The notes beneath the pieces are model-generated. The model was not told where the DNA came from. It was given only the letters and a program-made list of their open reading frames with translations, and made no database searches. Source: a phage. Taken from it: 64,000 nt of DNA. The stretch lies in the NCBI GenBank assembly GCA_012813795.1, contig GCA_012813795.1_4087.1; one strand, given 5' to 3'. Numbering within the stretch: the stretch's first letter is position 1; the number at the start of each line of letters is the position of its first letter. The translations under genes were made by a program, and so were the position numbers. Positions 1-64,000 of the stretch are shown here, piece by piece.

Positions 1-172
1 ATATAACGTTGTGTCTTTGTTGTATTGAACTTTGTCAGGTCATTTAACAGTAAAGAGAGTACATGGGCTACATCGCGACCCCTAACATACATCGTGCGTT
101 CACTCATGACCTTTTCATAGCCACGAATGTTATCAAATTCAGATATACCCACGTATTCAATCACGTATCTGT

Positions 173-679
173 TCATTTATCATCCACTTGTATGTCAAAG
201 GCTTTACAGAAATTATCTACTCTTTTACCAGGAACTGACATGTATATGTTATATGGCAATTCACATACCTTATTGGAAATTGCCAGTACTTTAGGAATAT
301 CAGGATCGTGTAGTTCAAAGTTGTATAGCAATGAACTTTGGAATACACCCTCTTCAGTACTGTAATCTACAATGAACAGTTCGTGTGATGATGGTATATC
401 ATATTCTACAATGTTTTTGTGATTCGGTCTATTATGAAAGTGAATTTCATATGTATCACGCACCGTTGGTTTAGATAGATAAACCGCAGATTCAAAAAGA
501 TCACCAATACCGAATGTAACATCACACAGCTTATCACCGTTTGTATCATACAAATAGAACATTGTACTATCAAATACTTTATCAGATACAATATTCATAG
601 TATTGTACGTACCATTGTAGCTCTCATTGAAGTTGATAAACTCTATGAACTTTACAAACTTATCAGTACTAAGATTCAC
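173..679 (-). CDS. EE-x-FQ family paralog (C-terminal STEEGVFQSSL...D motif)
   Basis: 168-aa ORF; C-terminal motif shared with ~20 other small proteins in this window. Confidence 0.6.
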   Translation of the reverse strand: MNLSTDKFVKFIEFINFNESYNGTYNTMNIVSDKVFDSTMFYLYDTNGDKLCDVTFGIGDLFESAVYLSKPTVRDTYEIHFHNRPNHKNIVEYDIPSSHELFIVDYSTEEGVFQSSLLYNFELHDPDIPKVLAISNKVCELPYNIYMSVPGKRVDNFCKAFDIQVDDK

Positions 680-879
680 TACTTCACCTCAATGACCTTA
701 AGGTTAACAAAGTCACCTTTGACCTTCATACATTTGTATTCGGTACGAGTTTCTTCACCAGCATCACGAGGCCAGTGTGTCGCAGAATAACACTGCTCAG
801 GTGTTTTATATACACCGTCACCGAATGTATGTGTGATTTCACCATTTGTTAGTACTACGGCTAGATATAAAGTAAACAT
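679..879 (-). CDS. hypothetical protein
   Basis: 66-aa ORF in the minus-strand gene chain; abuts the upstream gene. Confidence 0.45.
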   Translation of the reverse strand: MFTLYLAVVLTNGEITHTFGDGVYKTPEQCYSATHWPRDAGEETRTEYKCMKVKGDFVNLKVIEVK

Positions 880-888
880 GTGTATTCC

Positions 889-1203
889 TCAAAAAAACTT
901 ATTAATGATAACTGCAAACAGTCCCAGTACTGCAATAATTACAGATACCCACATTACCGCATTCACTGTACCAGTTAGTTCTTTATCAAACTCCCTGCAC
1001 TTCTTGCGGTACTCTTCCCATTCTTTGTTGTTCACCTTATGCTCCCAATAAATCAGTTGCTTTCTTGAGAACAACGTCAATTGTTTCCAGTACTGCACCT
1101 TTGTGTTCAATTGATACAATATTATTATAAGTATCAAGGTCCAAGTATTCCATGTATTCAGTTTTGAATACACGAACATCAGTACTAGTGATTTTAAGAT
1201 CAC
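889..1203 (-). CDS. hypothetical tail-anchored membrane protein; N-terminus probably shorter
   Basis: C-terminal hydrophobic helix (VMWVSVIIAVLGLFAVIINKFF); non-ATG (GTG) start; overlaps 1037..1246 in another frame, so true start is probably the internal GTG near 1051. Confidence 0.3.
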   Translation of the reverse strand: MILKSLVLMFVYSKLNTWNTWTLILIIILYQLNTKVQYWKQLTLFSRKQLIYWEHKVNNKEWEEYRKKCREFDKELTGTVNAVMWVSVIIAVLGLFAVIINKFF

Positions 1204-1246
1204 AACCTTTATTCCAGATAACCTGCATCATTTCATTGGTAGTCAT
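1037..1246 (-). CDS. hypothetical protein
   Basis: 69-aa ORF; ATG overlaps the upstream stop (ATGA coupling). Confidence 0.5.
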   Translation of the reverse strand: MTTNEMMQVIWNKGCDLKITSTDVRVFKTEYMEYLDLDTYNNIVSIEHKGAVLETIDVVLKKATDLLGA

Positions 1247-1521
1247 TATTCAACCTTATCATAAACAAGTTTGTGAGTGCTTATTACTTTGTTGAGTTGC
1301 CCAGGACATTCATATACGTATAATCTCTCCTGACGTTTTTCCCAACCACCACAAATACGTCCTGCTTGTGTACATATTTCATATTCGTTAATAAAAGACT
1401 TACCTGTGAATGTACAATCATAACGAACTAAGTCTTTTGCACTAAACCTGCCGTAATCATTACATGCTGTAAGAAACATTGTACAGAATACAACAAACAC
1501 AGTCAATAGTTTTTTAATCAT
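1246..1521 (-). CDS. putative lipoprotein
   Basis: N-terminal signal peptide with lipobox (FLTAC); Cys-rich mature part. Confidence 0.55.
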   Translation of the reverse strand: MIKKLLTVFVVFCTMFLTACNDYGRFSAKDLVRYDCTFTGKSFINEYEICTQAGRICGGWEKRQERLYVYECPGQLNKVISTHKLVYDKVE

Positions 1522-1886
1522 TTAAGATCTCCCCAACGGCAACCCTTCATATGATTCAAATTCACCTCAACTATTTCATGTGTGTCAGTGCACAATATCG
1601 ACAGTTTTTTTGTAAAATCACCTGGTGAACTTTCATATTTCACACAATAGCCCTCGATACGGAGAACCGAGTGGGTCCATGATTCCCACTCAATCCAAAT
1701 TTCATTTGGGTGATATACAATATCTTCGTTTAACTTGTGATATTCATCCAGTGGAAGCTGTGTAGTGATATCAATATATTTTACATTTCGACTGAGTTTT
1801 TCAAGCTGATATCGTGTATTAGCTAGATATTCTTCGTCATTCAAACGTTTTAAGATATTTGCCGAACGAGTAGTATCAAGACTCAT
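1518..1886 (-). CDS. hypothetical protein
   Basis: 122-aa ORF with overlapping stop/start. Confidence 0.55.
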   Translation of the reverse strand: MSLDTTRSANILKRLNDEEYLANTRYQLEKLSRNVKYIDITTQLPLDEYHKLNEDIVYHPNEIWIEWESWTHSVLRIEGYCVKYESSPGDFTKKLSILCTDTHEIVEVNLNHMKGCRWGDLK

Positions 1887-1888
1887 TG

Positions 1889-2134
1889 TTATTCTCCATG
1901 AACCACAGATGTATCCACGCGAACTTTACCACTCATATAAGACGTAGTAGTGTTTGCATTAGGACAGTACACAGTGTACAAAGATGCACCAGCACCGTCT
2001 TGTTGCATACGATAAATCTTACACCCTGCTTCTTTGAGTTCAGTTGGTAAAACAAACTCACTAGTTCGTTCTTTGGTTGAAGCATCACATGCAGTGAGTA
2101 GGAAAGCAATTAGTACTGCTACAATATATTTCAT
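1889..2134 (-). CDS. putative lipoprotein
   Basis: Signal peptide + lipobox (LLTAC). Confidence 0.55.
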   Translation of the reverse strand: MKYIVAVLIAFLLTACDASTKERTSEFVLPTELKEAGCKIYRMQQDGAGASLYTVYCPNANTTTSYMSGKVRVDTSVVHGE

Positions 2135-2442
2135 TAACGAACCTCCACTTCTTGAGAAAGAGCATGAGTCAGTGCATTTGAATTCGAACCATTCATTTCA
2201 CGCTGACATACAAACATAATGGCATCTTGTACTGAACCTGCGATTTCATACTCACGACCTTCTGGATCAGTTACCAGATGTTCAACGATACAACCACCAC
2301 GCAGTACAGAAGCACCAGTACTTACACTAATCCTGTAACCTAAAAAATCAAACTGCATACATGCGTCAGTAGGTTTCATCCAATAACCGCTGTTTTGATT
2401 CAAATCGATGATTACAAAACCTTGAGTGTTAGTTTGAAACAT
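2134..2442 (-). CDS. hypothetical protein
   Basis: 102-aa ORF; N-terminal MFQTNT resembles the start of 3011..3211; consensus promoter just upstream. Confidence 0.55.
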   Translation of the reverse strand: MFQTNTQGFVIIDLNQNSGYWMKPTDACMQFDFLGYRISVSTGASVLRGGCIVEHLVTDPEGREYEIAGSVQDAIMFVCQREMNGSNSNALTHALSQEVEVR

Positions 2443-2535
2443 AGTTAATTCCTCATTTAATTTAAAAGGGTGGAAACGCAGTGACGAGTACGATTATGCT
2501 GTCTTTCCTTTCACTGCATTCCCTTTGATATAAAC

Positions 2536-2564
2536 ATTATACTGCTATTATTCAGTACTGTCAA
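2536..2564 (-). promoter_or_regulatory. sigma70-like early promoter (-35 TTGACA, 17 nt, -10 TATAAT)
   Basis: plus-strand attata 2536-2541 and tgtcaa 2559-2564 (read on minus); palindrome CAGTACTG in spacer. Confidence 0.55.
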
Positions 2565-2839
2565 TCGATATAAGTACCTTTTTTAACATCACAGACTTCT
2601 TCCATCCAATGTGGATTTTCGTTTTTATCAGTGAAGATTTGTTCTGCTTCTTCTTTTGTTTCAGCTAGGACGATACGGTCCCCATCATCCAAAACACGGA
2701 TACGATAAACTTTCAGTTCTTGTTTCTGCTCAAGGATATTACACAGTTCACGTGCTTTTTCTTCATCGCACTCCCCTTCATTAGCATAAAACCAGATTGC
2801 TTTTTTAATAAGGTCACGTTCTTCTTTGGTAAAAGACAT
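2561..2839 (-). CDS. hypothetical acidic protein
   Basis: 92-aa ORF; SD AGGAAAT upstream. Confidence 0.55.
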   Translation of the reverse strand: MSFTKEERDLIKKAIWFYANEGECDEEKARELCNILEQKQELKVYRIRVLDDGDRIVLAETKEEAEQIFTDKNENPHWMEEVCDVKKGTYID

Positions 2840-2884
2840 AATATTTCCTATTATTTGTTAAAGTGGGTGTCGTTTGATATAAAC

Positions 2885-2912
2885 ATTATACAGTACTGAT
2901 ATCTTCTGTCAA
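2885..2912 (-). promoter_or_regulatory. sigma70-like early promoter (TTGACA, 16 nt with CAGTACTG, TATAAT)
   Basis: attata 2885-2890, tgtcaa 2907-2912 on plus = consensus boxes on minus. Confidence 0.6.
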
Positions 2913-3010
2913 GTATTAATCACCAAAAATCATCATATACCCAAACCAACAAACACAGATGACTAAAACTAACAATACCAACGATAATCTCTAAAGTCAC
3001 GTTTGCATCC

Positions 3011-3211
3011 TTAATCAATGATTTTATATTCACGATGACCATAGAAGCCAGCCTCAAGGATGTGATTACCATCAGCATCTTCCAAGTCCCAGCCACGGGA
3101 TGTTTCGGCAATAATAGTCATGATGTGACCTTTAGTGAAGGTTCCACTCATAGTAGATACGTCTTCAAGTAATTGAACCTGCTTACCAACATTTGTATTC
3201 GATTGAAACAT
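3011..3211 (-). CDS. hypothetical protein
   Basis: 66-aa ORF, MFQSNT N-terminus paralogous to 2134..2442; competing ORF 2920..3111 overlaps. Confidence 0.45.
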   Translation of the reverse strand: MFQSNTNVGKQVQLLEDVSTMSGTFTKGHIMTIIAETSRGWDLEDADGNHILEAGFYGHREYKIID

Positions 3212-3303
3212 TTATTTTTCCTTTAAGGTTGGATATATGCCAGTGCACCAATACCGATAACAACTACAGTGAATACAACCAGAAATATATTAAGTTTCAT
3301 CAT

Positions 3304-3471
3304 TGTTTAATCACCTCGATTACTTTATCGATCTTAGTTCCAATACTTTCAGTACTTTCAGTTTTAGATGTACAGTAATCTGGACGGGTGTCAGGAAACT
3401 TCTCAGTTACCCATGAATGTCCATAGATGCCTAAACCGATACCAACGATTAAGATAATGATTTGCATGATA
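3304..3471 (-). CDS. small membrane protein (55 aa)
   Basis: MQIIILIVGIGLGIY...; not in ORF track (<60 aa); stop overlaps next ATG. Confidence 0.35.
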
Positions 3472-3481
3472 GTTCCTCTAA

Positions 3482-4294
3482 TTAAATTACATAGGGTTTA
3501 TAGTAATGAATCTCATTTGCTATTGCAGTGAAAACTTTCTTATTAAATCTTTCACCATAATCACGAAGTGATTCACCTTCTACGCTTTCAATAAAGTAAT
3601 TATATACTGGTAGTCGTGCACTGTCAATACCTATAAACGATTTCATGTAAATTTGTACTAAACGATTCATACCTGAATTTAAACATTCAACATCAAAGTG
3701 CTTGATACCTTTGTCTAAGTGCTTGAATGCATTGATGATACCACGCTTGAAATCACGCTCCATAGTACTGAATAGATTCTCAGGAAACACTGTAATCGGA
3801 GACATGGATTTAAGAATGTATGTATCTTTTGCATTCTTGATGTACTCAATGAAGCAGTAGTTTACATTAGGCTCAATTGAACGGTCTGCATTATGATACC
3901 AGTACTTAAACTCGCTGTACTCTGCGAACTTATGCTGGCGTAAGGCATTACAATCCTCACACAGTGCAGTCATGTTCTCTTTATCATTACCACCCTGAAG
4001 ACAGTCAAGTACATTATGGTCTAACGTCATGCGTACAAGGCGTTTCCCTTTAAGTACATAAGGTCTGAATTTATAACGGTCTTTAGTACTGTGCTTATGT
4101 AAAGTGAATACTACATTGGATTCACCACAACAATCACATTTAAAGCCGTCACGAGACATTACATGAATGAGTTTGCGAGTATTAGGTCCAAACTCAGATT
4201 TAGTAATATTATCCACAATTTCTGATGGTTGGTAATATTTTGAATTCAGTCGAATCAATTCATCGATAGTACTCATTTTAGATTTCCTCTTCAC
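3482..4294 (-). CDS. HNH-family homing endonuclease-like protein
   Basis: CDCCG...TLDHNV...N...CEDCN HNH/zinc motif. Confidence 0.65.
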   Translation of the reverse strand: MKRKSKMSTIDELIRLNSKYYQPSEIVDNITKSEFGPNTRKLIHVMSRDGFKCDCCGESNVVFTLHKHSTKDRYKFRPYVLKGKRLVRMTLDHNVLDCLQGGNDKENMTALCEDCNALRQHKFAEYSEFKYWYHNADRSIEPNVNYCFIEYIKNAKDTYILKSMSPITVFPENLFSTMERDFKRGIINAFKHLDKGIKHFDVECLNSGMNRLVQIYMKSFIGIDSARLPVYNYFIESVEGESLRDYGERFNKKVFTAIANEIHYYKPYVI

Positions 4295-4502
4295 TGCATT
4301 CGGTGATTACTTTTTTAACCTCTATAACTCTTACTAAATGATACCCGCACCTATGGTTGAAATTAAACATGTTTACTAATGCATCAGCTTCTGTTTTTGC
4401 CCTAAATTGGAGATTATATATGTGCATAGTTTCATCGAGTGAGGCTTCACCTTTGCTATTGAAAACAATTTTACAAACTTCAAACCTTACTCGATAAATC
4501 AT
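4278..4502 (-). CDS. hypothetical protein
   Basis: 74-aa ORF. Confidence 0.45.
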   Translation of the reverse strand: MIYRVRFEVCKIVFNSKGEASLDETMHIYNLQFRAKTEADALVNMFNFNHRCGYHLVRVIEVKKVITECSEEEI

Positions 4503-4708
4503 TGAGTTTGTCCTACAATAAATTTCGCTTTAATATCACTTTTGTAACACCACATTTGTTCTTCACTAACTGTCATCCAAGAATTTTTGTTTACTTGTTC
4601 GTATGTACTATCACGTACAGAAAAACATTGGTTTAATGAATTCATAGGGGTAATTTGTACACCGGATTGCATTGAAAGAGCAACAATTAAAAAGATTGTA
4701 GTATTCAT
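4499..4708 (-). CDS. hypothetical secreted protein
   Basis: N-terminal signal-peptide-like segment. Confidence 0.45.
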   Translation of the reverse strand: MNTTIFLIVALSMQSGVQITPMNSLNQCFSVRDSTYEQVNKNSWMTVSEEQMWCYKSDIKAKFIVGQTQ

Positions 4709-4789
4709 TGAATGTTCCTTAATAGTTAGTCATCCATCTCTTCGAGATGTCTGTTCGCTTCTAATACTACGTATTCTACGCGAATGATT

Positions 4790-5320
4790 AATAACTGTCA
4801 AGGACTTTTAATATTGACGGGATTTGAGGAAGGGATTTTTCTTCCCCCCGCTGGGAGGGGAATTTGACGCTGATGGTATCAGAGCTATTGCATTGAAGAT
4901 TACTCTTAATGAGTACGAAAGCGGGTCATCCTGTTTCTCTCTACTTCAGTTTCATATGACGGTCTACACTTTTAAACATAGTGTATCTTCATTAAGTATC
5001 TATGCAATCAAATACTTAATGTGAGTACTCAAATTTTGGACGCAACTTTCCTGTACAAAATTTGATAACTCTCCCTTAGATAATTCGTAAGGTGTTATCC
5101 TTATATGTCTATCTAGGAACCACCAGCCATCCTAACGTGGTTCTTTATAGTGCCGCATTGCCGTGAGGGGTTCATAATATGCCCACATCTGACGGGTTTC
5201 TTCTGCACTTCGCACTGCTGGACTGCTCAACTGCCCTCTACATTTTCGAGTGGATCAGGTTCATGTCATCCATGCCAACAGAATTGTACAATATCATTGT
5301 ATCATGAACATCCATTTTGT
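4790..5320. ncRNA. GC-rich, ORF-poor, hairpin-rich block; candidate structured RNA or cis element
   Basis: Local GC clearly above flanks; multiple stem-loops (4826-4870, 5117-5144); no convincing ORF on either strand; closed by a bidirectional terminator. Confidence 0.3.
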
Positions 5321-5323
5321 CCC

Positions 5324-5358
5324 ATAAAAAAAGGGCTGACCTAAGTCAACCCTTTTTC
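5324..5358. terminator. bidirectional intrinsic terminator
   Basis: A-run, hairpin agggctgacc-taa-gtcaaccct, T-run. Confidence 0.6.
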
Positions 5359-5359
5359 T

Positions 5360-6322
5360 TTAGAAATCTTCGTATTCGTACCCTTTTTCAAGTACTATTT
5401 TTTTAAGCTTTTGAATAGCTTCACTATATTTTCGGTGCACAGATGAACGGGACTTAACAATGTTTCCTTTATCATCAACATATCCATTATCAGAAATTTC
5501 ACGAAGGGTTTCTGCTTTGTAATCCCCAAGACCATGAACACGCATGATAATTTCTCGTTCTTTAGTACTCAATTCGTCAATGATTTCTGTGATTGCATAA
5601 CGTAATGGATTACAAATGCTATCAACATTAAGGTTATAATCACGAGCAGATGAACTCAGAATATCCCCAAGGGTTCCGTCTGAATCTGAACCCAGTTGTG
5701 CATCAAGAGTCGTATATGCATTCTGGTATAACAAACAGTTCTTAACGTGCTGAAGCTCGATACCAGTACTCTCAGAGATTAATTCTGGTGTTGGTCGCTT
5801 ACCGTGTTCACGTTGATATGATTCATTAAATCGACGTACTTGGATGTTATGAACGCTCATATAACGTGGTAAGTACACCATGTAATTTGCATCTGAACTT
5901 TCATTATACATAGTCATATAAACGGACGTTGTTGCATATGTAATGAATTTGACATTCTTACTAAGATCAAAGGTTTTAAGTGCTCGCATAAAACCTTCTA
6001 CGCCATATGCAATTTTATCTTCAAACGGAATATAACATGTACACTTTGAAGCAACGTCAACAATCATACCATAGTTGTAACGAAGTAATAGGTCAGTATT
6101 CTTTTTTACATTAATCCCAGCACGAATCTCTTCTATGATAGATTCATTAGTTACACCTGCTGGACGTTTAATACTGATATTACTTTTACTACGAACTTTA
6201 TGTGGAATATCATCTTCAATAACTTCTGATGGTTCAATTGCTTCCAATGGATTGACTTCTTCATTCGCAAAACATTCATCCAGTACTTCTTCGGAAATTG
6301 CGTTTAAGTCTAGTTTCTTCAC
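5360..6322 (-). CDS. sigma-70 family RNA polymerase sigma factor
   Basis: Region 2-like (DLLLRYNYGMIVDVASK...) and region 4 HTH-like (ETLREISDNGYV...SRSSVHRKYSEAIQKLKK) segments; GTG start with AGGAG SD. Confidence 0.6.
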   Translation of the reverse strand: MKKLDLNAISEEVLDECFANEEVNPLEAIEPSEVIEDDIPHKVRSKSNISIKRPAGVTNESIIEEIRAGINVKKNTDLLLRYNYGMIVDVASKCTCYIPFEDKIAYGVEGFMRALKTFDLSKNVKFITYATTSVYMTMYNESSDANYMVYLPRYMSVHNIQVRRFNESYQREHGKRPTPELISESTGIELQHVKNCLLYQNAYTTLDAQLGSDSDGTLGDILSSSARDYNLNVDSICNPLRYAITEIIDELSTKEREIIMRVHGLGDYKAETLREISDNGYVDDKGNIVKSRSSVHRKYSEAIQKLKKIVLEKGYEYEDF

Positions 6323-6343
6323 TTACTTCTCCTAATGAAAAAA

Positions 6344-6841
6344 TCAAAATTGGTATACATTAATATTGTCGTCAGTATATTCATCGTGGTTTTTTACCTC
6401 TTTGAAAGTACTGAATATTTTTTGAAGTAGTGTGTCTTGGTTCTCATGCACAGCAGCATCAACCATGTACTCTCCACCACTTCCCATGAAGAATACATAT
6501 TCCTCATGCATGAACTCAAGGTACTTAAAAAACTTCCCGTTCTTTGTTCCTAAGTGAATACAATAATCTTTGGACAACAAGACACAATGGCAGTTCTCTT
6601 TTCTACTGGGCAGTACTATATCACCATATATCAAATACATCAAGACTTTATTGATTTCATTCACTGAACCTGCTGCACTAAACAGACGATCATGAATGTA
6701 TAATGATTTTTGAGTAACTACACCATATTGTTTTTTTGGTTTTAACGGGAATAATCCGAGAAAGTACCTCTCTGTAGAGGTTGTTACTCTTGAATCAGTG
6801 AGCAATAATCCAACACGCTTGTCAACATATACTGTAGTCAT
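6344..6841 (-). CDS. hypothetical protein
   Basis: 165-aa ORF. Confidence 0.55.
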   Translation of the reverse strand: MTTVYVDKRVGLLLTDSRVTTSTERYFLGLFPLKPKKQYGVVTQKSLYIHDRLFSAAGSVNEINKVLMYLIYGDIVLPSRKENCHCVLLSKDYCIHLGTKNGKFFKYLEFMHEEYVFFMGSGGEYMVDAAVHENQDTLLQKIFSTFKEVKNHDEYTDDNINVYQF

Positions 6842-6842
6842 T

Positions 6843-7268
6843 CTACACCTTATCTAAGAATGCGGAATATATATCAATTTCTCTTCCTTTCAATACCTTA
6901 TCAAATGGGAAGGGATCTTTACTTCCAGTTAATATACCAAGTTTTGTGAAAAAATACAAGGCAATGAATTCAGTTATTTTGATGTTTTTCTTACTCTTAA
7001 CCAATTCTGCATAAGCAGAATTATAATCAAATTTTGTAGATGAACCATCAAATCCAAAATAGTGAATGTTGTAATTTTTTGAAAAGTTACTAACTGTCAT
7101 TCTTTCACATATCAAATCAATGGCTACTTTGGACCTACAATGCTTATTGAGTAAATCATAATTACAATTATTCAATGCCTCGTATATATCAAAAGACTCT
7201 TGAGCCAGTGTATGTACTTTAGGCTTAATTAGTTTACTTAGTAAGTACCTTATCTTTTTCAGAATCAT
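6843..7268 (-). CDS. hypothetical protein
   Basis: 141-aa ORF. Confidence 0.55.
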   Translation of the reverse strand: MILKKIRYLLSKLIKPKVHTLAQESFDIYEALNNCNYDLLNKHCRSKVAIDLICERMTVSNFSKNYNIHYFGFDGSSTKFDYNSAYAELVKSKKNIKITEFIALYFFTKLGILTGSKDPFPFDKVLKGREIDIYSAFLDKV

Positions 7269-7701
7269 AATAGTACTGCATCTCCGAAAGTAACATTACC
7301 TTATCAATATCAGGGAATGAATCAATAAGTAATGCTTTGATTTCATCCTTTAGCTCTTTGGCTTTTACAGACCATCCTTTGTAATAAGCTTGGAGGATGG
7401 GATCTTTCTTATGCATAGTATCTAATGCATTAACAGCGTAATCCACATGAAATGCAAGTACACCACATAGTTCTTCAATGTACTTCATCTTCATGTTATG
7501 AATATCGCGTTTAGCAGCGTTTGCAAGCACTGTGAACGCAGAATGCATATCACTAAGAGTATGTACTTCAAGTTTATAAAGGTCTTCACAAATGGCTACA
7601 ACGCGTTTTTCTGCCTTGGCTTGCTTAGAGTCTGCTTGGAAAAACAATTCAGACGGTGGATAGACCTTAGTTTTTTCTACCCATTGAACTAATTTATTCA
7701 C
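7234..7701 (-). CDS. hypothetical protein
   Basis: 155-aa ORF. Confidence 0.55.
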   Translation of the reverse strand: MNKLVQWVEKTKVYPPSELFFQADSKQAKAEKRVVAICEDLYKLEVHTLSDMHSAFTVLANAAKRDIHNMKMKYIEELCGVLAFHVDYAVNALDTMHKKDPILQAYYKGWSVKAKELKDEIKALLIDSFPDIDKVMLLSEMQYYYDSEKDKVLTK

Positions 7702-7973
7702 AGTACACCCTCTTCAAAAGATTCAGAAATGATCAGAGCATCATCGTAGTCGTCAGCAACAGAACGTACTACATCTAAATTAGTTTTACCTTGAACACTC
7801 TTAACATCGTTCATGAGATAATTAAGATCTACTTTAGTAACTTTTTCAGAATCGAATACACAAAAAGTAAGTTCAGTATCAGGGCAAATGTTTTTAAGAT
7901 TATTAGAAATAACTTTTTTAAAATCAAAAGACGGAGAAGCAACCAGGTTTACTGCTACTAGAATAGAGTTCAT
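7698..7973 (-). CDS. hypothetical protein
   Basis: 91-aa ORF, ATGA overlap. Confidence 0.5.
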   Translation of the reverse strand: MNSILVAVNLVASPSFDFKKVISNNLKNICPDTELTFCVFDSEKVTKVDLNYLMNDVKSVQGKTNLDVVRSVADDYDDALIISESFEEGVL

Positions 7974-7999
7974 TGTGTTTTTCCTTTTTGGTTTTCAAT

Positions 8000-8025
8000 T
8001 AAAGTAGGAGTACATTGTACTCCTA
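8000..8025 (-). terminator. intrinsic terminator hairpin (ggagtacattgtactcc)
   Basis: Perfect stem downstream of 8047..8298; overlaps a promoter-like TTGACA at 8037-8042. Confidence 0.45.
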
Positions 8026-8046
8026 TATTTCAGTACTGTCAAGTAC

Positions 8047-8298
8047 TTAGATACCTAAAACTGCATTTAGTTCTTTGCGTTTGTTAAAAGAATCTGATTC
8101 AATCTTACTTTTCTTATTGAACATTGATTCGATATCTTTGTAGATACCTTCGATGCTTTTAGTAACTACCCATTCTGATTCTTGTAACATACCTTGAAGT
8201 CTAGCGTATTCAACCTTAATAGTGTCACGTAGTTCTTGACATTGGACTTCATTTTTCTGTAAAGCTTCAGTTAATGATTTCACCACATCGAGATTCAT
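8047..8298 (-). CDS. hypothetical coiled-coil protein
   Basis: 83 aa; strong SD AAGGAGGG. Confidence 0.5.
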   Translation of the reverse strand: MNLDVVKSLTEALQKNEVQCQELRDTIKVEYARLQGMLQESEWVVTKSIEGIYKDIESMFNKKSKIESDSFNKRKELNAVLGI

Positions 8299-8352
8299 AT
8301 GTGTCCCTCCTTTGTTTTGATAAAATAATTATATCCCTTAACACATTTTATG

Positions 8353-8778
8353 TCAAGATGTTTTTGTTCCTTCCCTTGCCTCTCGTTCAAGAAACTCTTG
8401 GATTATTGAATTTTGTCGTGAACGAACAACTATTGTCATTAACAAAAGTATTGATGATGCAACACCAGGAATGATCTCACCCATTTGAATGAAATAAACT
8501 GTCAGTAATGCAAATGGTACAATAGTTACTGAACTGATCGTTTTCCACCCAAAGTCATTCGCAAAGTTGTTTTTATCTTTCTCGTCATTATCCATTGCAA
8601 TTGTTAGTAACGTAATAAGAGCAGCCAAACCCGCACACAGGCAGTATCCAACAATAGCAATAGTAAACCACGCTGGATTAAGTACTGTACCAATCGAATA
8701 CTTTGTGCATAATACGTCAATTAGACATAAAATACCAAATGAAAAGGGAGCGAGTAATAGTTTATAGTATGTTCTCAT
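8353..8778 (-). CDS. integral membrane protein
   Basis: Several predicted TM helices. Confidence 0.55.
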   Translation of the reverse strand: MRTYYKLLLAPFSFGILCLIDVLCTKYSIGTVLNPAWFTIAIVGYCLCAGLAALITLLTIAMDNDEKDKNNFANDFGWKTISSVTIVPFALLTVYFIQMGEIIPGVASSILLLMTIVVRSRQNSIIQEFLEREAREGTKTS

Positions 8779-9233
8779 TATAAATCTACCTTTGTTGTTG
8801 GAATTGACTTCCTACGTATCTCTTCCGCAGTTTGCATGTCTTCGTACTCCTGTGCAAACTTGTTTTGAACCGTTCGCATACGTTCAAGGACAATAAACAA
8901 AATCATTGCCATGCCCATATATGAATAGTATTCATAGTTCAAAGCATAAATGATACATGGAATGAACGGGAGTGTTAGATACCACCCATAGTGTTTAAAT
9001 TCAAAAACTACTGCATAGAAACGTCTTGCATCGTCTTCATCACTAAAGATCATAAAAGCACTAGAAAAAAAGACACCAAGAAAAAATAAAAGTGAAAACA
9101 CTGAAACTACTGTTTGGTACTTGTTATCATCTGTGACTTGAAAGAAGTCCAGTACTGGTAATGAAAACCAAGACAAAATACCAAGAAGATAAATGTATTT
9201 TACGGATTTGATAGAAATCATTTTAAACCCCAT
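8778..9233 (-). CDS. integral membrane protein
   Basis: Several predicted TM helices; ATGA overlap. Confidence 0.55.
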   Translation of the reverse strand: MGFKMISIKSVKYIYLLGILSWFSLPVLDFFQVTDDNKYQTVVSVFSLLFFLGVFFSSAFMIFSDEDDARRFYAVVFEFKHYGWYLTLPFIPCIIYALNYEYYSYMGMAMILFIVLERMRTVQNKFAQEYEDMQTAEEIRRKSIPTTKVDL

Positions 9234-9676
9234 GCTTGTTTGATTAAGTTAATTTGACTTTGATTTACAACTTCTTTTTTAGCTGCCGCTTTTTCTACCT
9301 TATCCATCACATAAACTTGTGCATCTTTATCCAACATAAACTTACCATCAATCAAGTTACCAAATACTTTAGAATTTCGTGCTGGGTAAGGACCAATCTC
9401 ATCAATGGTTCGTACTTGTTTATCTACAATGGTCGCTTTAATGAATCCAGTTTCCAGTACTGTTGTCATTACTGTCATTTCAATTGCAACAGGTGAATCT
9501 TCCCAGTAAGCCACCCACTTGGTAAAGCCACGATCTTTATCAGATTTTGTCGCTTTTAATTTAATAGAAGCATTGAAAATGTACTGTTTGAAGTTTCCTT
9601 CAACCACTTCACTGATACTCAAGTACCCTTCACGTTGCTCGGTATTGCGTTTAAATTGGGTAGCTAATACTGTCAT
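9218..9676 (-). CDS. hypothetical protein
   Basis: 152-aa ORF. Confidence 0.55.
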   Translation of the reverse strand: MTVLATQFKRNTEQREGYLSISEVVEGNFKQYIFNASIKLKATKSDKDRGFTKWVAYWEDSPVAIEMTVMTTVLETGFIKATIVDKQVRTIDEIGPYPARNSKVFGNLIDGKFMLDKDAQVYVMDKVEKAAAKKEVVNQSQINLIKQAWGLK

Positions 9677-9740
9677 GGTTGGTTCCTCATTAGATTATAA
9701 ATTAGTGTTGTGTTTCATTGGTAGTATCTTATCACTTCAC

Positions 9741-10205
9741 CTATAGCCTGTCAAGAACATCTGTAGTTTTATTTTGTAGTGCTTTTAGGATCAAACGAAT
9801 ATAGTACGGTGGTAAAACGAATCTTTCCATTGAGTTATATGAAAGATACATATCACTAAGTTTTAGTTCAGAACTGCTGTTACCTGGTTCTATAAAATGG
9901 ATCACCCCAGGATTTTTCATCACAACTTTGTATCCATTAACATTGTTGATAGCATTTCGACAAACCAGTTCAATGTTTGCTAAATCACTAATACTATAGT
10001 TTAGATTATATGATGAATGATATGAAGACACAACTAAAAATTCTTTGGGTAACAAATATGTCCAAAATAATGATTTAAAAAAAGCAAGATTTCCCTCAAA
10101 CTTAGATATAGATTTACTATATGCAATATGTTCAACATCATCAATGATAGAAAAAATCAATTGATATACAATAACAAATAGACTAATACATATCAGTGCT
10201 GTCAT
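9741..10205 (-). CDS. hypothetical protein with N-terminal TM helix
   Basis: 154-aa ORF. Confidence 0.5.
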   Translation of the reverse strand: MTALICISLFVIVYQLIFSIIDDVEHIAYSKSISKFEGNLAFFKSLFWTYLLPKEFLVVSSYHSSYNLNYSISDLANIELVCRNAINNVNGYKVVMKNPGVIHFIEPGNSSSELKLSDMYLSYNSMERFVLPPYYIRLILKALQNKTTDVLDRL

Positions 10206-10528
10206 TCATCAAACCCTCGTATGTAATTAAAAACTTCTACGCATTCTAATGTTTTTTCATCATCATTCATGTCATAGCCTTGAAGGAAATCTTCACGATC
10301 AACTCTCTTTGCCATCAAGTCAGTTTCTGAAATCATGGAATTGTAAAATGAAAACATATCCTTATAGTACTGCTTATTGTGTTGTTCATCCTTTACCTTA
10401 GCATAACCAGCACAATATGATGGGGATTTAACATCCTTCCATCGCACTTTATCAGCATAAACTGGATTGATGAAGCACGTAGTTAAGAATAGTACTGCTA
10501 CTATAGCCATGAAGCTCTTTAGCATCAT
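10202..10528 (-). CDS. hypothetical secreted protein
   Basis: Signal peptide (MMLKSFMAIVAVLFLTTCFINPVYA). Confidence 0.5.
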   Translation of the reverse strand: MMLKSFMAIVAVLFLTTCFINPVYADKVRWKDVKSPSYCAGYAKVKDEQHNKQYYKDMFSFYNSMISETDLMAKRVDREDFLQGYDMNDDEKTLECVEVFNYIRGFDE

Positions 10529-10767
10529 TATACCTCTTCGACAATAATATAGATTTCAACATCTTCACTGGAACTAAGATTTACTCTGTACTCAATATCA
10601 AGGATCTCGTACTGGGTATCATATGTATTTGTGATTGTCAGTACTGAACCAATAGATGGAAGTACTGGGAAATTCAATACATGTTGTACTGAACTAAATG
10701 AAAACTCTTTCTCACCGTTATATTGATTAGTAGTGTATTCATTTACTTCAATGTTACATTTAATCAT
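10528..10767 (-). CDS. hypothetical protein
   Basis: 79-aa ORF. Confidence 0.45.
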   Translation of the reverse strand: MIKCNIEVNEYTTNQYNGEKEFSFSSVQHVLNFPVLPSIGSVLTITNTYDTQYEILDIEYRVNLSSSEDVEIYIIVEEV

Positions 10768-11429
10768 AGTGGTAGCTCCTGTAGTGGTTTAAGAATACTC
10801 ATAACTGGATGGTTCTCAATTAATGGACGACCTGGTACACCTGTTAATACTACTGGAATAGAACTAATGTCTTTTACGTAATTGAATCCCTCAAACGTAA
10901 ATTCTTGTTTTTTCTCATTATACAAGACCCACAGAATAACATCAGCTTTTTTCTGAATGTTTTTCAATTGTCTAGTACTGACACATGGACCAAAGTCTTT
11001 CCATGATTTATACTTAATACCTTTTACTTCTATACGCAACCCATTTACTTTAATGTCACATTCACCATCACGTCCATCACATTGGAATGCTGGATCAATG
11101 TTTAACTTAATACCAGTACTGGCTTCAATTTCAGAGAACAATACAAACGATGCGTGTTCACAAACCATTCCAACAAAATGACTATGAGCGTGATTAAACC
11201 CATAAGGTGATTTGTTTTCAGGTGCAAGAACTTGATATCGCTCAGACTTTTCGATTGCCTTCGCCATGAAAGAATCTGCTTCATCAGAGTATAGTTTCAC
11301 AGTCATCTTGCCATTTTTAACAATTAAACGATTTTCTAATACATTCATAAAATACTCCTTTTCACTATTAATGTACATTATACTCAAAAATACAGGTCTG
11401 TCAAGGCCGATTTTCACCCTCATTATCAT
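10764..11429 (-). CDS. hypothetical protein
   Basis: 221-aa ORF. Confidence 0.55.
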   Translation of the reverse strand: MIMRVKIGLDRPVFLSIMYINSEKEYFMNVLENRLIVKNGKMTVKLYSDEADSFMAKAIEKSERYQVLAPENKSPYGFNHAHSHFVGMVCEHASFVLFSEIEASTGIKLNIDPAFQCDGRDGECDIKVNGLRIEVKGIKYKSWKDFGPCVSTRQLKNIQKKADVILWVLYNEKKQEFTFEGFNYVKDISSIPVVLTGVPGRPLIENHPVMSILKPLQELPL

Positions 11430-11434
11430 AAATA
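11427..11434 (+). promoter_or_regulatory. possible T4-late-like promoter element (CATAAATA)
   Basis: 7/8 match to TATAAATA, 36 nt upstream of the plus-strand ATG. Confidence 0.3.
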
Positions 11435-11469
11435 TTTTATAAGCATTTCAACAATGAGGGGTTTGTTTT

Positions 11470-12627
11470 ATGTCTAGAACCATAGCTGATACCGGTGAAT
11501 ACAAGTTCGGTGAATGTGGTTATATCGTGGATGGTGCTTTACTAATCGATGGAACCAAATTAAAAAATATAAGAATTTACAGGCAGCGTAGTTATAAACT
11601 ATTTGATATTATAGATCCTGTAACAAACAAAATATATAGACGCGTACAAATTACTTCTTATGATAAGGTAGGAAATTTACTTAACTATAAAAAATCCGAT
11701 GATGAATTATTGGATGTTATTGCAAAGAATACTTTCTTTGTTCGTGGATACACTAATCATTTGAAACCTACAGATCCAACAGGGTTTGTAACTAAATTCC
11801 AATTACACAAAACGATATTTGGAAACTCCGATGTTACTTTTGATATGTACACACCAACTTGTTCAATTATTGATCGTGATATAGATAATATTTTAGTTAA
11901 TCCAGTTCATGTTGGGGATACTGAAATATCGGGTAAACTGTTCAATGCTGGACAAACCATCAACACAACAGGAATGACAATTACTGTAAAATTTTCAGAT
12001 GGGTCCGAGTATTCAACGAGTACAATAGTCAATGATGAATTCATTATAACAGTACCGGAAATTATGTCAACCGGAACTGCAACTATAACTCTTACGTCTG
12101 ATTTTTATAATACAAAAAGCGTTGATTTTAATATATTAGATGTTGGTGAGGATGACGGCTTAACCACTACTGTATCAGTAACTACATTCAGTACTGGGCC
12201 TGGTGATGTGTATAGTGCAAGAATCCCTGCTGATGTACATGGGCGTGGTAATAACTTAGCTATTCAGGTATATGATAATCATAATAATTTGGTATCTGCT
12301 GGCATTAATGTTAGCTCTACTGGTGATATTACAGTAACAATATATGATAATACACCTATAAAACTAAGTATATTGGGTAGTACATTACAAACATCTCCAT
12401 ATGTACAAAATGTCTCTTCTTCTGAATGGACACGCAATGGTGAAATGTATGAAATTAATATATCCAGTACTGGACACTTAAAAGAATTTGTTTTTGTTCA
12501 AGTATATGATAATAACAATGATGCAGTTCAATGTGAAATTCAGCTTGATGATGATGAGAATGTTACAATTACTTCTGTCGAAGCATTTGATGCAAAGATT
12601 GTAGTGTTTGGTTATAACAAACAATAA
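11470..12627 (+). CDS. Ig-like (Big-type) repeat protein, possibly virion-associated
   Basis: Only long plus-strand ORF; internal repeats of ~90-aa beta-rich modules (…IQVYDNHNNLVSAG… / …VQVYDNNNDAVQCE…). Confidence 0.6.
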   Translation: MSRTIADTGEYKFGECGYIVDGALLIDGTKLKNIRIYRQRSYKLFDIIDPVTNKIYRRVQITSYDKVGNLLNYKKSDDELLDVIAKNTFFVRGYTNHLKPTDPTGFVTKFQLHKTIFGNSDVTFDMYTPTCSIIDRDIDNILVNPVHVGDTEISGKLFNAGQTINTTGMTITVKFSDGSEYSTSTIVNDEFIITVPEIMSTGTATITLTSDFYNTKSVDFNILDVGEDDGLTTTVSVTTFSTGPGDVYSARIPADVHGRGNNLAIQVYDNHNNLVSAGINVSSTGDITVTIYDNTPIKLSILGSTLQTSPYVQNVSSSEWTRNGEMYEINISSTGHLKEFVFVQVYDNNNDAVQCEIQLDDDENVTITSVEAFDAKIVVFGYNKQ

Positions 12628-12656
12628 AAAAAAGCCTCCATATGGAGGCTTTTTCG
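12626..12656. terminator. bidirectional intrinsic terminator
   Basis: aaaaaaaa-gcctccatatggaggc-ttttt between convergent genes. Confidence 0.7.
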
Positions 12657-12662
12657 TTCTCA

Positions 12663-13586
12663 TTACATAAAGTAATTGCGAATCACATATTCTAATGTTT
12701 TATCTTGGTGCTGCACTGCAACGGAATAAATTAGATTTTTAAATCCATCAATAGCAGCTTTCGATTCTTCTTCACCAAAATTCTTACTGATACTTTCGAA
12801 CATATCTTGTGCACGTTCAGAACTAACAACACTGTCAACGAATGCTGAAATTTCAGCACGCAACTGACGATCAAGCATATCACCAATCAGAATATCATCT
12901 GACTGTGAATCATCGTCGGTTTGTGCTGTGGTATCAGAATATCCAAAGATATCTTCAGATAGACCAAATTTCTTTTTAGCACCAGTAAATGCGGATTTCA
13001 CTTTAGATTTTACATCTTCTTTTTTGGAAGGTTGTTCTTGGGATTCAGGTTCTTCAGTTTCATATTCTTTTGTGAACATATGAGACAGCACTTGGTCAAG
13101 ATTATTAATCATACCATTTAACTTAGATTCTGCTGCGGCCCCCACGACTTTAAATGCTTCTTCATAAAGCTTATCTTCAGCCTTAGATTTTGCAGTACTA
13201 ACAGTTTCAGTGATTTTATCAGTACAATTTTTAAGAAGTTCAACAATTTCAGAAGATTTGCCATTTAGGATCTTATTGACCAACATATCCAACCCATCAG
13301 TTGGTTTGGATTTGTTTACTGGTTCACCATTTAATACCATTGCTAGTTCTTTTAGTGCAGCGTTAGATTCAAGACTAGAATCGAATTCTACCGATAACGT
13401 TGCCCCATTTGTCAACTCAATGACGAGATTATTGATAGACACATAAGAATGAGAATAAAGATCTTTATTGAATGATACAGTTTTGAATACGATAATGTTT
13501 GACATTTGAACTCCATTAATTCCCAGACGCGGGAAAGTTTTTAAACATATAGTGACATTGTACCAGATTTTCGAAAGTAAGTCCAA
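12663..13586 (-). CDS. hypothetical acidic protein (start probably at internal Met)
   Basis: 307-aa ORF; first ~27 codons overlap 13516..13905. Confidence 0.5.
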   Translation of the reverse strand: MDLLSKIWYNVTICLKTFPRLGINGVQMSNIIVFKTVSFNKDLYSHSYVSINNLVIELTNGATLSVEFDSSLESNAALKELAMVLNGEPVNKSKPTDGLDMLVNKILNGKSSEIVELLKNCTDKITETVSTAKSKAEDKLYEEAFKVVGAAAESKLNGMINNLDQVLSHMFTKEYETEEPESQEQPSKKEDVKSKVKSAFTGAKKKFGLSEDIFGYSDTTAQTDDDSQSDDILIGDMLDRQLRAEISAFVDSVVSSERAQDMFESISKNFGEEESKAAIDGFKNLIYSVAVQHQDKTLEYVIRNYFM

Positions 13587-13905
13587 AATCTAGAGTAACC
13601 ATCAGAGTTTGATATAAGTAATGACCAATCTCATTAGTTTCCGCATCTTTAAGATAGATTCCGAATTCAGTACAGCAAAATTGAACAACTTCATTATAAT
13701 CGATAAATTGTGATATTACAAGTACTTGGTCATATGAATTTGCATCAAAGCGAACCATGAACATTTCATTTGTTACAGGGTGGATAATAATACCACCCCT
13801 TGATATGACCTTTTCGTAATTATCACTCAAAAAATTAATTGTTGAGCTTAAATCCATATTATGCCTCGTTATAGAGTTTTCGTCCCGTGAGATGCTCATC
13901 TGCAC
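13516..13905 (-). CDS. divergent EE-x-FQ family member
   Basis: C-terminal HYLYQTLMVTLDFGLTFENLVQ resembles FFQYCLVNNTLGLTFEDISAIL of 18689..19114. Confidence 0.5.
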   Translation of the reverse strand: MQMSISRDENSITRHNMDLSSTINFLSDNYEKVISRGGIIIHPVTNEMFMVRFDANSYDQVLVISQFIDYNEVVQFCCTEFGIYLKDAETNEIGHYLYQTLMVTLDFGLTFENLVQCHYMFKNFPASGN

Positions 13906-14071
13906 AGAACTTCATTAAAAATGCTTTTTGTGAAAATCTCTGAAGCATTGAAACAGTTTCTTTTTTCATGTAAGCAATCTTATTGTCTACATCTAGCATT
14001 ATATCATGCTTTACGTTTAATTCCTGAATTGTTTTGTAAATTTCAAAATTTCGTTCTTTCATAGCCACCAA
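13859..14071 (-). CDS. hypothetical protein
   Basis: 70-aa ORF. Confidence 0.45.
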   Translation of the reverse strand: MVAMKERNFEIYKTIQELNVKHDIMLDVDNKIAYMKKETVSMLQRFSQKAFLMKFCADEHLTGRKLYNEA

Positions 14072-14372
14072 GATCCTCTAGTTCCCAAACAAGTTCTTTT
14101 GCTTCATCAATGTTATGGATGATTTGATAATGTCCAGAACTTGATGTTAGACGACTACCGTTTTGAGTAATGCAATAACCCCATGTTTTTGACTCATTAT
14201 GCATATCTCTCTGAAGTTTATATGGAGATTGTGGTTTCTTTTCTGCTATGTTTTCAGTATATAGGTCTTTTTCAATTTCCATACCACGAATGTGTGCATT
14301 CTTTTCAATACAACGGCAGATGATTATAGTAGCACAACATATTACAGTGATAATTATAGCATACATTTTCAA
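14043..14372 (-). CDS. hypothetical protein, N-terminal TM
   Basis: 109-aa ORF. Confidence 0.5.
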   Translation of the reverse strand: MKMYAIIITVICCATIIICRCIEKNAHIRGMEIEKDLYTENIAEKKPQSPYKLQRDMHNESKTWGYCITQNGSRLTSSSGHYQIIHNIDEAKELVWELEDLGGYERTKF

Positions 14373-14797
14373 TAACCTCTACTCTTACTAGTATGTTCAT
14401 TTATTGCATCTACCAGGTCATAACCCTGATAGTTAATACCATCAATTATAACTTTGTACTTATTACGTACCTTTGTGCCATCAGTTTTGGTCCAAATTGT
14501 GTTGTCTGGTGTAATAGATACAGTGTGATTTAAAATGAAATCAAACATCTGTTCCTTTGATAGTACTGTGACATTTTCAGTAATCATATCTACATTGATA
14601 CATTCACGAGTATGCTCAACACCTTCAAAAATGGCAACACCTTCGGTTTCTTTCAGTTTCTGTGCTTGAGCTTTAGCCGTTCCCATATCATCGGCATGAA
14701 CTGTTTCTGTACTGTATTCTACATTTAGTACGTTACCAGTATCTACGTCTTTCCATGTGTCACGAAAATGAACTTTAATCTTTGCTGTATTAGACAC
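14369..14797 (-). CDS. hypothetical protein
   Basis: 142-aa ORF. Confidence 0.55.
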   Translation of the reverse strand: MSNTAKIKVHFRDTWKDVDTGNVLNVEYSTETVHADDMGTAKAQAQKLKETEGVAIFEGVEHTRECINVDMITENVTVLSKEQMFDFILNHTVSITPDNTIWTKTDGTKVRNKYKVIIDGINYQGYDLVDAINEHTSKSRGY

Positions 14798-15254
14798 GAC
14801 CGCTTACCTCATTTTCTTTCAATTTAGAACATACATAGAGAATAGCACCCAATTCGTCACGTGTCAAGTCCTGTAGGTCATATGCCACCTGCATCTGAAA
14901 GTAACTTTCATCACTAAGGTCAGTGAATTGGTCAACATTTTCTACATGCACAAAGAAGTTTTTGGGATCATCATTGTAATGTGAATTATAAGGTCTTATT
15001 GAAAACCCATGACTGTATATATCCAATACGAATTTAGCATTTAAATAGCCCTCTAAATCAAGAGATGCAAGAATCGAATTGGATCTTTCAAAAATGTCCA
15101 TGAAATTATTACGATAAGATCTTGCACAAATCAGTACATCACCGAGTTGGATATCAACTTTCTGTCCAGTCTTGGATTCAGCTAACCCAATGATGTACTC
15201 CATAAACCCAGGAAAATATTTCCTGGATTTAATATCTTTCAGTACTGGACGCAT
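14790..15254 (-). CDS. EE-x-FQ family paralog
   Basis: C-terminal SDESYFQMQVAYDLQDLTRDELGAIL. Confidence 0.6.
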   Translation of the reverse strand: MRPVLKDIKSRKYFPGFMEYIIGLAESKTGQKVDIQLGDVLICARSYRNNFMDIFERSNSILASLDLEGYLNAKFVLDIYSHGFSIRPYNSHYNDDPKNFFVHVENVDQFTDLSDESYFQMQVAYDLQDLTRDELGAILYVCSKLKENEVSGRV

Positions 15255-15769
15255 TACATGTACCTCGCAAAAGAATCAATCTCTTCTGCATCAATCTTAA
15301 TCATATCTTCTGTACTGCTTGTGAAGATGATATGTCCATCAGGTGTAAATTGCAACCTCTGATTGATTGAGTACTGCATATTACATGAATCATATTCACC
15401 CCAGTCAATGACATATGATGCCATTTTGTCATTTGCACCGAAGAACACAACATGAGTAACATCACGCTCTGACAGGCGATCTACCAATGAAGTTCCGTTG
15501 TAAAAATCAGCCTCCGTGTCTTTCTTAAAGACAATAGCAAACTTCTTCAGTACTGATTCAATTGACAAACCATTAGCATAACGATATGCACGTTGCGATT
15601 CATCACCAACATACATGTACAGAATGTCAGTGAACTTGAAGTTTTGAACTTCACAGTTTTCAAATACTAGTTGTACTTCTTCAATGTTACCAAATGCCAT
15701 TTTATATCTCCGTGTACTCATATGTAATTCGATTACATATAGAAACAATTTAAATGTCAACCCATTCAA
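15254..15769 (-). CDS. hypothetical protein
   Basis: 171-aa ORF inside the paralog array. Confidence 0.55.
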   Translation of the reverse strand: MNGLTFKLFLYVIELHMSTRRYKMAFGNIEEVQLVFENCEVQNFKFTDILYMYVGDESQRAYRYANGLSIESVLKKFAIVFKKDTEADFYNGTSLVDRLSERDVTHVVFFGANDKMASYVIDWGEYDSCNMQYSINQRLQFTPDGHIIFTSSTEDMIKIDAEEIDSFARYM

Positions 15770-15790
15770 ATCAGACAGTTATGTGGTCGT

Positions 15791-16258
15791 TCACACTGTA
15801 CCCTTATTTGGAATCATTGCACTTAATCTTATTAAATCACGAATTTCTTCATATGTCAAGTCATGGATATCATGTAGAGTTTGAATCTGGAAGTACTGTT
15901 CTTCGGTTAATGGATGATAATTAGCACCAACTTCAATGTGACAGATTTCTGTGCTCTCAATAACTGAACTTAAATCCAAATTAACAGCATTAAATGGTGT
16001 TAAATGTAATGTAACACCACCGGAATTCACAATTACAGTGTATGTACGTTCGGTTCCCCTGTACATGTGTAGCCTCAGTGAGTGAATTTTCTCAAATGAA
16101 GTTGCAGCCCCATGAAGTTTATATGCATATATCTCAATGCTATATGAAGCATTCCATTGTGATGGATGATAACGGCACATCTTTTTTACCATCATGTCAA
16201 TTGCAGCACCCACCATACGACCCAAGTACTCACGATTAACTACTTGATCAAATCGCAT
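15791..16258 (-). CDS. EE-x-FQ family paralog
   Basis: LTEEQYFQIQTLHDIHDLTYEEIRDLI. Confidence 0.6.
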   Translation of the reverse strand: MRFDQVVNREYLGRMVGAAIDMMVKKMCRYHPSQWNASYSIEIYAYKLHGAATSFEKIHSLRLHMYRGTERTYTVIVNSGGVTLHLTPFNAVNLDLSSVIESTEICHIEVGANYHPLTEEQYFQIQTLHDIHDLTYEEIRDLIRLSAMIPNKGTV

Positions 16259-16659
16259 CTGAAATCCTCAATAAATTTCTGTACTGAAACCATCAACTCA
16301 TAAGGAATTCGCATATCTTTCACAGTGCTATCCTGAAAGTACTCTTCTTCAGTAGTATACAACTTACTAGCTGCCATTTTAACATCTTCAAAATCATCAT
16401 GAAAGAATTCGTTCTCATTGACAATAACATTAATACGTGCGTCATTAACCAATGTACCAGGAACTAGGTGAATTCCAAATGATAGACCACTTTTAATATC
16501 CTGAATATGGATAGTCAGAACACCATTATTCAGATAGCACCAGTTTTCATCTCCGAAGTAAACGTTCAATCCTTCACCTGGATAACGAAACTCACCATGA
16601 TTATCAAGTGCATTGATGATCATTTCATTGTATTCTGTACTTAACTTATAATTTTTCAT
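16240..16659 (-). CDS. EE-x-FQ family paralog
   Basis: TTEEEYFQDSTVKDM... Confidence 0.6.
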   Translation of the reverse strand: MKNYKLSTEYNEMIINALDNHGEFRYPGEGLNVYFGDENWCYLNNGVLTIHIQDIKSGLSFGIHLVPGTLVNDARINVIVNENEFFHDDFEDVKMAASKLYTTEEEYFQDSTVKDMRIPYELMVSVQKFIEDFRCDLIK

Positions 16660-17129
16660 TCGTCCTCTTCCTCATATAGTTTGATACATTCAACGAAGTT
16701 TTTTGATAGTGCTTTATAAAAGTTATAATCAAAAACTAAATCATTGATTAAACTTTCCTGAAAGTATTCTTCTTCTGATTTATAATCTAACTTTAAATTA
16801 TCATCAGATGACAAAACTCGAACAAAGTGTGAGGCTCCATCTTCAGTACTAATATCGTAATAGATATTAATACTAATCACTATCTTGTTCTTGGTTCTTG
16901 GTTTCGTTAACTCAATTGTACAGTGCCATCCTTTGAGTTTGATTTCTTCAATGATAACATATTCATCCATGTATTCAAAGTAAATTAATGAACAGGAACG
17001 ATTAATATAAACACCCGGATAATGGTGTCTATCAAACATAAATTCTATCTTAGAGTTTTTAATAATTTCATCTGAAAGCATTTCAGTACTGATACCGTAC
17101 TGCATTAATACATCACGTATATTTGTCAT
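16656..17129 (-). CDS. EE-x-FQ family paralog
   Basis: SEEEYFQESLINDLVFD... Confidence 0.6.
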   Translation of the reverse strand: MTNIRDVLMQYGISTEMLSDEIIKNSKIEFMFDRHHYPGVYINRSCSLIYFEYMDEYVIIEEIKLKGWHCTIELTKPRTKNKIVISINIYYDISTEDGASHFVRVLSSDDNLKLDYKSEEEYFQESLINDLVFDYNFYKALSKNFVECIKLYEEEDE

Positions 17130-17590
17130 AACTTACCTACGACGTAACAGATTCTGCGTAAGTCAAAGAATGAAATTTTACTCAAATCATACACAAAGCA
17201 TAATTGCTCATACATTTCTTCTTGTAACTCATACATTACAGGATCAATATCGATGGCAATCATCTTGTCTATATCAATTTCAATATGATCTTTGAATAAA
17301 TCAATGGATATGTCATTAGTCGTAGTGATGTTATCAATGGTTATAAAAATGTTATCACAATTGTAAAACTCGGTTAAGTATCCATTATTGTATGCACCAA
17401 CAGTAATAATCCCATCCTTATGTGTCAATGTATGACGTTGTACAAATTCATTAAGTCTAACAAGATTGTACATATACTCAATAGCATCGGAAAAGATATC
17501 GTCTTCTACAACCAAATTCATGGTGTTCTCCTTAAAAAGAAAAAAGGCCGATTCAATTTGAATCAGCCTTAAGTATAACATTTGTGGCAT
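17126..17590 (-). CDS. divergent EE-x-FQ family paralog
   Basis: ELQEEMYEQLCFVYDLSKISFFDLRRI. Confidence 0.5.
   Translation of the reverse strand: MPQMLYLRLIQIESAFFLFKENTMNLVVEDDIFSDAIEYMYNLVRLNEFVQRHTLTHKDGIITVGAYNNGYLTEFYNCDNIFITIDNITTTNDISIDLFKDHIEIDIDKMIAIDIDPVMYELQEEMYEQLCFVYDLSKISFFDLRRICYVVGKL
17533..17571 (-). terminator. intrinsic terminator
   Basis: Hairpin aaggccgattcaa/ttgaatcagcctt followed on the minus strand by a T-run. Confidence 0.6.
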
Positions 17591-17850
17591 TGAAAGTCAA
17601 TACCAAAATCAAAAGTAATAACCTAGAGGGAGGGTAGTTATTACTCGTTTAGTGACATATATAATGATAAACAGGAGGTAAAAAACATTATACATGTTAT
17701 ATCTCTCCAGAACTACAATGATAGGTACTGGACCTGGAGAGAATGGAAAGACAAACCACTCACAGTACCATTTTACGACAAAATATGTGATAGCTTCTGA
17801 AAGAAAAAGGAGGATTCAGTACTGCTCCAGAAGCTATCGGTATAACATTT

Positions 17851-18129
17851 TCAGTACTGAATGTTTAGTTTAGGATGAGTATGTCCATCTTCGATTTGTT
17901 TTAGAATCGAGTCACGAATTTCTACTGCCCCTTGATAACTATATTTATCTCGTGGGATCACCCATGTATATTCACCATCAGTGGTTTTAAAATCAATACA
18001 CGGGTTATCTTTATATTCAGATGCAACCATTGCAATTACATGAATAGAATTCAAAGAATGATTAGAATACGGATAATTATCTTTGAACTTAAAGGTCTTG
18101 AGTTCTTCAGGAGCTACAATGAATTCCAT
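17851..18129 (-). CDS. hypothetical protein
   Basis: 92-aa ORF. Confidence 0.5.
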   Translation of the reverse strand: MEFIVAPEELKTFKFKDNYPYSNHSLNSIHVIAMVASEYKDNPCIDFKTTDGEYTWVIPRDKYSYQGAVEIRDSILKQIEDGHTHPKLNIQY

Positions 18130-18344
18130 TATTCATCCTCGTACTTCTTAAATGGTGGTACTGTTACATTGAAGTCTTTGCACATTTTAGTGGAACGAAC
18201 TTCAGTGTTGTTGTGGTAATTCTTCTTAAATTCATAAGAAACAAAATTACGAATACCTGGTGTATGAATAATTGCAAGAACAAAGGTACGACCAAAAAGA
18301 CATAACAAATTCCAGAACATATTAATCTCCAAATTAGTAGGCAT
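18129..18344 (-). CDS. small membrane protein
   Basis: 71-aa ORF, hydrophobic core. Confidence 0.4.
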   Translation of the reverse strand: MPTNLEINMFWNLLCLFGRTFVLAIIHTPGIRNFVSYEFKKNYHNNTEVRSTKMCKDFNVTVPPFKKYEDE

Positions 18345-18688
18345 TAATCAAACGTGATACATCTAGTATAGCGTTAATCTCTTCTAATGTCAAGTCACCA
18401 ATGTCATTTATCATTGAGTACTGAAACAGTGATTCTTCAGTGTAATTGCATTCTGGTACAGCGATAAGGATAGGCTGCTTGGATACGTCCAAAGTTATTT
18501 TAGCCATTGTGCTATATATATCAAATTGATATAATTGATTTTTGGAAGTATATGATATGTATATATTATTTGATTCAGATGGATGTACCAAGGTAAAACC
18601 ATCGTAACATAATAGTTTAATGTTCGGATCGTCAAAATTGCCTGTATAAAGGTTCTTTCGAACATCTTGTATTATACGTACTATTAGA

Positions 18689-18696
<8 letters not shown>
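18334..18696 (-). CDS. EE-x-FQ family paralog
   Basis: TEESLFQYSMINDIGDLTLEEINAIL. Confidence 0.6.
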
Positions 18697-19465
<769 letters not shown>

Positions 19466-19468
19466 ACA

Positions 19469-19601
<133 letters not shown>

Positions 19602-19602
19602 A

Positions 19603-19702
<100 letters not shown>

Positions 19703-19746
19703 ATAGGCACATACGGGTCTGCTTTTAAGCTACTGATTCGGGAATC

Positions 19747-19792
<46 letters not shown>

Positions 19793-19799
19793 CGTTCTT

Positions 19800-20018
<219 letters not shown>

Positions 20019-20027
20019 TAATACCCT

Positions 20028-20429
20028 TTAGTAGTTTAAGTCAGCGGCGTTGAACACACCGAGTGAAGTCTTACCACGTAGTTTAGGGGAAATGACATAT
20101 TTTGTCAATGTCTTTTTACCGTACCAGTACTCGAAATCTTTTTCTTCTACATACGGATTAGGGAAATCCCATTTGCGTTCTTTATGAATTTGCTTGGCCT
20201 GGACTTGAAGCTTTTCAACTTCATCTGGTGGTACAGTATCTACATTATTAAACTGCATGTACATACCTTTTAACCCATCAAGAATTAATTTTTCAGTTTC
20301 TTTAACTAATGTAATCTTTTCGATTCCAGTACTGATATTCATGTAGTCATCTACATAACCATTCCAGATAACAATCTCTGGATTACCTTCGATTCCCTGA
20401 AGCATCTTGATCAAGTCATTCTTTTTCAT
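20028..20429 (-). CDS. hypothetical protein
   Basis: 133-aa ORF. Confidence 0.55.
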   Translation of the reverse strand: MKKNDLIKMLQGIEGNPEIVIWNGYVDDYMNISTGIEKITLVKETEKLILDGLKGMYMQFNNVDTVPPDEVEKLQVQAKQIHKERKWDFPNPYVEEKDFEYWYGKKTLTKYVISPKLRGKTSLGVFNAADLNY

Positions 20430-20437
20430 TTGAATTC

Positions 20438-22078
<1,641 letters not shown>

Positions 22079-22263
22079 ATCACCAACTTTAATTAAAAAA
22101 ATGGATGGTGACGCTTTTAAACGCCGCTGTTAATTCAGCTTTATAACCACCCGTTTTAACTTGCCTTTCGGCTACCTTGACGTGGGGCGTACAGGCTACT
22201 AAAAGCAACTTCTGTAAACATATTTCCACGCCTTACCATTTTCATTATATCAGTACTTTTATC

Positions 22264-23385
<1,122 letters not shown>

Positions 23386-23386
23386 C

Positions 23387-23570
<184 letters not shown>

Positions 23571-23574
<4 letters not shown>

Positions 23575-24074
23575 TTACGTTGCATCCAATGTGAGCCAGT
23601 CCATACTTTTTTCTTTTCACGTTCTATCTGTCGTTTTTTTAATTCTTCATCCCACAGGATATTGTCATTCAAGAAATAGTCATATAGTTCTTTTAATTTC
23701 AAATTATCAGAAAATGCGGGAAAGTACTTATTATCGCATACCAAGCTCTCTTGGAAATGTGCATCTTCATCTGTGATGTATCGATATGTAAAAATTCTAT
23801 TCGGGTTTGGATAGATACCATTTGTTTCAGAGAAACATTTTCTAAGTAGACTTTTACCAAAATCACAGATAATAGTGTCTTTACGAACAAAATTCCAGCG
23901 AGTAACCATTGTAATTGTTAGAGTTTGATAATTCTGATCTAAGCTTATTCGATGTTCACCATCTTTGTGCTTATAGTGATAAGTGCCCTGTTTTCGAACT
24001 GTTCGTTCAAACTCATTAATATTAATTTTACTTAAAATTTCAGTAATACTTTCCGGTACATGCGTAATGAGCAT
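23571..24074 (-). CDS. hypothetical protein with internal EE-x-FQ-like motif
   Basis: 167 aa; contains TDEDAHFQESLV. Confidence 0.5.
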
Positions 24075-24119
24075 TATTGATCTCCTGTTTAAAACAAAAG
24101 AATAGCATATATATCAGTA

Positions 24120-24302
24120 CTAGTCAATTTTTTTACCTCTAACCGCAAGCTCATAGATGAACCAGCGATTACTATCCTCATCCAAGACAAATGATTTGAA
24201 CTTGTTCTTATCTTTTAAAATATCATAATGACCCTGGCGTACACCAAAGCCAAAATGATCATGTTTGAATTTTAATTCATCTAACCATTCTTGATGTGTC
24301 AT
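24120..24302 (-). CDS. MTHEEW mini-protein family member (MTHQEW...; 60 aa)
   Basis: Paralog of 23398..23574 (…YELAVRGKK); internal Met of track ORF 24120..24350. Confidence 0.5.
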   Translation of the reverse strand: MTHQEWLDELKFKHDHFGFGVRQGHYDILKDKNKFKSFVLDEDSNRWFIYELAVRGKKID

Positions 24303-24484
24303 GTGTAACATCCAGTTGTTCGTGCTATAGCGTACATAGTCCCATAGCAATCATAATAGCTAATGATCGAATTGAAATAATCATCACTATCACGTAAAAT
24401 ACTTCCAAGACCACCGAATGCGAAGAAGAAAATATCATTTTCATACAGTTTATCGTTTCTTTTATGCCATTCATCTAGTGTCAT
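24299..24484 (-). CDS. MTHEEW-like mini-protein (MTLDEW...)
   Basis: 61 aa; stop overlaps the ATG of the next copy. Confidence 0.45.
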   Translation of the reverse strand: MTLDEWHKRNDKLYENDIFFFAFGGLGSILRDSDDYFNSIISYYDCYGTMYAIARTTGCYT

Positions 24485-24485
24485 T

Positions 24486-24776
24486 TTATTTGTCCAGTAC
24501 TATCAAGTGTTTCATCTCTTCTTCGGTAAAGAATGCACTGTCGTGTACAATAGAACCATTTTCATCTATTACATAGTACAGGTTGCCATATCGTTGGACT
24601 TCAATTCCGTCGATTTCAATTCGTGGAAAATTATGCACAATACTGTCTGCACCGAAAACCTCACCAAAAAAGTTTGATGCTGGATTAATAATAACTTTCA
24701 TATGTACCTCGGAGTAAAAAAAATGAGTACTGCAAGCAGTACTCATAAATAGTTTTATTTTTTGTAAAACAACCAA
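24486..24776 (-). CDS. hypothetical protein
   Basis: 96-aa ORF. Confidence 0.5.
   Translation of the reverse strand: MVVLQKIKLFMSTACSTHFFYSEVHMKVIINPASNFFGEVFGADSIVHNFPRIEIDGIEVQRYGNLYYVIDENGSIVHDSAFFTEEEMKHLIVLDK
24715..24747 (-). terminator. intrinsic terminator (atgagtactgcaagcagtactcat + T8)
   Basis: 10-bp perfect stem followed on the minus strand by TTTTTTTT. Confidence 0.65.
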
Positions 24777-25105
24777 CCGAATGCACGAACACCAGCATAC
24801 ATAATCATACTACGTGGCTTACCAACTTCAGTAGTACGTAGAGCCTGTAGTAGCACCTTATCACTATCTTTACGGGATAGCATACCAGTACTATACAAGT
24901 AGTCATGTATTGTTGCTGCGGCGTGACCCATATTACCGACTAGTTCAAATATACCACGAATACGTGGGACGCTTGCAAAATCAGTTTTGAAACCTGCGGG
25001 AACAACAATTTTAATACCGTTATACTCGTATTCTAGATCTTCTAGAACTTTCCAACGTTGACCTTCGTTATTAATTAATTCTACTTTAAGATTACTTTTA
25101 AACAT
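24755..25105 (-). CDS. DUF1353-like protein
   Basis: PAGFKTDFASVPR...HDYLY motif. Confidence 0.5.
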   Translation of the reverse strand: MFKSNLKVELINNEGQRWKVLEDLEYEYNGIKIVVPAGFKTDFASVPRIRGIFELVGNMGHAAATIHDYLYSTGMLSRKDSDKVLLQALRTTEVGKPRSMIMYAGVRAFGWLFYKK

Positions 25106-25156
25106 AGTTACTCCTTAGATTAATCTATAGGTAACTATTTATTTTTTTTGAGAGTA

Positions 25157-25726
25157 TTAATATTCCTCAATTACTTCTAAGAAGGTATCCCATCCAGTAT
25201 AAGTAAAGTGGTCAAAATATTGTTTCTCACCACCGACCATATAAACTTCAATTGTACCATGATCAAATGCATCTTTTGGTTTACGTACAGCAGTTACAAT
25301 TGCTTTATGAGTGAAGTTATTGTAATCAGTGTACAGTACAATATCATTTACTTTAATCGTATCAGGTGTATAGATGGAAGCATTACGATTTAGGTTGTGC
25401 AGATAATGCTCAGCATACTCTTTGTTCTCAATAACACCATATACGTTACCAGGGAAAACCCTGCTACCATTACGTGTTAAGGCCCAGCCAGCCCCAACTT
25501 CTTGCAGTTCGTACACAAAATGTGTACACACTTTATCAACTTCGTGCAGTTCCCAAAAGTCACCATCGAGGTTTGAGAATTTGTAGATAGTATTAAGTTT
25601 TTCTCCTTCAAACGCAAGAAGAGCCACACCAATTTGAACTGTACCATCGTTTAACATAATGTTAAAGAGGTTGTTTGTGTTGAACATACGTTCAGCATTT
25701 TTTGGATTAAACTTCACTAAATTCAT
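25157..25726 (-). CDS. hypothetical protein
   Basis: 189-aa ORF. Confidence 0.55.
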   Translation of the reverse strand: MNLVKFNPKNAERMFNTNNLFNIMLNDGTVQIGVALLAFEGEKLNTIYKFSNLDGDFWELHEVDKVCTHFVYELQEVGAGWALTRNGSRVFPGNVYGVIENKEYAEHYLHNLNRNASIYTPDTIKVNDIVLYTDYNNFTHKAIVTAVRKPKDAFDHGTIEVYMVGGEKQYFDHFTYTGWDTFLEVIEEY

Positions 25727-25753
25727 TTTATATTCTCCAGTGTTATTGGAACT

Positions 25754-25782
25754 ATTATATCAGTACTGGATAGTACTGTCAA
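25754..25782 (-). promoter_or_regulatory. sigma70-like early promoter (TTGACA, 17 nt, TATAAT)
   Basis: attata 25754-25759; tgtcaa 25777-25782; two AGTACTG copies in spacer. Confidence 0.55.
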
Positions 25783-26171
25783 ATGTTTTTCATAACTTCT
25801 ACAATGAAATCAATTTTATCTTTGAGTTTATAAGGGATACATCCCGCATCACGCTCTAAAGAAGTAATTTTTTGGAACTCGTCTTCGTCTGATTCGGATA
25901 CATAGAATGGACTAGGTATAAATGATTCATCATCTGGAAGCTTCTTTGTTCGGTCAAACAATACTGCTGGGTTCACAAAATAAAATGCATTGATATCTGG
26001 GCGATAATACACACAATCAACCTTATAGTACTGATGTAACCACAAAGACAAAGAATATGTCCTTACATTTCCAATTGGTTTTGAGCCGGAAGCTATGTAA
26101 TTTATATTGTTTTTATCTTGAACCATTTCATAGATGTAATCAATGAGTTTTTGTAAGTCAGTATCAGACAT
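25779..26171 (-). CDS. hypothetical protein
   Basis: 130-aa ORF. Confidence 0.5.
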   Translation of the reverse strand: MSDTDLQKLIDYIYEMVQDKNNINYIASGSKPIGNVRTYSLSLWLHQYYKVDCVYYRPDINAFYFVNPAVLFDRTKKLPDDESFIPSPFYVSESDEDEFQKITSLERDAGCIPYKLKDKIDFIVEVMKNI

Positions 26172-26182
26172 GAATTTTCCTT

Positions 26183-26213
26183 AAAAAAATACCCAGTATC
26201 TAATTACTGGGTA
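26183..26213 (-). terminator. intrinsic terminator (acccagtatctaattactgggt)
   Basis: Stem-loop followed on the minus strand by T-run. Confidence 0.6.
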
Positions 26214-26224
26214 ATATATTTTAT

Positions 26225-26366
26225 TTCTTTTCTGCTTCAGCAAACACTACTAAAATAGATGCACTGAGGTCGTCTACCATTTTAGTACTTTTTTCATCGA
26301 GATTTTTTGCAAGTGCTTGAATCTCTTGAAGTTTTAAAACCAAATCAACTTTCTGTGAACTCATTT
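26225..26366 (-). CDS. small hypothetical protein (47 aa)
   Basis: Hand-translated MSSQKVDLVLKLQEIQALAKNLDEK...; followed by terminator. Confidence 0.35.
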
Positions 26367-26663
26367 TTAATCTCCTAAGTCTAGATTGATATCACTAATA
26401 TCAAGGATTGTTTTTTGTTTAACAACTTGTGTTACCTGAACTTCTTCAGGGATTTCTCGTTCTTCTGTTACATCTTTCTTCAGAACTTCAGGGATAATTC
26501 CGTGTTGAACATCACAATACATCGAGACTACGGTTTCAGCACAAGAAAGCATTTCGCGAACCTTGTACTGATATCCTTGTGGTAAATCTTTTACTGCGTC
26601 CATTACGTGTAGAAGTCGATTTTGAACTTCAACGAGGACTTTACTTGCTTCATCTGGTAACAT
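26367..26663 (-). CDS. hypothetical protein
   Basis: 98-aa ORF. Confidence 0.5.
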   Translation of the reverse strand: MLPDEASKVLVEVQNRLLHVMDAVKDLPQGYQYKVREMLSCAETVVSMYCDVQHGIIPEVLKKDVTEEREIPEEVQVTQVVKQKTILDISDINLDLGD

Positions 26664-27241
26664 TATAACTCCACGATATCACTATCACGCTTATGCACAT
26701 GATTTGGTGCTGCGTTTTCTGAACTTGGTTTCTTTAACTCGTGTTCAAGTTTTAGAATACGTTTAAATGTATTTAAACTTGGACGTTTCTTATAAAATTC
26801 TTCCTTTCGTTGACCGTAGTAACGATGGATATATCCATAAGCATAGTATTTAGAACCAATCCAGATTTCACCTTCTGAATTAAGAACTTTAACATAACGT
26901 GGATCTGCATGACTAGTGCGATATTGATTTGCTACAAGTGTTGTTTCTTCATCGTTAGGATTGACAAACATAATCGTGTCATCAGATGGTGATAATTTCG
27001 CAATAAGTATTCCAGCTTCAGTCTTATCTAGTAATAGATTAATGGCTGTATCAGCTTCTTTATTATATGACATAGCTGACATAAGAAACTGGAAAGAACG
27101 AAAATATTTAGAACCACTTATGCATGTATTAATAATTAATCCTACCGTTATCAACACCAGAACACTAAGGCATCCAAATAAAAAATAATATTCTACACCC
27201 ATTTTCTTTTTTCCTCTATACTTTTGATTAAAAAGCCCCAT
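26663..27241 (-). CDS. membrane-anchored hypothetical protein
   Basis: N-terminal TM helix. Confidence 0.55.
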   Translation of the reverse strand: MGLFNQKYRGKKKMGVEYYFLFGCLSVLVLITVGLIINTCISGSKYFRSFQFLMSAMSYNKEADTAINLLLDKTEAGILIAKLSPSDDTIMFVNPNDEETTLVANQYRTSHADPRYVKVLNSEGEIWIGSKYYAYGYIHRYYGQRKEEFYKKRPSLNTFKRILKLEHELKKPSSENAAPNHVHKRDSDIVEL

Positions 27242-27267
27242 CCATATGGACAGGGCATAAACCCTAA

Positions 27268-27477
27268 TTACTTACGATTTGCTTTACGCAGTTCGTGTAG
27301 TTCTTCTTGGAGATTTTTCTTCCAAGTGATGAGATGAGCGAACATGATTGGCTTAGCACCAGTACCGTGGAATTGAGCAAGTGCTTCTTCCGCTTGGTGA
27401 ATTTGGAACTGAATGTAGTTTACAGTGCGGTCAAAATCAGTTACGTCTAGTACTTGTGCTTTAATTTCTTGTGCCAT
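27268..27477 (-). CDS. hypothetical protein
   Basis: 69-aa ORF. Confidence 0.45.
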   Translation of the reverse strand: MAQEIKAQVLDVTDFDRTVNYIQFQIHQAEEALAQFHGTGAKPIMFAHLITWKKNLQEELHELRKANRK

Positions 27478-27596
27478 TGTTAATACCCTTTTATTTCTTT
27501 TTTATAGAACCCTCAATCATTGAGGAAGTGATTTGCATTTTAACATCTGCCGATGAAAACATTATATCATTGGATTCGAAATTGTTCCACAACTTC

Positions 27597-27893
27597 TTAA
27601 GAATTTTTTAGAACAATCTCAACTACAGGTAAATCAGTGTTATTTGATTCTTGTTCATTGTAACCGTTACTGATAAGAACGTCAATAACTTTTTTAGAAT
27701 CAATTGTGAAACTTTCCAACTCAGTATAACGGTAATACCCGATAGTCTGGCTGAACTCGTACTCACCTGGACGTTGACGGCAACACGTTTGGGTTGCTGA
27801 CATGATATTATTAATTAGATAATATGATTCAGTACTTTCACATGTTGGTACATAGAACTTATTATCAAAAACTAGAACTTCATGTTTATTCAT
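27597..27893 (-). CDS. hypothetical protein
   Basis: 98-aa ORF. Confidence 0.5.
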   Translation of the reverse strand: MNKHEVLVFDNKFYVPTCESTESYYLINNIMSATQTCCRQRPGEYEFSQTIGYYRYTELESFTIDSKKVIDVLISNGYNEQESNNTDLPVVEIVLKNS

Positions 27894-28164
27894 ACATTGA
27901 TCTCAGTTCAGATAGTAAACGCTCAGTGATTTCTTTTTGAATTCCAGTAATCTCACTATTCAGACATGATAGACGCTTGGACAGTGCTGAAAATTGTTTA
28001 GCATCTTCTTTAGAACGTTCGTTACGAACTTTATCTGAACTCCAGTTGGCATAGGATTGTTCATCCTTGCGGTTAAGAATATCCCAATCCAGACGAACAA
28101 TGCGGCGTTCTTCACGGAGTTTAGATAGGCGTTCTTTCAGTACTTCTGTTGATTCGGTCATTCG
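27886..28164 (-). CDS. hypothetical coiled-coil protein
   Basis: Track ORF 27886..28299 trimmed to the internal Met (MTESTEV...) because the upstream part overlaps 28172..28435. Confidence 0.45.
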   Translation of the reverse strand, partial: RMTESTEVLKERLSKLREERRIVRLDWDILNRKDEQSYANWSSDKVRNERSKEDAKQFSALSKRLSCLNSEITGIQKEITERLLSELRSMYE

Positions 28165-28171
28165 CTTTCCC

Positions 28172-28435
28172 TTATTGAAGATTGACGATGTGAGGATTAT
28201 ACTCAACATAACCATTCTTTGCAAGAAGTTTTTTAATATCAGCATCTGTGGTAATATATTCTTCTGGATTGCGTGATTGAACGTCAACACGCTTAACAAA
28301 CGGTTCCTTAGTACTGATATCTCTCTTCAACCCTTGAATGCGTTGTAACATATCCAGAGGGTCTGGACTGAATTCATTACCAACATAAAGAGTGCTTTGA
28401 TGTTCACTGCCATATACGTATTCTAAAATTTTCAT
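28172..28435 (-). CDS. hypothetical protein
   Basis: 87-aa ORF. Confidence 0.45.
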   Translation of the reverse strand: MKILEYVYGSEHQSTLYVGNEFSPDPLDMLQRIQGLKRDISTKEPFVKRVDVQSRNPEEYITTDADIKKLLAKNGYVEYNPHIVNLQ

Positions 28436-29250
28436 CGCTTATCCTCGTCAGTTACACCTTGTACTGGGAAGTACAAATCACAGTCATCTTTAGGGTTGAT
28501 TACTCTATATTGTTTAACGAGTATATCATTTACACCGCTGTTGTCAATGATTAAATCCATCACCTGATTCCATTTCTGTAGATCAACCACTGATATGTTT
28601 TTACGGTACAAATCATGCCCTTTACAATGAACAAACCCAATAACTTCACTGTTGTATTTGATACATACTGTGATTTCACCTTCAACTATGTTATTAAAAT
28701 TATAATACGATTTATCATATATAAGGTAACTTTCAAGGGCCGTACATTCAGATACAGCATCAGCAAGCATGTCTGCTATTTCAATTGAAATCTCACGATC
28801 CAAATGTTCTTCTACACAGTACTGTATTGTACCAAATACATCCTCCCCGACAGATGGTGCATTGATAGCGACTTTAAGTGGTGCTGGCTTTATATAAAGT
28901 TTTGGAAACTCATCAGTACTAATGAATACAGCATCACATATGTTATGTACAATCTCTGCATATGGAGTATACAGATAGAAAACATTAGTCTCATGTACAT
29001 CTGTTTCAATCCATACGTCCGAATCAGACAATTCACTTTTATTCAGTACACGATTTGTGAATCCAATGTGAAGACAATCGTGTTCTTCCTCGTTATTAAT
29101 TTTAATAGGACAAAACATGATGTAAGGATAACGTTTTAAGTACCCGTTAAATTTACGGCGTACATCACGGTCGCAATTCATCAAGTACTTTGTTAAGTTA
29201 TCTTTTAATATCTTTTCAATACTCATTATCCGATTTCTCATCTTGCTCAT
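28432..29250 (-). CDS. hypothetical protein
   Basis: 272-aa ORF. Confidence 0.55.
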   Translation of the reverse strand: MSKMRNRIMSIEKILKDNLTKYLMNCDRDVRRKFNGYLKRYPYIMFCPIKINNEEEHDCLHIGFTNRVLNKSELSDSDVWIETDVHETNVFYLYTPYAEIVHNICDAVFISTDEFPKLYIKPAPLKVAINAPSVGEDVFGTIQYCVEEHLDREISIEIADMLADAVSECTALESYLIYDKSYYNFNNIVEGEITVCIKYNSEVIGFVHCKGHDLYRKNISVVDLQKWNQVMDLIIDNSGVNDILVKQYRVINPKDDCDLYFPVQGVTDEDKR

Positions 29251-29470
29251 ATGGACTTTTGCGGTTCATCACCCAAACAACAAATAGTAACCAAATCACA
29301 AAACCTAATATACGCAATGCAAAGTCAATATCAGTGTTAGTTCCACCATTATATTGGTAAATGATGGATGGAATCAAAGCAACTACAATTGTGATTAAGG
29401 TCATAAGAGCGAATACAACACCTTCAACGATGATTTTCACTTGTTCCCATATAGTTTTAAGATGTTCCAT
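29216..29470 (-). CDS. small membrane protein (2 TM)
   Basis: 84-aa ORF. Confidence 0.5.
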   Translation of the reverse strand: MEHLKTIWEQVKIIVEGVVFALMTLITIVVALIPSIIYQYNGGTNTDIDFALRILGFVIWLLFVVWVMNRKSPYEQDEKSDNEY

Positions 29471-30036
29471 TACATGTCCTCTGAACCGATTCTAACCAAT
29501 TTCTGTTCATTATAGAAATCGCAGAAATCACCTTTCATGTATTTGATTTTAAGATTGCGTGTGCCTACCAGACGACGCAAACGACGCTTAACTGCACTCA
29601 GATCAGTTGAGAAGTTAAGATACATACCACCGACTTTACCTGGTACATCTGGTACGTACAGGTAATATGCATATTCCATTACCAGTCGTTGCTGGAACTG
29701 TTTCAGTGCAGCTTTGTATTCATCGAGGTTTTCAAAAAACACAGCATAGCATTCGGATTTACCCCACGGTGTACGTTTAAACATGCGGAAGTATTCATAA
29801 TTATCCCAATTCTCTTCTGTTGGATTGGGATTCACACATTCCAATGATGCGTCGGATTGACCACCTGATTTCCAAACTTCTTTCAAACCATTTTCAAAAA
29901 CAAAAAGAGTTGCCTCTTTACCACGGAAATGTTTTCTGTGCTTAGATAGTACTTGAATATGATTGCGTTTATGGTGATACATTTCATGTCCAATGTATTC
30001 ATCACTGTATTCACAAATCTTTTCACATCCAGCCAT
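29470..30036 (-). CDS. hypothetical protein
   Basis: 188-aa ORF. Confidence 0.55.
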   Translation of the reverse strand: MAGCEKICEYSDEYIGHEMYHHKRNHIQVLSKHRKHFRGKEATLFVFENGLKEVWKSGGQSDASLECVNPNPTEENWDNYEYFRMFKRTPWGKSECYAVFFENLDEYKAALKQFQQRLVMEYAYYLYVPDVPGKVGGMYLNFSTDLSAVKRRLRRLVGTRNLKIKYMKGDFCDFYNEQKLVRIGSEDM

Positions 30037-30059
30037 TTTTATTTTACCTTTTTGTTTAA

Positions 30060-30260
30060 TTAAAAGACGAGAGTATTATCACACACTCTCGATATATTGT
30101 CAATCTTCTTTTTTGACTTCTTCATGTAACCCGTATCGTGGGTCATATCGGTCATAAGTAGTACCGTTAGTACTGGCCTTAATGCTTTCAGTACGATTGA
30201 TTGGTTCAATCGATACACCACGATAACCAATCTCTTCTTTGAACTGTTTCCAGGATTCAC
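30060..30260 (-). CDS. hypothetical protein
   Basis: 66 aa; SD AAGGGGA. Confidence 0.4.
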   Translation of the reverse strand: MNPGNSSKKRLVIVVYRLNQSIVLKALRPVLTVLLMTDMTHDTGYMKKSKKKIDNISRVCDNTLVF

Positions 30261-30282
30261 TCAGACTCATTTTGTCCCCTTA

Positions 30283-30428
30283 TTATTTCATACACTCGCG
30301 TAGATCAATCTTTTCAACTGAACCACCAAGTACTAGATAGTAAAAATTAGAATCTTTATTAGCCATATTCAGAAGATCTGCTTTCTGTTGAAGTGTAAAG
30401 CGTGATGTACTGTTACGCACTGGCATAG
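30283..30428 (-). CDS. small hypothetical protein (48 aa)
   Basis: Hand-translated; SD AAGGAG 6 nt upstream of ATG. Confidence 0.35.
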
Positions 30429-30868
30429 TTACTCCTTAAAGTAGATATCACGAATTTGTTTAATCATCTCTAACTCTTGAAGTCCTATCATACCAAAGTC
30501 TTCTTGTATTGTCAACTGCTGAAAGTACATTTCTTCTAAATTATTGTACGGAATCCCAACAAGATTCAAAGGCTCACTTTCCACACGATATATTGTATCT
30601 TCTACGTCATGCTTTTCAATGTGAATACTAAATGTATCTTTTTGAATTCTAAATTTATAAAATGTTTGATTTGATGTAAACAATCCAACTTTAGGATGGA
30701 ATCCCATTTGAATACACAAACAATCTTCATCGTTATATTTCAGGTATATAGTTTTTGACGTTGCCAGTACTTTAGACTTTGGGTAGTAAAAGTCCCCCAT
30801 CTCCTTCTGGCGTAGCCAATCATTATAAACTACCGGATGTTTAACTTTCTTTAATTGGTGCAGTACTG

Positions 30869-30884
<16 letters not shown>
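30429..30884 (-). CDS. EE-x-FQ family paralog
   Basis: NLEEMYFQQLTIQEDFGMIGLQELEMI. Confidence 0.6.
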
Positions 30885-32257
<1,373 letters not shown>

Positions 32258-32272
32258 TTGTGCCTCTGATGG

Positions 32273-34171
32273 TTAAAAGAATATATCACGTAGTAAATGT
32301 TCTATAACAGGTGCTGTCCAGCCATTACCAAGCATTTTGTACGCTTGTGTTGAACTACTAACTTTGAAGTAGTTTACATCAATTCCTTGCAACATGCAAC
32401 ACTCTTGTACTGTTAAATGACGATAGTCCACATTTCGTTTACCCTTCTCAATCAGGAAGTTCCTGTTGATATCAGGGTCTTTGAAAACGATTTGTCTTCT
32501 TGACTTATTGAAGTACTGATTCGGATCTCCACCCTTGAAGTAGTTTGCGTCAATGCAATATGATTTATCACGATCAGTATACCAATTACCAGTTAGTATA
32601 TCTTGTAATTTTGGTGCTAAAATAAGAGGTTTTGGAATAAACAACTTATCCGAGCTATACCAGTAGTAACGTTGGCGATAATGTGCTGTATAATTTTGTG
32701 AATTTATCAAAATTGGTGTCATTTCCAACACGCCATTGATATAATCCTTGAAATCTTCCTTCATCTTAACATTCTCAAAAAGAACTTTCAAGTTAGGATT
32801 GAGACTTTTTATGTGCTGGTAAATATCAACCATTGTATGGAATAACATACCACGAGGATCATTCACACCGCCTTGTTTCCCAGCAACTGACCACGCTTGG
32901 CAGTTATGAACTACAATATTGTTCGCCGTATATGTGTTATCTACTGCAACTTCAATATTGTAAACGGTTTTCCATTCTCCGGTTGTGGTGTTCGATTTAA
33001 CACCTTTTACCCATGAATATGACCCATCATCATAGAATGCTTCATCTTTTCGGTGCTTTTCTTTTTTGTATGTTAATACGTAATACGGCTTCTGATTAAC
33101 AACACGTTCTTCTATAACTTTTGTTTCAGACGGTTTAAAGTATGTTATGTTAGAATGACGACCATACACATTCATAATTAGTTGTTGTATACCAAGAATA
33201 ACATTCTTTGATGTTGATGTAAATTTTAAACAATCATCTTTCTTGTCATGGTGACCATCTGCGTCAAAATAACCATCAATGAATGCTTTCTGATTAGCGA
33301 TACTTTCAGTGAAAAGTGTGGGGTGTACTTGTTTATTTGAAGCACCCTTACCCATTTGTTCACAAAATTCAACTAGTTCTTTTGAACAAATATAGAATTT
33401 ATAAGATGTTCTTTCTTTAACAAAATTATATTTCATATTCATACCATCAAAACATGAAACCAATTCATCAAATTCATCATGAGCACAGCAAATAAAAACA
33501 CGATATTGATAACTATTTTTTCTATTTTGTCGTTTTACTTTGTAAGTCCATCCATCACCCATAAATCTACCCATGAAATACCAAAAGCTTTCACTCTTGT
33601 TATGTTGAAAATTCACATTACAACGAACATTACATATAGCATGTTCTTCTGTGAGTTCATGTGCATCGATCCATGTAGGTTCTGTATATTCACGAACATA
33701 TTGTCGTTTTTCATTATCCCACTTCTTGCTCATTTTTCTCGCATAAAATGGATGATTATCAGTGCATTCAATTGGTATATGTCCCTGACCTGTGATGATT
33801 CTTGTTGGTGCAATCTTGCTACCAATACTCAATACTTTTTGGTATTGTCCAGTGTGTGTAAGAACCATATCACCAATTTTTATATCTTTTATATCTTTAT
33901 GACCTTCATTTGTCATGATCATGGTTCCTGCTGGGAAGCAAGGAAAACCACCCATCAGAAGATCTATCTTGTCCCATTCGATATCCCATTCTTTCCATCT
34001 AGTTACATCACCCAATTGGATGATATCAGGAAAGTTAGCCTGGGATTCAGCTATAGCAAATTTATCAATTTCAGATGAGTAGTACTTTTCAACTGGTATT
34101 CCTGCACTTTGCAAGGCCATATACCCAACACTCATCCCATTGAATAGTGATAGTACACGTATCGGTTCCAT
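32273..34171 (-). CDS. DNA (cytosine-5)-methyltransferase (Dcm-type) interrupted by an in-frame intein
   Basis: Motif I (LFNGMSVG), motif IV GGFP|C...CQAWSVAG split exactly at the PCQ catalytic Cys, ENV motif, C-terminal GNGWTAPV motif. Confidence 0.75.
   Translation of the reverse strand: MEPIRVLSLFNGMSVGYMALQSAGIPVEKYYSSEIDKFAIAESQANFPDIIQLGDVTRWKEWDIEWDKIDLLMGGFPCFPAGTMIMTNEGHKDIKDIKIGDMVLTHTGQYQKVLSIGSKIAPTRIITGQGHIPIECTDNHPFYARKMSKKWDNEKRQYVREYTEPTWIDAHELTEEHAICNVRCNVNFQHNKSESFWYFMGRFMGDGWTYKVKRQNRKNSYQYRVFICCAHDEFDELVSCFDGMNMKYNFVKERTSYKFYICSKELVEFCEQMGKGASNKQVHPTLFTESIANQKAFIDGYFDADGHHDKKDDCLKFTSTSKNVILGIQQLIMNVYGRHSNITYFKPSETKVIEERVVNQKPYYVLTYKKEKHRKDEAFYDDGSYSWVKGVKSNTTTGEWKTVYNIEVAVDNTYTANNIVVHNCQAWSVAGKQGGVNDPRGMLFHTMVDIYQHIKSLNPNLKVLFENVKMKEDFKDYINGVLEMTPILINSQNYTAHYRQRYYWYSSDKLFIPKPLILAPKLQDILTGNWYTDRDKSYCIDANYFKGGDPNQYFNKSRRQIVFKDPDINRNFLIEKGKRNVDYRHLTVQECCMLQGIDVNYFKVSSSTQAYKMLGNGWTAPVIEHLLRDIFF
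32903..33940 (-). mobile_element. intein with LAGLIDADG homing-endonuclease domain (346 aa, residues 78-423 of the MTase ORF)
   Basis: Starts CFPAGTMI (block A), ends VVHN followed by extein Cys; two LAGLIDADG motifs (MGRFMGDGW, IDGYFDADG). Confidence 0.65.
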
Positions 34172-34370
34172 CTATAATCCTTTATAAAATAAAATACTGG
34201 ACGAATATTCGCCCAGTATTGTCCTTTTTAATACTATTTAAAACTTATGTGGATTTCTCTTTTTAAGACCATCCAGTACATCAGTAGGTAGAATTTCACG
34301 GAATGACCCCACTGGGATAAGGATCATTACATATTTCAATTGGAGTTTCCTCGTTGTATAAGATTGATTA

Positions 34371-34399
34371 ATTGTATAATATTATTGCTCCATTGTCAA
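34371..34399 (-). promoter_or_regulatory. promoter-like element upstream of the MTase gene (TTGACA, 17 nt, TACAAT)
   Basis: tgtcaa 34394-34399; attgta 34371-34376. Confidence 0.35.
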
Positions 34400-34457
34400 G
34401 CAAAATATAATTCCTTATACATTCTTTCTCTCTGATACAAACATTATATCTCCTAAT

Positions 34458-34748
34458 TTAGAAATCGTCAATACTTTTTTCTTGACACCATCGGGCAGTA
34501 CAGATGATTGCCGATGCAAGGATTGAAGCACTAGCACGACCACCGCCTAATATGTACTGACTGACCACACCAATCATATTGAACACTTTATCACTCTCGG
34601 ACAGTTGTTCAAAATCCTTTTTCCAAAATTCATATTCTTCGTCTGAAACTTCAAATTCACTACCCATATCATTTAAAATCTTTTTTAGTACTGCACTATG
34701 TTCACTCATCTTTATCACCATAACGTTCGTCGTAGTAATCATCATCAC
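34458..34748 (-). CDS. hypothetical protein
   Basis: 96-aa ORF. Confidence 0.5.
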   Translation of the reverse strand: MMMITTTNVMVIKMSEHSAVLKKILNDMGSEFEVSDEEYEFWKKDFEQLSESDKVFNMIGVVSQYILGGGRASASILASAIICTARWCQEKSIDDF

Positions 34749-34785
34749 GGTCTAATGGTTCTTTTGGTTTTTCGCTCATATTTCC

Positions 34786-35046
34786 TCACATGGTAAACGT
34801 GTTATCACCATCCATGTCTTCATCAGTTGCTTCTGCTAAGGTCTTGATAGTTAATAATCCACGCTTCACATACAACATGAAAACCTTTTCATAATTACCA
34901 AACATGATTTCCGGTGACATGTAATTTTCTGTTACAATGACAATTGGTCGCCCCTGTGTCAGCATACGAAACATAGTGCGATATTTGTCAAATGTACGGA
35001 ATTCATCCATGTTCATCATGTGGCGTTTACGAACTACTGTAGTCAC
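34786..35046 (-). CDS. hypothetical protein
   Basis: 86-aa ORF. Confidence 0.5.
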   Translation of the reverse strand: MTTVVRKRHMMNMDEFRTFDKYRTMFRMLTQGRPIVIVTENYMSPEIMFGNYEKVFMLYVKRGLLTIKTLAEATDEDMDGDNTFTM

Positions 35047-35050
35047 TGTG

Positions 35051-35473
35051 TTACCCTTTCAATTGTTTCTCGATATGGAATGTATTGTATATCTTGTTGT
35101 ACACAGTGTCAATAATTTTCTTAACGTCTGCTAACTCTTCGACAGTTGTGCACACATCACTGATAGTACTTAACTGAAACAACTCTTCTTCAGTACTGTA
35201 CAGTGTTATATCAAATTTGTTGCGAAGTTCATCTTCGATAACGTATTGATTTGTGACAGTATATGATGCAATTTCAACATCCAACAACTTATCACCTTCA
35301 AAAACATTATAAATGAACACAAATGTTAGTTCTTCACTCTCATCATCACTGTAGCTTATATATACATTGTAATTTTCACCATGAAAATCAAGATTGTGCT
35401 CAAACCTATTATCAGGTACTAGTGAATCTATAGGCATTCCCTTTAACAAATCAAAACAATCTCTTGGGTTCAT
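35051..35473 (-). CDS. EE-x-FQ family paralog
   Basis: STEEELFQLSTISDV... Confidence 0.6.
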   Translation of the reverse strand: MNPRDCFDLLKGMPIDSLVPDNRFEHNLDFHGENYNVYISYSDDESEELTFVFIYNVFEGDKLLDVEIASYTVTNQYVIEDELRNKFDITLYSTEEELFQLSTISDVCTTVEELADVKKIIDTVYNKIYNTFHIEKQLKG

Positions 35474-35910
35474 TTTACATCCATTTGTCGCTGTTCATCA
35501 ATAAAAAAGATGTTAAAGATAGCTGAACGCATTTTTGTTAGCGTACTCATGAGATATTTTAAATCCTTGAAATCAATATTAAATGTTTGAACCAGTGATT
35601 CCTGGAAATACCCCTCTTCAGTAGTGCATTCACTTACATTTTGTACCTGATATATTTTGATAATATTATCATCACGAAGCATAATTTCTAAGTTATTGTT
35701 ATTAACATTGTGCACGATATACATCTGATCACCATATACCAGATTATTAACTGATAATGATAATACATTATTTTCAATAATAATCTTAAAGCAATTCTGA
35801 CCTACGTATGTGGTATTTTTAATTTGTTCTTCAGGATCAGTCAAACCATCGTTGATAAATTTAATTTTATTAAAAGTACTGATATATTTTTTAACTAATT
35901 TAATGTTCAT
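35470..35910 (-). CDS. EE-x-FQ family paralog
   Basis: TTEEGYFQESLVQTF... Confidence 0.6.
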   Translation of the reverse strand: MNIKLVKKYISTFNKIKFINDGLTDPEEQIKNTTYVGQNCFKIIIENNVLSLSVNNLVYGDQMYIVHNVNNNNLEIMLRDDNIIKIYQVQNVSECTTEEGYFQESLVQTFNIDFKDLKYLMSTLTKMRSAIFNIFFIDEQRQMDVK

Positions 35911-36287
35911 TGCTTTACCTTAGATAGAGCATAATTCATTATTGACTTGATTTTTTGTAAATTGTCATATGACATTACATGTTTTTCAATTAATGATAGT
36001 TGAAATAATTCTTCTTCAGTTGAATTCAAGTAAACTTCTGAACCATCATAATTTTCAAAATCATAAAGGTATGAAAGACGGTCATCTATATACCAACCAA
36101 TCCATTCAATGGTGTTTCTTTCTTTGAAAACACAAGTATATGGATTATCTCTTGAATCTAAGGTTATGGTTAAACGTAAACATGAATTTGATTGTTGTAC
36201 ACTCTGTCTCCCATAATATACAGTAACCTCATCGGTTTCAATTGATTTATACAAAGCATCAATTTTTCTATCCAATTCATCTACCAT
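35907..36287 (-). CDS. EE-x-FQ family paralog
   Basis: STEEELFQLSLIEKH... Confidence 0.6.
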   Translation of the reverse strand: MVDELDRKIDALYKSIETDEVTVYYGRQSVQQSNSCLRLTITLDSRDNPYTCVFKERNTIEWIGWYIDDRLSYLYDFENYDGSEVYLNSTEEELFQLSLIEKHVMSYDNLQKIKSIMNYALSKVKQ

Positions 36288-36691
36288 AATCTTACCCTTT
36301 TCAATGCTTTAACTTCGTCAGTGCACGGGAACACAACGAATCCAGTTAATGTTAGACCATCAAAATGGTTGAATCCATAATCATGAATCTTAGTTGCAGT
36401 GAATCCTTCAGCTTTCACTTTATCGAATAGATTAAGCATCTGTTCTTCAGATTTAGCCTTTAAGATAATCTTGCGGCGACCGTCCTGTACCCAAGTACTG
36501 AAATCGTTCAGGATCTTTTCATCTTCATCTCTTGGGTTCTCACCAACAGCATTACAACCACGAATTGATGTACCAGCAACTGTAACCGTGGACCAGATAG
36601 AATCAACCGCATGACCCGCCTGAGCAGCAAGCTTCCCAACTGGCATATCTAAGTCTTCACGAATGATTATGTAACATTTACTTACTGTCAT
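36281..36691 (-). CDS. peptidyl-tRNA hydrolase, PTH2 family
   Basis: KCYIIIREDLDMPVGKLAAQAGHA... and C-terminal ...LTGFVVFP..EVKALKRVRLW match the PTH2 fold signature (archaeal/eukaryotic-type Pth). Confidence 0.6.
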   Translation of the reverse strand: MTVSKCYIIIREDLDMPVGKLAAQAGHAVDSIWSTVTVAGTSIRGCNAVGENPRDEDEKILNDFSTWVQDGRRKIILKAKSEEQMLNLFDKVKAEGFTATKIHDYGFNHFDGLTLTGFVVFPCTDEVKALKRVRLW

Positions 36692-37103
36692 CTACAATCT
36701 CCTTTTCATATTGCTCAAGTATCGAATAGATCTTATTGGAAATGTCCAATGTTTTAACATAATCACAGTACCTGATACACCCAAAATCATACAAAGTACT
36801 AACCATAAAGAATTCTTCTTCAGAGTACTTCTTTTCATTGAATGTAATGGTATTTGTAATTTTTCCAGATTCTGAATATTTTACATAGATAATACTACCA
36901 TTACTTATGTAATCTAATGTCTCTGAATACTTTTCAATACTAGAACTATGTCTAAATTGAATTCCTACAGATTTATCATACCAAAGAGATTTATTTCCGT
37001 CAGTAAGTATAGCATAATCAATCTTACGTTTATCATTGACACACATACCACAATCGGTAATTTTTAGTTTAGTGATATCAATATTCAACAGATCACTTAT
37101 CAT
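36678..37103 (-). CDS. EE-x-FQ family paralog (variant SEEEFFMVS)
   Basis: C-terminal motif variant. Confidence 0.55.
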   Translation of the reverse strand: MISDLLNIDITKLKITDCGMCVNDKRKIDYAILTDGNKSLWYDKSVGIQFRHSSSIEKYSETLDYISNGSIIYVKYSESGKITNTITFNEKKYSEEEFFMVSTLYDFGCIRYCDYVKTLDISNKIYSILEQYEKEIVDDSK

Positions 37104-37527
37104 CCAATTCTCCGAATTTGGTTAGAGCAAACACTTTTGCCTCATCATGCAGTTTGTGAATTAGTATGATATTATCATATGTTAAATCTAGTACATTGTC
37201 AACAAGTGAACGTTGAAATAGTATCTCTTCAGATGTGATTTCATGGATGTTTTCTATCTTAATTTCATTGAATGTATCAGTTTCATTTTCTCGCGTACTC
37301 ATGATCAACGTACCACTCGTTGAAATGTATGATATCTTGGTATCCACACCATCAATGGTTGCGTACAGGCGAATTATTTCATATGAATCAGTTAATCTTA
37401 CATTAACCTTAATTTCATCCTCTGTACAAAACCACACACTTTTAGCAAAGAAATTGACACGTACTTTCATATCTTTAAGTTTATTATTTTGGAAATATTT
37501 TAGTACTTTTTTGAATGATATAATCAT
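37093..37527 (-). CDS. EE-x-FQ family paralog
   Basis: TSEEILFQRSLVDNVLDLTYDNI. Confidence 0.6.
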   Translation of the reverse strand: MIISFKKVLKYFQNNKLKDMKVRVNFFAKSVWFCTEDEIKVNVRLTDSYEIIRLYATIDGVDTKISYISTSGTLIMSTRENETDTFNEIKIENIHEITSEEILFQRSLVDNVLDLTYDNIILIHKLHDEAKVFALTKFGELDDK

Positions 37528-37544
37528 ATGTATCTCCTTTAGTA

Positions 37545-37940
37545 CTATATCGCATAGTACTTAAATAATGTTTTTAGATCATCAATAGTGAATGGTAAAT
37601 CCTCCAAAAGCAACTGTTGAAAGTAATGCTCTTCGTCAAGATACTTATGTATATTGATGAATGATTTTCTATGATAATCCGCTTTCCATGTAGGTCTTGT
37701 ACCCTTAGTATATTCAGTGAATACAATTTTGTCCATACCATAATCATACACGAATTCATTCTTTTCTGCAACCCCCTGATACTTTAGTTTTACCGGTTCT
37801 TTGCTGATAGAAAATTTATGCTCAGATGATTCATAATAGAATGATGATTGCTGATATTTTGATAAATCAATCTTTGAAAAATCATTTAGATAATAAGAAA
37901 GTTTAATTGTGACGATGCTGCCTATTCGACGACCCAACAT
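37545..37940 (-). CDS. EE-x-FQ family paralog
   Basis: LDEEHYFQQLLLEDLPFTIDDLKTL. Confidence 0.6.
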   Translation of the reverse strand: MLGRRIGSIVTIKLSYYLNDFSKIDLSKYQQSSFYYESSEHKFSISKEPVKLKYQGVAEKNEFVYDYGMDKIVFTEYTKGTRPTWKADYHRKSFINIHKYLDEEHYFQQLLLEDLPFTIDDLKTLFKYYAI

Positions 37941-37955
37941 ACTTTTATCCTAATA

Positions 37956-37980
37956 TAAAAAATGCCCCTGGGAGGGGCAG
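37956..37980 (-). terminator. intrinsic terminator (gcccctgggaggggc)
   Basis: GC-rich hairpin followed on the minus strand by TTTTTTAT. Confidence 0.55.
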
Positions 37981-38089
37981 TACGAAAAGATATAAAATGT
38001 ACAATAAGAAATGGAAAATATAATAAATTAATTTTATTATAGAAGGGAGGAAAAATAACATAATAATATGTTAGCCATTACTGGCATAA

Positions 38090-38641
38090 TTATTTATCAT
38101 TAAGCTCTTTTAATTTAGTCTGAACATCTAGTGTTAATTTTCTTAGTTTCTTAAAGACAAAAGCACTGTCATCTAGTTCAAGTTTCATACCATGTGTAAT
38201 GGCATAAAGAACTTCAGCTTTAGCCAAATCATGACGCATCCAATTACCATTCTTATAGAGAGTCATTACACAAAAAGGGCAAACACTTTCAGATGTTTGA
38301 TGACCAATAAAAACGGATTGTATCGTATCATGTTGGAAATTAATAAATGACTCGTTAATTTTTTGAATTTCTGCAATTACATCAAGTTTAGCATCCGTAT
38401 TAATAGCAAAAATATTGTTCCCGTTGTCATCAGTATTGATGTTTAGCTCTATATCAGAACCTATTTTGCGTACTGCCATTGTATAAAGCAATAACTCATA
38501 CATGTCATATGACGTTACATCACCGCTTGGTGCAGTAACGTTAAGGTTAACACCGTGATGTGTAACTTCAGTACTGAATCCTTCTTTATCTGCTAGGAAA
38601 TTTACAATTTGGTTCGTGAATTTTTGAATTTGTTCGATCAT
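38090..38641 (-). CDS. hypothetical protein
   Basis: 183-aa ORF. Confidence 0.55.
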   Translation of the reverse strand: MIEQIQKFTNQIVNFLADKEGFSTEVTHHGVNLNVTAPSGDVTSYDMYELLLYTMAVRKIGSDIELNINTDDNGNNIFAINTDAKLDVIAEIQKINESFINFQHDTIQSVFIGHQTSESVCPFCVMTLYKNGNWMRHDLAKAEVLYAITHGMKLELDDSAFVFKKLRKLTLDVQTKLKELNDK

Positions 38642-38718
38642 ATTAAGTACTCCTTTACTTTGTCTTATTTAACAAATGAATATAAGGCTCCCGATTGAGA
38701 GCCTTATTTCTTTTTATA

Positions 38719-39156
38719 TTATGCGGTTTCTTCTTCGAACTTAGCGACGATATCAACCATTTCATTGATTAGTTTGATATGGTCATAAGTTACTGAACGG
38801 AAATCTACAACAAGTGACTGTTGGAAGAATTCTTCTTCTGGCAACCCACCATCAAAGTTGAGATCAACATTCTCATCATCATTAGTTGGTGCAACCTTGA
38901 TGTTGAAACTATTTTCATCAACAACCAGTTTAACTACACAACCCAAGCAGATAGATAGTACATATGCTGGTTTCTTAGCTGCTTCTTTACGGAAAGGTGC
39001 ACGAAGAGCACATACTACGCTACTAATTTCATCACCTTCTTCTTTATATTTGACGGTAATCATTAGCTCTTCAACTTTAATCGCTTCAATTACACGAGAA
39101 GGGTTTTCTGCGAAGAATGGGTTGTTACGGATTACTTGTTCAAGATTCATATTCAT
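38719..39156 (-). CDS. EE-x-FQ family paralog
   Basis: LPEEEFFQQSLVVDFRSVTYDHIKLI. Confidence 0.6.
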   Translation of the reverse strand: MNMNLEQVIRNNPFFAENPSRVIEAIKVEELMITVKYKEEGDEISSVVCALRAPFRKEAAKKPAYVLSICLGCVVKLVVDENSFNIKVAPTNDDENVDLNFDGGLPEEEFFQQSLVVDFRSVTYDHIKLINEMVDIVAKFEEETA

Positions 39157-39347
39157 TCCTTATTCATATCACTAAAGTTACGGAGATTGCGATTAGCTTT
39201 GAATTGTTTCAAATCACTGAATCGGTCATCAACCAAAAATGTTGCTGTTTCTGTTGCCTGACATGTTGTACAAACTAACATACCTTGTATTGTATACGCT
39301 GTATTGCAATTTGTACAGTACTTTTTTTCAATCAACTCGACGTTCAT
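39153..39347 (-). CDS. small zinc-ribbon protein
   Basis: CTNCN...CTTCQ (two CxxC pairs). Confidence 0.5.
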   Translation of the reverse strand: MNVELIEKKYCTNCNTAYTIQGMLVCTTCQATETATFLVDDRFSDLKQFKANRNLRNFSDMNKE

Positions 39348-39679
39348 AAAACCTTCACATCACTACGTTTATTTCGTGCGTCTTTCTTTTCCTCATCAGT
39401 TCGTGTATCATCTAATTGTAACACAACTTCTTTAAGAATGTCAACATCAATTTCAGCTTCTACGTAATGAAAGTCATTGCGACCAAAAACATACTTCACT
39501 GCAACCCATACACGCTTGTACCATTTAAGAAAAGGATTCAAACGCATACTGACTGTACATTGACCAAGTTTATCATCACCGTGTTCTTCTGTCAAGTCAA
39601 ATTGTGCAATGTGAACACAATGTTCATTTTTATCACCACAAGTACAACGCAACATAAACTCTTTGCTATCTTTACTCAT
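39344..39679 (-). CDS. small Cys/His-rich protein
   Basis: CTCGDKNEHCVH motif. Confidence 0.5.
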   Translation of the reverse strand: MSKDSKEFMLRCTCGDKNEHCVHIAQFDLTEEHGDDKLGQCTVSMRLNPFLKWYKRVWVAVKYVFGRNDFHYVEAEIDVDILKEVVLQLDDTRTDEEKKDARNKRSDVKVL

Positions 39680-40137
39680 ACTGGATATGCCTTTTCAAAC
39701 GATTTCAGAACACCAAACTTAGCAGCATCGTAATCAAATTGATAACTCAATTCACGATTTTCATTCATACGATATACCATATGAAAGTTTGGATAACCAA
39801 TTCTAACAGGTTTATTAGAATTAGCAAGGAGAATTGCCCATTCTTTTACAGGGAACACATTTTCCTGTAACATTTTAAGATTACGTTCAAAGTACTTCAT
39901 AGCTTGTGTGCCAATCTTGTATTCTTGTTCAGTAATCTCATCAATCTCTACACTTTTGGATTCTAAATCAAAAACCCAATTGTTATCTTCGTAGTATAAA
40001 TCTTTTACATCATCGATGGTATATGAATCTGGAAGATCATAAAAAATCCACGCTGATGCCCCTGAACTGGTAATGATACGAATTTTATAATACTTCATCA
40101 CGATCCTCATTACTGTTAATGTAATAGTAACAGACAA
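39676..40137 (-). CDS. hypothetical protein
   Basis: 153-aa ORF. Confidence 0.55.
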   Translation of the reverse strand: MSVTITLTVMRIVMKYYKIRIITSSGASAWIFYDLPDSYTIDDVKDLYYEDNNWVFDLESKSVEIDEITEQEYKIGTQAMKYFERNLKMLQENVFPVKEWAILLANSNKPVRIGYPNFHMVYRMNENRELSYQFDYDAAKFGVLKSFEKAYPV

Positions 40138-40263
40138 TACAGTGTATTACCAATAAAATTAGTTCTATGATGTTAAGCATAACCACATGTGATTGTGGGA
40201 ACACCAGAGCCAATATCAACATTATAGTTGGAATGACGAATATTGTCAACTCTTTTTTCATGT

Positions 40264-40545
40264 TTATTCCTTAATATATGCATACGGCATAAAAACAACT
40301 TCAGCACCATCTACAGTATCAGCTATCACCTTAACAATACTTTCATTTTTGTTACATTGCCATACTTTTGTTATTTTATGCCTGAATACATTTCCATCTT
40401 TGACAATCCAGTACATGTTCATTTTAACAGTGCTTTCTTCACTTGGCACTAAAAGTTCATTTATTGGGGTTGCATCAAATGTTAGTTTGTTCATTTTTAT
40501 ATAAATCCAAAACATATTGTCCAAAATAAAGCTCAATAGCATCAT
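40264..40545 (-). CDS. hypothetical protein
   Basis: 93-aa ORF. Confidence 0.5.
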   Translation of the reverse strand: MMLLSFILDNMFWIYIKMNKLTFDATPINELLVPSEESTVKMNMYWIVKDGNVFRHKITKVWQCNKNESIVKVIADTVDGAEVVFMPYAYIKE

Positions 40546-40822
40546 TTACCATTTGAACCTCATTGCGATATATACCATTTCCACCACACACAGAACACAA
40601 ACACTGATACTGTGGTGTTTTTATTATAACACGACCAGCAGAAAATGACCTTATATCTTTTGCATAGTTCATCTCCATATATTCAAGTTCAAGAGTATGA
40701 TCTACATCCTTATTGTAACATATCCAACAAGTTCTTGAATGATTCATATCAGTTGAACCCCCATAAATGTGCAAATGAACTGTCATTTCTAACCAATTCT
40801 TTTGCATACGAACTAATTGCAT
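40475..40822 (-). CDS. small zinc-finger protein
   Basis: CWICYN...CSVCGGNG. Confidence 0.5.
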   Translation of the reverse strand: MQLVRMQKNWLEMTVHLHIYGGSTDMNHSRTCWICYNKDVDHTLELEYMEMNYAKDIRSFSAGRVIIKTPQYQCLCSVCGGNGIYRNEVQMVNDAIELYFGQYVLDLYKNEQTNI

Positions 40823-41024
40823 TCACAACCATAATATTAACACAATTCAACTCATGAAGAACAAGTTCATTACCACATAATGAACAAGATGTACTATAAA
40901 ATGGTGTTGGTAATTTTATATAGCCACCTCTTAATGGAAAGACTTGTTCCTCTATTGTCAACATTGTATCAGACGGAGTGACAAACATCTCACATTCAAG
41001 ACAACAAATTTTCACTTTATCCAT
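40749..41024 (-). CDS. small zinc-finger protein
   Basis: CCLECEMF...CSLCGNEL. Confidence 0.5.
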   Translation of the reverse strand: MDKVKICCLECEMFVTPSDTMLTIEEQVFPLRGGYIKLPTPFYSTSCSLCGNELVLHELNCVNIMVVNAISSYAKELVRNDSSFAHLWGFN

Positions 41025-41511
41025 TATTCATCTCCTTCAGTACAGTTCTGATATCCTCAAAGGTCTGAACAAACCAGCGGTGTTCATCACTAACATCAAT
41101 GATCTTACCACTATACAAATAATAATGCTCAAACTTCAGAGTACTTTTACGCAATCGTTCAGCAAGTTCAGGATTCTGCATTATTTTAGCACATATCGCA
41201 TCCTGGATTACATTTAATCGCTCAGGTGTCATCTCTATACGGTCATGCATATATGTGTTTGCAGCGGCTTTCGCTGCGGCTCCTGACACCTTTCTAAGTT
41301 CTTCATGCTGTTGTCCAGTGAGGAACCAGAAATAAAAAGACTCAACCGAAGGAAACCATCCATATGGTTCTAGTGTAAAGCTATGGGGAGAAAAATTAGA
41401 TAAATCTCTCCCTAGCTTAGTTTTCCCTTTACTGTAGATATTGATATGCGTGTATCCATCTTCAGTACAGTCAATGTAGTTTTTTGGTTGTTCATCAGGA
41501 AATTCAAACAT
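41017..41511 (-). CDS. NADAR-domain (YbiA-like) protein
   Basis: INIYSKG...LSNFSP...FPSVESFYFWF...RLRKSTLKF pattern fits the NADAR/DUF1768 family. Confidence 0.6.
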   Translation of the reverse strand: MFEFPDEQPKNYIDCTEDGYTHINIYSKGKTKLGRDLSNFSPHSFTLEPYGWFPSVESFYFWFLTGQQHEELRKVSGAAAKAAANTYMHDRIEMTPERLNVIQDAICAKIMQNPELAERLRKSTLKFEHYYLYSGKIIDVSDEHRWFVQTFEDIRTVLKEMNNG

Positions 41512-41864
41512 TATTCTTCATCACCTGATGGTGTTCCGCGTAGTTTATCAAAATCTACCCAAATACCATGCTCATTTTTAAAACGACACTTACCATAGTA
41601 CCAGCTATAGTCAGTTTCGACACCTTGTGAATATGAGCGAACGCTACAATCATACATACCATAGAGATGGCCTTTTACACAGTATGTTCCAAATAACATA
41701 ACAACAAAAACAACGGCTGCACTGATTTTAGGAAAATCCATAACTAAATCGATAACAGAATTTTCTTGATGATTATCAATTTTAGAACGAATAGTTGAAA
41801 TAGTTTTCAGTACTAATACTGCTACAACCAATGAAACCAAAAGCACACATAAGTAAATCAACAT
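41511..41864 (-). CDS. hypothetical protein with N-terminal TM helices
   Basis: 117-aa ORF. Confidence 0.5.
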   Translation of the reverse strand: MLIYLCVLLVSLVVAVLVLKTISTIRSKIDNHQENSVIDLVMDFPKISAAVVFVVMLFGTYCVKGHLYGMYDCSVRSYSQGVETDYSWYYGKCRFKNEHGIWVDFDKLRGTPSGDEE

Positions 41865-41865
41865 A

Positions 41866-42414
41866 TTATTCTCCTAACATTCTTAATACATTAGAAATAA
41901 AGAACACATCAAATGGTTCTTTTGGATTTGCTACAGAATGCTGAAATGCATATTCATGAAAATTTTCACGGTCTAACCAATCTTCATTATTAACTAACAT
42001 TTTTTTCTCACCAAGAATCACACTATGTATAGATGTGAAAGATTCTGTTGATATGGTATATCCAACCAATGTACCTTTTTTAGTGAAATCGAAAGTACCA
42101 AAATAATTTCGGGTATATTGTCTTGTTCTATTTTCAAACATTCTTGCAATATTTTCTTTGTATGGATCAGAATATGGCTGACGATATATGGGGTCTAAAG
42201 ATCCAAACATTTCTATTTTAGATTGCAGGGTTATTAAATTATCCGTGATAAAAAAATGAACGCCTTTATATTCGAAATCCTTCTTACGATTATATGAAAA
42301 TACTGATACATCCCACTCTGATATTACCTGAACGAACTCATTAACACCTCTTTCCAGATCGGGGAGATATGGTAGATCTTTATTATCGTATTGCATGTTT
42401 ATAATCCTTTTCAA
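41866..42414 (-). CDS. hypothetical protein
   Basis: 182-aa ORF. Confidence 0.55.
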   Translation of the reverse strand: MKRIINMQYDNKDLPYLPDLERGVNEFVQVISEWDVSVFSYNRKKDFEYKGVHFFITDNLITLQSKIEMFGSLDPIYRQPYSDPYKENIARMFENRTRQYTRNYFGTFDFTKKGTLVGYTISTESFTSIHSVILGEKKMLVNNEDWLDRENFHEYAFQHSVANPKEPFDVFFISNVLRMLGE

Positions 42415-42964
42415 GATTTAATACTTCTAAAATACTAAATTTATTGGAACCCTCAATGTCTTTAATAAATGCATCTGGATTGTCTTCTAATGAATATATT
42501 TCACCATTGATAAGCGTTTTTTCATGTAGAATCATAGCTGACATAATCTTATTACCCATAGATTCTTTCTCAGGCGTTGTACCATTACTATTGGTGAAGT
42601 AAATGAAGTTACTTGGTAGTTCACTCCACTCAACTGATATGATATTTTTCATAGCTGTTGTTGTACAAACTTTAATATAACGCTCAATAATCGTATTGGA
42701 TGAAGTTGCCGCAATTGTCATTGGATGACCGTGGGCAATATTTACACCGCTTGGAACTGCGATAGATGATGATATATTTGGAACATTGGATTCAATTTTA
42801 GGTTCTTTTATCCCTAAAATAAATTCATAATGACGAGCATGATGCTTCATTTTAAAAATTATAGTATCTGATTCAAAACTATAAGGAAGAATTATATTAT
42901 CATATGCACGCTTTTTGATTTCTGCTATACGCTCGAACAACTTAAGAGTTTCATTATAAAACAT
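42383..42964 (-). CDS. hypothetical protein
   Basis: 193-aa ORF. Confidence 0.55.
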   Translation of the reverse strand: MFYNETLKLFERIAEIKKRAYDNIILPYSFESDTIIFKMKHHARHYEFILGIKEPKIESNVPNISSSIAVPSGVNIAHGHPMTIAATSSNTIIERYIKVCTTTAMKNIISVEWSELPSNFIYFTNSNGTTPEKESMGNKIMSAMILHEKTLINGEIYSLEDNPDAFIKDIEGSNKFSILEVLNLEKDYKHAIR

Positions 42965-42978
42965 AGTTTATATCCTAT

Positions 42979-43007
42979 TAAAAAGGGAGTACATTATTGT
43001 ACTCCCC
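42979..43007 (-). terminator. intrinsic terminator (gggagtacattattgtactccc)
   Basis: Perfect stem followed on the minus strand by TTTTTAAT. Confidence 0.6.
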
Positions 43008-43013
43008 AAATAC

Positions 43014-43568
43014 TTACAATTTAATTACTTCCTGAATACCAGTTTCCATTGCTTTCTTAGTGCGAGTATCAGAAACGACAGTACACAAATGTTCAATATC
43101 TTTACTTGGGAATGTATTAGAATCGATGATTTTTGAGTTCCAGAATCCTTTACGGAATTTCTCATAATCAGTACATTGTTCAATTTTCATTTTCTGCAAG
43201 TTATTGAACTTCTCACGCCCTGCATCAATTGTAACCATCAACTCTTGATAAATCTTAGGATCAAGATTTGGAACTTGTTGTTGAATCTGTGACATTACAA
43301 ATTTCTGATCAACTCCTTCACGTCCCTTAAAGTACGCTTCGATTGTCTCTTTCAATGCATCCTTATATTTGTCCGATACTTGAACCTTTTCTTGAATAGT
43401 TAGTGTATAACTACTCAGTTGACTTTCAGATGCATCGTAGTACTTTTTAATATTACCTTCAAAATTCACTGCACTATCATGTACTGAACTATACATACTT
43501 ACAGTTGCAAACACACCAATAACAAAAATCACCAACATACCAACCAACAAAATCATAGGCTTATTCAT
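43014..43568 (-). CDS. membrane-anchored hypothetical protein
   Basis: N-terminal TM helix. Confidence 0.55.
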   Translation of the reverse strand: MNKPMILLVGMLVIFVIGVFATVSMYSSVHDSAVNFEGNIKKYYDASESQLSSYTLTIQEKVQVSDKYKDALKETIEAYFKGREGVDQKFVMSQIQQQVPNLDPKIYQELMVTIDAGREKFNNLQKMKIEQCTDYEKFRKGFWNSKIIDSNTFPSKDIEHLCTVVSDTRTKKAMETGIQEVIKL

Positions 43569-44701
43569 ACATTATTTTCCTTCATATAAAGACCAACAAC
43601 AATCGACAGTACAATGAGAATCAAAGATGCAGCAATCATAACATCTTTTCGTGGTTCCATTTTAACTGCCATGTATTCAAACTCTTTATTAGACAGACGT
43701 TCAAACTTAGTCTGTATATTATGAACCTGAACTTTAAGTAAGTCAAGTGTTAATACTTCATTTAACGCATCCATTCGCATTTTAGAATGCAATTCTTCAT
43801 TATTCATACCTTTAGCGAATGACGTACTATTGAATGATTTAACGACACCATCATTACTGATACCAAAGAACATAATCACATCGTTCTTCTTGCCACCACG
43901 CCAGATTGAGGTTACTGCATCAACAAAATTCACGTCATGATAATCATATACTAGTACTTGAATGTTTACTTGCTTTTGTGCACCTAATGTTTTTAACACT
44001 TCACGTAAATATTCATCATACCCACTCACATCGTAATCAGTTTTATTAATAACGTGGTGTGTTTTATAATAATCACTAATACTTGGATATTCAGGTAAAG
44101 ATTCCAGATATTCTTTATCATACATAGAAATCAAATCTTCAGTACTGAATAATGAGTGTTTATCTGCAAATAGATAATTTATGTATGTGTTTTCTGCTGC
44201 TGCATAATCACCATTTTTCACTTCTTGCCAGCGTGGTGGAGTTTGTGTTCCTTGTCTATTGACCCTTTCAATCTCAAACTTACCAACAGTGCTTTTAACG
44301 TACCAATCAATCTCATACGGATAGTCGAATACCTTATAAGATTCACATTCACGTTGTGAGCGACCTTTAGAATCATAGGTAGTCCAGCAACGCTCATGCC
44401 AAGTATAGTGTTTACAAGAACTTGATTGTGATGTGCAGTTCTCACGTTGGCTGTATTTCTCTGTAACCTGACCATTTAGAATTTCAACATCACGAAGTTG
44501 GCTGTAGTTTATCAAGTATGATGTTCCCAATACCAACACCGCTGCAAGAAAGCAAATTCCAGTATGAATTAGCAATTCCTTTGTTGTTATGGCAGTATGG
44601 TATTTGAACTTCATGATTAGAACAACTATCAAACTTGGTATTAGAAGAATTGCTAAGTTCATTGTGTTACCTTTAATAGTTCCCGCGTTCGTTGATTGCA
44701 T
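43565..44701 (-). CDS. membrane protein (N- and C-terminal TM segments)
   Basis: 378-aa ORF. Confidence 0.55.
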   Translation of the reverse strand: MQSTNAGTIKGNTMNLAILLIPSLIVVLIMKFKYHTAITTKELLIHTGICFLAAVLVLGTSYLINYSQLRDVEILNGQVTEKYSQRENCTSQSSSCKHYTWHERCWTTYDSKGRSQRECESYKVFDYPYEIDWYVKSTVGKFEIERVNRQGTQTPPRWQEVKNGDYAAAENTYINYLFADKHSLFSTEDLISMYDKEYLESLPEYPSISDYYKTHHVINKTDYDVSGYDEYLREVLKTLGAQKQVNIQVLVYDYHDVNFVDAVTSIWRGGKKNDVIMFFGISNDGVVKSFNSTSFAKGMNNEELHSKMRMDALNEVLTLDLLKVQVHNIQTKFERLSNKEFEYMAVKMEPRKDVMIAASLILIVLSIVVGLYMKENNV

Positions 44702-45374
44702 TTAAGCAATATGAAACCTGGATAGCTTCACGTGCTGCATCGAATAATGGGTGGTGAAGTTCTAGACCATAAAGACCATGATCAGCAACCATCTCCACAA
44801 ACTTTTTCAATTGTACATCAACAATGGAATCCATGTCAAATTTTTCATCTTCAGTTAGGCGATTCTTAACACTTCGGGCATTCTGTGGTGCATTATATTT
44901 CCACAATTCGCCCACACCAAACATTTTACGATGGTTTGCTTGAAGAATACTACAATCGAAGTGGCAGCCATTACCCCAAATTTCAATATTGTTCTCATTT
45001 CCATTAAGATCATAACGAAGTGAATTCCACAAATCAAGTACATTTTTTGTTTTATACAAATTGTTCTGACTACCGGAAATAATCTCAGGATCTGTCAACG
45101 TGAGTGTGCTAACTACTTCTTCATATGCACCTTTATGATCATTTTGACACATATTCATCCAAAAGTTCATTGAACCTGCATCAACTTTAAGACCAGCATC
45201 AATTTGTTTTTGGAATGGTAGTTTAACATATGCATAACGTGAGATATCTTTCATTGGGTTAGTTGGAACTAAAACAATTGCGTAATTTGGAATGATAATA
45301 TCATAACCACTACGTTCTGGAGTTCCGAAAGATTCAATATCAACTGCATAGTGTGTAACTTTATCTGCCATCAT
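44673..45374 (-). CDS. dexA: DEDD-family 3'-5' exonuclease, T4 DexA-like
   Basis: AVDIESFG (Exo I D-x-E), central WGNGCHFD, HHPLFDAAREA (Exo III H-x4-D); size matches T4 DexA. Confidence 0.6.
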   Translation of the reverse strand: MMADKVTHYAVDIESFGTPERSGYDIIIPNYAIVLVPTNPMKDISRYAYVKLPFQKQIDAGLKVDAGSMNFWMNMCQNDHKGAYEEVVSTLTLTDPEIISGSQNNLYKTKNVLDLWNSLRYDLNGNENNIEIWGNGCHFDCSILQANHRKMFGVGELWKYNAPQNARSVKNRLTEDEKFDMDSIVDVQLKKFVEMVADHGLYGLELHHPLFDAAREAIQVSYCLNAINERGNY

Positions 45375-45439
45375 ATTATCCTTAGATAATTAATAAAATA
45401 TGTGCCCATTATACAATGGGCACATTTATATGTCAACTA

Positions 45440-46567
45440 TTACTTGTTAGCTTTGTCAGCAATTTCGCGAAGAGTTTCTTCAAGTTCGTAGGACAACTGT
45501 GCAATTTCATGTTTAGCACGTTCACGTTCTTCCTTACCTTTCTTCTCTTCAATCAGTACTGCTTCGATGCTATCAATCATTGTTTTGTGTACGTTACGCA
45601 ATGTTTTAATATCCACAATACCACGGTTATTAGCTTTAGCAGCATCTAACATATTAGTTGCTACCATTTTGGAGTTCACTTCAAGTAAACGGTTAGTTTC
45701 ATTATCAATCAAATTACCCAACTCGTTATCTTTGCGTTGGCGTTCAGAAATCAATTGTTCTGCTAGTTGTGATTTCCATGCAGGGATGACAACAGATTTC
45801 AGATCTTCAAATTTAGATACAGTGTTTAGATTCACTTTCTTCATACTCATCAGACGAGGGCCACTAAGCTCACACATCATGATAAGACGGCGAATCTTAT
45901 CTTCCTGTTTAGACAATGCTTCACAAATCATCTTCTGCTCTTGGATTGCGAAAGAATCCACATCAGGGTTCGCTTGCATTTCTTCCAGTTTAGCATCTTG
46001 AGTTTTTGTGACTTGTTCCAATTCAACCAGCGTATCGCGTAATTCAAATAGATAGGCTTTATTCTCATTGTAAGCAGTATCCAACCACTCACATTCACTA
46101 TGTTGGCGATTGATACCAACCTGGAGTGTGTTCATGATTTCATCAATCTGCTCTTTACTATTCTTGTACTGATCACCAACTTTCTGTTTTGCATTGACAA
46201 AGAGTTTTTTGACCCAACCTACAATTGATTTATCATCTTGTAGACTGTCAATATCAACAGCACGGGTTAGGGATAAAATTGTGGTAATTGATTTACCAAA
46301 TTCAGTATTGTCATCAGTGACGTTCACTTTTGACATGATTTCATCAGCCAAACGTCCTACACCTGCACCAGCAGTTGTTCCAATGGTGTTAATGTTCTGA
46401 ACAGTTAAAGACATAGTGTTACCTTTTGTATCTTTCAGTACAGGTAACGTTTTAGCCTGTTGGTCGAAAATATCACTCGCATCAAAAGTATTACCTTTGG
46501 TTTTGGTTGTAGTACGCTTAGTAGTTTTGGTAGTTGCTTTTTTTGGGTTGATTTCTTTCTCGGACAT
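45440..46567 (-). CDS. coiled-coil protein with K/T-rich N-terminus (possibly TelA-like)
   Basis: 375 aa, long heptad-rich regions; TelA assignment is a guess. Confidence 0.5.
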   Translation of the reverse strand: MSEKEINPKKATTKTTKRTTTKTKGNTFDASDIFDQQAKTLPVLKDTKGNTMSLTVQNINTIGTTAGAGVGRLADEIMSKVNVTDDNTEFGKSITTILSLTRAVDIDSLQDDKSIVGWVKKLFVNAKQKVGDQYKNSKEQIDEIMNTLQVGINRQHSECEWLDTAYNENKAYLFELRDTLVELEQVTKTQDAKLEEMQANPDVDSFAIQEQKMICEALSKQEDKIRRLIMMCELSGPRLMSMKKVNLNTVSKFEDLKSVVIPAWKSQLAEQLISERQRKDNELGNLIDNETNRLLEVNSKMVATNMLDAAKANNRGIVDIKTLRNVHKTMIDSIEAVLIEEKKGKEERERAKHEIAQLSYELEETLREIADKANK

Positions 46568-46615
46568 TAGGTTAATTCCTCATTTAATTTAAGATAGTGT
46601 TGCTCTGTGATAAAC

Positions 46616-46644
46616 ATTATACGAGCAACACACATTCATGTCAA
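46616..46644 (-). promoter_or_regulatory. sigma70-like early promoter (TTGACA, 17 nt, TATAAT)
   Basis: attata 46616-46621; tgtcaa 46639-46644. Confidence 0.5.
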
Positions 46645-46653
46645 CAACTATTT

Positions 46654-47775
46654 TTACTCTTTATCACCGTAAGCTAAGTTGCGAATGATAGCTGCGGTAT
46701 CAGCGTCTACTGCTTTTCCAACTTGTGTCTGTAATCGATTGATAATCAACGGAATAGTAATAGTTTGGATATCTACCATTCTATTCATGTCAATCTGATA
46801 CTGTTTACTCACATTAACTATACTAGCTTCAGTCATTGCGGCGGTAATGCTCATTTTCATGATACGTTCAAGAGTCAGTTCATATTCAAATGCATCATCC
46901 AAACGACGAATAGCATACTCACACCCAATTTTTCCGTATTCTAATTCATCTTTAATATCACGAACTTCAGTTCGAATTTCATTAAACAATGAAGTTAAAC
47001 CACTAAACTTATTCGTATCATATTTCACTGCATCATTCAATGCTTTCATTACTTTCGGTAAATCGGCCTGTTGAACCTTTATATCCGCTTTACCAAACAG
47101 TTTTTGTGTAAATGTTGGTTTCAATGGGAATAACGATTCAAGTGCAGTGGTTAAGTTATTCATTAATGTTCTAACATAATCACTATGCTTATGTAATGCA
47201 TCATTAAGATCCAATTGACGCTCTGAAATTTTTTGAATCTTCACACCAACTTCCTGTGCACATACTGGTAAGTTTACGAACCAATCCAGTACTTTTACAG
47301 AATCCTTTTTAATAGTTTCAGGAAATTCCATCCATTGTTCGATATCCGCAATGCGTTCATCTTCTGGATCAATTGGTGTTTTAGTCAGAACAATTGGTGC
47401 TGGCACTTCAACCACTGCAAGTTCTGGACGTGGTTTAAGACGACCTTCTTTCCATGCTTCGTATTCACGCTCAAGTGGAGGTACTGGCAAATCACGAATC
47501 TGAATATTTTTAAAATGAATTTCATCTTTCATGAGATCTAACATATTCAAACGTGTGTTTGAATAGTAAATTTTTGATAGTTCTAAATTACGAACATCAA
47601 ATTCGGGATTTCCCATTGAATCATAAGTACGTTTTACGATTACATTATAAAAGTACTTTTTATTGTCGCGACGATCATACTTTTTCAGTAATGAATTCAA
47701 CACAAACTGGTAATCAAACTCTTGGATTTCAATTTCTTGTTTGTTCTCAATGAAAAAATATTTTCCTTTCATCAT
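46654..47775 (-). CDS. hypothetical protein
   Basis: 373-aa ORF. Confidence 0.55.
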   Translation of the reverse strand: MMKGKYFFIENKQEIEIQEFDYQFVLNSLLKKYDRRDNKKYFYNVIVKRTYDSMGNPEFDVRNLELSKIYYSNTRLNMLDLMKDEIHFKNIQIRDLPVPPLEREYEAWKEGRLKPRPELAVVEVPAPIVLTKTPIDPEDERIADIEQWMEFPETIKKDSVKVLDWFVNLPVCAQEVGVKIQKISERQLDLNDALHKHSDYVRTLMNNLTTALESLFPLKPTFTQKLFGKADIKVQQADLPKVMKALNDAVKYDTNKFSGLTSLFNEIRTEVRDIKDELEYGKIGCEYAIRRLDDAFEYELTLERIMKMSITAAMTEASIVNVSKQYQIDMNRMVDIQTITIPLIINRLQTQVGKAVDADTAAIIRNLAYGDKE

Positions 47776-47849
47776 CAGCCTCTTTTTAATTAATAGTAAA
47801 TCAATAATGCTATTCTATCTAACTTGATTAGTATTGTCAACACCTAAAT

Positions 47850-47878
47850 GAAAAAAAGGACGCACCTTAGCACGTCCC
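47850..47878 (-). terminator. intrinsic terminator (ggacgtgctaaggtgcgtcc + T7)
   Basis: Overlaps the last codons of 47867..48685. Confidence 0.5.
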
Positions 47879-48685
47879 TTTGTTGTTCTTCTCTCTGTAC
47901 CAGTTGAAACCCTTAACTGGTGGGTACTTCTCATCTTTAGGTGGCTCCGGCATATCATACACCGTTGCATTCCTAAATTTTAAAATGTAAACTTCCATAA
48001 GACGTATGATAGCATAGTTTAAACATTTCTGTGCTCTTTCTTTCCAAAAATGTTTATATGGTTCTGGACAGTTTAGATAGTCCAGTTTATACATACCCAT
48101 TGCTGCTTGTACAAATCTCTGTGCTGAAAATTTACGTTTGTCAACCTTACTGGCTCTGTACTGATCAGATGTCCAGCTTTGTACCCCAGGTAAATGACAA
48201 AACAAATCAAACTCTACCATAGAACTAAAATATTCATTATGACCGTGTAGTTCACCATAGAACAATGCCTCATTGACAGTCTCATATAATGAAAAATTCA
48301 TATGTATATGTTCATTATCAAAGATGTTCTTTAGTTCTTTGTACGTCTCTGGTACTGGTGGTTCAGGTAACAACTCACCAAATGTCTCAATGCACCAGAT
48401 TTTCCACAATCCTTTTGTGAATTGTACTTCACGTTCTCTATCACTGTCAATATAAAATGTTTTTTCATTAATGAAAACCTTTCGTGCCATATATGCTTTA
48501 AAGATTGCATCGGGATCGATATCATCACGTTTAATGTCATCCCATCCCTTACCAATCCTTGAAATCTCAAATCTACGCATATACATTCTACAAGCTAAAT
48601 CTTTTGTAGTACTGCGACGATACTTTTCATCCTGAACCAATTTAGTACTTTCATGTAGAGATTTCAACATATTTAAAATTCTCAT
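47867..48685 (-). CDS. hypothetical protein
   Basis: 272-aa ORF. Confidence 0.55.
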   Translation of the reverse strand: MRILNMLKSLHESTKLVQDEKYRRSTTKDLACRMYMRRFEISRIGKGWDDIKRDDIDPDAIFKAYMARKVFINEKTFYIDSDREREVQFTKGLWKIWCIETFGELLPEPPVPETYKELKNIFDNEHIHMNFSLYETVNEALFYGELHGHNEYFSSMVEFDLFCHLPGVQSWTSDQYRASKVDKRKFSAQRFVQAAMGMYKLDYLNCPEPYKHFWKERAQKCLNYAIIRLMEVYILKFRNATVYDMPEPPKDEKYPPVKGFNWYREKNNKGTC

Positions 48686-49362
48686 CTTAGCACCAGATAC
48701 TTCCCATCTCTACCAACTATATACTGATTACCACTACGTAGTACTGTATAGTTTTCACCTAATATAGAACTAAGTCTTGATGTATCTAATTTGGTTTCAG
48801 TTTTCAGCATAGATTTGATGTATTCCTCAGATGCAAAACCACTACCAGTGCTATAACATAAATCACCATACACGGTTTGTAGTTTTAGGTTATTACCCTC
48901 TTTGAGTACAGTTATACCAGCATAATCCAAAAACTCGCTTAGTGCATCTGGAGTTCCTAATTCTACACGTTGTTGAACTTCATCAAAGTCTACATCAATT
49001 GGATCATTAACACCATAAAGCTGAATTTTCCATCCAGGATTTGGACAAATGTTTTCAATAGTCTTAATTAGAGTTAGTAATTTTTCTGGAAACTCTGCAT
49101 TACGTTCCATTTCAACAAATACTTGATATCTACCATCTAGGTTAGGTGTTTCAGCAGCTTCAGTATCTACCGCAGTGATTGGTGATTTCTCAATGAAAGA
49201 GGACAAATCATATGCAGCATCAAAATTATTCAATACCTGAAACATAACAACGATATTACCATCTTCAATCTTGGGTGTATATTCATCAACACTGATAATA
49301 GGGTAAATCAGATCTTTAAGTACTTCAGGACGTAATCCCTGTTCATTTAATTGTTTAGACAT
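48682..49362 (-). CDS. hypothetical protein
   Basis: 226-aa ORF. Confidence 0.55.
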   Translation of the reverse strand: MSKQLNEQGLRPEVLKDLIYPIISVDEYTPKIEDGNIVVMFQVLNNFDAAYDLSSFIEKSPITAVDTEAAETPNLDGRYQVFVEMERNAEFPEKLLTLIKTIENICPNPGWKIQLYGVNDPIDVDFDEVQQRVELGTPDALSEFLDYAGITVLKEGNNLKLQTVYGDLCYSTGSGFASEEYIKSMLKTETKLDTSRLSSILGENYTVLRSGNQYIVGRDGKYLVLR

Positions 49363-50066
49363 TACATTCCTCCTTTTTGTTCATCAGGTGCACCAAATTC
49401 TGCATCTAATTCTTGAACATCCTGCTCATCTTCCATACTCATATCAGGTGTATTTTGATCTAAGTTCATTGGATTACTATTAAATTCAGATGCCATTAGT
49501 TTGTATTCATCAAAGCTTTCTGGATTAATTAGATTTCGAGGTATTTGAAAACGAACTAGTAGTACTGGTACTCTTTCGGTTCTTGGTACATTCACTGATC
49601 CATGTTGAGTTGCTTGTGTTTTCATATCATTACGACTACGAGGCTTCGCAATTGGTCGTATTTCGTAATCAGCTTTAACTTGAACTTTAGTGCCGTGTTT
49701 TTCTAAAACTGTGAATGCTGTTGGATCTGGAAAGTTTTCTCTATAATATTTGAATGTAACAGTACACCAGTACTTAGTAACATTTGGTCCCTCAACTAGT
49801 TCACCTTCAATTACACCAGTATAGGCATATAAATCATTGTCATCAAAATATTTTTCAACCGCCAGAAGAATGTCTAATATTCCAGAATTATCATATAATT
49901 GCTGGATAGCATTGTCTGTTGTATTCATATCTTCCATGTTTTTTATTCCCTTAAAAACTTGAACATTTATATTATTTACTACTTTGAAAACAATGAAAGG
50001 GGAATCAAGTTCCCCTATTGTTATTTTTTCATTAGTTCGTAAATTTTTAGACGAAGTTCGCTCCAA
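49362..50066 (-). CDS. hypothetical protein with acidic C-terminal tail
   Basis: 234-aa ORF. Confidence 0.55.
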   Translation of the reverse strand: MERTSSKNLRTNEKITIGELDSPFIVFKVVNNINVQVFKGIKNMEDMNTTDNAIQQLYDNSGILDILLAVEKYFDDNDLYAYTGVIEGELVEGPNVTKYWCTVTFKYYRENFPDPTAFTVLEKHGTKVQVKADYEIRPIAKPRSRNDMKTQATQHGSVNVPRTERVPVLLVRFQIPRNLINPESFDEYKLMASEFNSNPMNLDQNTPDMSMEDEQDVQELDAEFGAPDEQKGGM

Positions 50067-50659
50067 TTATTAACATAATCAAAGCCGTTGTTATGCTTGT
50101 ATTCATGGTTATGACACGCACACATCATAACAGCAGGTATATCCAACTCTATAGCCGTTTCTATATTTTTAATATAATCGTCAATCAAAAATTTAACGTC
50201 ATATTGAGCTTTTAATTTCATTAGTGCTGATTTTTTGGATTCATACATTTCAATGATAATGATATCATCAAAAATACCCTCACCAAAGACATTAATGAGA
50301 TTCACATTACGGAGAACTTCTCCGTGTCCGAATGTACCCGATTTAGTCAGTACTACAAATTTATCATATGGGAACTTATCACGTAATTCTTGCATAATTC
50401 CAACCGTGTTATGTTCTACTGGGTCAAGTAGACCAAACTCATAAGAACGATGGTTGAAGTGTTTTAGAATCTCTTGCACTTCAGGTTGAGTAATTCCACC
50501 CAACCACTGACACAAATCATATTTTTCTGGATATGGTGTTTCTGGATGAATATCATAATGTTCTTTAACAAAATTATATAGACCACCAATGTGGTCCAAT
50601 AGCACTTCATCACAATCCCATACTACACAACGTTGTTTCATTACATATTTCCTGAACAA
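50021..50659 (-). CDS. HAD-superfamily 5'(3')-deoxyribonucleotidase-like (NT5C-like)
   Basis: N-terminal VVWDCDEVLLD (HAD motif I DxDxV). Confidence 0.55.
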   Translation of the reverse strand: MFRKYVMKQRCVVWDCDEVLLDHIGGLYNFVKEHYDIHPETPYPEKYDLCQWLGGITQPEVQEILKHFNHRSYEFGLLDPVEHNTVGIMQELRDKFPYDKFVVLTKSGTFGHGEVLRNVNLINVFGEGIFDDIIIIEMYESKKSALMKLKAQYDVKFLIDDYIKNIETAIELDIPAVMMCACHNHEYKHNNGFDYVNNWSELRLKIYELMKK

Positions 50660-51594
50660 ATCAAGTCAATTTCACATAGTAATGCACTCAGGTTCATCTC
50701 ACGATCAGAAACTGTTGATTGTTTGACAACTGCATCACGGATTTTAACCTTGATTTTCATTAGTGTGATTTCATCAGTACTGAACATTTCTGCATTACGA
50801 TACAGATACGAGAAAAACGCATCCATTTCGTCATCAGGGATATTTTGAACAATCTGCTCACGCATCTGACGAATGTTTCCCGCCTTTAATGCATCAACGA
50901 TTGCCGTGCGATACCCAGCAGAATTCTCAATACTGTCTTCTAGTTTTACTAGTTTACCATCAACTACTGAACTCTGCAATACGTTTAATGTTTTGCGGAA
51001 GTCAGGGTACGATGCATTGATGTATTGCTGCACTTGATCAATACTTTCTTCTGATGATAAATCTACACCCTCAGCTAACAGTACGTTGATGATACGGGTC
51101 ATAAACTGTTCCATATCATGCTTCTCGATTGTAATTACTTGCACACGAGAAATAATAGGTTTCAAAATTTTATGTGGCTCATTACTGGTTAGAATAAAAC
51201 GAGCATTCTCGTGATAATCTTCCATGACACGCTTCAGGCTACCTTGTGCTTTGTGGTTCATCTGTTCCATTTCTTCCAGAACAAATACACGATAACGTCC
51301 AAAACATGATAGTTTTGCGGCAGCGTCAATCTTATCACGCACAGCATCAATACCCTCATCTGACATGTTTAGAGTTGTTACATCACTTGGGTCCAGGTGA
51401 CCATTAGCTTCAAGTCCATTTAGTAGTACTTTAATCGCTGAAGTTTTTCCTGTACCAGCGGGACCAAAGAATCCAATATGTGGAATATTGCCAGTACAAA
51501 TCCATTCTTCCATCTTTTTACGAAGAGCATCATTTTTGAAAACGTAATCTTCTAGGGTTTGTGGGCGATATTTTTCAGTCCATAGTGTAGTCAT
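50641..51594 (-). CDS. 44: clamp-loader ATPase large subunit (T4 gp44-like, AAA+)
   Basis: Walker A GPAGTGKTS, Walker B VLEEME, SRC-like ISRV motif; ~T4 gp44 size. Confidence 0.75.
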   Translation of the reverse strand: MTTLWTEKYRPQTLEDYVFKNDALRKKMEEWICTGNIPHIGFFGPAGTGKTSAIKVLLNGLEANGHLDPSDVTTLNMSDEGIDAVRDKIDAAAKLSCFGRYRVFVLEEMEQMNHKAQGSLKRVMEDYHENARFILTSNEPHKILKPIISRVQVITIEKHDMEQFMTRIINVLLAEGVDLSSEESIDQVQQYINASYPDFRKTLNVLQSSVVDGKLVKLEDSIENSAGYRTAIVDALKAGNIRQMREQIVQNIPDDEMDAFFSYLYRNAEMFSTDEITLMKIKVKIRDAVVKQSTVSDREMNLSALLCEIDLICSGNM

Positions 51595-51613
51595 TTATTA
51601 TTCCTCATGTAAA

Positions 51614-51883
51614 TTAGTGAGTCCAATCTGATAGATGGTATAGTAGTGCGGTGAATAGGTCTTCTGTCATCTCCAACTGATTAAAGAGATAGTCAAAAGA
51701 ATTTACTTTATTGTCAATGCCCCTGGCTTTTGCATTCGCAGCAACCACAAGTAAGTGCTTAAATACATCGTGAGATACTTCATAAACATATTTGGTATTC
51801 TTCCTATCTTCAAACAAAAATCTATTATTCTTTGAAACAAGTTGAACATCCGAAAAGCTAAACTTATCATTATCTGTAATCAT
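51614..51883 (-). CDS. hypothetical protein
   Basis: 89-aa ORF. Confidence 0.5.
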   Translation of the reverse strand: MITDNDKFSFSDVQLVSKNNRFLFEDRKNTKYVYEVSHDVFKHLLVVAANAKARGIDNKVNSFDYLFNQLEMTEDLFTALLYHLSDWTH

Positions 51884-51937
51884 ATTATATAACCAAATAA
51901 AAAGCCCAGAATATATATTCCGAGCTTACTTTTATAA

Positions 51938-52261
51938 TTAACGTCCAAATGTTTGTACTGAAGTACGTGGGTCTTCATCGGAAACCAAAGATACTGCGGC
52001 TGGGTAATCAACTAAGTTTAATTGAACACCATCAACCTCAATAGTTCTGGACCAGCGACCGTGGTCAATAAGAATCCATTGACCTTCTTTGATATCAGTT
52101 ATATCTTCACCAACTGAATAAACTTTAGCCCAACGACAACGAATACCACGAATTTTACCGTCATCATTTGTTAAAACAATTCCACCAGCAGTTTTTCGTT
52201 CGCCATGTTCTAAATCAGTAACCAGTACTTTTCCCTTACATGCTGTCATAACTTTAGACAT
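51938..52261 (-). CDS. co-chaperonin GroES/Cpn10-like (T4 gp31 analog)
   Basis: KVLVTDLEHGERKTAGGIVL...GDKV-like mobile-loop and beta-barrel pattern of Cpn10. Confidence 0.6.
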   Translation of the reverse strand: MSKVMTACKGKVLVTDLEHGERKTAGGIVLTNDDGKIRGIRCRWAKVYSVGEDITDIKEGQWILIDHGRWSRTIEVDGVQLNLVDYPAAVSLVSDEDPRTSVQTFGR

Positions 52262-52266
52262 TTGTA

Positions 52267-52629
52267 TTACTCCTGATCTTTAGTTTTTGCTCTGCGTGGT
52301 GCTTTCTTCTCTTCAGGTGAAACTGAAGGATCAACTGTTTCTTCGTTTTGTACAACGACATGCTCAACTTCAAAGCTTGCATCATCCCAACCATCATCAG
52401 AATAATCAGTGCTTTGTGCCTGATGTTCTGGAATATAGTCAGGAATTTGCATTTCACGTTCTTTCTCTTGAAGTAGTTCTTCACGAGTTTTAATTACAGT
52501 TCCACCAGAACCAATTTTATCACCACGAGCATTTAGTTTAGCATTACCCAATGCAACCTGATGTTGGTTCTGATATTTTAGCATATCCATATCAATGATA
52601 GTGCCACGATAAGTAGTATGTTTTGACAT
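52267..52629 (-). CDS. hypothetical protein
   Basis: 120 aa; extended -10 TGTGATATAAT upstream. Confidence 0.5.
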   Translation of the reverse strand: MSKHTTYRGTIIDMDMLKYQNQHQVALGNAKLNARGDKIGSGGTVIKTREELLQEKEREMQIPDYIPEHQAQSTDYSDDGWDDASFEVEHVVVQNEETVDPSVSPEEKKAPRRAKTKDQE

Positions 52630-52688
52630 ATAAAAATCCCTTTTCTAAGTGCTATAACGTCACAACAACCATTATATCACATGTTTCG

Positions 52689-53231
52689 TTACCATTTCAG
52701 AAATTCGTTCACATCGAGATCATACTTCAATGAGTCAACCATATGCAAACCAATCAGAAACAGACAATATGAGGCTACAGAACTACCACGCCCTAAGCCC
52801 CAGAAGATGTTGTGCTCTTCCATATAATCTACCAACCATATCATACAACGCAATAGCTTTGTCATATTATATTGTTCGTATAAATCAATTTCGTATTCCA
52901 CACGCTGTTTTGCTTCAGGTGTGGAACACTTTTGTAAAAAGAATTCTCTTAGATTGATATTGTCATACATTGGATCATAACGCCATAACTCATGATTACT
53001 ATCATGGTCAATTGTATAATCCAACATACGTTGCTCTAGTCCAAATTTTTTACAGTTATCGTTAAACTTCAAACGCTCTTGTTCATCTATATCTTGTAAT
53101 TGTAAGTACTGAATATCTGAACCACAATTCATAGCATAAACTACAGCATTTAAATTACATTTAACATCACCATTGGGACTTATATATCTGTTTCCTTGAA
53201 CTTTCATTTGTCTTTTTACTATCCTCTTCAT
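52689..53231 (-). CDS. stand-alone DnaE (Pol III alpha)-like palm-domain fragment
   Basis: RVEYEIDLYEQ...WGLGRGSSVASYCLFLIGLHMVDSLKYDLDVNEFL parallels DnaE RLEYELDVI...GPGRGSGAGSLVAYAL.ITD.DPL.FDLLFERFL; ends just before where the catalytic aspartates would be. Confidence 0.55.
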   Translation of the reverse strand: MKRIVKRQMKVQGNRYISPNGDVKCNLNAVVYAMNCGSDIQYLQLQDIDEQERLKFNDNCKKFGLEQRMLDYTIDHDSNHELWRYDPMYDNINLREFFLQKCSTPEAKQRVEYEIDLYEQYNMTKLLRCMIWLVDYMEEHNIFWGLGRGSSVASYCLFLIGLHMVDSLKYDLDVNEFLKW

Positions 53232-53475
53232 CTGATAGATAAGAATTCATATCAAAAATACATGGATCAGCTTCCTCGTATGTATCTTTCTCTTTTCTAC
53301 CTTGTCGTAAAGTCATTTCTTCATAGCACTGATTCAGTACTATCTGCATGTTACCAATGATAGAATCACTCATACCAGCGGCACGAGCGGAACTAATACG
53401 TAAACTTTGATCATTAATCTTTTGTTGGAGTTCTTTATCACTCATACCAGAAGGGTCATAAAATGGATTAAACAT
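53167..53475 (-). CDS. hypothetical protein
   Basis: 102-aa ORF. Confidence 0.45.
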   Translation of the reverse strand: MFNPFYDPSGMSDKELQQKINDQSLRISSARAAGMSDSIIGNMQIVLNQCYEEMTLRQGRKEKDTYEEADPCIFDMNSYLSDEEDSKKTNESSRKQIYKSQW

Positions 53476-53487
53476 ATTTTTCTCCTA

Positions 53488-55875
53488 TTATATTATGTCA
53501 TTCTGTAAAGCAATTCTAAATGTATCATGTACATAACGTTCATGGTCCTGTGCAAAGTATCCAAATTCAACAGCAGTTACTTCGAATTCAGTACTAACCA
53601 TAGAACTATGCTCATTGTTTTGTAACAACATTTGGAAAAATGCTTCACCCTTACCAGGCAAACAGTATGCTACTGGAATGATAGGCATGAATTTCTTCTC
53701 AATACCATCTTCGATATATGGATGGTTCATGAAGCGTGGAACTGTGTCAATCATCTCATCACTTATGCCTGGTATAGCATCCACATATAGACCACGATTG
53801 ACTAAATCAGTTGGGTCTTTAACCAAGTTTGTTGTATCTTCACCAACAGCCTTATAGATGTTTTGGCGTAAACCAAACAACTCAGCAAGTAAACCATTAT
53901 CTACATTAGTGTAAATTCGAGGGTTGGTGGATACTACAACTTGTGTTCCTTCTGGATGAAGTTCTCTAAACACCAAATCATACAGAAGATTCCCTTTGTT
54001 GTCAAGTGCTGACATGATTTTATAATTACCAATAACCATCTTGAATTTACCATTGGGAATAGTAGCCCCTGATGGATCTATAATATTCTCACGGAGAACT
54101 TTTTTCAAATCACTTAAGTTGGTGTAATTATAGTTCTGATTTACAAAGTTTTCTTTCAATAGAATTCTAGGAACTTTCTGTAACCCATATCTATCATCAG
54201 ATTGACGATGGAATCCAAAATTAGCAAATGTTTGAGTACTGATGCATTTAAACCAATCACGCTCAAACTGTACCGATGGTACAATATGTGAACTCAAATG
54301 ATTTTGTCCCAACCCACGAACGATTTTTAATTTGAAATCACCAATAACACTACTACCCTCGGTGTCATACACTTCAACCTTGAAATTCAATTTTATATCA
54401 TCATTGGCACTAAAATCAGTACTTAATGCATATGCAGTTCCTACAAGATAACCGTCAGGGGTAAGGTCCAATCCATATTTAGTTATATCATCACCACCTG
54501 CCAATACACAAGATACTTGATTCTTACTATTAGTGAGTATTCGTGGGTATACCGTATGTCCGAAATATTCACCAACATGGATGGTTCCCAAGTCTGGATC
54601 GGTGATTATCTGTATAGATGAACCTTCTGCGGCGTTTTCCAAAAATCGGAACATACGTTTCTCACCAATAATACCACTACCTAAAGATACGTCATAATAA
54701 CCTAAATCATTCCAATCTGAACTTTTGAATAATGGTTTTATCATACCTTCATCATATTCACCACTAATAACATATGGATAAACAACGTTATCCCTTAACT
54801 GGTATAAATGGTTAGGTTTGGGTTTTTCATCAGTTGCAGCAATAGTAGATACATCATTTGGACATACCCACATTTGATATGCTTTGAAACGTTGGTCGAT
54901 TGCAAAACGTTCAGCGAGTGTAATGTATGTTTTAAGAATATCTACAATTTCAATCTTAAAGTAAACATCCGTTGGTTCGGATTCATGTAAGAATGTTTGT
55001 AAGAATTGCCCATTAGGGTTAAAGGAAAGACCACTTTTTGTTATCTTCCCAGTGTCATCAACTATGTTAACTTTAACTTCTTTATTAATTCCATCAACTG
55101 GAAATGCTAAATCATCAGGGCGTAGGTAAGCTGCTTTACCTGTAACGTGTCTTGTTGGTAAATCCTGTTCAGTTATATCCAGTAGGCGATACGCTGGAAA
55201 GAACACACGAGGACTAGTATCGGTCGCACTATCTACATTTGGCTGGTATGGACGTTTACGACCGAAGCCTTGAATGAACAAAGTACTGTCAGAACCATAT
55301 TCAATATCACCAATGCAATATAATCGATCGTCATCTGTGATAGTTAATCCAGGGGTTACCCATATTTCTTTACTATCAAAAGTTACTGTTGCTTTGTTTG
55401 CACGCAACAAACCAGATGGTGAAATGTTCCCAAAATGCATAACATTAACTGCCTGTAAATTGAAAACAACACTCTCAACGTTGTTAAATGTACCATCACG
55501 CTTACAATGCAACTTTAGATAATAAACATCTTCACTGATTATAGTACTTGGAAGATAAAAATTATTCTTTTGTATTCTACACTTATGTCTTCCATTTAAA
55601 AACTGGTTTCCAGTGGTTCCGTCCGATAGTGGGACTAAATTTCGTGGGTCATTACCAACAAATAATGAATAATGGTTTTCAGCGTTAAAAACATTACCAA
55701 CATTATCTAAACATTGTATAGTGAAAATCATCTCTAAGTATTCGTTTTCACTTAGTGTATAGCTATCACCTGTAGTTCCTTCTTTATTGATACTTAATCT
55801 AATAAGAATGTCAGATCCTTCTTGAATATATTGAGTATCAGCCTTTAAATCCCAATACGGGGTAAAAGATGCCAT
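53488..55875 (-). CDS. large hypothetical protein (795 aa), possibly late/structural
   Basis: Long beta-rich ORF; TATAAATA late-promoter-like box ~34 nt upstream. Confidence 0.6.
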   Translation of the reverse strand: MASFTPYWDLKADTQYIQEGSDILIRLSINKEGTTGDSYTLSENEYLEMIFTIQCLDNVGNVFNAENHYSLFVGNDPRNLVPLSDGTTGNQFLNGRHKCRIQKNNFYLPSTIISEDVYYLKLHCKRDGTFNNVESVVFNLQAVNVMHFGNISPSGLLRANKATVTFDSKEIWVTPGLTITDDDRLYCIGDIEYGSDSTLFIQGFGRKRPYQPNVDSATDTSPRVFFPAYRLLDITEQDLPTRHVTGKAAYLRPDDLAFPVDGINKEVKVNIVDDTGKITKSGLSFNPNGQFLQTFLHESEPTDVYFKIEIVDILKTYITLAERFAIDQRFKAYQMWVCPNDVSTIAATDEKPKPNHLYQLRDNVVYPYVISGEYDEGMIKPLFKSSDWNDLGYYDVSLGSGIIGEKRMFRFLENAAEGSSIQIITDPDLGTIHVGEYFGHTVYPRILTNSKNQVSCVLAGGDDITKYGLDLTPDGYLVGTAYALSTDFSANDDIKLNFKVEVYDTEGSSVIGDFKLKIVRGLGQNHLSSHIVPSVQFERDWFKCISTQTFANFGFHRQSDDRYGLQKVPRILLKENFVNQNYNYTNLSDLKKVLRENIIDPSGATIPNGKFKMVIGNYKIMSALDNKGNLLYDLVFRELHPEGTQVVVSTNPRIYTNVDNGLLAELFGLRQNIYKAVGEDTTNLVKDPTDLVNRGLYVDAIPGISDEMIDTVPRFMNHPYIEDGIEKKFMPIIPVAYCLPGKGEAFFQMLLQNNEHSSMVSTEFEVTAVEFGYFAQDHERYVHDTFRIALQNDII

Positions 55876-55908
55876 TTTATTTCTCCATAGCTACTAATAT
55901 CTATAGAT

Positions 55909-55916
55909 TATTTATA
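55909..55916 (-). promoter_or_regulatory. T4-late-promoter-like TATAAATA box
   Basis: Exact TATAAATA on minus strand upstream of 53488..55875. Confidence 0.4.
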
Positions 55917-55925
55917 TAAAGGAGG

Positions 55926-55948
55926 AAGGAAGACCCATAGGGTCTTCC
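55926..55948 (-). terminator. intrinsic terminator (ggaagaccctatgggtcttcc)
   Basis: Hairpin downstream of the gp52-like gene. Confidence 0.5.
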
Positions 55949-55956
55949 ATTATATA

Positions 55957-57369
55957 TTAATCTTCAGACTTAGGTGTAAAGTCCATTTTTAGTAATTCTT
56001 GTAGTTCTTCTTTATAGATATTCCAGATTTTATCTTGGTTATTAAGTAAATCATTATAACTATCCATTAGATCTAGATTATCTTGAATGTCTTTCAGTAC
56101 TACATCGTAATTATCTTTCGTCCAGCGATAAGATGGGAAGTTTACAATACTCTGGATATTCTCAGATGTAGCTTCGATTTCAGTATTAAGCGAAGTTACA
56201 AATTCAACCATTTCAGCACGGTTTGCAAAGCCTTTTACTTTACCAATCATGTCATTATCAAAACACTCTTTGATGAGAATCTTATAACGAACTTCGGCTG
56301 CACAGTCTTCCAGTTTCTTCTCATATCGCTTCACATAGTATTTGAAACGGAAATTTACGAAATCTTTAATCAGGTCAAGTGTACTGTCATATACACGAAC
56401 TTTACCATTTTCACCAAGAACAGTTAACAATTGAGTCATTTTCTTATTCAATCCAAAATACTCAATTACATCAGCTTCGGTCCATTTTTGAGAAATTCCG
56501 CGTGGTAGTTTGATCGTGATATCAATAACATCAGTACTATCATTATCGTAATCACGAATATCACCATCATCACTCATCTTGATTAGTTTTTCGATAAACT
56601 TTTCAATACTATAATTGGGTGGAAGACCTGTCACTTTAACAGTACTTGCGTCAATTACCTGTGCTTTACCATAAAATTCATATTTGTTTTCGTCTAGTTT
56701 AGTTACTATATCACTAGCACCAACCGATGCATAATATGGTGTCATTTCTTTAAGGGGTTTCCCTTCAATTGCACGAATACAGTTCTTTATTACATCCTCA
56801 ATCTTATGTGGAAGAATTGTACTCTTATACCCTACTGACATACTATCATTACCAAACAATGCTAATGGGATGATAGGTAGGAAGTGTACTGGTTCCATTG
56901 TAGTACCATCATAGTTCTCTTTCATTGGAATTATATCCATATCACGTAGAACTAATGCTTCAGTCGTTTTTGTCTTTTTGACGTAGGTATAACGAGCAGA
57001 TGCCGGAGTACTGTTAACTTGTGTCCCGAAACCACCACGCTTACCAATCAGTGGGTAGTTGTTAGCAACTGGACTAGCTAGGTTTTGTAATGTTCCTGAT
57101 GCAGATGTGTCACCATGAACGTAAATCCCATCACTGATCATACGACCTGCACATGAAACAGTTTTAATCTCCCCACTGATTTTGGATAATGTGAAGATTG
57201 CTTTACGTTGAGAACTCTTGAGTCCGTCAATCCCTGGGATAGCACGGTCAAGTGTGTACATTGAGTATTCTAATGATGTAGTATTGACATAATCTGAACT
57301 TTTATAATCAAGTAAAGTTAGAGTTAATTCATCAACATTTGTATTAGTGTTTTTCTTACTTTTAGCCAT
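55957..57369 (-). CDS. 52: DNA topoisomerase II medium subunit (T4 gp52-like, GyrA-type)
   Basis: DRAIPGIDGLKSSQRKAIF... GyrA/ParC N-terminal signature; 470 aa. Confidence 0.75.
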   Translation of the reverse strand: MAKSKKNTNTNVDELTLTLLDYKSSDYVNTTSLEYSMYTLDRAIPGIDGLKSSQRKAIFTLSKISGEIKTVSCAGRMISDGIYVHGDTSASGTLQNLASPVANNYPLIGKRGGFGTQVNSTPASARYTYVKKTKTTEALVLRDMDIIPMKENYDGTTMEPVHFLPIIPLALFGNDSMSVGYKSTILPHKIEDVIKNCIRAIEGKPLKEMTPYYASVGASDIVTKLDENKYEFYGKAQVIDASTVKVTGLPPNYSIEKFIEKLIKMSDDGDIRDYDNDSTDVIDITIKLPRGISQKWTEADVIEYFGLNKKMTQLLTVLGENGKVRVYDSTLDLIKDFVNFRFKYYVKRYEKKLEDCAAEVRYKILIKECFDNDMIGKVKGFANRAEMVEFVTSLNTEIEATSENIQSIVNFPSYRWTKDNYDVVLKDIQDNLDLMDSYNDLLNNQDKIWNIYKEELQELLKMDFTPKSED

Positions 57370-57417
57370 TCCATTGTCTCTTTGTTAAGCGGGGAACACC
57401 ATGTCCCCCTTATTACA

Positions 57418-59382
57418 TTATTCCATCCAGTTTTTACGATCATCAGCACGTTTCTTGTTGAAAATCAAATCTAATGTTTCACCAAGACGACCGTCATCAG
57501 TAATTGCTACTGCAACACTATTCGTAAATGCATCGCGGAAGTTACTTTTTTCGAGTGTTCCTAAACCTTTCGCACGAGTTGCTTTCCACCCTTTCCAATC
57601 TTCAGGAATATATTCATGGACGTTATGACCATAAAAATACTTAGATTCCTTACCTTTCTCCAAGATAATAAATGGAGTTTTGAATACGTATACAAACGGA
57701 TTATCAGGATCTTGGAATAATTCGGGCCAGAATTTGTACAAGAAGTTACAAACTAGTGCACCAATGTTCTTACCATCCTCATCTTCGTCCGCACAGATAT
57801 ATAGCTTACCGTAATTCAAATCAGCACGGTCAGCTTTAACTCCAGGGACCAAGTTGATGCTTGCCATTATATCATGCAATGCCATAGAATCCATTAATTC
57901 TTTGGTTTTCTCATTCCCACTAACGTTCATAATCTTACCACGCAATGGGAGGATACCATGAATACTAGGAATACGAGCACTTGCCATGTTGGAAATAGCA
58001 GAGTCACCTTCCGCAACCAATAGAATACATTGTGAACGGTCAGTTCCAGTACTATCAAGTAGTTTTGCAACTTTACCTTTCAAAAGTTTCTTGGCAAGGC
58101 GACGGTCTTCTTCTGCGTCTTTCTTATTAGTACGGGCAGCACAACGTTCAAAAATCTCATCAACCCATTCTTTATTTTTCTTGACCAATTCATCAAACCA
58201 GTCAGTACTCATAGCTTGCTGAATAGGACGAATTACATTTTCATTAGTCAACTTAGATTTAATCTGTGAGTTGAATGATGGTGCTTTCATTGTAGTTACA
58301 TTGTAAATCAACAAACCTTCTTCAATATCAGAACGGTTTGGTTTCATCTTACGCTTCTTCGCTTCTTTCTCTAATGCAGTTCCTACCCCTAAAGAGAAGA
58401 ATTTCTTGAAGGTATCTAGATGTGTACCACCATCAAATGCTGGAGCATTATTCACAAGACCATGCATATGGAAGTTTGTGTTCATACCAGATACAGCATT
58501 AGGTACAATATAAAACGTACTATTGAAATTGAATGATTCATCTTTAACATTCAATGACATTAGTTTTGAAGCATTAAAGAGTGCCTTTTCTGTGCTTCCT
58601 TTAATTGCAATACGTTTACCATTCAAGAAGATTTTGTATGTTGGGTTCGCTGCTGCCATTTCTTTTAGAATACTATAAAGTAATTCAGTTGGTAGCTTGC
58701 GATTAGGAAATACTTCTTTACTTAGGGTAAAGCGAATAGTTGTACCAGTTTTATCGGATTGTACTTTTCGAATAGTTGGTTCATGTACATGAAGTTCAGG
58801 GAACATAATTGTACCTTCTTCAAACTTCTGTGTATATTTGTACATACCATCATAACCGTCATTACTGGATTGCGTTTTATATGGACGTCCGGTTCGGTGA
58901 ATTTCAAGTTCTGCTTTAGAGCTAACAATCATAGCCACAGAACCACCTAGACCGTTTTGACCGATTGTTTCATCACGCTTAGAATCATCAAAGTTACGAC
59001 CAGTTTTAGTTTCAGTCATTACCATCGTACAGAGGTTTTTCTCATACTCTGGGACATAATCAATCGGAATACCACGACCATTATCACTGATTTCGAAGGA
59101 AAGGTCTTCTTCATTGAAATCAACTTTCAGTACTGGTTCTTTCGTACCAGCTTTTTTGAATTCATCAAGACTGTTATCAATAATTTCACGAGTTGCAGTA
59201 AGAATTGCAGGAACCCATTCCATATTTTTTACAGCATAATCATTTTCACCAAAAATCAGTACTTGACTTTCGTGAATAGAACGAGAACCAAGATACATCT
59301 CAGTACGTAGACGAGCATGTTGATAATCGTTTAGACGTTGAACGTCATGTTCTTGTAGAACAGCACTTTCTTTCTTAGCCAT
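57418..59382 (-). CDS. 39: DNA topoisomerase II large subunit (GyrB-type ATPase + TOPRIM; fused gp39/gp60-like)
   Basis: GHKL ATPase motifs (EIIDNSLDE, ISDNGRGIP, GLGGSVAMIVS), TOPRIM (LLVAEGDSA, CADEDEDG); 654 aa. Confidence 0.8.
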   Translation of the reverse strand: MAKKESAVLQEHDVQRLNDYQHARLRTEMYLGSRSIHESQVLIFGENDYAVKNMEWVPAILTATREIIDNSLDEFKKAGTKEPVLKVDFNEEDLSFEISDNGRGIPIDYVPEYEKNLCTMVMTETKTGRNFDDSKRDETIGQNGLGGSVAMIVSSKAELEIHRTGRPYKTQSSNDGYDGMYKYTQKFEEGTIMFPELHVHEPTIRKVQSDKTGTTIRFTLSKEVFPNRKLPTELLYSILKEMAAANPTYKIFLNGKRIAIKGSTEKALFNASKLMSLNVKDESFNFNSTFYIVPNAVSGMNTNFHMHGLVNNAPAFDGGTHLDTFKKFFSLGVGTALEKEAKKRKMKPNRSDIEEGLLIYNVTTMKAPSFNSQIKSKLTNENVIRPIQQAMSTDWFDELVKKNKEWVDEIFERCAARTNKKDAEEDRRLAKKLLKGKVAKLLDSTGTDRSQCILLVAEGDSAISNMASARIPSIHGILPLRGKIMNVSGNEKTKELMDSMALHDIMASINLVPGVKADRADLNYGKLYICADEDEDGKNIGALVCNFLYKFWPELFQDPDNPFVYVFKTPFIILEKGKESKYFYGHNVHEYIPEDWKGWKATRAKGLGTLEKSNFRDAFTNSVAVAITDDGRLGETLDLIFNKKRADDRKNWME

Positions 59383-59482
59383 TTTAATTCCTTTTAGTGT
59401 CTCTGTGTCTTGTGATATTGTATCACGAAAAGTTTATTTGTCTCAAAAAGAATTCGGAGAGCATAAAGCCCCCCGAATATAA

Positions 59483-59869
59483 TTACAAAAGAAGTAATCC
59501 AAAAATGATAACATAATGGGTAAAATGATGAATCATTTGATCATACCCTAACCACCACCAAAATTCAGCATCTTGTGGTGTGTGTTGTTTAGAGCCAACA
59601 ACTTTAACTCGGTCCATTACAAAATGAACAACTGCATCAATTGCAAGAAGCATGAAAAACACCTTCCACGTTGTTCCAATATAACAAGCAAAAATTGCAA
59701 TAATTATTGCAGTTCCTAATACATGAACAGCAACGTGTGCTGCCAATGGTAGAAACCACCCATGCTCTTTAAATTTACCAAGCATGTATTTGCCTTGGAA
59801 TATATAATCACACAGAAAATGTTTTATTTGAAATAATGCCAATAGCCCAAAAACTAAAAGTATACTCAT
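59483..59869 (-). CDS. DUF3307-like membrane protein
   Basis: N-terminal IKHFLCDYIFQ motif, 3-4 TM. Confidence 0.5.
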   Translation of the reverse strand: MSILLVFGLLALFQIKHFLCDYIFQGKYMLGKFKEHGWFLPLAAHVAVHVLGTAIIIAIFACYIGTTWKVFFMLLAIDAVVHFVMDRVKVVGSKQHTPQDAEFWWWLGYDQMIHHFTHYVIIFGLLLL

Positions 59870-59878
59870 ATAGTATCC

Positions 59879-60733
59879 TTATTTAACAAGGAGTAATTGT
59901 AACTCAGCACTTGGGCTTGTCTCATCATCACTCCAATATTTGTGAACTTTTTCTGGTGTTGCCTTTGCTAAAACTTCACCACCACCAACAATGTACACTT
60001 GATGTGATCCAATTAGTCTAGTCCAAAATTTAATTGCATCATCAGTGTGTAAACTATCACTAAGTATAGCGTAGCCGTGCTTTAGCATATCCATAAAGAT
60101 AGTGTAAATGATACCTTTTGTGCCTGTTTTAGATGCAGTTGCTGCGATTTCGAAAACATTCTGAACACCTAGTACTGCATCATTAGAAGTATAACCACTA
60201 ACAATAGCTAGTTGTTTACCGCTCTTATCATATGCGATAAAACCAGTACCATTCTTATTCTGATAAACGTCATAATCATTGTGCTTAGCAAAGATTACCA
60301 TGTTATGCTTACCTGTCATTTCTGCTGTCTTATCTACAAACTCATCACGGTCTTGGCCCTGAAAACTATCAAAGCGTTGTGGCATTTCTTCCAACTTCTC
60401 AGTATTTTCATAGAAGTGATGTTCTTTATTTTGACAACACTGTTCACACTCACAATCATCTGCGTGTACATCCATTGTATCATCAATTTCAGGATTGTCC
60501 TGTGCAATTTCTGCATCTTGAATGATATCCACCCAACCTTTCATTGAAGATTCAGTAGTTTTCTTTTTAACGTGTTGGGGCAACTTCGCCCCCTTTTTAA
60601 GATTTCCAGCTTTTTCATCAGCATGATTCCATTCCTTAGCAGTATCTGTTGATACACCATGTGATTTTGCAATCTCTGGGTCATGTGCCATAGCAGCAAA
60701 TAGTCTTGCTTGACTCTTAGATTTAGATGGCAT
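59879..60733 (-). CDS. hypothetical protein (DUF3008-like N-terminus)
   Basis: KSKSQARLFAAMAH... Confidence 0.5.
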   Translation of the reverse strand: MPSKSKSQARLFAAMAHDPEIAKSHGVSTDTAKEWNHADEKAGNLKKGAKLPQHVKKKTTESSMKGWVDIIQDAEIAQDNPEIDDTMDVHADDCECEQCCQNKEHHFYENTEKLEEMPQRFDSFQGQDRDEFVDKTAEMTGKHNMVIFAKHNDYDVYQNKNGTGFIAYDKSGKQLAIVSGYTSNDAVLGVQNVFEIAATASKTGTKGIIYTIFMDMLKHGYAILSDSLHTDDAIKFWTRLIGSHQVYIVGGGEVLAKATPEKVHKYWSDDETSPSAELQLLLVK

Positions 60734-61658
60734 TTTTAATATCTCCTATTAAGTTCTCTAATATAGTTCGGTGATTTTGTTTATAATTTATTCGTATCAA
60801 ATTGATATTGTTAATATTACAAAAATTAGTTTTTATCAAATCACGTTTTTTAATATTAATCAATTCGTCAACACCACCCCAATGTTCCTTTTCGACGTAA
60901 TGCTGTTCACCATCATATTCTATACATATATTATAATCTGGTAAATAAAAATCAAAAGGTAATGGGTTTATATTCTTACAATCATCAAACTTATATTCTG
61001 TTATGTATTTAATTTTATTAATAGTGAGTATGTGACTAATATCTTGAACAGCTTTGGATATTTTATTATTACATAAGGAACAACCTTTTCCAGCTTGATG
61101 GTCAGAAAGTCTTTGGAAATAATAACCATGATTTGGGCAACCAATTTCAACAATATCATTCATATATTCATAATCTAATTTAGAATAATCATACTTATTA
61201 TTATGTATAAAATTACATTTATTAATAACTTTTTCTTTAGATTTTTTTCTTTTATTACCAATTACCACATTAGCACATTTTTTACATCCCTTCCCATCCA
61301 AATGAGAATTAACGGTTTGATAAAACATACCATGATTTTCACATGGACAAAATATTTTGATGGTTGTGGAATGTGATATTTTTTCGCAATATTCATATAT
61401 ATACTTATTGTTATGTATAACATTTGAACGTTCTATAAATTTATCATATGTTAATTTCGCATTACCTGAACACTCTGGACAACCGCCACCATTTCTATGA
61501 TAATAAGCATCTTGTACAAATTCACCATGAAAAGGACATATTATAATTATATTTGATTTTATTTTTATCAAATCAGTTTGAGTGTAATCATAAAAGAAAT
61601 TATGTTTTAAATGACATGAAATTATATATTCTTTCAATGTTATTTTAGGTCGCCCCAT
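60723..61658 (-). CDS. zinc-ribbon-repeat protein with C-terminal Vsr/DUF559-like endonuclease fold (homing-endonuclease-like)
   Basis: Three C-x2-C...C-x2-C ribbons; C-terminal FDFYLPDYNICIEYDGEQH resembles the ADF-x-L-IE-DG-x-H core. Confidence 0.55.
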   Translation of the reverse strand: MGRPKITLKEYIISCHLKHNFFYDYTQTDLIKIKSNIIIICPFHGEFVQDAYYHRNGGGCPECSGNAKLTYDKFIERSNVIHNNKYIYEYCEKISHSTTIKIFCPCENHGMFYQTVNSHLDGKGCKKCANVVIGNKRKKSKEKVINKCNFIHNNKYDYSKLDYEYMNDIVEIGCPNHGYYFQRLSDHQAGKGCSLCNNKISKAVQDISHILTINKIKYITEYKFDDCKNINPLPFDFYLPDYNICIEYDGEQHYVEKEHWGGVDELINIKKRDLIKTNFCNINNINLIRINYKQNHRTILENLIGDIKNAI

Positions 61659-61661
61659 GAA

Positions 61662-64000
<2,339 letters not shown>

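Follow-up and report, generated by a model that had tools for sequence, protein, structure and literature searches.

Sigma-70-type early promoters and a separate, highly iterated palindrome in the genome of a RaK2-like jumbo coliphage

Phages usually lose short palindromes and so escape restriction. Where phage repressors bind dispersed operators, as with P1 C1, the sites number in the tens, are asymmetric and lie in regulatory regions. The Escherichia coli protein SlmA, a dimeric TetR-type protein, binds dispersed chromosomal sites, and its binding sequence GTGAGTACTCAC is a 12-bp palindrome. In cyanobacteria the 8-bp palindrome HIP1 (GCGATCGC) is found at tens of times expectation, mostly in genes and in all reading frames. 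For the early promoters of giant phages, RpoD-like sequences were predicted in phage CBB (PMC5259590), and in the relative PA5oct TTGAC/TATAATA promoters were located around transcription start sites determined by RNA-seq (PMC7318152). T4-type phages are known to shuffle genes via promoter cassettes (PMC2839356, PMC4122927).

The window analyzed here, i.e., the whole stretch of 64,000 nucleotides, originates from an Asteriusvirus jumbo coliphage (RaK2-like) and is 98.7% identical to phage A4. The following features provide the context:

5360–6322, minus strand: phage-encoded sigma-70-family factor with regions 2, 3, and 4
20725–21063, minus strand: tRNA array with tRNA-Ser (anticodon ACT; 20972–21063), tRNA-Met (20890–20964), and tRNA-Asn (20725–20799)
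32273–34171: C5 methyltransferase, an intein-interrupted copy
55957–59382: phage-encoded T4-type topoisomerase II

The phage sigma factor likely drives later promoter classes and not the early boxes described below. Rfam matches in the window were five tRNAs only; tRNA-Ser(TGA) is located at 23171–23260.

Early promoters of the window

Sigma-70-type promoters combine the hexamers TTGACA and TATAAT with a spacer of 16–18 bp. The minus strand, which is the gene strand, was found to contain 11 perfect promoters and 33 with at most one mismatch, while the plus strand had no perfect promoter and one with at most one mismatch. First-order Markov simulations gave a mean of 0.22 perfect promoters and 5.8 with at most one mismatch for both strands together. 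A lax scan was uninformative (97 sites found vs. 98.8 expected), and only matches to 11 or 12 of the 12 hexamer positions stood out. All six minus-strand promoter-like sites of the original prediction were recovered (2536–2564, 2885–2912, 21074–21102, 22536–22563, 25754–25782, and 46616–46644), with 11–12 hexamer matches and spacers of 16 or 17 bp. The sites are real as near-consensus sigma-70-type sequences, but the list was very incomplete: the window holds 33 such predicted promoters instead of six, and 34 copies of the palindrome CAGTACTG that had been seen in several spacers. The promoters relevant to the following are:

2536–2564, minus strand: TTGACA-17-TATAAT, with CAGTACTG (2553–2560) over the 3' end of the -35 hexamer
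2885–2912, minus strand: TTGACA-16-TATAAT, with CAGTACTG (2891–2898) abutting the -10; upstream of ORF 2561–2839
8014–8042, minus strand: TTGACA-17-TACAAT, with CAGTACTG (8031–8038) overlapping the -35; not among the six sites above
21074–21102, minus strand: TTGACT-17-TATAAT, with the degenerate palindrome CAGTATTG at 21082
21673–21710, minus strand: third copy of a 38-nt promoter cassette, with CAGTACTG (21681–21688) and a weakened -10 (TGCAAT); upstream of ORF 21124–21681
22536–22563, minus strand: TTGACT-16-TATAAT, with CAGTACTG (22542–22549) abutting the -10
23271–23298, minus strand: TGGACA-16-TATAAT, directly upstream of tRNA-Ser(TGA)
25754–25782, minus strand: TTGACA-17-TATAAT, with CAGTACTG (25761–25768) one nucleotide before the -10, making TGaTATAAT
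46616–46644, minus strand: TTGACA-17-TATAATGTTT, without any palindrome

The six sites had been summarized by the consensus CTTGAC…TATAAT(G)TTT. Its hexamers were confirmed while the leading C was not (2 of 6 sites), and GTTT follows TATAAT in four of the six, the deviating sites being 21074 (TATAATAAAC) and 25754 (TATAATAGTT). The palindrome was present within the promoter at 2553, 2891, 22542, and 25761, degenerate at 21082 and missing from 46616–46644. A block reported to be repeated exactly was identical at 21682–21703 and 22543–22564, although it measures 22 nt and not 21. It recurs with two mismatches at 21082–21103, compared to none expected in shuffled sequences, and the similarity spans 38 nt. 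Three copies of this 38-nt cassette lie within 1.5 kb, and what is repeated is the promoter itself.

As predicted, one promoter lies directly upstream of the tRNA array: 21102–21074 ends 10 nt before tRNA-Ser(ACT), which is followed by tRNA-Met and tRNA-Asn. As the promoter at 23271–23298 demonstrates, a tRNA gene may be served by a promoter of its own that lacks the full palindrome. The promoter ending at 2912 has the 92-aa ORF 2561–2839 downstream, and the TGA stop codon of this ORF is contained in the TTGACA of the promoter at 2536–2564. In A4 this ORF carries the annotation sigma-70 family; it has just four close homologs, and its AlphaFold model was of low confidence (pLDDT 59). At 8014–8042 AGTAC is found before the -35, and the -10 is within the loop of a 9-bp hairpin (8025–8005); no hairpin was detected at the other palindrome-bearing promoters of the window. 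The promoter at 25754–25782 carries a second, imperfect copy of the palindrome, CAGTACTA, over the -35.

Judged by their sequence, the boxes are ordinary sigma-70-type early promoters, interspersed among the small early genes and the tRNA genes and predicted to be read by the host RNA polymerase. This part of the analysis is routine annotation, and such promoters are already described for RaK2-like phages. The proposed class is supported as host-type, gene-oriented promoters of an early region with small ORFs, but CAGTACTG is not supported as an extra element that defines it. The "divergent" TGAAACG promoter of CBB and GAP32 had no site on the gene strand of the window, and a link between it and CAGTACTGAAAC was dropped for this reason.

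A highly iterated palindrome

The window contains 34 copies of CAGTACTG compared to 0.59 expected. Among all 8-mers it ranks first when counts are set against an order-3 Markov model (z = 20). Of the copies, 26 fall within ORFs, and each of the three frames is represented. In phage A4 there are 224 copies (3.8–12 expected) and 922 copies of the core AGTACT (about 101–121 expected, i.e., ninefold), and the excess of CAGTACTG over expectation reaches about 60-fold. AGTACT is the only 6-bp palindrome of A4 enriched more than twofold, and 22 others are found at zero copies. It is also the ScaI/Eco255I site, and instead of being avoided as a restriction target it is ninefold over-represented. A4 purges palindromes to an extreme, yet holds one at 9–60 times expectation, which points to a strong and unrecognized selective force. 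Copies outside the promoters were found as follows:

355–20616: 17 ORF-internal copies of CAGTACTG, starting at 355, 925, 1088, 9150, 9455, 10639, 11114, 12189, 12465, 15240, 15548, 17084, 17817, 17852, 18792, 20327, and 20609
28817–62334, the replication and nucleotide-metabolism part: nine ORF-internal copies of CAGTACTG, starting at 28817, 30861, 35191, 38569, 44140, 45554, 50775, 59128, and 62327
19643–19656: ATTCAGTACTGAAT, a perfect palindrome of 14 bp located in non-coding DNA upstream of tRNA-Thr
19763–19776: second copy of ATTCAGTACTGAAT, 120 bp from the first

In A4, 82% of the 224 copies are in ORFs with no promoter around. The three reading frames hold 102, 65, and 17 copies, 40 are intergenic, and the spread along genes is roughly even. 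Motif density is greatest in the early, heavily transcribed regions of small genes; late and replication regions have about 0.3 per kb. Distances between neighboring sites showed weak peaks at 10–11, 20–21, 30, and 40 bp. Helical phasing between sites was considered and rejected, because these approximately 10-bp peaks are weak and unconvincing.

The signal is at the level of the DNA. The codon pairs AGT-ACT (395 observed vs. 109 expected), GTA-CTG (174 vs. 26), and CAG-TAC (106 vs. 27) were all in excess, and the dipeptides ST, VL, and QY are enriched 1.35–1.5-fold while TS and LV are not. A position-frequency matrix of the ORF-internal copies revealed nothing conserved beyond about 4 nt on either side. 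In the flanks, T is preferred at -2/-3 and A at +8/+9, to a similar degree on either side. One-mismatch variants at the outer positions (NAGTACTG) are still enriched 10–16-fold, whereas variants of the central GTAC are at about 1–1.8-fold, and for the transition variant CAGTATTG/CAATACTG no depletion was seen (observed/expected 1.16).

AGTACT sites of the window were conserved in 121Q in 59% of cases compared to a background of 32% (p = 3e-6), and between RaK2 and A4 in 32% compared to 17% (p = 0.0015). The promoter-embedded copies at 2553, 2891, 21681, and 22542 are kept in 121Q. The sites are under purifying selection, with about twice the background conservation. Altogether, the palindrome CAGTACTG, with the core AGTACT and the extended consensus ttCAGTACTGaa, is highly iterated throughout the genome, and its high density is best explained by selection on the DNA itself.

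Within promoters the palindrome is placed non-randomly. Five of the 33 strong promoters (about 15%) carry it compared to 0.9 expected from the local genome density, an enrichment of about fivefold (Poisson estimate, P about 0.002). The motif starts at -19 or -8/-9 relative to the -10 hexamer only, also in A4 (peak at -8) and 121Q, which gives two fixed registers, TTGACAGTACTG and CAGTACTG(N0-1)TATAAT. At 2553, 2891, 8031, 21681, 22542, and 25761 it overlaps the -35, the spacer, or the -10, a placement that would suit an operator. As the recognition element of a promoter class, the palindrome was not supported, since it is found in only 5 of 33 strong promoters and since 26 of its 34 copies in the window are inside ORFs.

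Spread among phages and candidate readers

The motif CAGTACTG was found 28, 21, and 38 times per 50 kb in 121Q, RaK2, and GAP32, respectively; T4 and PA5oct had none and E. coli K-12 had two. In a 50-kb sample of E. coli AGTACT occurred three times compared to 11.6 expected, and the density of the motif on phage DNA is roughly 40 times that of the host DNA sampled. The enrichment is kept across three genera of jumbo phages, Asteriusvirus, Alcyoneusvirus, and Mimasvirus. Lambda-type prophages of Leclercia, which are unrelated to these, had 44–48 motif copies per 22 kb, and a lambda-type prophage of Escherichia sp. had 17, with the same flank preferences as in the jumbo phages. An Enterobacter prophage contained 42 copies of AGTACT, compared to 0–1 in the host flank, and a related prophage (L136) was without the motif. 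Searches of the literature turned up no relevant account of the motif in phages. We find it reasonably possible, if somewhat short of probable, that AGTACT/CAGTACTG is a phage-borne DNA mark gained independently by giant lytic and small temperate phages of Enterobacteriaceae, and read by a putative host or phage system that tells phage from host DNA, or that silences or organizes it.

Pfam scans gave no DNA-binding or methyltransferase domain, either for 20 early ORFs from the window or for 10 prophage ORFs. The only protein common to the motif-rich temperate phages and A4 was the AP2-type protein A4_405, which adjoins a Dam-family methyltransferase. Its family has at least 593 members and is present in 855 phage records, where most carry a homing-endonuclease annotation. 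A4_405 was rejected as reader, as it belongs to a very large, mobile family and contigs of equally distant members have 0–1 AGTACT. SlmA was rejected too, because the phage motif departs from the bases that SlmA is published to require at positions 1 and 3. For the presence of the motif in unrelated phages without a convincing common protein, a host factor or a non-protein cause fits equally well.

Interpretation and relation to known systems

Our tentative reading, which we place only a little below an even chance, is that two things are superimposed: host-type early promoters and a separate palindrome that is a candidate binding-site array and would act as an operator where it overlaps promoters. 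We infer protein binding, repression and a genome-wide role for the palindrome. The two-fold symmetry, the graded specificity from core to flank and the strand-independent flanks point to a putative symmetric, dimeric protein that would bind double-stranded DNA and may be encoded by phage or host. In about 15% of promoters the site overlaps the -35 (center at about -27.5) or abuts the -10 (center at about -16.5), and a dimer bound there would be expected to occlude RNA polymerase. Such promoters may then be switchable, with shut-off most likely once the early phase is over. The copies inside genes, which number in the hundreds, could have a genome-wide role such as coating or organizing the phage DNA or marking it against host DNA. 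Because 28 of the 33 strong promoters are without it, the motif cannot be a general switch from early to middle expression; it is also present in late and replication regions, where a pure early-gene repressor would not need it.

A different explanation is that CAGTACTG is an extra promoter element, contacted by the RNA polymerase of the host, either as such or as modified by the phage, that marks a special early class. The roughly fivefold density in strong promoters, the fixed registers, the -9 register that makes TGnTATAAT (an extended -10) at 25761 and likewise for the degenerate 21082 copy, and the four promoter copies conserved in 121Q are consistent with this. However, promoters without the motif include perfect 12/12 ones, about 82% of the copies are intragenic without -35 or -10 nearby, the two registers correspond to different places relative to the polymerase, and the motif also fills structural genes and unrelated prophages; we consider the explanation quite improbable. 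Somewhat better placed, although still unlikely, is that AGTACT is a methyltransferase target as has been proposed for HIP1, so that methylation-linked mismatch repair or selection makes and keeps the sites and thereby marks phage DNA. The anatomy is the same as that of HIP1 (Elhai, 2015; PMC4390886), and two methyltransferases, a C5 and a Dam-family enzyme, are encoded. The RaK2 C5 enzyme was reported to methylate CpG (PMC3622015), which AGTACT lacks, and the phage C5 methyltransferase was rejected as reader on this ground. The sampled parts of the motif-rich prophages yielded no methyltransferase. At CAGTATTG/CAATACTG there is no sign of a repair drive, and VSP-type repair was discarded since the transition neighbors are not depleted.

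The palindrome might instead be a preferred site of a type IIA topoisomerase, either the T4-type enzyme of the phage or host gyrase or Topo IV, cut with a 4-bp stagger as CA/GTAC/TG to manage supercoiling or decatenation in a genome that is very large or foreign. The symmetry is centered on a 4-bp core with G first and C last, which fits the 4-bp stagger, and the preference for G where the strand is cleaved, reported for E. coli gyrase with quinolones (PMC6379681), and host gyrase would be common to jumbo and temperate phages. On the other hand, the published gyrase motif is 130 bp, degenerate and indirectly read, with the G preference attributed to the drug (PMC6379681); no sharply defined 8-bp site is known for such enzymes, and T4 has the same type of topoisomerase without enrichment, so we regard this as very improbable. 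T4 RegB cuts GGAG, and by a similar logic CAGUACUG in early transcripts could be a site for a ribonuclease or an RNA-binding protein. The high density in early, heavily transcribed small-gene regions agrees with this, but an RNA signal does not need a palindromic form, the flanks are symmetric and not strand-specific, copies are frequent in spacers that do not look transcribed and in promoter cores upstream of start sites, and enrichment is equal whichever direction a region is transcribed; an RNA signal is the most remote of the explanations. Hardly less remote, and already disfavored, is that the palindrome has no function of its own and is a side effect of biased mutation, or of recombination that spreads promoter cassettes. 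Repeated promoter cassettes are present and T4-type phages shuffle genes with them (PMC2839356, PMC4122927), yet the flanks of the intragenic copies are mutually unrelated, site conservation exceeds background, proteins are bent to ST, VL, and QY, and the motif emerged with the same flanks in unrelated phages but is missing from the related prophage L136.

The palindrome costs freedom in protein sequence, is kept in three genera of jumbo phages and recurs in unrelated prophages. Identification of the reader of the candidate binding-site array could show by what means jumbo phages that have no nucleus-like shell mark or organize their DNA, or reveal a new global switch of early transcription or a host factor exploited by phages. 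The motif is in addition a simple sequence signature for such phages and prophages, and the long-open question of the role of highly iterated palindromes such as HIP1 becomes testable in a fast E. coli phage system.

Compared to described systems, the promoters of the window do not differ in any essential respect from the RpoD-like early promoters of RaK2-like and T4-type phages, which have the same TTGACA-16/17-TATAAT with an A-rich upstream region, and which, as predicted in CBB and GAP32, are likewise on the gene strand and clustered among short hypothetical early genes. They resemble the PeSL cassettes of T4-like phages (Arbiol, 2010; Comeau, 2014) in being near-identical short promoters between unrelated small genes in plastic regions, and one of them (8042–8014) is overlapped by a hairpin; at most copies no stem-loop was seen.

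The palindrome shares with the P1 C1 operators that many copies of one site are found over a phage genome, some overlapping promoter cores, but it forms hundreds of symmetric sites that are mostly coding. It has the central AGTACT identical to that of the SlmA site. The SlmA site has G and T at positions 1 and 2, with a strong preference for the G, a required purine at position 3, and A and G at positions 4 and 5. In the phage motif, position 1 is T, the preferred base, or A, and position 3 is C (47–64%), with G rarest there (8–10%). The closest likeness in anatomy is to HIP1: in both, the 6-bp core carries the signal and one-nucleotide deviations gather at the first and last base. The phage motif differs from HIP1 in sequence and is AT-rich, and its carriers are phages of two unrelated lineages and not a cellular genome, with the host being depleted of it.

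Promoters of the window

In the 4-kb piece around the finding that was compared, the window was found to be 98.7% identical to Escherichia phage A4 (Asteriusvirus, 355.5 kb) and about 87% identical to phages of the 121Q/PBECO4 type. The plus strand of the window corresponds to the minus strand of A4, roughly at A4 261.7-325.7 kb, and nearly all genes are located on the minus strand of the window. Its first 30 kb contain small hypothetical ORFs, five tRNA genes and a sigma-70-family factor, followed by genes for replication and nucleotide metabolism. Features of the window discussed here are:

2536-2564, 2885-2912, 21074-21102, 22536-22563, 25754-25782 and 46616-46644, minus strand: six promoter-like boxes
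5360-6322: sigma-70-family factor
8005-8042, minus strand: promoter (8042-8014) fused to a hairpin
19205-19800, minus strand: stretch of about 600 nt, upstream of tRNA-Thr, with low coding potential
20972-21063, minus strand: tRNA-Ser with anticodon ACT, in agreement with the 121Q annotation
23171-23260: second tRNA-Ser, with its own promoter at 23298-23271

The coordinates of the six predicted boxes were exact; each box matches 11 or 12 of the 12 consensus positions and has a spacer of 16 or 17 bp. The extended consensus proposed for them held only in part, with the leading C before TTGAC present in only two of six sites and the trailing GTTT after TATAAT in four. A predicted repeated block was found exactly at 21682-21703 and 22543-22564 and with two mismatches at 21082-21103. 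It is 22 nt long, not 21, and belongs to a 38-nt repeat, which is just the promoter itself. The promoter 21102-21074 was correctly placed directly upstream of the tRNA array, as it ends 10 nt before tRNA-Ser, which is followed by tRNA-Met and tRNA-Asn.

We defined strong promoters as TTGACA-N16-18-TATAAT with at most one mismatch. The gene strand carries 33 of these and the opposite strand one, while perfect promoters number 11 and 0, respectively; first-order Markov simulations gave 5.8 (at most one mismatch) and 0.22 (perfect) for both strands together. A lax promoter scan was overall uninformative, its 12/12 matches all being on the minus strand. RpoD-like promoters are annotated in GAP32 and were predicted in the relative CBB, concentrated in the early small-gene region (PMC5259590), and in PA5oct, RNA-seq start sites were found to be accompanied by TTGAC/TATAATA promoters (PMC7318152). 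The window promoters are real but ordinary.

In T4-type phages, early-promoter cassettes termed PeSLs are repeated between small genes (PMC2839356, PMC4122927). The 8005-8042 element may be a composite promoter/stem-loop of this type: a 9-bp hairpin (TAGGAGTAC/GTACTCCTA), which also scores terminator-like, has the -10 hexamer TACAAT in its loop. A perfect promoter (19524-19497) lies in the 19205-19800 stretch, as do two perfect palindromes of 14 bp at a distance of 120 bp; no known RNA was found there by Rfam.

Abundance and conservation of the palindrome

The 8-bp palindrome CAGTACTG (core AGTACT) is a larger phenomenon, separate from the promoters. It has 34 copies in the window vs 0.59 expected, 26 of them within ORFs and only 8 intergenic, and no other 8-mer comes close to its over-representation under an order-3 Markov model. 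It was found in 5 of the 33 strong promoters of the window compared to 0.9 expected from local density (P about 0.002, our own Poisson estimate). Corresponding numbers were 5 of 33 (0.9 expected) in the 121Q region and 10 of 119 (3.7 expected) in A4. The original prediction that it defines a promoter class was largely wrong, as the other 28 window promoters lack it and most copies are ORF-internal.

In the whole A4 genome, assembled from eight fetched pieces, CAGTACTG occurs 224 times, with 3.8 (composition), 4.8 (order 1) or 12 (order 2) expected, and AGTACT 922 times, with about 101-121 expected. The density of CAGTACTG peaks in early small-gene regions, where it reaches 2.4 per kb. Structural and replication modules have about 0.3 per kb, which is still roughly 30 times what base composition predicts. 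Apart from AGTACT, no 6-bp palindrome shows enrichment above 2-fold, and 22, with expectations up to 51, have zero copies in the 355-kb genome.

Palindrome avoidance is extreme in both the window and A4. In the window 25 of 64 six-bp palindromes lack any copy, and those missing from A4 include CCATGG (51 expected), TGGCCA (46) and GCATGC (45). GGTACC and CGTACG are also absent despite the GTAC core that they share with AGTACT. In A4, one strand has 21 copies of the E. coli Chi sequence GCTGGTGG and the other has two (about 1 expected per strand). The window contains two, both on the minus strand, and the first 50 kb of GAP32 are likewise enriched (9 and 3). One further region lies outside the window:

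A4 4139-6138: 2-kb gene-free stretch opening an early region, with 12 copies of CAGTACTG and, at about 5180-5340, a run of iteron-like CTAGACGG/CTGGATGG repeats

This stretch may serve as an origin, in packaging or in regulation.

When the window was aligned with its orthologous 50-kb region in 121Q (79% identity), AGTACT was kept at 59% of aligned sites vs 32% for all 6-mers (p = 3e-6), and CAGTACTG at 55% vs 25%. Between RaK2 and A4, AGTACT was kept at 32% vs 17% (p = 0.0015). The sites are therefore protected yet turning over, with the total number maintained.

Copies of the palindrome and its core in 50 kb per genome
Genome; CAGTACTG; AGTACT (expected)
121Q; 28; 131
RaK2 (Klebsiella); 21; 119
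GAP32 (Cronobacter); 38; 253
T4; 0; 12 (17)
PA5oct (Pseudomonas relative); 0; 4 (17)
E. coli K-12; 2; 3 (11.6)

Nature of the signal and candidate readers

The signal acts on nucleic acid, not protein. Intragenic copies of CAGTACTG occur in all three frames (102, 65 and 17), the rarest being that in which a stop codon would arise from the A preferred after the palindrome, and are spread roughly evenly along genes. The choice among synonymous codon pairs is strongly skewed, towards AGT-ACT (395 vs 109 expected), GTA-CTG (174 vs 26) and CAG-TAC (106 vs 27). Even the dipeptides ST, VL and QY are over-represented 1.35-1.5-fold, and TS and LV are not. The flanks are symmetric, with T at -2/-3 and A at +8/+9 (extended form ttCAGTACTGaa); since nothing is conserved beyond them, the copies do not belong to any larger repeat. 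Single substitutions of the outer bases are still enriched 10-16-fold, those within the central GTAC are near expectation, and transition neighbours are not depleted.

AGT-ACT accounts for 52% of all Ser-Thr dipeptides, so that the motif makes AGT the Ser codon in these. A34 of tRNA-Ser(ACT), if unmodified, would pair exactly with AGT, and this tRNA may represent decoding adapted to the palindrome load.

Within promoters, CAGTACTG begins either 19 nt before the -10 hexamer, as TTGACAGTACTG, or 8-9 nt before it, adjoining TATAAT or one base off, the latter giving TGnTATAAT. AGTACT alone has a further peak at -27/-30, as AGTACTTGACA. The site centres, at about -37.5, -27.5 and -16.5, are spaced 10-11 bp and fall on one helix face. 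Because RNA polymerase would collide with a protein occupying either of the last two centres, we infer that promoter-overlapping palindromes may act as operators.

Several candidates for the factor recognising the palindrome were considered. Gyrase or topoisomerase II is geometrically compatible through the 4-bp GTAC core, but no sharp known specificity supports it (PMC6379681). The SlmA site has the same AGTACT core, but the bases that SlmA is published to require at positions 1 and 3 do not agree with the palindrome (PMC3020112). A4_405, the only protein common to A4 and the motif-rich temperate phages described below, adjoins a Dam-family methyltransferase and has relatives with AP2 and DUF723 domains. 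Its very large family resembles homing endonucleases in behaviour, and contigs with equally distant members show no AGTACT enrichment; A4_405 is not regarded as the reader. The 92-aa ORF downstream of the 2912 promoter occurs only in Asteriusvirus, and its structural model was poor; no Pfam domains were found in twenty early ORFs. Two loci with methyltransferases were noted:

Window 32273-34171, minus strand: C5 cytosine methyltransferase of 632 aa (121Q orthologue only 286 aa), carrying an intein (Hint domain and LAGLIDADG homing endonuclease) between methylase motifs
A4 66334-67486 (16334-17486 of L004, a fetched piece of A4), outside the window: AP2/DUF723-family gene, DNA-binding or homing-endonuclease-like, directly upstream of a Dam-family N6-adenine methyltransferase, with the same synteny in L145, a RaK2-like jumbo-phage contig

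The RaK2 counterpart of the C5 methyltransferase was reported as CpG-methylating.

Temperate phages and comparison with known systems

A scan of viral contigs with the 14-mer ATTCAGTACTGAAT matched RaK2/121Q-type contigs and also a set of contigs of 16-33 kb (GC 0.40-0.43) in which CAGTACTG occurs about twice per kb. The latter have genes for a large terminase of lambda type, a portal and a protease-capsid fusion; at the DNA level they resemble no phage record. Their terminase leads to prophages in several Enterobacteriaceae. The Leclercia prophages (L134, L135) carry 44-48 CAGTACTG and about 110 AGTACT in 22 kb, and an Escherichia sp. prophage (L138) 17 and 58. In Enterobacter bugandensis (L137) AGTACT occurs 42 times in the prophage part and 0-1 times in the host flank; a related Atlantibacter prophage (L136) has only 2. 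These phages, except L136, together with the metagenomic contig L072 and similar ones, reach 2 CAGTACTG and 5 AGTACT per kb. Copies likewise lie within ORFs in all frames, and the AGTACT flanks follow the jumbo-phage preferences (C at -1, G at +1, T at -3/-4, A at +3/+4). As motif and flanks recur in lambda-type prophages, inheritance within a single phage lineage does not account for the motif, which marks enterobacterial phages of at least two unrelated groups.

Altogether, the palindrome is a strong, conserved and convergently distributed DNA signal that merits follow-up, the promoter part being ordinary. No description of this motif in phages was found in the literature, within limited coverage. 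In anatomy, its closest analogue is HIP1 of cyanobacteria. Unlike HIP1, the motif is AT-rich, is carried by phages, is depleted in sampled host DNA and has no cognate methyltransferase identified; the two resemble each other in being octamer palindromes with a hexamer core, outer-base deviations and an intragenic location (PMC4390886).

Follow-up and report, generated by a model that had tools for sequence, protein, structure and literature searches.

The segment from about 4814 to 5324 on the minus strand of the window (the whole 64,000-nt stretch of phage DNA analyzed here) appears to be an independent gene encoding a large noncoding RNA of elaborate structure, which would act in trans as an RNA machine, and we assign this reading a probability of about 80%. 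The predicted RNA is roughly 430–480 nt in length, and its transcription would proceed leftward from about 5289 under the control of a sigma-70-type extended -10 promoter. The gene belongs to a set of about four paralogs, ancient and syntenic, that the Rak2-like jumbo phages have retained, and because no Rfam family matches it, the RNA probably represents a new class of functional RNA. A first-pass annotation, prepared from the nucleotide letters alone, had listed a structured noncoding RNA among several candidates for this block; this candidate has been strengthened by a conserved promoter, a terminator, extensive covariation and four pseudoknots, while the term sRNA attached to it does not suit an RNA of this length.

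The element is intergenic, lying past the stop codon and the terminator of a sigma-factor gene, and the identity of this neighbor, already proposed in the first-pass annotation, agrees with the annotation of relatives. The GC content is 42.2% at 4814–5289 and 40.6% at 4790–5358, whereas the window averages 34.5%; among segments of the same size the element stands at the 99.9th percentile, with comparable values only in tRNA regions, which confirms the GC-rich block noticed at the outset. The lack of a credible ORF on the gene-bearing minus strand has likewise been verified: stop-free stretches extend to at most 45 codons, and the longest ORFs have 31–32 aa. Over 28 homologous copies the longest ORFs range from 20 to 130 aa, and because they shift in position and length, no ORF is conserved; a search for a conserved reading frame across these 28 copies found none, and the lengths of indels between copies are not multiples of three. 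On the downstream side lies a 69-aa ORF with a hydrophobic N-terminus (the secreted protein of the first-pass annotation), for which a Pfam search gave no match. In public records, part of the element is labeled as repeat_region in phage UE-S1, and small hypothetical ORFs are placed across it in several records.

The sigma-gene terminator consists of the hairpin GGGCTGAC-CTAA-GTCAACCC at 5333–5352 with an A7 run on one side and T5 on the other, so that the hairpin is followed by U7 when read on the minus and by T5 when read on the plus strand, and it could work bidirectionally. The GC-rich hairpin followed by a U-tract is that of an intrinsic terminator, and the orthologous site in phages UE-S1 and G17 carries a terminator annotation, although the hairpin is absent from the list produced by a simple terminator scan. 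The terminator named as bidirectional in the first-pass annotation is thus present, but it belongs to the upstream sigma gene and is not the end of the element.

The promoter of the RNA gene comprises a -35-like TGGGACA (5324–5318), a 16-nt spacer and the extended -10 element TGATACAAT (5304–5296), and the predicted transcription start lies near 5289. The pattern (T)G(G/A)(G/A)AC(A/G)-N16-18-TGnTATAAT precedes the copies whose upstream stretch was captured, so that, judged from its sequence, it can be regarded as a sigma-70 extended -10 promoter of conserved position. It resembles the class described as TGAAACG plus TATA for phages CBB and GAP32 (PMC5259590). Most copies have an intrinsic terminator, composed of helix Pn and U6, about 430–540 nt downstream. 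The Pn hairpin is missing in the window copy, and therefore its 3' boundary is uncertain and read-through is possible: transcription may run on through a conserved 3' module, made up of hairpin Po and the second copy of CGUCAA, and enter the transcription unit that follows. Counted from the predicted start through helix Pm and repeat R1, the RNA body measures about 426 nt, and about 476 nt when the 3' module to 4814 is included. The separate promoter further downstream serves the 69-aa ORF and is outside the RNA family; at that position it is not conserved in paralogs. The coordinates of all features are collected in Table 1.

Table 1. Features of the candidate RNA gene and its surroundings, with positions in the window
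Feature	Position	Strand	Basis and remarks
Sigma-factor gene	5360–6322	−	annotation of relatives
Sigma-gene intrinsic terminator	5325–5357	−	direct reading; outside the RNA gene
RNA-gene promoter	5296–5324	−	promoter scan: GGGACA-16-TACAAT with TG
Structured RNA body	4864–5289	−	nhmmer profile matches, alignments, covariation counts
Hairpin Pa, near-invariant loop GAAAAUGUA	5234–5253	−	5 of 5 pairs covary; 99.3% of cells paired
Pc/Pd domain	5149–5209	−	both helices 100% paired
Helix Pc	5205–5209 with 5149–5153	−	
Helix Pd	5192–5195 with 5161–5164	−	
Hairpin Pe	5117–5143	−	6 of 6 pairs covary
Pseudoknot PK1 (Pe loop)	5129–5132 with 5078–5081	−	double changes in 3 of 4 pairs
Motif UAAGGGAG	5071–5078	−	AAGGGA core invariant in 28 of 28 copies; directly 3' of PK1
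Variable-length hairpin Pg	5023–5071	−	4 of 4 pairs covary
13-bp hairpin Ph	4990–5021	−	double changes in 11 of 13 pairs
Pseudoknot PK2 (Ph loop)	5003–5008 with 4887–4892	−	double changes in 5 of 6 pairs
Knotted core (Pj, PK3, PK4, Pl)	4894–4960	−	covariation-scored helices
Helix Pj	4956–4960 with 4925–4929	−	
Helix Pl	4911–4915 with 4901–4905	−	
Pseudoknot PK3	4944–4948 with 4894–4898	−	
Pseudoknot PK4	4937–4941 with 4917–4921	−	
Helix Pm (GAYGM..KCGUC) and repeat R1	4864–4880	−	read from alignments
Hairpin Po	4841–4862	−	C-run, short loop, near-invariant G6 run (4849–4844)
Conserved tail CAAAUCCCGUCAA with repeat R2	4814–4826	−	alignment
Separate sigma-70 promoter TTGACA-17-TAGAAT	4773–4801	−	promoter scan, 11 of 12 matches
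69-aa ORF	4499–4708	−	hydrophobic N-terminus

The main support for a structured RNA comes from comparison of homologous copies, which were collected with an nhmmer profile and show 55–100% identity in a set of 30. When 75 proposed pairs were examined in 28 copies, 97.4% were canonical and compensatory double changes were present in 60 of the 75; the covariation score was 0.556, against 0.184 for shuffled alignments (none of 500 as high) and 0.05–0.09 for slid partners. A set of 84 pairs on 25 sequences gave a similar result: 97.2% were canonical, 57 had double changes, and the score of 0.507 compares with 0.178 in shuffles (again none of 500 as high) and 0.05–0.08 with slid partners. The shuffle control ignores phylogeny, and the slid-partner control is the safer comparison because relatedness is kept. 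The covariation check across related phages proposed in the first-pass annotation thus came out clearly in favor of a conserved fold, and the stem-loops noted there exceed chance in the sense that they are kept in relatives by compensatory changes; the excess in folding energy alone is modest, with single-sequence z-scores of -2.4 (minus strand) and -2.3 (plus strand). Because 169 G-U cells were counted against 22 A-C cells, the minus strand should be the RNA. This assignment rests on the wobble asymmetry together with the promoter and the terminator; the strands are told apart neither by the single-sequence energies nor by those of the alignment (-158 versus -159 kcal/mol).

The fold comprises at least a dozen helices and four pseudoknots arranged around near-invariant single-stranded strings, which reach 11–14 nt in the middle of the RNA, and its variable domains are exchanged in some copies for UUCG- or GAAA-capped stubs. 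The Pc/Pd domain has a variable apical part between conserved internal-loop strands, and the replacement of this part by CCG-UUCG-CGG can be seen in alignment rows L018 and L011; Pg is similarly swapped for a short GAAA- or UUAG-capped hairpin (rows L025 and L018). PK2 illustrates the compensation well, reading AUUGCAU/AUGCAAU, UUCAUAU/AUAUGAA, AUUGUAU/AUACAAU and AUCGAAU/AUUCGAU in the four paralogs of phage A4. In the knotted core, the strings AUAGAGAGAAACAG (4931–4944) and ACCCGCUUUCG (4916–4926) are kept in most copies, with divergence mainly in RaK2, XbC2, Kaldavass and XaC1, and PK4 is GAGAG/CUUUC in most copies, AGAAG/CUUCU in XbC2, GGAAG/CUUCC in XaC1 and AGGGG/CCUCU in RaK2. Helix Pm is compensatory between the GAUGC/GCGUC and GACGA/UCGUC groups and imperfect in the window copy. 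Hairpin Po is 90.5% paired and highly conserved in sequence; it varies on one side only and hence has no covariation support. It is flanked by the direct-repeat hexamer CGUCAA, present as R1 (4869–4864) and R2 (4819–4814), and the two repeats match each other in 28 of 28 copies as a co-varying CGUCAR. Covariation support was found neither for an internal pairing partner of these repeats nor for a 5'/3' closing helix of GAUG with CGUC, and helices P0, Pi and Pm as well as the apex of Pd are poorly resolved owing to register shifts in the alignment. In copies of the c2 type, a hairpin with a U-run directly follows the promoter.

The element was found in about 70 genomes or records of Rak2-like jumbo phages, mostly at four places each and at about 270 in all, and this conservation in relatives, whose absence the first-pass annotation had named as an argument against a functional RNA, also disagrees with its suggestion of recently acquired foreign DNA, since the locus is syntenic and conserved across genera. 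Several records have five places, and some of these carry terminal repeats of about 20 kb (PMC13070987). Within the window, blastn with a word size of 7 found no second copy. The closest relative, phage A4, has four copies at about 65, 126, 206 and 321 kb, all in intergenic gaps like the window copy; its genome was fetched except for 263001–313999 of the record, which the window presumably covers, and the window is collinear with A4 over 314000–325723. Individual paralogs are syntenic across genera, and all copies are oriented as the majority of genes. In A4, three of the four copies lie upstream of small genes that run in the same direction, and c3 faces a convergent gene; the genes downstream of different paralogs are unrelated. 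Genes of the homing-endonuclease type adjoin several copies, and in phage TH47 the insertion of such a gene separates the RNA body from its promoter.

Outside these phages, the cassette was found in a Citrobacter element with serine-recombinase, CI and Ner genes, in a metagenome contig where the insertion site is a second, different one, and beside ffs on an island of E. coli; such cassette-bearing integrative elements of Citrobacter and E. coli are rare. The chromosomal copies belong to Citrobacter amalonaticus P55 and E. coli LR-29-1. A search for a conserved protein partner (Pfam on neighboring ORFs, and tblastn of the proteins of the island and the prophage-like element against A4) found only the DUF4326 protein in the E. 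coli island, which is the only protein shared with the phage. A search for plasmid carriers found none, and our literature searches yielded no description of the element. The relaxed motif GACCGT-N14-26-GAGARAAACAG returned 61 new loci in IMG/VR, all of which were chance matches, and six GC-rich metagenome matches to a stricter motif were unrelated REP-like repeats.

The Rfam scan proposed in the first-pass annotation matched no family to the element. With the 4227 covariance models of Rfam 15 at gathering thresholds, only five tRNAs were found in the whole window, all elsewhere. At E ≤ 10 the window copy gave noise and sub-threshold matches to terminator-type sRNA 3' ends, all of the latter at 5325–5357, and nothing meaningful in the RNA body; at E ≤ 5, there was no match within the element at 11 loci with other copies. 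No tmRNA was detected in the window by ARAGORN, and the bacterial and archaeal RNase P models had no match in the Rfam scans. The string ACAGAGCAACCCGCUUUCG is superficially like the CR-IV string ACAGAACCCGGCUUA of RNase P; on reading the alignments, no RNase P-like GAAAG..GGG upstream strand complementary to CCCGCUUU was found. A GYGGG stretch downstream in hairpin Po could pair with CCCGC.

The covariance models of ROOL, GOLLD, OLE, raiA and HEARO gave no match either, and the likeness to these RNAs lies in being large, ornate and phage-associated. ROOL and GOLLD (cryo-EM in bioRxiv 10.1101/2024.12.08.627333), with 500–800 nt, many helices, pseudoknot-type covariation and independent genes in phages or prophages, come close in general character, but they are known from Firmicutes and rumen or lake metagenomes, whereas the present element occurs in phages of Enterobacterales and Xanthomonas, has about four diverged copies per genome and lacks an association with tRNA genes. 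Some pairs in those RNAs that had been taken for pseudoknots proved to be intermolecular, within homo-oligomeric cages, and PK2 pairing could equally be intermolecular. The pRNA of phi29 is also a phage-encoded structured RNA with covarying loop–loop pairs, intermolecular in that case, but it has 120–174 nt, is single-copy and is confined to phi29-like phages; the element has no Rfam match, and no T4-type packaging motor is known to use RNA. PA5oct, a related jumbo phage of the same broad clade, has lncRNAs (ncRNA001–004) that are intergenic and ORF-free like the window RNA, with 236–619 nt, and two of them are highly expressed throughout infection (PMC7318152). An nhmmer comparison with these lncRNAs found no homology, the only match being a weak one of 50 nt at a C/G hairpin in the 3' end of ncRNA004, and no report of structure or covariation in them is known.

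Among the alternatives, the one that survives best is an RNA-primed replication origin, in which the structured transcript would form a persistent R-loop at the G6/C-rich hairpin Po and the CGUCAR (TTGACG) repeats would be iteron-like protein sites; we consider it unlikely, though several observations favor it. The 350-kb genome would then have several origins and small mobile elements a portable one, which agrees with the copies spread around the A4 genome and with the cassette in integrative elements; the G6 run is near-invariant, the two direct repeats co-vary as iterons would, some copies including that of the window have no terminator before Po, and the phages encode a T4-like replisome and RNase H. 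The promoter class has also been reported upstream of DNA-synthesis genes in CBB (PMC5259590). ColE1 RNA II and T4 oriF/oriG are similar in having a sigma-70 or middle-type promoter and a transcript of a few hundred nucleotides that is G-rich near its 3' end, and T4-type genomes have several origin-transcript sites each, like the several copies of the element. However, these transcripts lack a conserved multi-pseudoknot core, and most copies of the element have a strong intrinsic terminator upstream of Po and end before the G-run. A primer RNA needs neither four pseudoknots nor near-invariant strings of 11–14 nt, and the GC skew of A4 has no switch at c1, c2 and c4, in an assembly that is approximate owing to differences between the window and A4. 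The shared orientation of the copies is uninformative on this question because the majority of genes run likewise.

That the element is a cis-regulatory leader, riboswitch-like or an attenuator, for the gene downstream of each copy is quite improbable. The three A4 copies upstream of small genes, the lack of a terminator in the window copy, and the hairpin with a U-run straight after the promoter in c2-type copies are compatible with it; nevertheless, different paralogs have unrelated genes downstream, the gene that c3 faces is convergent, a terminator ends most copies, and past the window copy the next ORF has a strong promoter of its own. A length of about 450 nt with four pseudoknots is far larger than that of known leaders, and no cis-regulatory family of Rfam matches.

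That the element is a self-splicing intron, degenerate or without its ORF, or some other mobile ribozyme spread to intergenic sites, is very doubtful. The size and the pseudoknotted fold are intron-like, the element occurs in unrelated mobile elements, and the neighboring homing-endonuclease-type genes, including the insertion in TH47, could point in this direction, but such genes are expected beside any highly conserved sequence. Group I introns, RNase P RNA and tmRNA have comparable size, long-range pseudoknots and near-invariant single-stranded strings, but the helix order of the element is different and it lacks exons, tRNA-like ends and a tag ORF. The group I and group II models have no match (E ≤ 10 for the window copy and E ≤ 5 for 11 other loci), and the paralogs are ancient and syntenic, not products of recent spread. 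Every copy is intergenic with its own promoter, and neither an interrupted gene nor exon continuity was found, so that nothing speaks for the intron-like remnant mentioned in the first-pass annotation. Finally, a DNA-level repeat (for packaging, recombination or a protein-binding array) or a set of small protein genes, with an RNA without a role, finds some backing in the repeat_region label and the hypothetical ORFs of public records, but it has been largely refuted on comparative grounds, since pairing is preserved by compensatory changes, invariant G-U pairs would turn into A-C mismatches if the opposite strand or a cruciform of the DNA were the form that counts, and ORF position, ORF length and indels do not behave as in coding sequences; the same strand asymmetry disfavors the purely DNA-level replication or packaging site considered in the first-pass annotation.

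We therefore return to the RNA gene. Large bacterial or phage RNAs with so much conserved tertiary-type structure are rare, examples being RNase P, self-splicing introns, tmRNA, OLE, GOLLD/ROOL and HEARO/omega RNAs, and those with known roles have proved to be ribozymes, RNA guides or parts of RNA–protein machines. Arguing from complexity and context, we infer that the present RNA probably acts in trans, as a ribozyme or at the heart of an RNA or ribonucleoprotein assembly. Since the cassette has no constant companion among protein genes in these contexts, the partner or target of its RNA is probably a host component that Gammaproteobacteria share, and the identical CGUCAR hexamers flanking Po may be recognition or processing sites for a single factor. 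A more specific proposal is tentative: the RNA might belong to a large catalytic or self-assembling class, with the knotted core (Pj, PK3 and PK4 with AUAGAGAGAAACAG and ACCCGCUUUCG) as its active site and the CGUCAR repeats as its own processing or recognition sites that release or present Po, or with PK2-type pairs linking a multimer; its roughly four paralogs would be specialised and traded among mobile elements.

This candidate for a new RNA class has unusually clean comparative support, both in its four pseudoknots and in the compensated pairs, and it corrects the annotation of several records, where the locus is either an empty gap of about 0.6 kb or occupied by spurious small ORFs. Direct genetics and biochemistry are possible because the carriers include culturable E. 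coli phages, namely 121Q, PBECO4, A4, G17 and phAPEC6. The fourfold syntenic retention across the whole Rak2-like radiation points to an important role when jumbo phages infect their hosts, and the transfer into integrative elements suggests that this role is portable without a co-encoded protein.

The GC-rich, ORF-poor and hairpin-dense block that the first-pass annotation had delimited at 4790-5358 lies in an intergenic gap, and its composition has been borne out: the core at 4814-5289 has a GC content of 42.2% against a window mean of 34.5%, at the 99.9th percentile among windows of the same size and comparable only to tRNA regions, and the longest open frame on the gene strand of the gap is 45 codons. 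No conserved ORF has been found in the element among the homologous copies. The bidirectional terminator that was thought to close the block exists as a hairpin, with A7 and T5 runs at its two sides, but belongs to the upstream sigma gene, terminators being annotated at the orthologous sites of UE-S1 and G17. Elsewhere in the window, five tRNA genes lie clustered (Thr-TGT, Asn-GTT, Met-CAT, Ser-ACT and Ser-TGA), among which the anticodon call Ser-ACT is unusual.

Coordinates of the predicted RNA gene and of neighbouring features in the window (Pa-Po, helices; PK1-PK4, pseudoknots; R1 and R2, direct repeats)
Feature	Position	Strand	Remark
270-aa HNH-type ORF	3482-4294	minus	~500 nt downstream of RNA gene
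69-aa ORF	4499-4708	minus	
Intergenic gap	4709-5359		between 69-aa ORF and sigma-70-family gene
Sigma-70 promoter	4773-4801	minus	TTGACA-17-TAGAAT
R2	4819-4814	minus	tail hexamer, CGUCAA
Promoter-like pair	~4814-4845	plus	equivalent of CBB pair
Po	4862-4841	minus	
R1	4869-4864	minus	hexamer in Pm 3' strand, CGUCAA
Pm	4880-4866	minus	
Pl	4915-4901	minus	
PK4	4941-4937 with 4921-4917	minus	
PK3	4948-4944 with 4898-4894	minus	
Pj	4960-4956 with 4929-4925	minus	
PK2	5008-5003 with 4892-4887	minus	Ph loop
Ph	5021-4990	minus	
Pg	5071-5023	minus	
Pf	5103-5099 with 5092-5088	minus	
PK1	5132-5129 with 5081-5078	minus	Pe loop
Pe	5143-5138 with 5122-5117	minus	
Pd	5195-5192 with 5164-5161	minus	
Pc	5209-5205 with 5153-5149	minus	
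Pb	5226-5212	minus	
Pa	5253-5234	minus	
RNA-gene promoter	5304-5296	minus	TGATACAAT
RNA-gene promoter	5324-5318	minus	TGGGACA
Sigma-gene terminator hairpin	5333-5352		A7 and T5 runs
Sigma-70-family gene	5360-6322	minus	320 aa
tRNA cluster	19131-23260	minus	five genes

The first fold, obtained with RNAalifold from 20 sequences, had 71 pairs, of which 43 showed compensatory double changes. A scan of every column pair for covarying stacks, together with inspection of the alignments, was then used to refine it. An alignment of 25 sequences gave 84 pairs with 97.2% canonical cells and double changes in 57 pairs, scoring 0.507 against 0.178 after shuffling (0/500 as high) and 0.05-0.08 with slid partners. 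When the divergent RaK2, XaC1, XbC2, Kaldavass and 7t3 copies and that of an E. coli island were taken in (28 sequences), 75 pairs had 97.4% canonical cells, and the score was 0.556 against 0.184 after shuffling (again 0/500) and 0.055-0.091 with slid partners; double changes were found in 60 of the 75 pairs, so that the earlier suggestion of a structured RNA, to be checked by covariation across related phages, is strongly supported. Pj, PK3 and PK4 are interleaved, and the knotted core that they make surrounds two highly conserved strings, AUAGAGAGAAACAG and ACCCGCUUUCG. In PK4 most copies pair GAGAG with CUUUC, whereas XbC2 has AGAAG/CUUCU, XaC1 has GGAAG/CUUCC and RaK2 has AGGGG/CCUCU. Some copies have minimal capped hairpins in place of variable domains (CCG-UUCG-CGG at the Pd apex, a GAAA-capped stub at Pg), and such swaps are a classic signature of RNA structure. 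The modelled pairs include 169 G-U/U-G cells versus 22 A-C/C-A cells, and therefore the folded strand is the minus strand of the window; folding energies alone did not discriminate between the strands.

In copies whose upstream stretch was captured, a conserved predicted promoter precedes the element on the minus strand at constant spacing and consists of (T)G(G/A)(G/A)AC(A/G), a spacer of 16-18 nt and TGnTATAAT. It is similar to a promoter class, 'TGAAACG plus TATA', that has been described for CBB and GAP32 (PMC5259590). A terminator, a hairpin followed by U6, is found ~430-540 nt downstream in most copies, the hairpin being absent from the window copy, the c2 type (c1-c4 are the four paralogs as numbered in the closest relative, phage A4) and the XbC2, Kaldavass and XaC1 copies. 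In c2-type copies (A4, sequence L005 15083-15170; 121Q, sequence L023 2818-2900), a hairpin followed by U7-10, GGUGAC..GUCACCUUUUUUU, comes after the -10 box and before the conserved RNA body begins, and this could be an attenuator or the terminator of a different promoter arrangement. Because a near-consensus sigma-70 promoter (11/12 matches), predicted to drive the 69-aa ORF, lies directly downstream of the RNA cassette, the cassette is bracketed by its own promoter and that of the next unit.

The order 3' of Pm is an optional terminator hairpin, Po and the tail CAAAUCYCGUCAR. Po is highly conserved, with a C-run and a near-invariant G6 run, and is flanked by the direct repeats R1 and R2. 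These hexamers are identical to each other in 28/28 copies (CGUCAA twice, CGUCAG twice or, in RaK2, CUUCAA twice), and a search within the RNA found no complementary partner for them. The concerted change suggests one factor recognising both sites, perhaps a processing nuclease, a protein that binds RNA or DNA, or an active site within the RNA itself. Read on the other strand, the repeats are TTGACG or CTGACG; in CBB (sequence L012 6601-6628, minus) a promoter-like pair, CTGACG-16-TATCAT, lies over R2 and Po, antisense to the RNA, and Asteriusvirus copies have a weaker -10 box (TTTCAT or TTTCTT) in this pair. Antisense transcription over R2 and Po is possible, judging from these motifs.

A sensitive blastn search with the element core as query matched 269 places in 71 jumbo-phage records; most records have four places and several have five, some of these with ~20-kb terminal repeats. 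The hosts of the element-bearing phages are Escherichia, Salmonella, Klebsiella, Erwinia, Serratia, Pectobacterium, Cronobacter, Yersinia and Xanthomonas. Most places have no annotation, some have small hypothetical ORFs, and UE-S1 has a 'repeat_region' feature; the 2-6 small 'hypothetical protein' CDSs annotated over the RNA gene in records OR699181-OR699188, OR699282, PQ330092, MK773491 and PQ464595 are non-conserved and probably annotation artefacts.

One copy is present within the 64-kb window, and the element region is 99.9% identical to that of Escherichia phage A4 (Asteriusvirus, 355.5 kb) and ~93% identical to those of 121Q, PBECO4, G17 and phAPEC6. The window is collinear with A4 at 97-98% identity and derives from a close relative distinct from A4, because A4 (record 321757-322245, sequence L120) lacks ~520 nt of the 270-aa HNH-type ORF; 121Q and G17 have it, and this is a presence/absence polymorphism of a likely homing endonuclease gene. 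The four A4 copies, at ~65, 126, 206 and 321 kb, lie in gaps of 0.65-0.9 kb in one shared orientation, which is that of most genes, and as paralogs align with the window copy over the full length at 60-68% identity, hairpin-sized indels separating conserved blocks. In both A4 and RaK2, c2 adjoins the dam and cytidyltransferase genes and the flanking proteins are orthologous, whereas c3 has endonuclease VII on one side and the baseplate hub gene on the other, in A4 as in Salmonella phage 7t3. Since the synteny of individual paralogs holds between genera, the duplication is ancient, with every copy kept.

HNH genes are found near A4 copies (A4_397, A4_402 at c2 and A4_508 at c4), c3 having endonuclease VII as its neighbour, and in TH47 (sequence L119 912-1556, minus) the RNA-gene promoter is separated from the RNA body by an inserted 214-aa ORF that has a YxxWxxMxxRC motif and resembles a homing endonuclease. 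tRNA genes are homing targets of T4 SegB, and by analogy these conserved RNA genes may be such targets.

All phage records with the element have jumbo-sized genomes, matches in IMG/VR and metagenomes are all Rak2-like contigs or the chromosomal islands, and no plasmid with the element was found. An exact-motif scan of GTDB genomes matched one bacterium, Citrobacter amalonaticus (sequence L048 1845-6024), in which the cassette comes immediately after a large serine recombinase gene and precedes a 165-aa ORF, a CI-type S24 repressor and a Ner-like regulator, the mobile element being inserted beside ppdD and hofB; the serine-recombinase/CI/Ner module is also present in a metagenome contig (L041 595-5300) at a different site, ybhA/modC. 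Among complete E. coli genomes, 2/5426 have a copy, 78% identical, which in LR-29-1 lies within a 10-kb island (sequence L113 15997-26341) adjoining ffs, in a 1.4-kb gap that has no annotation; the island also has DUF4326, DUF488, dual-OB and ParB-like genes. A 118-aa secreted protein is common to the Citrobacter element and the E. coli island. Across phage and island contexts no protein accompanies the RNA except a DUF4326 protein common to the E. coli island and A4, which speaks for an RNA that functions on its own or together with a host component.

The Rfam scan that the first-pass annotation had proposed gave no family at threshold (Rfam 15), and permissive searches gave nothing meaningful inside the RNA body (window copy at E<=10; 11 loci with other copies at E<=5). 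ARAGORN found no tmRNA, and wherever the hallmarks of group I introns, RNase P, tmRNA or the known large 'ornate' RNAs could be tested, the element lacked them. We have found no description of the element in the literature, including term searches of the CBB, PA5oct, fEgEco12 and jumbo-phage comparative-genomics papers. The nearest experimental precedent is in the related phage PA5oct, for which PMC7318152 reports four RNA-seq-defined lncRNAs of 236-619 nt, two of them highly expressed. Homology to these was not detectable, except that the C-run/G-run hairpin UUCCUUCCCAAACGGGGAGGAA at the 3' end of ncRNA004 (sequence L050 972-1020) is weakly like Po (nhmmer E = 0.002).

The element combines a conserved promoter, a conserved terminator in most copies, a conserved minus-strand multi-pseudoknot fold, paralogs that are both ancient and syntenic, and portability between mobile elements. 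On the basis of its complexity, near-invariant unpaired strings, independence from neighbour genes and lack of a co-encoded protein partner, we infer that the RNA would be trans-acting, either a ribozyme or the core of an RNP or RNA assembly. The most serious alternative, an RNA-primed origin like ColE1 RNA II or the T4 ori, accounts for the spread of copies, the G-run and the iteron-like repeats, but we give it only a small chance, as it leaves the terminator upstream of Po and the elaborate core unexplained and is at odds with the absence of a GC-skew switch in the A4 genome at c1, c2 and c4 (approximate assembly). It is unlikely that the element is a leader regulating a neighbour in cis, a degenerate intron, or a DNA-only repeat or coding region. 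We regard the finding as real, and a new family of large structured phage RNA as its best description, a new class by all comparisons made; this RNA is directly testable in cultured coliphages.

Follow-up and report, generated by a model that had tools for sequence, protein, structure and literature searches.

Inteins have been described in the N6/N4 methyltransferases of actinophages (Kelley et al. 2016, PMC5050341; Gosselin et al. 2023, PMC9957025), and the C-5 methylase family (IPR001525) is listed among the intein-invaded proteins in an actinophage survey (bioRxiv 10.1101/2025.01.02.630785). The actinobacteriophage methylase inteins resemble the element analysed here in being LAGLIDADG inteins of orphan phage methylases that are distributed patchily and moved horizontally between divergent alleles, and those of mycobacteriophages are detectably homologous to it (26% identity, E 1e-30). 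At the same time, the inteins of Kelley et al. occupy a different site (Pacc40: ...NVQMHV↓C...VVKN↓CPLQFD, with ↓ marking a junction) in N6/N4 exteins of Actinobacteria phages, whereas the hosts considered here are enterobacterial jumbo phages. Among solved structures, TliVMA (7qsu/7qss), PI-SceI (1vde, 1lws), PI-PfuI (1dq3) and PI-PkoII (2cw7) have the same layout of a Hint domain with a two-motif LAGLIDADG endonuclease and share Cys1, TxxH, His-Asn and the +1 Cys with the phage intein (Foldseek E 1.6e-18 to 1.5e-09) at a sequence identity of 10–18%, but their hosts are a V-ATPase, an RNR or a polymerase, and not a DNA methyltransferase with Pro at position -1. Our literature search on inteins in Asteriusvirus/jumbo phages and in cytosine methyltransferases found no description of the present intein, nor a paper on the P↓C site in motif IV of C5 methyltransferases. 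The intein of ICP1, considered as a further methylase intein, was rejected, being located in NrdA (PMC3037004).

In the window (the whole analysed stretch of 64,000 nucleotides), a single open reading frame of 632 aa plus stop encodes a C5 DNA methyltransferase together with an intein (Table 1). The interval 32273-34171, under which the earlier note listed its observation, is that of the whole host ORF, on the minus strand, and the intein itself covers only its inner part. The window is about 97–98% identical, with indels, to Escherichia phage A4 (Asteriusvirus), and at the methyltransferase locus the identity reaches 99.8% for DNA and 100% for protein (A4 USL83787.1, annotated as ‘DNA-cytosine-methyltransferase’ alone). 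The intein is also present in four Asteriusvirus records besides A4, and the reading frame is unbroken in the window and in all five intein-plus phage records. The intergenic region upstream of the methyltransferase gene contained neither an Rfam family nor a convincing small ORF. In our reading, the insert is very probably a bifunctional class-1 intein, a selfish passenger in an orphan C5 methyltransferase of an Asteriusvirus jumbo phage.

Table 1 Features of the intein-containing methyltransferase gene; invariance refers to the alignment of 32 intein relatives
Feature	Coordinates	Strand	Remarks
Whole precursor ORF	32273..34171	-	Corresponds to gene A4_120 in Escherichia phage A4
N-extein, aa 1-77	33941..34171	-	Pfam DNA_methylase aa 4-79; aligned to DNMT3B, M.HhaI
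Motif I FNGMSVG (N-extein)	34124..34144	-	
Motif IV first half GGFP (N-extein end, ...DLLMGGFP)	33941..33952	-	Pro is residue -1
Intein, 346 aa (precursor aa 78-423)	32903..33940	-	Hint domain split by LAGLIDADG homing-endonuclease domain
Block A CFPAGTMIMT	33911..33940	-	Cys1 codon 33938..33940; C1 nearly invariant
Block B ECTDNHPF (TxxH, intein T60, H63)	33746..33769	-	T60, H63 invariant
LAGLIDADG motif 1 FMGRFMGDGW (intein 122-131; aa 199-208)	33548..33577	-	Acidic D129; G124 invariant; R125, D129, G130 nearly so
LAGLIDADG motif 2 FIDGYFDADGH (intein 220-230; aa 297-307)	33251..33283	-	Acidic D228; G223, G229 invariant; Y224, D228 nearly so
Blocks F and G VYNIEVAVDNTYTA NNIVVHN	32903..32965	-	Intein D334, penultimate H345, terminal N346; V326, V331, Y337, N346 invariant; D334 nearly invariant
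C-extein, aa 424-632	32276..32902	-	Begins CQAWSVAGK
+1 Cys codon (Cys424)	32900..32902	-	Same residue is the methyltransferase catalytic Cys of motif IV
Extein tract travelling with the intein (co-conversion tract)	32801..32902	-	About -3..+102 nt around the site
Motif VI FENV (C-extein)	32768..32779	-	
Motif VIII RQRYYW (C-extein)	32660..32677	-	
Motif X GNGWTAPVI (C-extein)	32303..32329	-	

Sequence and structural model together confirm a class-1 LAGLIDADG intein that interrupts a C5 methyltransferase at the catalytic Cys in its motif IV. In the alignment with five intein-less syntenic homologues of 285–288 aa (121Q, Turkey5, Hallingskeid, GAP32 and RaK2), it appears as one clean gap of 346 residues between P77 and C424, and since this single gap falls exactly at P77/C424 against all five, the insertion reading is far beyond chance. 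The intein-less genes of this alignment read GGFPCQAWSVAGK across the insertion point, unbroken, and their junction is GGFP↓CQAWS, from which only RaK2 differs (GGSP↓CTDVS). All strings given earlier for the N-extein end (...LLMGGFP), the intein (CFPAGTMI...NIVVHN) and the C-extein start (CQAWSVAGK) were found in the ORF, and the claim that removal of the intein restores GGFPCQAWSxAG holds in the alignment with the intein-less methyltransferases, where the flanks rejoin as motif IV; M.HhaI was also aligned. Hint blocks A, B, F and G are all present, including the three (B, F and G) on which the earlier note had made the intein reading depend, and VYNIEVAVDNTYTANNIVVHN provides the Asp of block F, the penultimate His and the terminal Asn. 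The predicted size of 346 aa with two LAGLIDADG motifs was likewise borne out; both motifs are kept in all five phage alleles, and Lys203, which is conserved, and both catalytic Asp residues are retained. Among profile models, Pfam Hint_2 (36.7 bits, cut-off 28.4) and LAGLIDADG_3 (33.8 bits, cut-off 22.5, aa 294-360) scored above their cut-offs, and Pfam Intein_splicing (24.6–27.2 bits, cut-off 35.8) and TIGR01443 intein_Cterm (a weak 13.8 bits, cut-off 15.6) scored below theirs. An HMM built from the alignment of 32 intein relatives matched only this ORF (4e-131; next E 0.11) among the 262 six-frame ORFs of the window, and no further intein was found there.

The AF2 model of the intein (pLDDT 92.9, pTM 0.90) had as its best PDB matches in Foldseek TliVMA (E 1.6e-18, TM 0.71), PI-SceI, PI-PfuI and PI-PkoII, with the first three of them at E 1e-18 to 1e-13. 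The endonuclease domain matched I-DmoI (E 7e-9, TM (target) 0.6–0.69), and the duplicated alpha-beta-beta-alpha-beta-beta-alpha endonuclease fold is present in the model, with DSSP assigning H117-129/E/E/H154-166/E/E/H187-194 to the first repeat and H214-228/E/E/H245-259/E/E to the second. According to the secondary-structure map, this compact intein has no evident DNA-recognition region beyond the endonuclease core. The same data bear on the possibility that the insert is removed as RNA, being a group I/II intron that carries an endonuclease ORF in frame, or results from a misannotated fusion with a free-standing endonuclease gene. Introns with LAGLIDADG, HNH or GIY-YIG ORFs are frequent in phage genes, and a precedent is the ShiLan domain, which is inserted in frame into a phage methylase but is not an intein (PMC11855218); against this, the frame is continuous, a Hint domain lies on both flanks of the endonuclease, the insert begins precisely at Cys1 and ends at HN↓C, and the fold is that of solved inteins from end to end. 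Rfam at the gathering threshold detected only five tRNAs in the whole window, and a permissive search (E<=1) of 32200..34250 gave two chance-level matches and no group I/II intron family, so RNA-level removal was rejected and the probability left for this group of explanations is close to nil.

The exteins carry the C5 methyltransferase motifs I, IV, VI, VIII and X, and the N-extein additionally has motif II (SSEID) and motif III (LGDV). In silico splicing improved the match to Pfam DNA_methylase (PF00145) from 4.9e-29 (102.2 bits) for the precursor to 1.6e-35 (123.6 bits), and it brought the score for TIGR00675 from 96.4 bits, below the cut-off of 100.65, to 116.1 bits, above it. The term ‘Dcm-type’ used for this enzyme is therefore appropriate in the generic sense of TIGR00675, but not in the strict one, because the spliced protein reached only 25.9 bits against the cut-off of 710 of the E. 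coli Dcm subfamily model (NF007772 / PRK10458). Its closest solved relatives are the compact catalytic domains of DNMT3A/3B, followed by M.HhaI; the DNMT3B catalytic domain aligns to it over the full length, with the PC of ‘GGSPCNDLS’ opposite that of ‘GGFPCQAWS’.

The earlier note had considered inteins in DNA methyltransferases to be rare, and this view is not upheld, with the actinophage reports already published and related inteins lodged at this P↓C position in 65 of the 80 best IMG/VR loci, in 21 of 36 full-length loci of bacterial genomes and in about 35 metagenomic protein clusters. Of the first 600 pattern matches listed in IMG/VR, at least 444 were verified as relatives. The IMG/VR and bacterial comparisons also contained N4/N6-methylase and NrdD-like inteins. 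The named carriers include Lactobacillus phage Nyseid, Erwinia phage Y3 and its relatives, the P1-like Dmt (OP279344, RCS47) and, among bacteria, Paenibacillus cisolokensis (PACILC2_22540). The inteins of these carriers and of the IMG/VR and MAG loci are homologous to the phage intein (24–54% identity), have the same junctions, ...P↓C...HN↓C(Q/T)x(F/W/I)S with a downstream ENV, and likewise use the catalytic Cys of the enzyme as the +1 nucleophile. Their hosts, on the other hand, are diverse and often much larger (fusions, e.g., Dmt), whereas here the host is a compact DNMT3-like enzyme of 286 aa. Most of the other P↓C-site records carry no intein annotation. The phage element is thus a real but unannotated new example at a site that related inteins occupy in hundreds of other methyltransferase genes from phages and bacteria. 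Across viral metagenomes and bacterial genomes, inteins make heavy use of the catalytic Pro-Cys motif of C5 enzymes, a site that seems little described. All its occupants would splice, if at all, with Pro at -1, which is of practical interest for intein engineering.

We infer that splicing, DNA cleavage and methylation would proceed in this system according to the standard model for inteins with homing endonucleases, which fits the element, so that the mechanism is not new. Translation of the gene yields a precursor of 632 aa whose methyltransferase active site is split by the intein. Cys78 (Cys1 of the intein) would attack the carbonyl of Pro77 in an N-S acyl shift, Cys424, at once the +1 residue and the nucleophile of the enzyme, would take over the N-extein by trans-thioesterification, cyclisation of Asn423 would free the intein, and an S-N shift would produce the native Pro-Cys bond in a 286-aa enzyme with GGFPCQAWS. 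When a related phage without the intein infects the same cell, the freed endonuclease would then cleave its allele at the site coding for GGFP↓CQ (GGTTTCCCA↓TGTCAAGC), and repair templated by the intein-plus allele would bring in the intein together with some 100 nt of the adjoining extein. We regard the element as a selfish passenger, seated at a site that the host is unable to change, rather than as a device that the phage requires. As the +1 Cys is the active-site residue, no methyltransferase activity is expected before splicing, and it is a reasonable inference, already drawn in the earlier note, that the activity is strictly splicing-dependent.

The efficiency of splicing should not be assumed, because Pro ranked with the slower -1 residues when N-terminal cleavage of one intein was characterised (PMC11842431), and the ligation of Pro thioesters is slow (PMC5458133). 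These kinetics are compatible with a gene killed by its insert, in which splicing is absent or poor, leaving the methyltransferase as a relic without function. The methyltransferase is, moreover, accessory, the gene being found in only some isolates of ICP1 phages (PMC3037004); the C-extein has decayed right after the intein in Mannheimia phage 587AP2 and in two IMG/VR loci (L094/L095); and one IMG/VR relative (L072) has Ser at +1, a position at which Cys is nearly invariant across the relatives. Nevertheless, the methyltransferase motifs and splicing residues are intact in an ORF that is unbroken in every intein-plus record, and extein dN/dS is 0.06–0.13 among phage alleles, with values of 0.06–0.07 for the intein-plus pairs JNE01-TH47 and A4-UE-S1, of which the latter, as a comparison with the A4-type allele, is only approximate. 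Synonymous sites are saturated in most comparisons with that allele, so that selection on this copy is measured less well. The exteins of intein-plus alleles evolve under purifying selection. In addition, -1 Pro is retained by hundreds of independent relatives and occurs with intact downstream ENV motifs in 60 of the 80 best IMG/VR loci, which speaks in favour of splicing by the clade at such a junction. A dead gene is, on this evidence, very unlikely.

The same gene is found at the same genomic position in 121Q (gp91), PBECO4, Turkey5, GAP32 (gp390) and RaK2 (ORF194), i.e., in Asteriusvirus, Mimasvirus and Alcyoneusvirus, and these intein-less jumbo-phage orthologues have 66–81% extein identity and all methyltransferase motifs in common with it but lack the 1038-nt insert. 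Alleles of the 121Q and Turkey5 type differ from intein-plus alleles chiefly in the ~100 nt downstream of the site. JNE01 (intein-plus) and Turkey5 (intein-less) are 98–99% identical over the upstream 1.5 kb, and 29 of their 36 extein differences fall inside the tract (binomial P = 8e-21). Their divergence amounts to 27% across the 105-nt tract around the insertion site and to 1% in the remaining exteins, and this tract is common to the intein-plus alleles. Such a co-conversion pattern is proof of recombination focused on the insertion point, but it does not by itself name the enzyme that initiated the event. Between JNE01 and TH47, intein dS is 0.25 and extein dS 1.10, which supports an intein that is younger than its host gene in these two phages. 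The intein of the window is a mosaic with UE-S1-like ends and a JNE01-like core; a closest intein-less partner of the window’s own allele was not found. Mobility of the intein, with traces that are still fresh, is supported by these comparisons, with cleavage-driven homing as its putative mode.

It could be argued that the intein is real but its endonuclease inactive, the element being inherited vertically or through general phage recombination and decaying late in the homing cycle. Such decay has occurred among relatives: the intein of a close methyltransferase relative (P0003) is without LAGLIDADG motif 1 and, in motif 2, without the acidic residues, and two others (P0039, P0040) are mini-inteins. 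The endonuclease domains of the A4 and UE-S1 types, too, are only 39% identical, with a dN/dS of 0.5–0.7 that saturation renders approximate. However, the catalytic Asp pair and Lys203 are in place in the phage intein, endonuclease-domain dN/dS is 0.09 for JNE01-TH47, where dS is unsaturated, and about 0.1, again approximately, for A4-JNE01, the intein of JNE01/TH47 is much younger than the host gene according to the dS values above, and short co-conversion around the insertion point is the expected trace of endonuclease-initiated repair. We consider an inactive endonuclease unlikely and retain the reading of a bifunctional intein.

A different role for the element would be that of a post-translational switch, in which conditional splicing, governed, for example, by the redox state through a disulfide between Cys1 and the +1 Cys or by DNA, times the activation of the methyltransferase. 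Conditional splicing is documented in other inteins, such as the disulfide-trapped MoaA intein of Pyrococcus abyssi and the RadA and DnaB inteins, and here both junction nucleophiles are Cys, the +1 Cys being the enzyme’s active site. Yet the close relatives are mostly intein-less (about 35 listed records against 5 intein-plus), the nearly identical phages JNE01 and Turkey5 differ in the presence of the intein, as is characteristic of a selfish element that the phage can do without, and the sequence contains no specific sign of regulation; co-option as a switch is accordingly highly improbable. A broader proposal, by which a clade of inteins dedicated to methyltransferases has become specialised for an unfavourable junction (-1 Pro, catalytic Cys at +1), with conditional (redox/DNA) splicing at least in jumbo phages, so that the intein acts as an activation timer as well as a parasite, is very unlikely. 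In a weaker form of this proposal, the clade may supply natural inteins that are efficient both in forming prolyl thioesters and in resolving them.

For the selfish bifunctional intein preferred here, there are also practical consequences. Public annotation presents the gene as a methyltransferase or a hypothetical protein only, while the 632-aa product as such would not be an active enzyme, and size- or domain-based comparisons of methyltransferases among these phages mislead unless the intein is recognised. The locus is an apparently clean example of intein homing in cultivable jumbo phages of E. coli. Near-isogenic intein-plus/intein-less pairs, JNE01 and Turkey5 as well as TH47 and 121Q, exist in collections, and therefore the homing frequency, the co-conversion length and the fitness cost are directly measurable.

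A single minus-strand ORF was found to encode the precursor, and its translation reproduced the junction strings, the two LAGLIDADG motifs and the 346-aa insert length quoted in the earlier note (coordinates are collected in the table). Pfam DNA_methylase matches were obtained on both sides of the insert, and the insert itself matched Hint_2 (36.7 bits against a cut-off of 28.4) and LAGLIDADG_3 (33.8 bits against 22.5). With the insert deleted in silico, the Pfam methyltransferase model scored 123.6 instead of 102.2 bits, and the NCBIfam model TIGR00675 rose from 96.4, below its cut-off of 100.65, to 116.1, above it.

Features of the intein locus, of neighbouring DNA and of a P1-like relative (window positions unless another record is named)
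Feature	Position	Strand	Remarks
Precursor ORF	32273..34171	minus	single ORF, 632 aa
N-extein	aa 1-77	minus	ends DLLMGGFP
Intein	aa 78-423; 32903..33940	minus	346 aa; starts CFPAGTMI, ends NIVVHN
Two LAGLIDADG-type motifs in intein		minus	FMGRFMGDGW and FIDGYFDADGH
C-extein	aa 424-632	minus	starts CQAWSVAGK
Gap 5' of methyltransferase ORF	34172..34457	minus	286 nt; the gap is ~52 nt in JNE01 and in 121Q
Two strong sigma-70-like promoter matches, gap region	34471-34443 and 34399-34371	minus	both 11/12
Terminator-like hairpin	34220-34193	minus	just before the RBS
tRNA cluster, five genes	19132..23260	minus	agrees with tRNA-Ser, Ser, Met, Asn, Thr annotated in A4
P1-like dmt intein	2501-3523 of Escherichia phage P1 isolate OP279344 (L014)		also in RCS47 and vB_EcoM-Ro157c2YLVW

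The reading of the insert as a LAGLIDADG intein at the catalytic cysteine was borne out. All of the defining residues are present, including those of blocks B, F and G (TDNH, Asp334 and the penultimate His345 with the terminal Asn346); in the alignment with 31 metagenomic relatives, Thr60, His63 and Asn346 were invariant, and Cys1, Asp334, the +1 Cys, the GRxxGDG and GYxDxDG endonuclease cores and Lys203 were nearly so. The AlphaFold2 model built on this alignment was confident (mean pLDDT 92.9, pTM 0.90) and placed two alpha-beta-beta-alpha-beta-beta units within a beta-rich splicing domain. Its top Foldseek matches in the PDB were endonuclease-containing inteins, namely TliVMA (E 1.6e-18, TM 0.71), PI-SceI, PI-PfuI and PI-PkoII, followed by I-DmoI for the central domain; a PDB search by sequence alone matched proteins of these kinds too, though more weakly (the gp41-1 intein, PI-PkoII, the VMA intein and I-DmoI). 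Removal of the insert at the RNA level was rejected as a serious alternative, since no group I or group II intron signal was found at the locus or across the window and the reading frame is continuous.

In the alignment of five intein-plus with five intein-less homologous proteins, the intein appeared as one clean gap at the P77/C424 boundary, and the intein-less genes run GGFP↓CQAWSVAGK (the arrow marks the insertion point), which is motif IV of C5 methyltransferases, so that the reconstitution of this motif proposed earlier was confirmed. The spliced protein aligned over its full length with the catalytic domains of DNMT3B and DNMT3A (E 2e-22, PDB sequence search), their GGSPCNDLS lying opposite GGFPCQAWS, and also matched M.HhaI (E 2e-18); the residue following the intein is therefore the methyltransferase catalytic cysteine. 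The enzyme has also kept motifs I, VI (ENV), VIII and X intact. The previous designation as a Dcm-type C5 enzyme held for the C5 methyltransferase part, TIGR00675 being passed after in-silico splicing, but not for the E. coli Dcm subfamily, whose model was failed by a wide margin (25.9 against 710 bits). Judged by these comparisons, the enzyme belongs to the Dcm family in the broad sense only and would be better named "C5 methyltransferase, compact DNMT3/M.HhaI-like."

Given the anatomy, fold and exact site shown here, splicing would be expected to take the known class-1 route, which begins with an N-S acyl shift at Pro77-Cys78, continues with trans-thioesterification onto Cys424 and cyclisation of Asn423, and ends with an S-N shift restoring the native Pro-Cys bond of the methyltransferase active site. 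The precursor should be inactive because 346 residues split its catalytic loop and splicing uses its nucleophile, and methylation should thus depend on splicing. The freed intein would cut intein-less alleles in co-infection. Splicing may not be efficient, given the Pro at -1, which ranks among the slow residues in tests of N-terminal cleavage with one characterised intein (PMC11842431); slow ligation of prolyl thioesters has also been described (PMC5458133). Pro is the -1 residue in every member of this P↓C insertion class, which suggests a clade adapted to that context.

The locus corresponds to gene A4_120 of the 355-kb Asteriusvirus jumbo phage Escherichia phage A4 (ON286972.1), 99.8% identical in DNA and 100% in protein and annotated only as "DNA-cytosine-methyltransferase." The possibility that the window is the A4 record itself was rejected: the two align in blocks of ~97-98% identity with some indels, falling to 81-89% in a portion of the tRNA region (~21717-22900). 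The window is therefore a close relative of A4 and a sixth genome with the A4-type intein allele. An insert lies at the same place in four further Asteriusvirus records (TH47, vB_EcoM_JNE01, UE-S1 and ph0011), and the gene is uninterrupted, with 285-288 codons and in syntenic position, in ~35 other listed relatives; the intein-less phages include 121Q, PBECO4, Turkey5, Erwinia phage Hallingskeid and Cronobacter phage GAP32, as well as Klebsiella phage RaK2 (~297 codons).

This presence/absence polymorphism is accompanied by a recombination footprint, visible when extein DNA was aligned after intein removal. Intein-plus JNE01 and intein-less Turkey5 are 98-99% identical over 1.5 kb 5' of the gene, and their exteins differ at 36 of 870 positions, 29 of which lie around the insertion site, from -3 to +102 nt (binomial P = 8e-21; 27% divergence in this tract against 1% outside). 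A like pattern was seen between TH47 and intein-less 121Q (23% against 7%). Intein-plus alleles, compared among themselves, are closer inside the tract (8-18% divergent) than outside it (12-28%), so that the tract moves together with the intein; it has the character of the co-conversion footprint expected of endonuclease-initiated double-strand-break repair. Between JNE01 and TH47, the lower dS of the intein (0.25 against 1.10 for the exteins) is consistent with transfer between diverged hosts, and the endonuclease-domain dN/dS of 0.09, obtained in this pair where saturation does not interfere, shows purifying selection. The window intein is 95-100% identical to that of UE-S1 at both ends (the first 120 nt and the final ~105 nt), and 85-92% identical to the JNE01/TH47 type at nt 360-600; it is therefore a mosaic produced by recombination between intein lineages. 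Between the UE-S1 and A4 types, the endonuclease domains are only 39% identical in amino-acid sequence.

The observation and central interpretation of the earlier note were thus correct, but its argument that inteins in DNA methyltransferases are rare fails. An intein-only protein search gave 42 clusters, ~35 of them with PF00145; the PF00145 sequences examined that cover the N-junction all read P↓C...HN↓C(Q/T)x(F/W/I)S, and two others end before it. Intein relatives were present in 108 phage records, 24 of them from Erwinia phages. The same P↓C site is occupied in Lactobacillus phage Nyseid, Erwinia phage Y3, P1-like Dmt and Mannheimia phage 587AP2, and a variant site, SPD↓C, in Pseudomonas phage Lana. 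In IMG/VR, the first 600 pattern matches listed included at least 444 confirmed relatives, and the best 80 of these loci had the P↓C site in 65 cases, with ENV downstream in 60 of the 65. Bacterial genomes, one per species, yielded 46 loci; of the 36 classified, all with full-length matches, 21 had the P↓C site, mostly in Clostridia, Treponema and Bacteroidales. In some P1-like phages dmt contains a related intein (VGGTP↓C...VVHN↓CQAFSIAG), for which the records give no annotation beyond Dmt, and a literature search of incomplete coverage turned up no paper on it. One IMG/VR locus (L072, UViG_2898545487_000004, match 1734-2780) has a same-site intein with Ser at +1 (GFVVHN↓SQGFSLAG); its spliced enzyme would have P-S-Q in motif IV.

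The same clade also occurs in N4/N6 methyltransferases of the mycobacteriophage type at H[VL]↓C...KN↓CPLQ (L124-L132, L098, L016), in methyltransferase-like proteins of the SPE↓C and HPP↓C types, and in another extein class with HA↓C...HN↓CG junctions (L028-L030, L040, L048, L104, L118), which suggests repeated jumps between host proteins. A 551-aa protein from a Logan contig (P0003) is a methyltransferase very similar to the exteins of the window and has a same-site intein, whose endonuclease domain has lost LAGLIDADG motif 1 as well as the acidic residues in motif 2 and so is an endonuclease-dead stage; P0039 and P0040 are mini-inteins at this site. The C-extein of Mannheimia phage vB_MhS_587AP2 (L011, 1501-2520) stops 20 residues past the intein (CQSDKGG), the record dividing the methyltransferase gene into separate CDSs, and the host gene of L094/L095 likewise ends soon after the intein. 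These cases look like decayed host genes retaining the intein. Immediately downstream of the vB_MhS_587AP2 locus is a gene for an HNH endonuclease.

Inteins of actinophage methylases have been published (N6/N4 enzymes in PMC5050341; also PMC9957025), and a C-5 methylase is among the intein-invaded proteins of a 2025 survey (bioRxiv 10.1101/2025.01.02.630785). No literature was found that describes this intein from Asteriusvirus or any other jumbo phage of enterobacteria, or that names the motif IV Pro-Cys as an intein hot spot, which is weak evidence given incomplete coverage. The element is so far unannotated and of a known kind; it offers a very clean natural homing record, near-isogenic intein-plus/intein-less E. 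coli phage pairs usable for experiments, and a whole intein clade working at the Pro(-1)/catalytic-Cys(+1) junction.

Neither an Rfam match nor a convincing small ORF was found in the enlarged gap 5' of the methyltransferase ORF; the promoter matches and the hairpin of this region are listed in the table, together with the tRNA cluster.

What the first reader, a model, noticed from the sequence alone, without database searches (positions are those of the whole stretch)
41017..41511. Phage-encoded NADAR-domain protein next to a cluster of four tiny zinc-ribbon proteins
41017..41511 has the NADAR/YbiA-like signature. NADAR enzymes reverse ADP-ribosylation (including DarT-type guanine ADP-ribosylation of DNA), so a phage copy is a candidate anti-DarTG counter-defence. 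Immediately upstream (39153..41024) are four 64-115-aa Cys-rich ORFs with paired CxxC motifs.
Basis: partly seen in the sequence, partly recalled or inferred. Interest (0 to 1): 0.6.

Follow-up and report, generated by a model that had tools for sequence, protein, structure and literature searches.

The report
Divergent NADAR hydrolase in jumbo phage
A gene in an E. coli jumbo phage encodes a divergent member of the NADAR family, enzymes that strip ADP-ribose off DNA and that other phages use to defeat a bacterial defence, but it lacks one residue those tested enzymes need, so its target is unknown.

Summary
The ORF at 41017..41511 (- strand, 164 aa) is a real, conserved gene. It corresponds to A4_101 of Escherichia phage A4 (Asteriusvirus), annotated "hypothetical".

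The NADAR call is correct at fold level:
- The AlphaFold2 model has pLDDT 89.
- A family profile hits only NADARs in the PDB.

It does not reach any curated NADAR model (PF08719, PF08010, TIGR02464). It belongs to a large unmodelled clade, seen mostly in phages: 2056 representative clusters and 531 phage genomes. Members are often fused to DUF4326, SLOG and Macro domains.

The ribose-positioning Glu (E57) and the phage-type His (H129) are kept. The diphosphate-binding Lys (AdfN K43, DarG1 K95), which those tested enzymes need for activity, is Leu here and is not conserved in the clade.

An anti-DarTG1 role is therefore plausible by precedent (T4 AdfN) but unproven. An ADP-ribose-derived small molecule is a serious rival target.

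Only three of the four "zinc-ribbon" ORFs have paired CxxC motifs. They are interleaved with other genes and restricted to this phage lineage, and nothing links them functionally to the NADAR gene.

Verdict: a new member of a known kind, of modest interest.

The parts
41017..41511 (-). 164-aa standalone NADAR-fold protein (A4_101 homologue; phrog_652 clade). Key residues: S38-N39-F40, E57, K81, K109, H129-Y130-Y131, W146, R155. L64 sits at the canonical Lys position.
41511..41864 (-). 117-aa predicted membrane protein (phrog_8041). It is the conserved upstream neighbour, and its stop overlaps the NADAR start (TAATG).
   Evidence: The gene in this position carries the same PHROG (8041) in SHEFM2K, and gene order and sizes are the same in RaK2 and PHA46.
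40749..41024 (-). 91-aa small protein with CCLEC and CSLC motifs (putative zinc ribbon). Its start overlaps the NADAR stop by 8 nt. It has no PHROG or Pfam family and is a weak tandem paralogue of the next ORF.
40475..40747 (-). 90-aa small protein with CWIC and CLCSVC motifs (putative zinc ribbon). The maximal ORF runs to 40822. It matches phrog_35738 weakly, is single-copy in SHEFM2K and is absent from RaK2.
39344..39679 (-). 111-aa homologue of RaK2 ORF182, annotated 'virion structural protein' (phrog_12660). It has C12-x-C14 ... H23 ... C41 but no paired CxxC.
39153..39347 (-). 64-aa four-Cys protein (CTNC...CTTC; phrog_27170). All four Cys are conserved in the Asteriusvirus and Alcyoneusvirus relatives.
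42953..43007 (-). Terminator-like hairpin (43007..42984) followed by a promoter-like site (42981..42953). This is the likely upstream boundary of the transcription unit that contains the NADAR gene.
   Evidence: consensus scan only.
38682..38707 (-). Terminator-like hairpin after the gene at 38719..39156. This is the likely downstream boundary of the unit.
   Evidence: consensus scan only.

Best explanation
**What it is (shown).** The gene encodes a small standalone enzyme with the NADAR (YbiA-like) fold. It belongs to a very large NADAR clade, seen mostly in phages, that no Pfam or NCBIfam model captures.

**Transcription (partly shown, partly inferred).**
- The gene sits in a long run of same-strand small genes and overlaps its two neighbours (shown).
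- The apparent unit runs from about 42.95 kb to 38.7 kb and is bounded by terminator-like hairpins (consensus matches only).
- It is probably transcribed early or in the middle of infection (inferred).

**Most likely function (inferred).** It is an N-glycohydrolase that cuts the bond between the distal ribose of ADP-ribose and a nitrogen of its carrier.
- E57 would position the ribose.
- The invariant H129 would take the place of the catalytic Glu or Asp of other NADARs, as in T4 AdfN.
- The canonical diphosphate-binding Lys and the R79-equivalent Arg are missing. The phosphates would therefore have to be held by clade-specific invariant residues: K81, K109, and R35, K28 and T31 in the 'HINIYSKGKTxLGR' loop.

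**Likely role (inferred).** Counter-defence, by erasing ADP-ribose marks or ADP-ribose-derived molecules made by host immunity.

**My estimates.**
- NADAR fold: 0.95.
- Active hydrolase on an ADP-ribose-type substrate: about 0.6.
- Within that, base-linked ADP-ribose on DNA or RNA (DarT1-type, like AdfN): about 0.3 to 0.35.
- Within that, a soluble ADP-ribose derivative: about 0.25 to 0.3.

**Zinc ribbons.** The neighbouring small Cys-rich proteins are co-transcribed lineage-specific genes of unknown role. They are not part of the mechanism.
For: **Fold and superfamily**
- AlphaFold2 model: pLDDT 89, pTM 0.82.
- A 17-sequence profile hits only those three chains in the whole PDB, at E 9.5e-4, 1.4e-3 and 0.43.
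- hhalign to YbiA: 91.5% probability. hhalign to T4 AdfN: 82%.
- The only NCBIfam hit is the YbiA-domain model TIGR02464.
- The 54%-identical PHA46 orthologue touches PF08719 at E 0.005.
- BFVD Foldseek finds annotated viral NADAR proteins after the clade's own members.

**Residues**
- E57 is invariant in 166 of 166 sequences. It aligns with AdfN E36, YbiA E48 and P. nicotianae E43.
- H129 is conserved in 164 of 166 and aligns with AdfN H123.
- Published work places a His at the catalytic Glu/Asp position in phage NADARs (PMC11543638, PMC12945103).
- Strong clade-wide conservation of about 30 positions argues for a working pocket.

**ADP-ribose context of the clade**
- Fusions among 150 representatives: DUF4326 in 31, YAcAr SLOG in 21, DprA-like SLOG in 13, Macro in 3.
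- Neighbouring genes in other phages and contigs:
  - a Macro gene in Ea35-70;
  - a true PF03747 ADP-ribosylglycohydrolase in PHA46;
  - a Nudix gene in phiPMW;
  - a cREC gene on a metagenome scaffold.

**Precedent**
- Every NADAR tested so far hydrolyses guanine-ADP-ribose (PMC11125620, PMC12945103).
- Three phage NADAR lineages neutralise DarTG1 (PMC11825919).
Against: **Missing canonical residues**
- The Lys seven residues after the Glu is Leu (L64). The clade does not conserve it.
- K43A abolishes AdfN counter-defence (PMC11257639). K95 mutation impairs DarG1 (PMC11543638).
- The R79 equivalent is N85.
- The canonical W-G-x-G segment after the catalytic strand has no counterpart.

**Other weaknesses**
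- No curated NADAR model reaches threshold on this protein.
- The window's protein differs from GenBank A4_101 at two clade-conserved spots, K86T and G134S. This could mean relaxed constraint.
- No ART, DarT, NAD-salvage or other ADP-ribose gene is annotated in this 64-kb window.
- There is no N-terminal DNA-binding extension like that of DarG1.
- I could not inspect model coordinates, so the proposed substitute phosphate-binding residues are guesses.
Confidence: 0.6

Rival explanations
1. Anti-DarTG1 factor in the strict sense. The protein removes ADP-ribose from guanine N2 in phage DNA modified by the host DarT1 toxin, exactly as T4 AdfN does.
For: - It is related to AdfN: hhalign 80-82% probability, with a shared Glu and His.
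- Clade members hit PF08010 below threshold.
- The 'SKGKTxLGRDLS' motif resembles 'SKSKTTLGVDLS' of the G. lovleyi DarG1-type NADAR.
- All three tested phage NADAR lineages counter DarTG1 (PMC11825919).
- DarTG1 systems occur in E. coli, the host species of this phage's close relative A4 (PMC11543638).
Against: - The Lys that AdfN (K43A) and DarG1 (K95) need is absent here and in most of the clade.
- It lacks the DNA-binding extension of DarG1.
- The clade's fusions are to nucleotide and ADP-ribose small-molecule domains (SLOG, DUF4326), and none of the 150 representatives scanned carries a DarT domain.
- Even T4 gp30.3 and YbiA failed to rescue DarT1 toxicity in one in vivo test despite being active in vitro (PMC11125620). 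Activity therefore does not guarantee the role.
Confidence: 0.3
2. Hydrolase for a soluble ADP-ribose-derived molecule. Candidates are an immune signal, a toxic by-product such as a cyclic ADP-ribose isomer or ADPr-1''-phosphate adduct, or an RNA-repair by-product. In many relatives it would work with SLOG, DUF4326, Macro or Nudix partners, and here it works alone.
For: - Fusion and neighbourhood pattern: DUF4326, SLOG and Macro fusions; neighbouring Macro, ARH, Nudix, cREC and Nuc_deoxyrib_tr genes.
- This is the architecture for which Iyer et al. predicted soluble-derivative processing (PMC9503650, PMC7824862).
- One 1415-aa protein (P0104) carries both a canonical NADAR domain and this clade's domain, which suggests the two have non-redundant specificities.
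- The altered phosphate-binding residues fit a different substrate.
- YbiA itself acts on small molecules.
Against: - No NADAR has yet been shown to act on a soluble ADP-ribose signal.
- The prediction is contextual only.
- The window protein is standalone, with no such partner annotated nearby.
Confidence: 0.27
3. Non-catalytic or decaying NADAR-fold protein. It would act as a binder or sponge for an ADP-ribose-like ligand, or be a relic with no current role.
For: - The canonical Lys and the R79 equivalent are lost.
- There are extra substitutions at clade-conserved positions compared with GenBank A4 (K86T, G134S) and compared with the clade consensus (W60Y, G84A, F98R, P126K).
Against: - E57, K81, H129, Y130, Y131, W146, R155 and the whole N-terminal motif are retained and near-invariant over more than 160 diverse sequences.
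- The gene is intact, tightly coupled to its neighbours and kept in synteny across three jumbo-phage genera.
Confidence: 0.1
4. The NADAR protein and the small zinc-ribbon proteins form one functional module. For example, the zinc ribbons could target or regulate the hydrolase.
For: - They share an apparent transcription unit and have overlapping start and stop codons.
- The three small paired-CxxC ORFs of the window all lie within 1.9 kb of the NADAR gene.
Against: - The zinc-ribbon ORFs next to the NADAR gene vary in number even among close relatives: two in this phage, one in SHEFM2K, none in RaK2.
- PHA46 has an ARH gene in the downstream region.
- More distant phages that carry the clade show no annotated zinc-ribbon gene and unrelated neighbours. 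This rests on annotation only, as I did not scan their small ORFs for CxxC.
- None of the 150 clade representatives matches a zinc-ribbon family in Pfam.
Confidence: 0.07

Closest known systems
T4 gp30.3 / AdfN (Pfam PF08010 Phage_30_3), the 'phage NADAR' family; anti-DarTG1 DNA ADP-ribosylglycohydrolase
   Same: - Small standalone NADAR-fold protein (152 aa against 164 aa) encoded among small phage genes.
- Shared LSNF motif.
- Shared Glu (E36 aligns with E57).
- His in the catalytic strand (H123 aligns with H129), the hallmark of phage NADARs.
- hhalign probability 80-82%.
- Some clade members hit PF08010 weakly.
   Different: - AdfN has K43, which is essential, where this protein has L64.
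- The query gives no PF08010 hit at E<=1.
- AdfN lacks the 'DGxxHINIYSKGKT' N-terminal segment.
- Sequence identity is about 22%.
- No activity has been tested for this clade.
E. coli YbiA / canonical NADAR (PF08719, TIGR02464; PDB 2b3w, 8bau)
   Same: - The conserved SNF motif, the Glu and the A-x-x-A-K-[FI]-x-Q helix line up.
   Different: - No Lys at Glu+7.
- N85 in place of R79.
- His in place of E125.
- No D130/W133 'DxxWG' segment.
- Below the curated thresholds: no Pfam hit, and 16 of 73.7 bits for TIGR02464.
- The canonical clade turns up largely under different phage groups. Of 641 records, most are Staphylococcus and Streptomyces phages, though Vibrio, Pseudomonas and Erwinia appear in both lists. 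Escherichia is not among the ten commonest organism names.
DarG1 (DarT1-associated NADAR, BC4488 family; PDB 8bat; E. coli C7 NADAR)
   Same: - Similar 'SK-x-KT-x-LG-x-DLS' motif before the SNF-type motif.
- Standalone domain.
   Different: - DarG1 has K95 and D171, and an N-terminal basic DNA-binding extension (PMC11543638). This protein has L64, H129 and only a short, low-confidence (pLDDT below 50) N-terminus.
- It is not next to a DarT gene.
Phage and giant-virus NADAR fusions with SLOG, DUF4326 and Macro domains, described by Iyer, Burroughs, Anantharaman and Aravind (PMC7824862, PMC9503650)
   Same: The same sequence clade by direct HMMER search. About half of the top 165 representatives carry extra domains, and these are DUF4326, YAcAr or DprA-like SLOG, Macro and DUF488.
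   Different: - The window protein is the bare domain.
- Those papers give contextual predictions only, and I could not confirm that they list this exact protein, because no supplement was held.

Membership tests
NADAR superfamily | YbiA-like alpha+beta fold (helical core flanked by two small beta sheets) | tested here: met
   - AlphaFold2 pLDDT 89.
NADAR superfamily | Match to a curated NADAR sequence model (PF08719 or TIGR02464) above its cut-off | tested here: not met
   - No PF08719 hit at E<=1.
- TIGR02464 scores 16 bits against a 73.7-bit cut-off.
- Remote homology is still supported by the profile against the PDB (E about 1e-3) and by hhalign at 91.5%.
NADAR superfamily | Conserved ribose-positioning Glu (P. 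nicotianae E43, E. coli C7 E88, AdfN E36) | tested here: met
   E57 aligns with it in three independent alignments. It is invariant in 166 of 166 clade sequences.
NADAR superfamily | Diphosphate-binding Lys seven residues after that Glu (K50, K95, K43) | tested here: not met
   - L64 sits at that position, with no Lys or Arg in residues 57-72.
- The clade column reads S 43, L 28, K 26, G 18.
NADAR superfamily | Catalytic acid in the strand after the last core helix (E125 in YbiA-type, D171 in DarG1-type), or His in phage NADARs | tested here: inconclusive
   - H129 (164 of 166) aligns with AdfN H123, matching the published 'His in phage NADARs' (PMC11543638).
- A global hhalign to YbiA instead pairs H129 with H126, at low confidence.
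- No residue-level structural alignment was available.
NADAR superfamily | ADP-ribosyl (N-glycosidic) hydrolase activity | not testable with these tools
   This needs biochemistry.
Phage_30_3 / AdfN family (PF08010) | Match to PF08010 above the gathering score | tested here: not met
   - The query gives no hit.
- Clade relatives score 17-27 bits against a 36-bit cut-off.
- T4 gp30.3 itself scores 237 bits.
Phage_30_3 / AdfN family (PF08010) | Neutralises DarTG1 during infection | not testable with these tools
   This needs plaque and toxicity-rescue assays.
Zinc-ribbon small proteins (the four neighbours) | Two Cys pairs (CxxC-type) separated by a spacer, conserved in homologues | tested here: inconclusive
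   - Met for 39153..39347: all four Cys are conserved in SHEFM2K and RaK2.
- Met for 40475..40747, where both Cys pairs recur in the SHEFM2K protein it aligns with. Both pairs are present in 40749..41024, but its alignments to relatives cover only the second pair.
- Not met for 39344..39679, which has CxC-x6-CxH and whose C21 is not conserved in RaK2.
- No Pfam zinc-ribbon model reaches threshold. The best is DZR at E 0.02.

The most novel reading that the evidence does not exclude
This clade (phrog_652/phrog_11222 type; at least 2056 representative clusters; 531 phage genomes) may be a functionally distinct NADAR subfamily. It would have rebuilt the phosphate-binding half of the active site: no canonical Lys, and invariant K81 plus an 'HINIYSKGKTxLGR' loop instead. 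It would act on a substrate other than guanine-ADP-ribose DNA, for example a soluble ADP-ribose-derived immune signal or a different base or ribosyl linkage. That would make it a new class of phage counter-defence enzyme.
Probability: 0.3. Interest if true: 0.65.

Novelty: new member of a known kind. Interest (0 to 1): 0.33.

Why it matters
- Phage NADARs have just been shown to disarm the DarTG1 defence. Only the T4-type and two other lineages have been tested.
- This gene represents a much larger, unannotated phage NADAR clade. It occurs in about 1% of deposited phage genomes, including Ackermannviridae and many jumbo phages, and is everywhere labelled 'hypothetical'.
- The clade lacks a residue that the tested enzymes require.
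- Testing one member would show one of two things. Either anti-DarT activity extends to this clade, with a different way of holding ADP-ribose, or the clade targets another ADP-ribose-type molecule.
- In practical terms, the clade deserves a family model so that these genes stop being annotated as unknown.
- For this window alone, the result is a sound functional annotation rather than a surprise.

Tried and rejected
- **Direct Pfam scan of the query and nine neighbours:** no NADAR hit and only noise.
- **Single-sequence phmmer against the PDB:** only spurious B-cell receptor hits at E about 1. A profile was needed.
- **Word-indexed homologue search:** only 16 relatives, none carrying a Pfam domain. 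The exhaustive profile search was what exposed the clade.
- **Paralogues of the gene in the window:** none.
- **Another ADP-ribose or NAD gene annotated in the 64-kb window:** none. The nearest annotated functions are a 3'-5' exoribonuclease, a TelA-like protein, a peptidyl-tRNA hydrolase and a cytosine methyltransferase.
- **Conserved NADAR and zinc-ribbon pairing in other phage lineages:** I found none in the gene annotation; I did not scan the small ORFs of those loci for CxxC.
- **Global hhalign of the clade profile to the canonical NADAR domain of P0104:** failed, with probability 0.
- **Supplementary tables of Iyer et al. 2022,** to see whether this protein is listed: none held.
- **Compensating basic residue (R98):** considered and rejected, because it is Cys or Thr in close relatives.
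- **Model coordinates:** I could not read them, so no residue-level superposition on 8bau with ADP-ribose was possible.
Full report
**Origin of the window.** The region 39000..42500 is 99.2% identical to Escherichia phage A4 (ON286972.1). A4 is a 355-kb Asteriusvirus jumbo phage isolated on E. coli LF82. The finding's ORF corresponds to A4_101, annotated 'hypothetical protein'. In my ORF selection, 118 of the window's 123 non-overlapping ORFs lie on the minus strand, most of them small and unannotated.

- The ORF 41017..41511 (-) is 164 aa with an ATG start.
- Its start overlaps the stop of the preceding gene (TAATG). Its last codons overlap the next gene's ATG by 8 nt.
- Homologues exist at 77-85% identity in 121Q-like and RaK2-like phages, at 54% in Salmonella phage PHA46, and at 30-48% in many other phages. 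It is a genuine conserved gene.
- Direct library scans do not call it NADAR. Pfam gives nothing at E<=1, and PHROGs gives phrog_652 and phrog_11222, both 'unknown function'.

**Is it a NADAR?** Yes, at the level of fold and remote homology. Several lines of evidence agree.
- A 17-sequence alignment (A1) searched against all PDB sequences returns only three chains, and all are NADARs: YbiA 2b3w (E 9.5e-4), P. nicotianae NADAR 8bau (1.4e-3) and G. lovleyi NADAR 8bat (0.43).
- The AlphaFold2 model is confident (pLDDT 89, pTM 0.82).
- hhalign gives 91.5% probability to YbiA and 82% to T4 gp30.3.
- The only NCBIfam hit is the YbiA-domain model TIGR02464, far below its cut-off.
- The PHA46 orthologue touches PF08719 at E 0.005.
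- Foldseek against viral models finds clade members first, then annotated NADAR proteins of giant viruses and phages.

**The clade.**
- An exhaustive HMMER search with A1 finds 2056 representative proteins at E<=1e-3, and 626 at E<=1e-30.
- tblastn finds the gene in 531 of 50,697 phage records, almost all labelled hypothetical. These are Ackermannviridae such as Cba120 and Det7, Erwinia, Klebsiella and Escherichia jumbo phages, and Vibrio and Pseudomonas phages.
- About half of the top 165 representatives are standalone and half carry extra domains.
- Pfam on 150 of them shows these fusions:
  - DUF4326: 31
  - YAcAr SLOG: 21
  - DprA-like SLOG: 13
  - DUF488: 5
  - Macro: 3
- Three of the 150 hit PF08010 and two hit PF08719. 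In the members re-scanned (P0104, P0139, P0162) the PF08010 hit lies on the clade domain itself and is below threshold.
- This is the architecture set that Iyer et al. described for viral NADARs (PMC7824862, PMC9503650). [quoted passage not shown]
- One 1415-aa protein (P0104) carries a canonical PF08719 NADAR and this clade's domain side by side. That argues for distinct specificities.
- Canonical YbiA-type NADARs are found largely under other phage groups. Of 641 records, most are Staphylococcus and Streptomyces phages, although Vibrio, Pseudomonas and Erwinia phages appear in both lists. Escherichia is not among the ten commonest names.

**Catalytic residues.** Published work defines these residues:

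| Enzyme | Residues | Source |
|---|---|---|
| E. coli C7 DarG1-type NADAR | E88, K95, D171 | PMC11543638 |
| P. nicotianae NADAR, ribose contacts | E43, E125 | PMC11543638 |
| P. nicotianae NADAR, diphosphate contacts | K50, R79, W89, R93, W133, D130 | PMC11543638 |
| T4 AdfN (both essential) | E36, K43 | PMC11257639 |

Phage NADARs carry His where the others have Glu or Asp (PMC11543638, PMC12945103). In this protein:
- E57 aligns with the Glu in every alignment and is invariant in 166 of 166 clade sequences.
- H129 is conserved in 164 of 166 and aligns with AdfN H123.
- The Lys position is L64, and no Lys or Arg occurs between residues 57 and 72.
- Across the clade that column reads S 43, L 28, K 26, G 18. 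Thirty of 166 members have no basic residue at all in columns 58-69.
- The R79 equivalent is N85. The clade has R or K there in 116 of 166, and the closest relatives have K86 instead.
- The clade has its own near-invariant set: D18, G19, H22, N24, Y26, S27, T31, G34, R35, K81, K109, Y130, Y131, W146 and R155.
- The 'SKGKTxLGRDLS' stretch resembles 'SKSKTTLGVDLS' of the G. lovleyi enzyme.

I read this as an enzyme with a conserved but re-wired phosphate-binding site, not as a dead protein. I could not check this on coordinates.

**Context.**
- In this window no NAD or ADP-ribose gene is annotated nearby.
- In other phages and contigs, clade members sit beside:
  - a Macro (Appr-1-p) gene in Ea35-70, where the clade domain is itself fused to a SLOG domain;
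  - a bona fide PF03747 ADP-ribosylglycohydrolase in PHA46;
  - a Nudix gene and a NinI phosphatase in phiPMW;
  - cREC, Metallophos and nucleoside deoxyribosyltransferase genes on metagenomic contigs.
- The recurring theme is ADP-ribose and nucleotide processing.

**Transcription.**
- Consensus scans place a terminator-like hairpin at 43007..42984, with a promoter-like site at 42981..42953 just downstream of it.
- Another terminator-like hairpin lies at 38707..38682.
- Together these bracket about twelve overlapping genes, including the NADAR gene and the Cys-rich ORFs.
- A perfect 12/12 sigma-70 consensus lies inside the unit at 40249..40221.
- These are pattern matches only.

**The zinc-ribbon neighbours.**
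- Three ORFs have two CxxC-type pairs: 39153..39347, 40475..40747 and 40749..41024.
- The 111-aa ORF 39344..39679 does not. It is the homologue of RaK2 ORF182, annotated 'virion structural protein'.
- The two ORFs next to the NADAR gene are weak tandem paralogues (blastp E 4e-6 in a small database). They are single-copy in SHEFM2K and absent from RaK2.
- The 64-aa four-Cys protein is conserved in all three phages.
- No Pfam, PHROG or NCBIfam match assigns any of the four a function. The only label is phrog_12660's 'virion structural protein' for the 111-aa ORF.
- More distant phages with the clade gene have unrelated annotated neighbours and no annotated zinc-ribbon gene. I did not scan their small ORFs for CxxC motifs.
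- These three are the only small paired-CxxC ORFs in the window, which is mildly non-random. I found nothing linking them functionally to the NADAR gene.

**Interpretation.**
- Shown: a real gene; the NADAR fold; the Glu and His retained; the Lys lost; a large unmodelled clade, seen mostly in phages, with ADP-ribose-related fusions.
- Inferred: it is an N-glycohydrolase for an ADP-ribose-type substrate used in counter-defence (about 0.6).
- Whether the substrate is DarT1-modified guanine in DNA, as for AdfN, or a soluble ADP-ribose derivative, as Iyer et al. predict for such architectures, cannot be decided here. I put them at roughly 0.3 each.
Its own refutation test, loss of a catalytic residue, is partly met.

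**Novelty.**
- NADARs in jumbo phages are documented (PMC7824862, PMC9503650), as are phage NADARs acting as anti-DarTG1 enzymes (PMC11825919).
- This is therefore a new member of a known kind.
- The one real point of interest is the Lys-less active site of a very widespread, untested clade.

Noticed in passing
window 45400..45436 (- strand): A perfect sigma-70 consensus (TTGACA, 17 nt, TATAAT) lies upstream of the 3'-5' exoribonuclease gene. Its -10 hexamer sits inside an 11-bp perfect hairpin (ATGTGCCCATT-GTAT-AATGGGCACAT), which also scores as a terminator on both strands. This looks like a composite terminator and promoter.
   Followed up: partly
window 46616..46644, 45408..45436 and 40221..40249 (- strand): There are three 12/12 matches to the sigma-70 consensus on the coding strand within 12 kb, plus four 11/12 matches. 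The total count of promoter-like sites is no higher than in shuffles, but perfect matches suggest strong host-polymerase (early) promoters.
   Followed up: no
window 41017..41511 compared with GenBank A4_101 (P0001): The window's protein differs from the deposited A4 protein at four residues (D6E, T86K, S134G, E143D, written as window residue then A4 residue). Two of these fall at positions conserved in the close clade (K86) or in the wider clade (G134).
   Followed up: partly
L012 (Salmonella phage PHA46) 3611..4576: In this syntenic jumbo phage the region downstream of the NADAR orthologue holds a full-length ADP-ribosylglycohydrolase (PF03747, E 2.7e-66). Phage A4 has the small zinc-ribbon ORFs in that region instead.
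   Followed up: partly
P0104 (1415 aa, metagenomic): This giant multidomain protein has a canonical PF08719 NADAR at residues 10-143, this clade's NADAR-like domain at about 548-699, and a DUF4326 domain at 1185-1274. It is a natural test case for non-redundant NADAR specificities.
   Followed up: partly
window about 19700..22800 (- strand; A4 record 304019..307087): A4 annotates a cluster of five tRNA genes here (Ser, Ser, Met, Asn, Thr), scattered among small hypothetical genes. I did not re-run a tRNA scan on the window.
   Followed up: no
window 44673..45371 (- strand; A4_95): An annotated 3'-5' exoribonuclease lies 3 kb upstream of the NADAR gene. One clade representative is fused to an Rv2179c-like 3'-5' exoribonuclease domain (E 2.6e-47). 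I did not check whether A4_95 belongs to that family, so any link is unverified.
   Followed up: no
window 40749..41024 and 40475..40747: These two adjacent small Cys-rich ORFs are weak paralogues of each other and of the single SHEFM2K gene M2K_0415. This indicates a recent tandem duplication in the A4 lineage.
   Followed up: yes
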